Positions 1 through 18,979 of a stretch of 18,979 nt of DNA are shown here, one piece after another. The DNA lies in contig JBMFIG010000026.1 in the NCBI GenBank assembly GCA_049976425.1, positions 1-18,979 on the forward strand, in the 5' to 3' direction. The first letter of the stretch is position 1, and every line of letters starts with the position of its first letter. A program made the position numbers and the translations under genes. Source of the stretch: Thermoproteus sp. GTDB taxonomy: Archaea; Thermoproteota; Thermoprotei; Thermoproteales; Thermoproteaceae. The notes beneath the pieces are model-generated. The model saw only the letters and a program-made list of their open reading frames with translations. It had not been told where the DNA came from and did not search any database.

Positions 1-47
1 CTATCTACCTCTTCCGTTAAGACTGCGACAAGATGTGGCTTGTTCAC
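1..47 (-). CDS. Possible 5' end of a gene running off the left edge (MNKPHLVAVLTEEVD...)
   Basis: GTG at 47..45 preceded by a GGAGG-like stretch; frame is open to the window edge. Too short to identify. Confidence 0.25.
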   Translation of the reverse strand, partial: MNKPHLVAVLTEEVD

Positions 48-357
48 CTCCCCGCCCTCCGCCGCGCCTCTAGGGATCTCGGCGATGGTGCTGGCGCACC
101 TGCGACTCCGCCGGTCCCGGTTTTTCTCGTACCGCGACCTCCGCTTATATTAATGTAAAGAGCGACGTACTACTTCGGCGATATGGGAAGGCGGTTCACC
201 ATCTGCCCGGAAATTTTTGTAAAAGTCATAGACTGCCGCCAGGCCGCGCGGCGGCTGCGGCCTCGGCGCCGCCTAGACGGCCATCCTCTGCGCGGGACGT
301 CTACTGAGGACTTCCGAGGGCCGGCCCGGCGCCTTCGGCCGGCGACGCTACGGCCGG

Positions 358-1515
358 CTAGTCCCTTTTCCTGGCCTGTTCGTACAAGGCCTTTAGGTAC
401 TCCTCCTCGGTCCCCTTGGCCTCGGGGTAGCTCTGCGCCGCGGCGGCGAGGGCCAGGACTATGAGCCACTGGGCCCTCCGGGGCGCGCGGGCGAGCCACT
501 CGGCGTAGGGCCCTCTGACCACGCCGCTGGCGTACAGTGCTCTGGCCTCCCGGTAGGCCTCCTCTACGTCGTAGTCCCGGGCTTTCCAGAGCCCCCACGC
601 TATCCAGAACCTGTGCTCCTCGTCGCGGACGCCCTCAGCGGGCAGGAGCTCGTAGGGATACCCGCCGTACTCGGTCTTGTGGCACGGCAACGCCTCCTCC
701 CAGCCGCACGTGGCCGCGGCCACCTCGCGGGGTCTGTCCGGCGGCGCGCGCCTCATGGCAGATCTGAGCGCGGCCTGGTAGTTGCCTATTGCTCTGTCCA
801 GAGAGCCTCTGGCCCTCCTGGCCAGCAGCCGGGGCACGTCGAGGGGCACCAGCGCGCCGCCTATCCTCCTGGCGACGCCCGCGGCCTCCAGCTCCCTGCC
901 CCGCTCCGGCTCCCCGAGCCTCTCGACCAGCTCGGCGTATGCGCCGATCTTCGCGTCGGCCACGTAGCCTCCCCGCGGCTCGACGCAGCTGGGGTTTATC
1001 AGACTGCTCAGCTTGACCAAGGCCTCCACAGGCGCCGAGTTCTCCCTGGCGAAGGAGATGGCCGCCTCCAGATATATCTCCGAGTAGCTGTTCAACACGC
1101 CGTACGTGTTCCACAAGACGCCGCCCGCCATCCTCGAGGCGTACAGGAGCGTCTCGCTGTCCGGCTCCTCCTTCTTGAGCACCCTCCTCGTGATCGCCAC
1201 GGTCCTCCCGCCGATCTCCAGCTCGGCGCCGACCATGCGCCTCAGACATTCCAAGTGTTCGTTGAGCCCGCCGGCGCCGCATATCTCCGTGAGCCGGTCC
1301 ACGAGCTCTTGGAACGCCTTCCTGCCCTCCTCGGACAGCCTTATCATCGCGGGGCGCCCGCTCCTCTGGAACAAGCCGCTGTGCGCTACGTAGGCTCTCA
1401 GATAGGACTCGCTCCTACCCGTGAAGAAGCTGAGGTCTCCGTAGGTGGCGTAGCCCTTGTAGCGCTCCAGATACCCGACCACCAGAGCCAGGGATAGGGC
1501 GAAGTCGCTGGTCAT
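358..1515 (-). CDS. Hypothetical protein (385 aa) with a probable N-terminal winged helix-turn-helix
   Basis: ATG at 1515 overlaps the upstream TGA (ATGA coupling), so it is preferred over the track's start at 1725. The N-terminus ATYGDLSFFTGRSESYLRAYV...IRLSEEGRKAF has a wHTH-like pattern. Confidence 0.75.
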   Translation of the reverse strand: MTSDFALSLALVVGYLERYKGYATYGDLSFFTGRSESYLRAYVAHSGLFQRSGRPAMIRLSEEGRKAFQELVDRLTEICGAGGLNEHLECLRRMVGAELEIGGRTVAITRRVLKKEEPDSETLLYASRMAGGVLWNTYGVLNSYSEIYLEAAISFARENSAPVEALVKLSSLINPSCVEPRGGYVADAKIGAYAELVERLGEPERGRELEAAGVARRIGGALVPLDVPRLLARRARGSLDRAIGNYQAALRSAMRRAPPDRPREVAAATCGWEEALPCHKTEYGGYPYELLPAEGVRDEEHRFWIAWGLWKARDYDVEEAYREARALYASGVVRGPYAEWLARAPRRAQWLIVLALAAAAQSYPEAKGTEEEYLKALYEQARKRD

Positions 1516-2594
1516 TCCATGGAGAGCCGCGCGGCGTTGAACACCGCGGCTTGCTCGGGGCTTGAGCGGGCGGTGTAGAGCTCCACCAACGCGTAGGGCG
1601 CCCCCAGCAGAACGGCGGTCCTGCCGTGTTGTCTGTGCCTGACCTCGAAGGAGTCGAGGGCCACGAGCGGGCCCCTCACGGCGGCCGCCAAGGCCCTCCT
1701 CCCCGCCCTCAAGACCAGCCTCCACCTCGCGGCGAACCTCCCGACGACCAGGTGGTTGCCCACGGCGAGCTTCACGACGTCCGCGCTCCTCAACGTCTCC
1801 GTTATGGAGGCCGCGAGCCCCCTCCTCCCGGCGTCCGCCCTCACGGAGAGGTGGAGGCCCCTTCTGCCGTTAGAGGCCTCGATCTCCACGCACCCGGCCG
1901 AGGCCTTGATCCTGTCGGCCGAGCCCGCGCCGTCCGTGATCAACCTGACGCCGCCGCACGCGGCCCCCGCCTCCCTCAACAAGCCGGCCAGATGCGCGGC
2001 GGCCCGGCGCAACAAGGCCCTCGCCTTGTCCAACGTGTAGGGCGTTAGGTAGACGCCGGGGAGGACCAAGGAGTGGTAGCGGCCCCGCTCCACGTTGTAG
2101 CCCCTCCAGGCCAGCCATCTGGCCAGCCCGACCTCGGCGAACCTCATCACGACCGCGTGCCAAGCTCTGTCCAGATAGTGCGAGAGATCCCTGGCTAGCT
2201 CGCCGGCTGAGTTGTAGAGGGCTATTCTGGCCACCAGATCTCCCTGGATCCTATACGCGCCGGTCTCGGTGACTGCGCACACGCGGGGCCCGCAGTGGCG
2301 TTGGAACCCCATGGCCCTCCTGACCTCCCCCTCGTCGAGCTTGTGGAGGCGCCCCACCACGTTGACGAAGAGCTTGCCGTCGTCGTTGACGCCGACGACG
2401 ACCCCCCTCGCGGTGCTGAAGACCAAGTACTCCCCGGCCCTCCTGGGAGGGTCCAAGCCCTCCTCCCACAGAAGCCTAAACGCTCTGTAGTGGAGCCCGT
2501 CTGTGAAAAGGCCCTCGACGCAGGCCCAGTCGCCGCTCTGCAGACACGAGACCAAGCCGGAGAGGGGGTCAATCCCCTCTGACGAACTGGTCAT
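1512..2594 (-). CDS. Hypothetical protein (about 360 aa) with GVNDDGKLFVN / RIQGDL / GNH / HRQHG motifs; true start may be 2640 across a frameshift
   Basis: Long ORF with host-like codon usage, translationally coupled to 358..1515. See the finding on the 5' frameshift. Confidence 0.75.
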   Translation of the reverse strand: MTSSSEGIDPLSGLVSCLQSGDWACVEGLFTDGLHYRAFRLLWEEGLDPPRRAGEYLVFSTARGVVVGVNDDGKLFVNVVGRLHKLDEGEVRRAMGFQRHCGPRVCAVTETGAYRIQGDLVARIALYNSAGELARDLSHYLDRAWHAVVMRFAEVGLARWLAWRGYNVERGRYHSLVLPGVYLTPYTLDKARALLRRAAAHLAGLLREAGAACGGVRLITDGAGSADRIKASAGCVEIEASNGRRGLHLSVRADAGRRGLAASITETLRSADVVKLAVGNHLVVGRFAARWRLVLRAGRRALAAAVRGPLVALDSFEVRHRQHGRTAVLLGAPYALVELYTARSSPEQAAVFNAARLSME

Positions 2595-2659
2595 AAAGGT
2601 ACACGACCTTGACCGCCGCCTTCTTCTTCAACACCTGCATATAGGCTGGATCGAGCATA

Positions 2660-2667
2660 TTTATAAA
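2660..2667 (-). promoter_or_regulatory. TATA box (TTTATAAA) for the leftward hypothetical operon
   Basis: TTTATAAA on the minus strand, 20-27 nt upstream of ATG 2640, which is typical leaderless spacing. Confidence 0.55.
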
Positions 2668-3036
2668 GATTGACGGCGGCGCCGGCCCCGGCCGACGCGG
2701 GCCGACCTCGCGGCGACGCGGCGCCCGAGAGCTCCAAACGACGAATCTCTCAACGGACTTTTACTAATATCTGTCCGAGATACCTGGTACGGAAGCTCGG
2801 ATACTTCGACATACTCCACGGCATTTACATAACATAATCAACGCGAGGCGGCAGACAGGGGTTGCGTCAAGCGATTGACGGACAATCCGCGCTTAGTCAC
2901 ATCCCCGCGATCTAGCCAGGCCTAGACGGAGGGGGATAGCCGGCAGGCACACGACCTGGTGAGGAGGGACGTAGGGCGCTTGGTCGAGAGGACCGTATCG
3001 GGCGGGCCGGAGCCCCGCTGGAAGACGCGGCGCCGC

Positions 3037-3525
3037 CTAACGCGGCATGGCTCCCGGCCGGCCCGAGCACGGCAGCTCGGCGCCCCATTTCCTGGCGACG
3101 CAGTGCACCTTCCACCAGGCGTAGAACCCCGCCAGATAGACGGGCACATCCAACGGCGACGGCGCGCCGTAGATAGGCTTGGGATACAGCGGCGGCACCA
3201 AGAACCTGTAGAGATACCCCAGCGAATAGACGACGAGGCCGCCCGCCAGAGCGCCCGCGATGTAGAAGGCCAGCGAGGCCAGCCTGCCGACGCCTCTGCC
3301 GAAGAGAAGCCCCGCGAAGAACCACAGCAAAAGATAGATCTCCATCAACGTGAGGCTTAACGGGAGATCTAGGTATATGACGAGTAGCTCCAGCAGTAGG
3401 AGGGCCAGATAGGCCGGAATCCACAGGGCCCGTCTAGACACTGCGAATAGGTAGGAGGACCCGTAGGCGAAAAACGCCGAGAACGCCAAGGCGTACAGCA
3501 GAGCGCCTCTCAGCACCTTATACAT
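3037..3525 (-). CDS. Small integral membrane protein (about 162 aa, 4-5 TM segments)
   Basis: Hydrophobic ORF MYKVLRGALLYALAFSAFF... beginning after the AT-rich spacer downstream of the 733-aa gene. The track's 237-aa version overlaps that gene and is not favoured. Confidence 0.7.
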   Translation of the reverse strand: MYKVLRGALLYALAFSAFFAYGSSYLFAVSRRALWIPAYLALLLLELLVIYLDLPLSLTLMEIYLLLWFFAGLLFGRGVGRLASLAFYIAGALAGGLVVYSLGYLYRFLVPPLYPKPIYGAPSPLDVPVYLAGFYAWWKVHCVARKWGAELPCSGRPGAMPR

Positions 3526-3580
3526 TATAAAATTTATTATCGATATTAAAAGAATAGATATTAAAAATAGAAAGATGGGA

Positions 3581-5782
3581 CTATCTATATTTATCGATGT
3601 TGCACGAATACGCATTGCCGCCGGACGAGAGGTCTTCTTGGGCTCCGCAGGTGAAGGTCCTGTATTGGTCGTAGTTGTAGACCGCGTTGTAGTAGATGTA
3701 GCTCTTCGGCATGTAGTACTCCGCCCCTCCAACCTGCGCCGTCCCGGCATCGTAGATCACCTTGCCGCACATCTCCACCTTCTTGACGGACACCACATAG
3801 TCGTCGTAGTCGCCGAGGGAGCTATACGGGCTGTTGAACACTACGCCGAATGCGACCGGCCTCCGCGCGTCTTGGTAGTTCACGTTGACCTGTACCACCA
3901 GATCTCCAGCAGACGTCGTGTACCACGACACGCTCGAGGGCCCCGACGCGGCGCTGTACAGATCTGCGGCGAACATTATCCAGCCGAACGACTCGCCCAA
4001 CGCCTTTGCTATCCAGCCAGCCGCCTCGAACAACCTCACCAACACCTCGACGATCAGCTTGAGGAAGGCCAGCTGGGGTTCGCTGGAGCCCTGCGTCTGG
4101 ATAGAGGCCAGTCCGACCCCCCAATCCCTTATCAAGGCGCCGTCCGACCCCCTGTATAGGTCTAGGTACAGCCTCAACGCCGGCTGCCCGCTGGAGCTAT
4201 CGCATATCTCGTAATTAGTGCGCGGCGACAGCACGCCCGCGAGCCTCATGCCATCTAACTGAATAGATCCCGCCCTGTCAATTATTCTTATATCAGCTCT
4301 ATACATATACAAGTTTACGCTGTAGTCTTGTAGGTATGTGTAGGTGGCCTGTAGCCAAGGCGTTGCGGCATCTCTGAAGATTCTGGACTCAGGCCTGTTT
4401 ATCTCCGGCCTCGCGACGCCCTCGATCCCCACATACCCCAGGAATAGGTAGTAGCCGTCGACGGGGCCTATTATCAAGCTGTCAGTCGCGCCGCCCGTCC
4501 TCAAATGCTCCCTGGCGTCGAACGTGGTGGCCACGTAGTACTCCACCACGGAGTTGCCGAGATCTCTGCCGTACGCCGTGGCTATCGGCGTCGATCCGAG
4601 GTATATGTTAATGGGGTTGGGGTACTTAAGCCCGGAGTAGTAAACGACTATGTCCGCCCTCAGTAACGGGTTCACCACCGAGCCGGGCGGCACGTGTACG
4701 CCGGGCACTATGACGTAGAGCCCGTTCTTGTATACCTCGCCGCCTACGCCCCCGGATATCACGTTGTGCCAGAGGGTGGGATACCTATAGACGGCCCCCT
4801 CCACGTAGATGAAGGCGTCTAGCGTGGCGGTTTTCAGAGATATGTCGGCGGGGCATATGGACACCGAGACGCCCTTGGCGGTTGAAGACGACCTGAAGTA
4901 GTGGCTGACCACGACGTACGGCGCGCTGTCGGGCAGATATGCGACGTACTGGTAGGTGCCTCCCTCGGCCGTTACGTACACGTACCACGTGGTCTTGGTC
5001 GAGGCGGCGGTTATGACCACGTCGATCCGCGGAACGCCCGGCGGCACCTCGAAGTAGCCCCCGCCGCACCACCTAGTCGAGTTCAACAGCGCCATCTCTG
5101 TTCCCTTTAGCTTGAAGGCGCCGCCGATGGTCCCCTGCCAGCTCAACGACCAGTCTCTGGTAGACGAGTACTGGGTCGAGATGGCAGAGGCCGACGGTTG
5201 CGCCGTGTCCGCCACAGCGCCGATGGCGGGCGGCCTCCCTCCGCCGATCCTCGCCACCTCGAGGGCCCTCGCGTTTATCCCAGCCGCCGTCAGGTTGGCG
5301 GGCACTGCGCCGGGGATATCGGTGGCGATGAAGACGTAGTGCACGTCGCCCGCGTCGGTGGCTATTTTGGCCAGTACGCCGGGATGTCCGGGCGGTTGCG
5401 GCCTCTGGTGCGCGCGGCCTCTGGGAAGGTACATGCAGATCTTGGTGTTGTTCCCGAGGATCGGCGGCAACAGCTTCACGCGATATATCGGCGGGTTCGT
5501 CTTGTTGAGATCCCATATATACACTGCGTCCACCACGTAGGCGTCCACGAACACCGGGACGGACATCCACGATGTGCCGTTCCACCAGAAGCCAGACACC
5601 ACGGGCCTCTCGCCGGAAAGCCCCAAGGAGTTCGCCGGCAGACAGACCTTGGACAGCTGTTGGTTCGCCGCGAATGCGTAGTCCGGCAACGGCGCCGGGT
5701 TAAAAGTCGACGCGGGCAGTTGCTGAGCCGCCGCGGCAACCGCCAAAGCCAGAACCGCGAGGGCCAACATCCTCAACAACAT
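3581..5782 (-). CDS. Large secreted or cell-surface protein (733 aa), function unknown
   Basis: Sec-type signal peptide (MLLRMLALAVLALAVAAAAQ), Y/V/T/S/G-rich body, several N-x-S/T sequons (NGT, NKT, NNT, NLT, NST), no C-terminal TM anchor. Confidence 0.85.
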   Translation of the reverse strand: MLLRMLALAVLALAVAAAAQQLPASTFNPAPLPDYAFAANQQLSKVCLPANSLGLSGERPVVSGFWWNGTSWMSVPVFVDAYVVDAVYIWDLNKTNPPIYRVKLLPPILGNNTKICMYLPRGRAHQRPQPPGHPGVLAKIATDAGDVHYVFIATDIPGAVPANLTAAGINARALEVARIGGGRPPAIGAVADTAQPSASAISTQYSSTRDWSLSWQGTIGGAFKLKGTEMALLNSTRWCGGGYFEVPPGVPRIDVVITAASTKTTWYVYVTAEGGTYQYVAYLPDSAPYVVVSHYFRSSSTAKGVSVSICPADISLKTATLDAFIYVEGAVYRYPTLWHNVISGGVGGEVYKNGLYVIVPGVHVPPGSVVNPLLRADIVVYYSGLKYPNPINIYLGSTPIATAYGRDLGNSVVEYYVATTFDAREHLRTGGATDSLIIGPVDGYYLFLGYVGIEGVARPEINRPESRIFRDAATPWLQATYTYLQDYSVNLYMYRADIRIIDRAGSIQLDGMRLAGVLSPRTNYEICDSSSGQPALRLYLDLYRGSDGALIRDWGVGLASIQTQGSSEPQLAFLKLIVEVLVRLFEAAGWIAKALGESFGWIMFAADLYSAASGPSSVSWYTTSAGDLVVQVNVNYQDARRPVAFGVVFNSPYSSLGDYDDYVVSVKKVEMCGKVIYDAGTAQVGGAEYYMPKSYIYYNAVYNYDQYRTFTCGAQEDLSSGGNAYSCNIDKYR

Positions 5783-5870
5783 ATAATAAAGATAAATTAG
5801 GATAAAAAGGTTTCGTTAGCGGCTTGCGGCGTGTCCAGTAGATAATTTAATATAGGGATCGGCATGCTTC

Positions 5871-6956
5871 GTGGAGGTGGAGGTAGAGCCCGGGGCTATC
5901 GAGCTGGGCGGCGGGACGCCTAGGCGGCCGGTCTTGTTCAGGGATAGAGCGGGGGCGGAGGTTGGGAGGATAACCCTTTACTGGCTCCAGGGGAAGCTCT
6001 ACGCCAAGTTCAAGGGCTCTCGAGAGGCGGCGGAGCGGCTGGCCTCGGCTATCAAGTCGCTGGGCGGCGAGGCCGAGGCTAGGCAATACGGCGGCCGTTG
6101 GTACGTCGTGATGACCACTAACCAGATCCTGGAGATCAAGGACCGGGGGTGGGTCGAGGCTGTGAGGGGCTTCGTCGAGGGGCTGTACAGGGGCGGGATC
6201 ATCGACGAGGCGAAGTATAGATCCCTCCTGGAGAGGCTGGAGGAGGGAGGCGCGGCGCCCGAGCTGGCGGGCGTGCGCTTCGGCGTGGGGCTCGACAGAT
6301 CGAGGGGCCTCGCAGTAGTGCATAAGCCCAAGAGCGGGGCCCGCTTCGCCGAGGCGGTGAGGCGGCTGAGGGAGTACGGCCTCGAGGAGGGGCTCCACTT
6401 CACGGCAGGCAGAGCCCCCAGCGGCCGGTACTACGTCAGGCTGACCCGCCTGGGCTTGGCCGAGGTGGCCAGGAGGGCCGGCCTGGGCGACGCGGAGGCG
6501 GCCCGCTTCTTGAAGGCGCTCGGAGAACGGGCCAGACGGCTCGGCGCAAGGGAGGAGGCCCTGCCGAGCCCAGCCGTTAGGCGCCTCCCCATAGGGCTGA
6601 ACGCCGGCGGCGTCGCCGTGGTTATCAAGTCGGTCGCGGCCGAGGTGGTGCAAGGCGCCGGCCCGGCCCGTCTGAGGATCTCGGCGGAGTATGAGGCGGG
6701 AGGCGCGGCGGGGCGCCTCTCGATAACGTACCGATGGGAGAGGACCACGGGCGGCCTGGCGGCTAGAGCCGACGTGCGCGTCGCCGATCCGGTGAAGGCC
6801 GCGGTCCTCAAGGCGCTGGTCGGGGAGTACTCTGTGAGCGCCGGCAGAGCCAAGCTGTTCATGCGCCACCTAGAGCGTCTGCGCGAGCTCGAGGGCGTAG
6901 CCGAGGCGGTGGACGCGTGGCTGAAGACCAAGGGCGGGGCCGCACGGAGATCATAG
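5871..6956 (+). CDS. PaRep2b-family protein
   Basis: Characteristic PaRep2b motifs RITLYW..GKLYAKFKGSREAAERLAS, GLEEGLHFTA and ADPVKAAVLKAL. TATA-like TTTAATATA lies about 20-25 nt upstream of the GTG. Confidence 0.85.
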   Translation: MEVEVEPGAIELGGGTPRRPVLFRDRAGAEVGRITLYWLQGKLYAKFKGSREAAERLASAIKSLGGEAEARQYGGRWYVVMTTNQILEIKDRGWVEAVRGFVEGLYRGGIIDEAKYRSLLERLEEGGAAPELAGVRFGVGLDRSRGLAVVHKPKSGARFAEAVRRLREYGLEEGLHFTAGRAPSGRYYVRLTRLGLAEVARRAGLGDAEAARFLKALGERARRLGAREEALPSPAVRRLPIGLNAGGVAVVIKSVAAEVVQGAGPARLRISAEYEAGGAAGRLSITYRWERTTGGLAARADVRVADPVKAAVLKALVGEYSVSAGRAKLFMRHLERLRELEGVAEAVDAWLKTKGGAARRS

Positions 6957-7009
6957 AGGTGCGGCATCTGTCGGGCCAGAGGAATCCGGGGGCGCGCGTC
7001 GGAGCATGC

Positions 7010-7310
7010 AGAAGGAGGCTAGGCCGAACCGGGGCGGCCGCGGCGTTGCAGGGCTTTGCCGAGTACTTCATCTTGTTGGAGGATTTAGGTAATGGTGCTG
7101 GGCCGTATCGGGTACGTGGACCCCGTCAGGGTCGTGGCCGGCCGCCTTGAGACAACACGGCACGGCTGTGCTTGCTCTGGGCTACTTCAAGGCGCCGGGC
7201 GGCCAGCACCACGTCGGATCGCTCGCCGAGAGGAAGGGCGTATCGGTCTACATAAGCAACCAGAACTTGACGGTGCTCTGGCGGCCGACGTCTAGAAAAA
7301 GGGATGGCGT
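7010..7310 (+). pseudogene. Possible degraded ORF split across three frames
   Basis: Protein-like segments in successive frames: ALQGFAEYFILLEDLG / MVLGRIGYVDPVRVVAGRL / HGTAVLALGYFKAPGGQHHVGSLAERKGVSVYISNQNLTVLW. No family recognised; boundaries are approximate. Confidence 0.3.
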
Positions 7311-7326
7311 GGGGATCCCTCCGTTG

Positions 7327-7953
7327 CTACTGTTGTTGTTTAGGTTTTAGGTAGATCTTGTTGCCTATTATCGCGTTGTTGGGTATCAACACCTTGGTCC
7401 CGTCGCTCTTGATCACTGTGGTGAACAAGGTGCTCACGTCCTCGACTACGCCGTCCTCGCCGACCAGGTTCACCGAGTCCTTTATCTTGAAGGGCCTAGC
7501 TACGAGCAGGAAAAGGCCTGCCACCGCCTGGCCTAGTACCTGTTGTGACGCGAAGCCTATGACGATGCCTAGGAAGCCGCCCAGCGCTACCCCGGCCGCG
7601 CCGCCGCCCACTGCGCCGGCTATCGAGGCGAGCATGGCGCCGATGCCTATGATCCTGACGACGTTCCTCACAGACGCCGCGACCGAGTGGTCGTACTTGG
7701 CCCTCATGCTCCAGTAGAAGAACTCGGCCACCCCTGACACTATATAGTAGCCGAAGAGCAACGCAAGCAGTATCTGGACGTAGCCCTCGTAGCTCTGGAC
7801 CTGTATGTTGTATTGGGGCAACAGGCTCGACATAAGGTAGTGGACGACTGCCGATATGATCACGTAGATCACGACGTAGACGACTACTCTGGCTATGGCC
7901 GCGCCTGTTCTCTTCGCCACTTCGGAGGCCGGAAGCGGGCCTTCTTGGCTCAT
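7327..7953 (-). CDS. mscS: Small-conductance mechanosensitive channel (MscS family)
   Basis: GG..GIVIGFASQQVLGQAVAGLFLLVARPFKIKDSV...GVVEDVSTLFTTVIKSDGTKVLIPNN matches the MscS TM3 and middle beta domain. Confidence 0.9.
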   Translation of the reverse strand: MSQEGPLPASEVAKRTGAAIARVVVYVVIYVIISAVVHYLMSSLLPQYNIQVQSYEGYVQILLALLFGYYIVSGVAEFFYWSMRAKYDHSVAASVRNVVRIIGIGAMLASIAGAVGGGAAGVALGGFLGIVIGFASQQVLGQAVAGLFLLVARPFKIKDSVNLVGEDGVVEDVSTLFTTVIKSDGTKVLIPNNAIIGNKIYLKPKQQQ

Positions 7954-7974
7954 GTAGCAAACGCCTTGGATCCT

Positions 7975-8078
7975 AATAAAAGACAGGAATTATACAAGAA
8001 TAATATATAAATAAATTGAAAAATCTAGTATAATATACAGTACTAATTTTATTTTTAAATAGTAATTTATTTCACTAG
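7975..8078. other. Extremely AT-rich intergenic tract
   Basis: Hand count gives 20 G+C in 120 nt over 7981-8100, against GC-rich flanks. Probably contains the mscS promoter and the MFS terminator. Confidence 0.7.
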
Positions 8079-9194
8079 CTATAATGAATTATTGAATTCT
8101 TCATTGCTATAATGCCTTAGCGCCGTTAGGAGCAGGGCGGCCGCCGCCGCCGAGGCGAACGCAAAGGCGATCGCGCCGCCTTCTCCAACCGCCGTGTAGA
8201 TATAGCTGAACGCGAGGCTTCCGAGGACTCCGCCGACCGCCTTGCCCGTGTACAGCACTCCGTTGTTGGCTGTGGCGTATCTGGCCCCGAAGATCTTGCT
8301 CGCCGCGTTGAGGTAGAGCACTATGAGCGAGCCGCCGAAGAGGCCTATCAACACGGTGCCCGCGGTTGCTAGGCCCAACGCGAACAACGCGGCGCCGAGC
8401 ATTGATGCGCCGAGCCCTACATATATGGTGTTGAGGACGCCCCACTCGTCGGCCACCTTGCCGAGGATGGGCCGCGCTACGCCGACCATCAAAGGATATA
8501 TGGAGGCCAGGAGCACGAGCTCTCCGCCGGAGCTCAACAAGTGGAGGGACGAGGCGAGCGTCAACAGAGGCACGGACCCCAAGGCGTATGAGGCGTAGAG
8601 TAGCCAGAACCTGGCGTCTCTGGCCGCCTGCGCCGGCGTCTTGCCCGACAGACCGCGCGGATATTCGGCGAGGGCCATCAAGGCCGGCAACGCCGCCAGC
8701 TCGACGGCCCCGATCGTCAACGCGACCTCTCTGAAATCCCCGGCGAGGGCTATCATCGGGTTGGCCACGGCGGAGCCGAGGCCGAAGCCTAGGGAGACGA
8801 GGCCTGTGGCTAGGCCCATCTTGTCCCTATACCACTTGACGGCTAGGTTGAAGGCGATGCCGTACAGCACCCCCTCGCCTATGCTGCCCAAAGCCCACGC
8901 CGCGTAGAGCGTCGGCAAGTCGGGCGCGAGCGCGGCTCCTATGAAGCCGAACGCCGACAGCACGGCCGCGGCCATCCCCACGGCCTTGGGGCCCCTCGTG
9001 TCGGCCAAGCCCCCTCCCACGGGTTGCGCCAGCGTGGAGGCCACTACGTATATCGAGAAGCCCGTGGCGACCAGCACCGCCCCTATCCCCAGCTGGCGCC
9101 CCAACATGGGGCCCAACAAGTTCCAGGTGTACTGGTAGAGCGAGTTGAAGCACATGACGACGAACCCTATCACCAGATAGACGGCCCTCCGCAC
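8079..9194 (-). CDS. MFS transporter, oxalate/formate antiporter (OFA)-like
   Basis: About 12 TM segments with NSLYQYTW, GGLADTRGPK, AVKWYRDKMGLATGLVSLGFGLGS and FGARYATANNGVLYTGKAVGG, which are typical OxlT/OFA motifs. Confidence 0.88.
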   Translation of the reverse strand: MRRAVYLVIGFVVMCFNSLYQYTWNLLGPMLGRQLGIGAVLVATGFSIYVVASTLAQPVGGGLADTRGPKAVGMAAAVLSAFGFIGAALAPDLPTLYAAWALGSIGEGVLYGIAFNLAVKWYRDKMGLATGLVSLGFGLGSAVANPMIALAGDFREVALTIGAVELAALPALMALAEYPRGLSGKTPAQAARDARFWLLYASYALGSVPLLTLASSLHLLSSGGELVLLASIYPLMVGVARPILGKVADEWGVLNTIYVGLGASMLGAALFALGLATAGTVLIGLFGGSLIVLYLNAASKIFGARYATANNGVLYTGKAVGGVLGSLAFSYIYTAVGEGGAIAFAFASAAAAALLLTALRHYSNEEFNNSL

Positions 9195-9220
9195 TATATT
9201 TTTGACGGGGGTATTTTTAT
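9195..9220. promoter_or_regulatory. Overlapping divergent promoters in a 26-bp gap
   Basis: TATATTTT (+) about 25 nt before GTG 9221 and ATAAAAATA (-) about 20-25 nt before GTG 9194. Confidence 0.5.
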
Positions 9221-10558
9221 GTGGGCCTTCTGCTGAACGTCGACTACGGCGACCAGTTGGCGAGGATAAGGGCCAGAGACGTGTTGAGGCGCCTCCAGTC
9301 GGCTAGGTACGTGGGCGAGGAGGAGGCGATAGACGCATTCTATCTACACTACAGGAAGCCCATATTCGGCGGCAGGCCCTCCAACGAGTCCTGGTCCTAC
9401 TTCGTCAAGGCCTACGTGCGCTCGGAGTACTACAGAGAGGTGGGCTCCATCTGTAGGCTGAACCCGAAGGCGTCGCGCGAGGCGGCCGTCCGCCTCCTCA
9501 GAGCCTACCAAGCCTTTCTCGACTCGCTGGAGGCGGGGCGGGATCGGTTCTGGAGGGGGAGGGGGATCTGGCTTAGGTGGACGGAGGCCTTGAGGAGCTT
9601 GAGGAGGCTCATGGGCGATCCCGCAGACGTCCACAAGCTGTACGCCTCTTTGAGGAAGCTCGGGGAGGTTCTGGGCCCGGGGAGGTCGGCGGACCCGGCG
9701 TCTCTGGCGATCTCGATAGCGGCGGATCCCGCCCGGGCCAAGCTGGCCGACGTGGTGGCCGACGTGGCCGAGCTCGCCGCGAGGCTCGACCCCGCGGACC
9801 TCGAGGAGGGGGCCTCGCCGGGGCCCGGCGTGCCCGACGGGATCAAGCTGTCGTCCGTATCGGCGCTGAGGCGGGCGACAAACGTCACGAAGGCCCTATA
9901 CGCGTCGTCCCGGGAGCTCTTCGCGTTCAAGCTGGCCACATCGACGCTTTCTGCCAAGAGGTACGTGTCGGCGGGGAGGTTGCCGCTCTATATACTCCTC
10001 GACAAGTCGGGCTCCATGTACGACCTAGCGCCGGGGCTGGGGGTCAGGCGGATATCCGTCGCGGCGGCGTTGGCCATAGCGCTCTGGCGCAGCTCGCGCA
10101 ACTCCCTACTGCGCCTCTTCGACGTGGAGGTGCATAGGCCCGAGGCGGAGGGCGGCGTCGTGGATCTCCTCCTGAGGGTCGTCCCGTCCGGGGGGACCAG
10201 CATAGGCAGAGCCGTCTCGTCGGCCGTCGAGGAGGCCCGCCGCCTCGGCCCGAGGAGGTACGTCCTGGCCTTGGTGACAGACGGCGAGGACGACTCCCTC
10301 GACGGCTCCGTTTTCGAGAGGGCTAGGGAGGCCTTCGCCGACGTGAGGGTGTATCTGGTAGGCCGGCGGGAGTTAAAAATCGGCGGGGTTTCGGTGAAGC
10401 ATATAGCCTCACTGCCTCTTAAGAAGCCGCGCGAGCATCCCGAATACGACCGCGGCGAAGCCGGCGGCCGCCACGAGATCGCCTATCATCCTGAGCCAGA
10501 TGACGTCCACCACTACCGGCTCCTGCCAGAAGCCCGGCGCGCCGGACGGCGTGTATAG
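9221..10558 (+). CDS. VWA-domain protein (ViaA/CoxE-like MoxR partner)
   Basis: Complete MIDAS motif: YILLDKSGSM, GGTSI, VTDGED. The last ~50 codons run antisense over the qNor remnant. Confidence 0.85.
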   Translation: MGLLLNVDYGDQLARIRARDVLRRLQSARYVGEEEAIDAFYLHYRKPIFGGRPSNESWSYFVKAYVRSEYYREVGSICRLNPKASREAAVRLLRAYQAFLDSLEAGRDRFWRGRGIWLRWTEALRSLRRLMGDPADVHKLYASLRKLGEVLGPGRSADPASLAISIAADPARAKLADVVADVAELAARLDPADLEEGASPGPGVPDGIKLSSVSALRRATNVTKALYASSRELFAFKLATSTLSAKRYVSAGRLPLYILLDKSGSMYDLAPGLGVRRISVAAALAIALWRSSRNSLLRLFDVEVHRPEAEGGVVDLLLRVVPSGGTSIGRAVSSAVEEARRLGPRRYVLALVTDGEDDSLDGSVFERAREAFADVRVYLVGRRELKIGGVSVKHIASLPLKKPREHPEYDRGEAGGRHEIAYHPEPDDVHHYRLLPEARRAGRRV

Positions 10559-10615
10559 CGTCTTTACGAACCAGTACCCTTCGGCGAGCTCTTGCTGGAT
10601 CTGTAGAAAGTCTAG
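10409..10615 (-). pseudogene. C-terminal remnant of a quinol-dependent nitric oxide reductase (qNor/NorB-like)
   Basis: Frame reads LDFLQIQQELAEGYWFVKTLYTPSGAPGFWQEPVVVDVIWLRMIGDLVAAAGFAAVVFGMLARLLKRQ*. The LQ..GYW...WLRMxGD pattern is the qNor C-terminus. No nearby in-frame start codon. Confidence 0.75.
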
Positions 10616-10653
10616 AGAAGAATTTTTTAAATTGAAGATAACGACAAACGAGC

Positions 10654-11115
10654 GTGAAGTTCTTGCGCGTCCGCCTAAGGGCCTGCGACGCGTTGCCGCG
10701 CGACGCCTTGGCCCACCTAGGCTTCAAGATAGAGGGCGGTCGCGTGCGCCACGCGGTCCTCACCCCGAGAGGCCCCGTCACGGTGTCCAAGAAATGCGAC
10801 GAGTGTATATTCTACAAGCTTATCTCCGGCAGTTATGTCTACGGCGCGCCGTCGATACACAACGGCGTCATCAAGGTCGTCGTCGCCGACACGCGCCCGG
10901 CTAGGAGGATACTGGCGGAGCACAGACAACAGGTGATCTCGGTGGAGCGGCTGAGGCCCGCCTCCCTCGTCCTGACGTCAAAACAGAGGGAGGTGCTTTC
11001 GGCGATGGCCTCGGGCGGCTCCATATCGTTGATAGCGCGCGCAAGCTCCCGGTCTAAGGTCGCCGTGTATAAGCTGTTCCGCAAGACCTTGAGGAAGGTC
11101 GTCGAGCTTATTTAG
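10654..11115 (+). CDS. Putative transcriptional regulator with a C-terminal HTH (HTH_10/Bat-like) and an N-terminal Cys/His-containing domain
   Basis: LTSKQREVLSAM...SISLIARASSRSKVAVYKLFRKTLRK forms the HTH. The N-terminal part has C11, H33 and CDEC. TTTTTAAA lies about 25 nt upstream. Confidence 0.75.
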   Translation: MKFLRVRLRACDALPRDALAHLGFKIEGGRVRHAVLTPRGPVTVSKKCDECIFYKLISGSYVYGAPSIHNGVIKVVVADTRPARRILAEHRQQVISVERLRPASLVLTSKQREVLSAMASGGSISLIARASSRSKVAVYKLFRKTLRKVVELI

Positions 11116-11133
11116 GCAAGCTCCATAGCCTAC

Positions 11134-13101
11134 GTGCCTTTCGAGCGTCTGCTGTTCGTCAGATTCGCGGCGCCTCCGGATGTAGTCCTCGACGTGATAT
11201 TTAGGTTGGGCCTGGCCGGCATTGCGGTATTCGAGGACAGGCCGCCTTACTTCTCGCAACCGCCCGTCCCGCCGCTCGTGGCGGACGTGGAGGCGCTCGG
11301 GCGGTTCCTGGACCGCCTCGGCTTAGAGGCGGAGGCAAGGCCGCCCCGCGCCGGCAAGTTGTCCGAGGCCTTGAGGAAGGCCCTCGACGCGTTGAGGGCG
11401 TGCACGGCCGGCTACAGGCTGGACGACGTCGTGGGGAGGGAGGCCGCCAAGCGGGCGATACTGAGCTGTCTCGCCGAGAGGGGAACTGCCGCCGAGGATC
11501 TCGCGGGCATATACAGAGCCGCGAAGGAGGTCCTGGATATCTACGGGAAATCCGCGTACTCCGAGGGGCCGGACACCGGCAAGTCCTTCGCGGCCATGGC
11601 CGCCGAGGTGGCCGCCAAGGAGGAAGAGCTGAGGAGGCTCGGCGCCCTCGTGTCCTTCCTCGAGTGGCTGGAGGGCGGCGGCTACTCGCGCCTCAGAGTG
11701 CCCGAGGGCTACCGCGTGGTGTTGGAGCCCCGCGAGCCCATACCGGAGCCCCACCAACTGTTCGAGCTCGGGGGCTTTAAGGTGGCCATAGTCGCGGGCG
11801 GCGCGGGGAGGTACGGAGGGGTCGAGGTGCCGCGGGAGTACCTATTAGATATACATACGGCGAGGGAGTTGTTGAGGCAGACCATCGCGAGTGTAGACGA
11901 GGCGCTGGGGAGGCTGAAGAGATCCCTGGCCGAGATGTACGAGGTGTACCGGGCCTATTCGGCGTTCGGCGACGCGAGGTGGGAGGACCACGCCGGGACC
12001 GCCACCGTATCTTTCTATATAAGGGAGAGGGACGCGGCCAAGCTGGACGAGATCCTCGCGGGTGCCCTCGGAGGGGTCTACGTGCCTCGGCGGCTCGTCG
12101 CCTACAAGACAGGCGCCGCCTACAAGCTGATAAGGACGCCGACGAGCGAGAGGTGGCCCTACCCGATAAAGGCGTTCTCCAGGATACTCTACATGTACGG
12201 GCCTCCCGCTCCGGGCGAGGTATCGCCGCTCCCGCTGGTGGCCTTCCTCTTCCCCTTCTTCTACGGCTGGATGTTCGGCGACGTCGGCTACGGCCTACTG
12301 CTCCTCGTACTGGCGCTGGTCTTGTTGAGGGTCGGCAGGAAGGACTGGGGCTTTATCTGGCTGACCACGTCGGCCGCAACCGTGGCCTTCGGGCTCTACT
12401 ACGGCGACTTCTTCGGCCTAAAGCTGTGGGGTGTGAGGCAGGAGCTGGACTACATGACGGGCATGGCGGCTGCCATGATGTTCGGCTATTATCTCATGGC
12501 GCTTGCGTTCGTCCTCAAGACGGCCCAGTCCGCGCTGTCTGGCGACGCCCCCGCGGCCGCCGCCCTCCACGCCCCCATGACAGTCATCTATCTATCGATC
12601 GGCGCATCTCTGCTGAGGTACATAAACATGCCGCAGTTGCTCTACGGAAGGCCCTTCGTGGATATCGCGGCCAAGGCCTGCGGCGCCCTCGCCGACCTCC
12701 GCGTCCTGCTGGCCGGCGCATCGTGGCTCGCCTCGGGCATCGCGGCCCTTGCCTTGAAATACGGCGCCGTCTATCTGCGCGAGATAGGGGGCGAGCTGAT
12801 CTTCTCGACCATGGAGGCCTTCATAGCGGCGACCGCCAACGTCCTCAGCTTCGCGCGGCTCGCCATAGTCTACATAGCCCACGGCATATTCACCTCGGCC
12901 GCGCTCAGCCTGCTGGATCTGCCGGCAGGGTTCGCGCTGTACGCGCTGGCGCAGTTGCTGATAGCCGGGTTCGAGGGCTTCTTGACGGCCATACAGTCGC
13001 TTAGGCTGATATACTACGAGACCCTCTCAAAGTTCTACAGAGGCTCTGGAAGGCTCTTCGAGCCCTTCAAGCTAGGCCGGCGGGAGCCCGAGAGGGCTTG
13101 A
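11134..13101 (+). CDS. atpI: A/V-type ATP synthase subunit I (a)
   Basis: MYGPP..GEVSP, FPFFYGWMFGDVGYG, the essential-Arg helix NVLSFARL, and IQSLRLIYYETLSKFYRGSGRLFEPF. Confidence 0.92.
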   Translation: MPFERLLFVRFAAPPDVVLDVIFRLGLAGIAVFEDRPPYFSQPPVPPLVADVEALGRFLDRLGLEAEARPPRAGKLSEALRKALDALRACTAGYRLDDVVGREAAKRAILSCLAERGTAAEDLAGIYRAAKEVLDIYGKSAYSEGPDTGKSFAAMAAEVAAKEEELRRLGALVSFLEWLEGGGYSRLRVPEGYRVVLEPREPIPEPHQLFELGGFKVAIVAGGAGRYGGVEVPREYLLDIHTARELLRQTIASVDEALGRLKRSLAEMYEVYRAYSAFGDARWEDHAGTATVSFYIRERDAAKLDEILAGALGGVYVPRRLVAYKTGAAYKLIRTPTSERWPYPIKAFSRILYMYGPPAPGEVSPLPLVAFLFPFFYGWMFGDVGYGLLLLVLALVLLRVGRKDWGFIWLTTSAATVAFGLYYGDFFGLKLWGVRQELDYMTGMAAAMMFGYYLMALAFVLKTAQSALSGDAPAAAALHAPMTVIYLSIGASLLRYINMPQLLYGRPFVDIAAKACGALADLRVLLAGASWLASGIAALALKYGAVYLREIGGELIFSTMEAFIAATANVLSFARLAIVYIAHGIFTSAALSLLDLPAGFALYALAQLLIAGFEGFLTAIQSLRLIYYETLSKFYRGSGRLFEPFKLGRREPERA

Positions 13102-13173
13102 CGTTCGCAAGGCCTCCCGAGTGCCGGCATCGGCGTAGGCGGCAAGGTATTTAACACGCATGCGCGTCTTGGC

Positions 13174-13415
13174 GTGGGACATGTATTCACTAGGGCGAGG
13201 TTTAGGGGGAGGGCGAGATGGAGTACGACGAGATATTAGTAGACACGGGGGCCACCTTCACGGCGTTCCCCCATCGACGCGGCCGAGAAGCTCATAGAGA
13301 CGCCGTTTACGGTCCGGCCCATCGTCGGCCCAAATGACTATATATGTCGTATATAGGTGTTGGTTATAGCTCCTAGCTCTGAAGGCCGTCGAAGCGAGGC
13401 CTCCTAGCGTTAGAG
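13174..13415 (+). pseudogene. Clan AA (retroviral-like) aspartyl protease pseudogene
   Basis: GTG-GHVFTRARFRGR / frameshift / MEYDEILVDTGATFTAF / frameshift / IDAAEKLIETPFTVR ... GLLAL. The DTG catalytic motif is present and TATTTAA lies about 25 nt upstream. The 3' boundary is approximate. Confidence 0.7.
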
Positions 13416-13487
13416 GCCTAGAAGGGCCGCTGGGGGCCATTGACCGGCGTATCGCGGAGCCGTGGGCCTCCGGTGCTACGGCGGGGC

Positions 13488-13519
13488 AAAGCTTAAAAAC
13501 CTTTAGAAATATATGTAAA
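13488..13519 (+). promoter_or_regulatory. BRE/TATA and upstream flank of tRNA-Lys, repeated upstream of tRNA-Arg
   Basis: AAAGCTTAAAAA-N6-GAAATATATGTAAA. Confidence 0.75.
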
Positions 13520-13521
13520 GG

Positions 13522-13635
13522 GGGCCCGTAGCTCAGCCTGGTAGAGCGGCGGAGGATAGACGTCCGCCGCGGCTCTTAACCCGTAGGTCGTGGGTTCGAA
13601 GGGGACGGCCCCCGAAACTCCCACCGGGCCCGCCA
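13522..13635 (+). tRNA. tRNA-Lys(CTT) with introns at 30/31 (13553-13571) and 59/60 (13601-13618); CCA encoded
   Basis: GGGCCCG/CGGGCCC acceptor stem and GCGGG-CT-CTT-AA-CCCGT anticodon arm after splicing. BHB central helices are CGGC/GCCG and TTCG/CGAA, each with 3-nt bulges. Confidence 0.93.
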
Positions 13636-13795
13636 GCAACTCTTTGTCGACCATGAGCTAGCTTTGCGGCCCCATGCCCGTCCCTAATGATATTCCCGTG
13701 ACGGCGATTGTCCTCGAACCCAAAAGGTGGGGGATCATTGAATCGATGGAGCCAGCTTGGCGCCACCTGATTCTCGCCACACCCACACTCTATAG

Positions 13796-14131
13796 TCACG
13801 TAACCTCAATAGCTTTAGATTTTAGGTATTCCTTAGCTTCGTCTTCGTAAGCTATGTGTAGCTCTACCGGCGCATCCCAAGGTAGCCCGTAGCAGTCCAT
13901 GGATCTCGTTAGAATATCCTTATACAATTTACTTTTATTAATAGCAACATTCCCTGGAATTATTATAAGTATATCTATATCGCTAAGCACGGCGGTTCTG
14001 CCCTCTGCGACGCCGCCGATTACGTAAACCCTAACGCCCGGCACTAGATCTCTAGCGGCCTTCATTACGGCTGTCGCATATTCTCTTCACCTCCTCAAAT
14101 GCTCGAAGTGGCTCCTAACCCAGCTTGACAC
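13796..14131 (-). pseudogene. Minimal nucleotidyltransferase (MNT antitoxin) with a premature stop
   Basis: GTG-SSWVRSHFEHLRR*REYATAVMKAARDLVPGVRVYVIGGVAEGRTAVLSDIDILII...PVELHI. TGA at 14089..14087 sits where Trp (LRRWREY) is expected. Confidence 0.8.
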
Positions 14132-14532
14132 GGCTAACTAGGCTATCTAGTAGCTTTATTTAGATCCTTAACGACTCTCGACGCGGCGGAGACGTCACCG
14201 GCGTCGTAGCTCGACTCGCCGTATCTGCTCTCGATATAGGACTCCTCGAGGGCTATGAGCACATCCCTATTGTCAGCCGTAAAGCTCCTTAGTTCATGGG
14301 CCAATTCCTCATAGCCCTACGCCTCGAGGTCCTTGGCCAACAGTCCTAGCAACTCCCTGATTCCATGACCTCAGATCTTAACGCCGAATAGCTCGAAGTA
14401 TACGGCCTTTACGTATAATTGAGCGGCCTGCTCTATTAGGAACATCGCTATGTCGTAGTTGTCGGCGCTCTCCGTTATGCGCATCGCATCGAGCGCCCTC
14501 TCCCTCAACCTTTTAGAGTAGACACAGCCCAT
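14115..14532 (-). pseudogene. HEPN-domain protein pseudogene
   Basis: MGCVYSKRLRERA...YDIAMFLIEQAAQLYVKA...KI*GHGIRELL...EA*GYEE...LEESYIESRYG. In-frame stops at 14373..14371 and 14319..14317, plus a 1-nt frameshift near 14160 before LIKLLDSLVSRVKLG*. Confidence 0.82.
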
Positions 14533-14561
14533 CCTATTAGTATAAAGACGTAGGTAACCGG

Positions 14562-14981
14562 CTACTGCTTGAGCTTGAAGGGCTTGCCCTCGTAGAGTAT
14601 CTTCTTGGCGAGGTCGGGGGCGGCCTTCTCCAAGTCGTCCTTTATCGACTTCAAGAACTCCACCTCGTCCTTCTCGTTGCGCAACTCGTCGGGCAGCATG
14701 CGCGGTATCTCCTCTATTATCGGATACCACCTGCCGCAGGTCGGGCAGTATATCACGCCGGTCTCGATCTCCCATCTGTGGCACTCCTCGCAAGGGAGCG
14801 TGTCGGGCTTGGGGTGCTCCTTGATCTTCAGGTCGCGGTAGGAGCAGTACTCCTCGCAGAAGGGCTTCCTGGGCCAGGTGTACTGCCTCTCGGGATGCTC
14901 CGTCCTCTTGATCACTATCAGGCGGAGGGGGAATGTCTTGTCGTAGGGACACGCCAACACGTCCATCAGCCTATACTTCAT
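14562..14981 (-). CDS. trm112: Trm112-family methyltransferase activator
   Basis: MKYRLMDVLACPYDK...EIETGVIYCPTCGRWYPIIEEIPRMLPDELR is the typical archaeal Trm112 signature. Confidence 0.88.
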   Translation of the reverse strand: MKYRLMDVLACPYDKTFPLRLIVIKRTEHPERQYTWPRKPFCEEYCSYRDLKIKEHPKPDTLPCEECHRWEIETGVIYCPTCGRWYPIIEEIPRMLPDELRNEKDEVEFLKSIKDDLEKAAPDLAKKILYEGKPFKLKQ

Positions 14982-15012
14982 GCCACTTGGATAGTGCGCC
15001 TTTTTAAGTTAT

Positions 15013-16368
15013 CTAGACGAACCCGTTGAGGACCAAGCTCTCCAGCGACTTCTCGAGGGGCCTCCTCAGAGATATCGCCAGGAGGGACGCGTAGAAGATA
15101 GCCGAGGCGTAGAGCCCGGCGATCGGGGAGGCTACGGCGGCCGCGCCGGCGGCGAACGAGGCGAAGGCGGAGAGGCTCAGGAGGAACGTCCTTAGGCCTA
15201 CCCTGAGAGGCCAGGTGTGTTCTCCCTTGATCTGGTAGGGGGACACGAGGGAGAATAGATATGCGTAGAGGGACGCGAAGGGAGGTATCTGGCCCAGCGC
15301 CGCGATCGCGACCCCCAGCCCGTAGCGGGAGCCGAGTAGCCAGGCGGCCGCCCCAGCCGCGGCCAGAGGCGAGAGGAAGACGGCCGTGGACGCGGCTATC
15401 GCGAACAACATATGCCTCATGTAGCGGACGCCCAGAGACGCCGCGGAGATCCAGAGCCTCTCGTTGGCGACGGCGCCGGCCCCCATGAGCGAGGCCGACG
15501 CCGCCGAGGCCGCGAACACCGCCACTGTGGCCGGGATTGGGCCGCCGTAGGCCATGGAGGCCGCGAGATACACGGCCGCCGCGGCGGAGACCGCCAGCAC
15601 CAGCCTGCCCATGCCCACCCTGCCGGTCCTGTACTGGACGCCGCCCCACGCGCCGCGCCCCACGACGCTCACGTTGTGCAGTCTGAGCAGGTAGACCGCC
15701 TTGACGGGGCCAGCGCCTCTGAAGGAGACCTCGCGCCCCGCCAGCTCGGCGCCGCCGTGGGGATAGGCGTAGGACTCCAGCCTCCTCAGCTCGGAGAGGG
15801 CCAGAGCGGAGAGGGCGGAGGCCGCCGCGGCGGCCAAGGCCAGGCCGGCGGGCGATCCCAGAAGGGCCGAGGTGGGAGCGTAGGGCCAGCCCAAAGCCGG
15901 CGAGATCAGCCAAGCGCCGAGGACGCCGGCGGCGAGGGCCCGGAGCTTGAGGGGGAGCCGGTAGAAGGAGACAGAGGCCGAGACCGCCAGCGCCGTCAGC
16001 GCGAGGGAGGCCGCCAGCGATTCGGCCAGGCCGAGGTAGGGCACCAGCAGAGACATGCTGACCACGTAGAGGAAGAACGGCCAGTAGAGGAGCAGTTGCG
16101 CGGCGTAGAGGGAGGCCGCGAGGGCCCATCTGCCCACCGGCGTCTGGAGCAGGAAGTCGAGATCGGCCCTCAACACGAGGGGCCCTCCGCCCAGCACCGC
16201 CAGCGCGGTGATCAACGCGGCGAGCGAGATCGCCATCAACGCGAACGGGGCCAGATCGAGCTTGGGCATCAGCAGAGCCTGGAGGGTGATGTAGGCGGTG
16301 CTGACCCCCAGAAGGACCACGTAGGGGCCCGTGAAGCGCGACTTGACGACGAGCCCCAGAAGGCTCAT
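15013..16368 (-). CDS. Polytopic membrane protein, probable ABC exporter permease
   Basis: About 12 hydrophobic segments, an ADLDFLLQTPV motif, and an ATGA overlap with the upstream ABC ATPase. Confidence 0.8.
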   Translation of the reverse strand: MSLLGLVVKSRFTGPYVVLLGVSTAYITLQALLMPKLDLAPFALMAISLAALITALAVLGGGPLVLRADLDFLLQTPVGRWALAASLYAAQLLLYWPFFLYVVSMSLLVPYLGLAESLAASLALTALAVSASVSFYRLPLKLRALAAGVLGAWLISPALGWPYAPTSALLGSPAGLALAAAAASALSALALSELRRLESYAYPHGGAELAGREVSFRGAGPVKAVYLLRLHNVSVVGRGAWGGVQYRTGRVGMGRLVLAVSAAAAVYLAASMAYGGPIPATVAVFAASAASASLMGAGAVANERLWISAASLGVRYMRHMLFAIAASTAVFLSPLAAAGAAAWLLGSRYGLGVAIAALGQIPPFASLYAYLFSLVSPYQIKGEHTWPLRVGLRTFLLSLSAFASFAAGAAAVASPIAGLYASAIFYASLLAISLRRPLEKSLESLVLNGFV

Positions 16369-17066
16369 GGCCCCCTCCTGATGATCTCGGCCACGGCGGC
16401 CTCGAGGCCCCTCTCCCGCGCGCCCGGCACCTCGGCCAGAGGGCCCCGCCAGACGATCCTGCCGCCCGACATGATCAACACATCGTCGGCAAGGCGCTCG
16501 GCCACCGAGAGTATGTGCGTCGAGACCAGGACCGTGGGCCTCAGAGATTCGAGGAGAGACACCACGGCCTCTTGGGAGGGCACGTCCAGGTAGTTGAGCG
16601 GCTCGTCGAGGAGGGCTACCTGCGGCTTGTGGACCAAGGCCATGGCCACGGCAAGCCTCTGCCTAATGCCTCTAGAGATCGAGGAGGCCTTGTAGCGTAG
16701 ATAGCGCTTAAGCTCCAGCGCCTCCACGAGCTCGTCCACCCAGCCCCAGTCCTCGACGCCCCTCAAGGCCGCCATGTACTCCAGATTCTCCCTCACGGTC
16801 AAGGCCAGATACGGCTCAGGATCCTCGGGGAGATAGCCCGAGATGCGCCTGGCATCCTCGGAGCCGGCCTCGAAGCCCCCCACCGACGCCCTCCCTCCGT
16901 CCGGCTTGAGGAGCCCCGCCAGGATCTTCAACGTGGTGGACTTACCAGCTCCGTTGGGGCCCAGAAGCGCCGCCGCCCCGCCGCAAGGCACCCCGAAAGT
17001 CACGCCGTCGAGGGCCCTCAGATCCCCGTAGCTCTTGACCAATCCAGACGCCGCGATGCAGTCCAC
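16365..17066 (-). CDS. ABC transporter ATP-binding protein (multidrug/ABC-2 type)
   Basis: Walker A GPNGAGKST, signature ISRGIRQR, Walker B ALLDEP, H-loop STH. Confidence 0.93.
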   Translation of the reverse strand: MDCIAASGLVKSYGDLRALDGVTFGVPCGGAAALLGPNGAGKSTTLKILAGLLKPDGGRASVGGFEAGSEDARRISGYLPEDPEPYLALTVRENLEYMAALRGVEDWGWVDELVEALELKRYLRYKASSISRGIRQRLAVAMALVHKPQVALLDEPLNYLDVPSQEAVVSLLESLRPTVLVSTHILSVAERLADDVLIMSGGRIVWRGPLAEVPGARERGLEAAVAEIIRRGP

Positions 17067-17232
17067 GGAGGTGCCAGGACATATCTATAAAACCGTTGCA
17101 ACGCGGAGGCGACCTCTAGGGCTACGGCGCGGCGCCCCTCCAGAGATCCTAGGCGCCCCGCCCGAGCGAGCTTATAGGCGTTGCCTTCAGCGCCGGCGTC
17201 GTGCCAGGATTGCTTGCGCGGAGATCGGAGAG

Positions 17233-17264
17233 AAAGCTTAAAAATATATTGAAATATATGTAAA
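17233..17264 (+). promoter_or_regulatory. BRE/TATA and upstream flank of tRNA-Arg, repeat of 13488-13519
   Basis: AAAGCTTAAAAA-N6-GAAATATATGTAAA. Confidence 0.75.
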
Positions 17265-17360
17265 GGGCCCGTAGCTCAGCATGGATAGAGCGGCGGAGGA
17301 CCAGATCCGCCGAGCCTTCTAAGCCGTAGGTCGCGGGTTCAAATCCCGCCGGGCCCGCCA
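17265..17360 (+). tRNA. tRNA-Arg(TCT) with an intron at 30/31 (17297-17314); CCA encoded
   Basis: Cloverleaf forms after removing AGGACCAGATCCGCCGAG. Anticodon arm GCGGC-CT-TCT-AA-GCCGT; A20 in the D-loop (Arg identity element); central helix CGGC/GCCG. Confidence 0.93.
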
Positions 17361-17483
17361 TCGCAACAACATGGCCTTCAAGCTCGATAAAAGTACGGCG
17401 TTGCCGATCGCCCGACGAATCAAAGAAACAGCGGCGCCGCCGTTAAACTCCTTTAAATTTAATACCTCCTCCCCTCTCCTGTC

Positions 17484-17951
17484 ATGTTGTTGAGAACTCA
17501 TGTGATCTTCGCGGCTGCGGCGGGCTTCTTGGCACTGCGGTACTTGCTGGCCGCCTCGCCCGCGGCGGCGCTGGCGGCGGCCGCGGCGATCTCTCTAGCC
17601 GTCAACCCCCTCGTGGATCTCCTCGGCCACGAACACGGCAGGCGCAGTCCCCGCACCCACGAGCCTCTACACGCAACCGTCTTGGGGGCGGCGACAGGAG
17701 GGATCTTGGGATTGGCGTTTGGATATGCTCTTCACGTGGCGCCTTGGGCCGCCGCGGTAGCGGGGGCCGTCGAGGCCCTCTCCCACCTCTTCCTAGACGC
17801 CTTCACGGAGCACGGGATATACGTGAGGCGCAACGGGAGGTACAAGAGGTTCGCGTTGGCGCACCTCAGATACAACGACCCGACGGCCAACAGGCTGACT
17901 GCGGCGTTCTCGATCCTCGCAATCATCGCCGTCTTCCTCCAATCTCCTTAA
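17484..17951 (+). CDS. Membrane-bound metal-dependent hydrolase (DUF1286/YdjM-like)
   Basis: MLLRTH...DLLGHE...RSPRTH...SHLFLDAFTEHGI motif set with TM helices. TTTAAATTT lies about 25-30 nt upstream. Confidence 0.8.
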   Translation: MLLRTHVIFAAAAGFLALRYLLAASPAAALAAAAAISLAVNPLVDLLGHEHGRRSPRTHEPLHATVLGAATGGILGLAFGYALHVAPWAAAVAGAVEALSHLFLDAFTEHGIYVRRNGRYKRFALAHLRYNDPTANRLTAAFSILAIIAVFLQSP

Positions 17952-18299
17952 TTCACGCATCAACTCAGGTGAAAAGCCGGCGATTTCCTGACCAAGGGAA
18001 TTCCACGGCGGGGCCGGTAGAAGGCCGCTTCGAAAAACGCGCCGGTTTCTCCTAAGAGGCGCTGTTGGGCAGAAAACGGGCTGTCCCCGAACACAAAACG
18101 GTTGTGACGTATCCGCCGCGGGAGACGTCCGGAGTCGAGAGGATGGCGATCCGAGCCGCGCGCCGAGGCGGTTCGGCAACCCTCAAGGGGCTGGAGCAGG
18201 CGCGATCCCAGCCGCCTCTTTCCCGTTTTTCGCCTCGCGGCGAGCGCCGCCGTGACTTACGGCCTAAAACCTTATAAAAAGCTGTTCTACAGCTGAACT

Positions 18300-18422
18300 G
18301 CGGCGGTAGTCTAGCCTGGTTTAGGATGGCGGCCTTCCACGCCCAGCGCGAGGAAAGCCGTTGATCCCGTCAGGCCCCCGCAAGGGGGCTGGGATAGGGT
18401 TCGAATCCCGGCCGCCGCACCA
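18300..18422 (+). tRNA. tRNA-Gly(TCC) with introns at 37/38 (18340-18355) and 51/52 (18370-18397); CCA encoded
   Basis: GCGGCGG/CCGCCGC acceptor stem and GCGGC-CT-TCC-AA-GCCGT anticodon arm after splicing. Central helices are CTTC/GAGG and ATCC/GGAT. CTTATAAAAA TATA at 18271. Confidence 0.92.
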
Positions 18423-18504
18423 AGTTTCACGATGGGGATCTACAGACCCTCTATGTCGAAAACAGACGGTATGGAGGTCTTACTGTTGGTTCCGTGAAGA
18501 AAAG

Positions 18505-18595
18505 TGGGGCCGCCGCCGGGATTTGAACCCGGGTCAATGGGGCCACAGCCCACCGTCAGGGGGCTTCCCTATCCTAGCCGCTAGACTACGGCGGC
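18505..18595 (-). tRNA. tRNA-His(GTG) with an intron at 25/26 (18570..18555); C73 and CCA encoded
   Basis: Reverse complement reads GCCGCCG TA GTCT AGCGGCTA GGAT [AGGGAAGCCCCCTGAC] G GTGGG CT GTG GC CCCAT TGAC CCGGG TTCAAAT CCCGG CGGCGGC C CCA. BHB helix TAGG/CCTG. Confidence 0.92.
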
Positions 18596-18678
18596 TTGGA
18601 CCCTACGACATCACTACTATAAATTTTTTCATTGCGGCTAACTAGACAGATTCCTGCCGGATCCGATCTCGACGCGTA

Positions 18679-18979
18679 TTACTGCGGCTTAGCCAGAATA
18701 ATCTCGACTTCCGTCGCGCCCTTCACATCACAAACACACCTCTTCAGTCTCGGGTATCTCTCTATCGCGTTGCAACGGCATTTAAGCGAGTCTACCAGCT
18801 TACTGTCGGCGGTAAATAACGGCAATCTATGGAATATTGAATACGACAGTATTATTGCATCTTGTGTTTTTATCTTATTGTTATTTTGATATATTATATT
18901 CGATAATGAAAGAATATCATCTGTAAGTTCTAGTACGGGATAGTTCTTGGCGAGGTTCACTATTCCGTTTATGTATTCC
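18679..18979 (-). CDS. PIN-domain (VapC-like) protein, 3' part only
   Basis: Frame is open to the window edge: EYINGIVNLAKNYPVLELTDDIL...KTQDAIILSYSIFHRLPLFTADSKL carries the PIN C-terminal D..DA...T.D pattern. Markedly AT-rich. Confidence 0.72.
   Translation of the reverse strand, partial: EYINGIVNLAKNYPVLELTDDILSLSNIIYQNNNKIKTQDAIILSYSIFHRLPLFTADSKLVDSLKCRCNAIERYPRLKRCVCDVKGATEVEIILAKPQ

Follow-up and report, generated by a model that had tools for sequence, protein, structure and literature searches.

Promoter blocks, exons and introns common to tRNA-Lys(CTT) and tRNA-Arg(TCT) in a Thermoproteus genome

In the stretch of Thermoproteus DNA analysed here (the window, 18,979 nucleotides), a tRNA-Lys(CTT) and a tRNA-Arg(TCT) gene lie 3.7 kb apart and resemble each other from the promoter into an intron at position 30/31. 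Does this likeness record an exchange of DNA between the two genes, as an earlier note on the window had proposed, or has it a more ordinary source? We found it to be mostly ordinary. Thermoproteales tRNA introns and their 'transposition' were reportedly treated by Sugahara in 2008 and Fujishima in 2010. [quoted passage not shown]

The two genes and their upstream blocks

The resemblance itself was confirmed. Both genes are preceded by AAAGCTTAAAAA-N6-GAAATATATGTAAA with the same 6-nt spacing (Table 1), both have the acceptor stem GGGCCCG/CGGGCCC, and their 30/31 introns are related, agreeing at 15 of 19 aligned positions. Neither the Gly(TCC) nor the His(GTG) promoter of the window has the 14-nt block, the best match having 6 mismatches, again as the earlier note had it. 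None of 200 dinucleotide-preserving shuffles of the window gave at least two matches to either block. The longest identical run in the promoter comparison of the two genes was 14 nt. The earlier description needed correcting at the 5' ends: the 14-nt block stops 2 nt (two G) short of the mature end in Lys(CTT), and the mature end follows it directly in Arg(TCT).

Table 1. Features of the two tRNA genes in the window (introns, promoter roles and mature ends are predicted).
Feature	Position	Strand	Remarks
BRE/TATA-type block, tRNA-Lys(CTT) promoter, AAAGCTTAAAAA	13488..13499	+	same 12-mer at Arg(TCT)
Putative promoter-proximal/initiator block, tRNA-Lys(CTT), GAAATATATGTAAA	13506..13519	+	12/14 bases A/T
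tRNA-Lys(CTT), two introns	13522..13635	+	CCA encoded (13633-13635); spliced 74 nt
Predicted 30/31 intron, Lys(CTT), 19 nt	13553..13571	+	
Predicted T-loop intron (~59/60), Lys(CTT), 18 nt	13601..13618	+	missed by the earlier note
BRE/TATA-type block, tRNA-Arg(TCT) promoter, AAAGCTTAAAAA	17233..17244	+	
Putative promoter-proximal/initiator block, tRNA-Arg(TCT), GAAATATATGTAAA	17251..17264	+	adjoins mature 5' end
tRNA-Arg(TCT), one intron	17265..17360	+	Rfam tRNA 51.5 bits; CCA encoded; spliced 75 nt
Predicted 30/31 intron, Arg(TCT), 18 nt	17297..17314	+	18/18 identical to G007 ortholog

Standard tools handled both genes poorly. ARAGORN called only Arg(TCT), with a 4-nt anticodon, and the Rfam tRNA model covered that gene with a single insertion, of 27 nt, in the anticodon arm; Lys(CTT) scored only 16.1 bits because of its two introns. 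Removal of the inserts restores a normal tRNA in each case (75 nt for Arg, 74 nt for Lys). Spliced Lys(CTT) matches Lys(TTT) at 72 of 74 positions, and spliced Arg(TCT) matches Arg(CCG) at 72 of 75 vs 66 of 75 for spliced Lys(CTT). Both spliced tRNAs have their nearest matches among their own isoacceptors, and no alloacceptor remolding or switch of identity is visible.

Distribution and conservation of the blocks

A genome of this sort should hold about 46 tRNA genes, of which our incomplete catalogue of the window's genome (G000) contains 39. The earlier note had left to be checked whether the 14-nt block is private to the Lys/Arg pair or tied to the 30/31 intron, and it is neither. With up to 3 mismatches it precedes 12 of the 39 genes, at -14 to -21; these are of Ala, Val, Thr, Trp, Arg and Lys types, and only five carry a 30/31 intron (seven do not). 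Among the seven are Ala, Val and Thr genes, whose tRNA bodies differ. This makes the block a general element of tRNA promoters here, an outcome that the earlier note had listed as refuting its proposal. The 12-mer, with at most 1 mismatch, precedes 17 of the 39 genes at about -31 to -36. The block was found at 11 of the 13 genes of G000 that start with GGGCC(C/G)G and at 1 of the 26 others, an association that homology-dependent copying would equally lead one to expect and that counts against a reading of the blocks as a core promoter alone. The exact block of Thr(TGT) is spaced at 3 nt instead of 6 nt; the leader of this gene is 7 nt long and its 5' exon is unrelated.

Exact copies of the 14-mer number six in G000 (1.84 Mb), each directly upstream of a tRNA gene, and six in the closest complete relative (G007), at the same six tRNA genes. 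A further five were found in G008, three in G006 and one in G016; the remaining 26 genomes searched had none. In G000, G007, G008 and G006 together, 20 of 20 exact copies lie upstream of tRNA genes. Within the genus, four of nine genomes have the 14-mer and five lack it, so its sharing arose inside a single subclade. How it spread is not accounted for by selection alone, another observation that sits awkwardly with the core-promoter reading, as does the variable set of block-bearing genes: Ala(CGC) has the block in G008 and lacks it in G000.

We then compared orthologs (11 G000/G007 pairs) with paralogs (55 pairs among the 11 block-bearing G000 genes with standard spacing). Orthologs differed at 0 of 132 positions in the 12-mer, 2 of 154 in the 14-mer, 6 of 66 (9%) in the spacer and 13 of 132 further upstream. 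That is 2 of 286 within the blocks vs 19 of 198 outside them, as purifying selection on the blocks would produce. Among paralogs, 4% of positions differed in the 12-mer and 22% in the 14-mer vs 67% in the spacer and 62% upstream. Outside the blocks, the Lys(CTT) and Arg(TCT) promoters are unrelated: they differ at 4 of 6 spacer and 10 of 12 upstream positions (14 of 18 unconstrained), which ranks them 46th of the 55 paralog pairs. In the promoter-inclusive duplicates of G000 (Leu TAG/CAG, Gln TTG/CTG and two Ser genes) identity runs unbroken through the spacer, unlike in the Lys/Arg pair, where it breaks there. The interval from Lys(CTT) to Arg(TCT) is syntenic with G007 at 85-94% identity, and the syntenic Lys(CTT) and Arg(TCT) genes of G007 have the same blocks and the same spacers. 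The flanks of each ortholog are thus conserved independently, a result that the earlier note had named as one that would speak against its proposal.

The 12-mer has the make-up of a core promoter, with an A/T-rich TATA box and a purine-rich BRE upstream of it, at a fixed distance from the gene. Archaeal promoters comprise a BRE, a TATA box, an A/T-rich proximal element at -11 to -2 and an initiator, with the TATA box's 3' edge 23 ± 2 nt from the start site, according to the relevant sections of PMC2699501, and tRNA promoters keep a constant distance to the mature 5' end in the account given in part of PMC3218864. The blocks agree with these descriptions in position and order of the elements, A/T richness, strong consensus at tRNA genes and predicted TATA-to-start distance. 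The 3' edge of the 12-mer is at -21, and the distance in PMC2699501 would put the predicted start at about the mature 5' end. Unlike the proximal pattern of the methanogens covered there, which is only weak, the 14-mer is exact at six genes. Six exact and six near-exact copies are tighter than the usual weak consensus of a proximal element, and this too weighs against a core promoter.

Exons and introns

In all three of the order's families that were sampled, Lys and Arg genes have an almost unchanged 31-nt 5' exon, whether or not they carry the intron. In the minimum free energy (MFE) folds of the 30/31 introns, the 3' part of the intron pairs with the exon and an inner GGA/UCC helix is formed, the bulges in this register being 1 nt long; the same nucleotides also permit a 3-4-3 register when drawn manually. 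In Lys(CTT) the pairing partners stand at the very end of the 5' exon, and the inner helix is GGA/TCC. The Lys and Arg introns are identical at positions involved in pairing, either with the exon or among themselves. Among 18 other introns, the nearest to that of Lys(CTT) is Arg(TCT) at 15 of 19, by a small margin over Trp (14 of 19), and the 14 3'-terminal nucleotides of the Arg(TCT) intron are those of the Lys(TTT) intron. The Lys(CTT) intron matches its own G007 ortholog at only 13 of 19 positions, and its greater nearness to Arg(TCT) is a further observation against the core-promoter reading. The G007 Lys(CTT) intron in turn matches the Trp intron at 16 of 17 positions, and the Lys(TTT) and Arg(CCT) introns of a third genome, G002, are identical (24 of 24). 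With like sequences at one position across several tRNA types of a single genome, these introns form a cross-isotype family.

Lys(CTT) has a second intron, in the T loop, which agrees at 18 of 18 positions with the T-loop intron of the G000 Lys(TTT) gene and is absent from Lys(CTT) of G007, G001, G004, G002 and G003. Its local MFE fold shows the T stem and a 4-bp UUCG/CGAA helix, with each splice site in a bulge. The 3' halves of Lys(CTT) and Lys(TTT) are identical but for the first anticodon base. Lys(CTT) gained the T-loop intron recently, by copying between the two Lys isoacceptors after the split from G007. The G007 Lys(CTT) gene has the identical promoter with a different 30/31 intron and no T-loop intron, and the promoter and intron of Lys(CTT) have discordant histories.

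All this resembles the Thermoproteales introns already described: genes with several introns, both positions in the list of PMC4090602 (as far as its available part goes), related introns in Lys, Arg and Trp of one genome, and ends constrained by exon pairing. Going by the descriptions in the accessible parts of those sources, there is no difference in kind; what is added here is that the shared tract in relatives can include the promoter and the 3' flank. In G008, Lys(TTT) and Arg(CCT) are identical at 175 of 187 positions over a tract that begins at about -40 and ends 17 nt beyond the 3' end; the differences cluster in the anticodon arm. In G002, Lys(CTT) and Arg(CCT) agree at 163 of 176 positions, including 56 nt upstream, and are near-identical except in the anticodon arm. 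In G006, Arg(TCT) and Lys(CTT) stand in tandem 560 bp apart and agree at 77 of 88 positions from -53 to exon position 30, and Arg(TCT) and Arg(GCG) share a 34-nt identical run through the spacer. Lys(CTT) and Arg(TCT) are adjacent in both G002 and G006. The Lys/Arg pairs of these three relatives are homologous as one tract of promoter, exons, introns and 3' flank.

Intergenic conversion, concerted evolution and alloacceptor remolding of tRNA genes are known from yeast and metazoan cases in the portion of PMC4090602 available. The Lys(CTT)/Lys(TTT) 3' halves with their identical T-loop intron and the Lys/Arg pairs of G008 and G002 resemble such cases, unlike the Lys(CTT)/Arg(TCT) pair of the window. 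No description of archaeal tRNA conversion or remolding with promoters included was found in the literature searched.

Origin of the likeness

The likeness probably combines a tRNA core promoter (the blocks), specific to one subclade and held by purifying selection, with introns of the known Thermoproteales family. Block distribution, conservation pattern, synteny and tRNA-body affinities are direct observations; we infer the role of the 14-mer and the position of the transcription start. AAAGCTTAAAAA would be the BRE/TATA element, and GAAATATATGTAAA an A/T-rich proximal element with the initiator, transcription starting on the mature 5' G or no more than a few bases away from it. Purifying selection would keep the blocks and leave the 6-nt spacer and the sequence lying upstream of the BRE to drift, and Lys(CTT) and Arg(TCT) would be two ordinary genes, inherited vertically, that use this promoter. 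The 5' exon that they have in common would be the conserved Lys/Arg/Trp 5' half of all sampled relatives of the order, and their 30/31 introns members of the known short bulge-helix-bulge family, with ends fixed by pairing with the exon. The upstream likeness probably exists because about a third of the genome's tRNA genes use the same conserved promoter, and so it does not show a swap of DNA between the pair.

A recent direct exchange between Lys(CTT) and Arg(TCT), whether by duplication with an anticodon switch or by conversion across 3.7 kb, is highly improbable. It would account for the blocks at the same spacing, the identical acceptor stems and introns of which Arg(TCT) is the best match for Lys(CTT) among the 18 compared, and the adjacency of the two genes in G002 and G006 would favour swapping. 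However, most spacer and upstream positions differ, the intron identities sit at pairing positions, the body of Arg(TCT) is of Arg type, and the identical promoters and spacers are already present at both G007 loci, where the Lys(CTT) intron differs. The comparison with G007 orthologs already contradicts a recent exchange. A conversion tract was likewise rejected: the pair has no contiguous identity at unconstrained positions, and its flanks are conserved in G007. An older event is less improbable, though still unlikely. Genes with the GGGCC... 5' exon would have copied promoter-plus-gene tracts onto each other in the subclade ancestor, spreading the block; spacer and upstream DNA would since have been randomised and the blocks kept, leaving a decayed likeness not necessarily produced between these two genes. 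The fresh promoter-inclusive pairs in G008, G002 and G006, the restriction of the block to a subclade, its tie to GGGCC-type genes and the differing gene sets of G000 and G008 all fit. Against it, the spacers of the 11 standard-spacing genes differ at 67% of positions, near saturation, vs 9% between G000/G007 orthologs, so any old conversion would be much older than that split and have left no pair-specific trace. The exact block of Thr(TGT), with other spacing and another exon, also fits selection on the motif better than homology-driven copying.

With the core-promoter reading preferred, the proposal of the earlier note stands in part. Direct exchange within the pair did not hold up, the promoter being family-wide and the flanks conserved, whereas DNA-level spread in general is supported by the T-loop copy and the Lys/Arg tracts in relatives. 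Copying of introns and of entire genes from one tRNA gene onto another does at times occur in this group. Because promoter identity is family-wide, the window holds no clean evidence for DNA-level spread of introns. We put forward only tentatively the wider idea that in this genus entire tRNA transcription units, with limits a little upstream of the BRE and a few bases beyond the 3' end, have been copied repeatedly between exon-sharing genes, including Lys and Arg, with selection keeping the anticodon arm distinct. Promoter-inclusive conversion might then be the DNA-level vehicle of both intron transposition and block spread, the window's Lys/Arg pair an old product that has since decayed and the T-loop intron of Lys(CTT) a fresh one. 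The T-loop intron copy between Lys isoacceptors and the Lys/Arg pairs of the relatives offer datable events for tests in complete genomes. Upstream motifs common to archaeal tRNA genes need checking against all tRNA genes before homology is claimed.

A Lys(CTT)-like 3' half on another contig (C13) had no complementary partner that we could find in the genome. Split tRNA-Lys(CUU) genes joined at 30/31 are described for Nanoarchaeum and Staphylothermus in the section of PMC3218864 at hand. The junction and the tRNA species are the same, but the Lys(CTT) gene of the window is continuous, with a 19-nt intron at that position.

Promoter blocks shared by tRNA genes

The tRNA-Lys(CTT) and tRNA-Arg(TCT) genes are each preceded by a BRE/TATA-type block of 12 nt, AAAGCTTAAAAA, six variable bases and a putative promoter-proximal block of 14 nt, GAAATATATGTAAA, and both carry 30/31 introns. 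This likeness, described in the earlier note, was confirmed; when the window was shuffled 200 times, no shuffle gave two or more matches to either block. The note had both genes and their introns at 30/31, and missed the second Lys(CTT) intron and two extra G residues that separate the 14-mer from the Lys(CTT) 5′ end.

The suggestion that the 14-mer is private to this pair, or tied to the 30/31 intron, did not hold. In this genome (G000) six exact copies lie directly upstream of tRNA genes (Val(TAC), Ala(GGC), Ala(TGC), Lys(CTT), Arg(TCT) and Thr(TGT)). With up to three mismatches at −14 to −21 the 14-mer precedes 12 of the 39 catalogued tRNA genes, adding Val(CAC), Arg(CCG), Arg(GCG), Lys(TTT), Trp(CCA) and one contig-edge gene, and only 5 of these 12 have a 30/31 intron. 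The 12-mer (at most one mismatch) is upstream of 17 of the 39, including Glu, Asp, Ile and Leu genes. As previously remarked, the Gly and His promoters of the window lacked the 14-mer in the catalogue scan. Exact copies numbered six in G007, the closest complete relative, before the same six tRNA genes, five in G008, three in G006 and one in G016, and none were found in the remaining 26 genomes searched, five of the same genus among them. All 20 copies in G000, G007, G008 and G006 stand before tRNA genes. On this distribution, the 14-mer is read as a subclade-specific tRNA promoter consensus. The Thr-type genes with the exact 14-mer (C29:423 (−) in this genome, L040 in G007, L051 and L053 in G008) have a 3-nt rather than a 6-nt spacer, a leader of 7–8 nt and an unrelated 5′ exon.

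We compared 11 block-bearing genes with their G007 orthologs, and with one another in 55 paralog pairs, using difference counts in place of segment trees because the segments were 6–48 nt long.

Differences in and around the promoter blocks, between orthologs and among paralogs
Segment	G000 vs G007 orthologs	G000 paralogs
12-mer	0/132	4%
14-mer	2/154	22%
6-nt spacer	6/66	67%
12 nt upstream of BRE	13/132	62%

Outside the blocks, Lys(CTT) and Arg(TCT) differ from each other in the spacer (4/6) and upstream of the BRE (10/12); ranked by similarity of these positions, the pair stands 46th of the 55. True promoter-inclusive duplicates are present in the same genome: in Leu(TAG)/Leu(CAG) and in Gln(TTG)/Gln(CTG), an uninterrupted stretch of 29 identical bases reaches across the spacer as far as the gene. 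On these alignments, the pattern bears the mark of purifying selection on two functional elements, with the spacer between them free to vary, and not that of a recent shared tract. Exchange of promoter, 5′ exon and intron between Lys(CTT) and Arg(TCT), as put forward in the earlier note, is thus refuted on that note's own terms, since the 14-mer is generic and the flanks of the orthologs are kept in G007. Promoters identical up to the gene start, spacer included, were seen for three isoacceptor pairs (Leu TAG/CAG, Gln TTG/CTG and two Ser genes).

Both loci have the same blocks and the same spacers in G007, and the Lys-to-Arg interval is syntenic with that genome at 85–94% identity, which was read as vertical inheritance. 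Between the two tRNA genes lie a nucleotidyltransferase/HEPN pair, an unassigned ORF and an ABC ATPase. G007 is approximately 3.3 kb longer between window positions 14310 and 14558, which marks an insertion/deletion spot at the nucleotidyltransferase/HEPN pair.

Archaeal promoters are described as comprising a BRE, a TATA box, an A/T-rich proximal element at −11 to −2 and an initiator, with the TATA 3′ edge 23 ± 2 nt from the start site (PMC2699501). In Arg(TCT) the 12-mer ends at −21 from the mature 5′ end and the 14-mer, A/T at 12 of its 14 bases, fills −14 to −1. This geometry would place the transcription start on the mature 5′ G or close beside it.

Introns, exons and copying between tRNA genes

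The other half of the earlier proposal was a duplication with an anticodon or identity switch, of which there was no sign. Each spliced tRNA resembles its own isoacceptor more closely (Arg(TCT) v Arg(CCG), 72/75; Lys(CTT) v Lys(TTT), 72/74) than the two resemble each other (66/75). Lys and Arg genes from each of the three families sampled have almost the same first 31 nt, with or without a 30/31 intron.

In local folds, the 3′ part of each 30/31 intron pairs with the end of the 5′ exon and GGA pairs with UCC inside the intron; the identities between the Lys(CTT) and Arg(TCT) introns fall mainly at such paired positions. Between Arg(TCT) of this genome and its G007 ortholog the intron does not differ (18/18), and its 14 3′-terminal bases are also those of the Lys(TTT) intron. 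The G007 Lys(CTT) intron is of the Trp type (16/17 to Trp) and matches the Lys(CTT) intron of this genome at only 13/19 positions; by this comparison, the Lys(CTT) 30/31 intron has turned over. The best match to that intron among 18 others compared was Arg(TCT) (15/19), followed by Trp (14/19), a margin too small for a donor to be named. Because G007 Lys(CTT) has an identical promoter but different introns, the histories of promoter and intron are uncoupled.

The general idea of DNA-level spread was supported by other events, in Lys(CTT) itself and in relatives. The T-loop intron of Lys(CTT) is identical to that of Lys(TTT) in the same genome (18/18), and the match extends to a G-run, to which G007 Lys(TTT) adds one base. 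Lys(CTT) lacks this intron in G007, G001, G004, G002 and G003, all five other same-genus genomes with a complete gene, so that the gain is recent. From position 31 to their 3′ ends, Lys(CTT) and Lys(TTT) differ at the first anticodon base alone, which makes a conversion of the 3′ half the simplest, and a probable, account of this gain. Longer tracts were found in relatives. In G008, the tract of Lys(TTT) and Arg(CCT) (L057/L058) begins at about −40 and ends 17 nt beyond the 3′ end; 175/187 positions are identical, and the differences cluster in the anticodon arm. G002 Lys(CTT) and Arg(CCT) (L043/L048) match at 163/176, 56 nt upstream included, and G006 Arg(TCT) and Lys(CTT) (L004), 560 bp apart, at 77/88 between −53 and exon position 30. 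In the same genome, Arg(TCT) and Arg(GCG) have an identical stretch of 34 nt that spans the spacer. With these Lys/Arg and Arg/Arg tracts and the T-loop gain, an older, promoter-inclusive conversion stays in view as a rival, though rather unlikely, origin of the shared block. In all three relatives the homology of the Lys/Arg pair forms a single tract that starts in the promoter and ends with the gene, the anticodon arm being the main difference; in G008 it also reaches into the 3′ flank.

Intron families crossing isotypes are established in Thermoproteales, with the mechanism stated as unknown (PMC4033280, PMC4090602, bioRxiv 10.64898/2026.10.13.758758); according to the 2026 preprint (bioRxiv 10.64898/2026.10.13.758758) they hold 28.3% of 272 Thermoproteales introns. 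Several short introns per tRNA gene, as in this window, are also described (PMC4090602, PMC4033280). In the literature searched, we found no description of promoter-inclusive homology of archaeal alloacceptor tRNA genes; the intron-group tables and supplements of Fujishima 2010 and Sugahara 2008 may already include the 30/31 Lys/Arg/Trp group.

Gene finding, assembly and an apparently rearranged locus

Coordinates of features in the window and on other contigs (C) of the same assembly
Feature	Position	Strand	Remark
tRNA-Lys(CTT) gene	13522-13635		two introns
Lys(CTT) 30/31 intron	13553-13571		19 nt
Lys(CTT) T-loop intron	13601-13618		18 nt
Nucleotidyltransferase/HEPN gene pair	13796-14065, 14371-14952	(−), (−)	between Lys(CTT) and Arg(TCT)
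tRNA-Arg(TCT) gene	17265-17360		one intron
Arg(TCT) 30/31 intron	17297-17314		18 nt
tRNA-Gly(TCC) gene	18300-18422	(+)	non-canonical insert
tRNA-His(GTG) gene	18505-18595	(−)	non-canonical insert
Lys(TTT) locus	C13:37452-37565
Isoacceptor pairs with identical promoters	C3:4642/C5:81314, C7:2148/C47:8018, C39:932/C5:86430
Apparently rearranged or duplicated locus	C6:1-100, C1:1-100, C13:39956-40333	(−) all three

The assembly (1.84 Mb, 96 contigs, 60% G+C; the window is contig C26) yielded an incomplete catalogue of 39 tRNA genes, 35 by the Rfam model (E ≤ 10) and 4 by our own scans. ARAGORN found one of the four tRNA genes of the window, with the anticodon misread, and on the genome, with introns allowed, returned many implausible kilobase 'introns'; both runs were excluded from the counts. 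Sub-threshold Rfam matches in the window (Plastid-ycf2, CRISPR-DR57 and mascRNA, below gathering score) overlap tRNA genes or an intron hairpin and were taken as chance; the CRISPR-repeat match (18360-18395) is a hairpin inside the insert of Gly(TCC), which is divergent from His(GTG). Six contig ends lie inside tRNA genes (both ends of C1, and C3, C5, C6 and C47). Repeated modules of promoter plus 5′ exon probably break the short-read assembly, and any tRNA count taken from it is therefore a minimum.

One locus, at C6/C1/C13, appears rearranged or duplicated. At a contig edge, the ortholog of the G007 Arg(CCT) promoter runs here into a Trp-like 5′ part, and the C13 site orthologous to the G007 Arg(CCT) 3′ end holds a Lys(CTT)-like 3′ half starting inside a 30/31 intron. 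A motif scan found no Arg(CCT) anticodon loop in tRNA context. A split-tRNA reading of the C13 half was unsupported, as the genome offers no complementary partner for the 315 nt upstream of it. One 517-nt public contig carries the C6 promoter twice, 432 nt apart.
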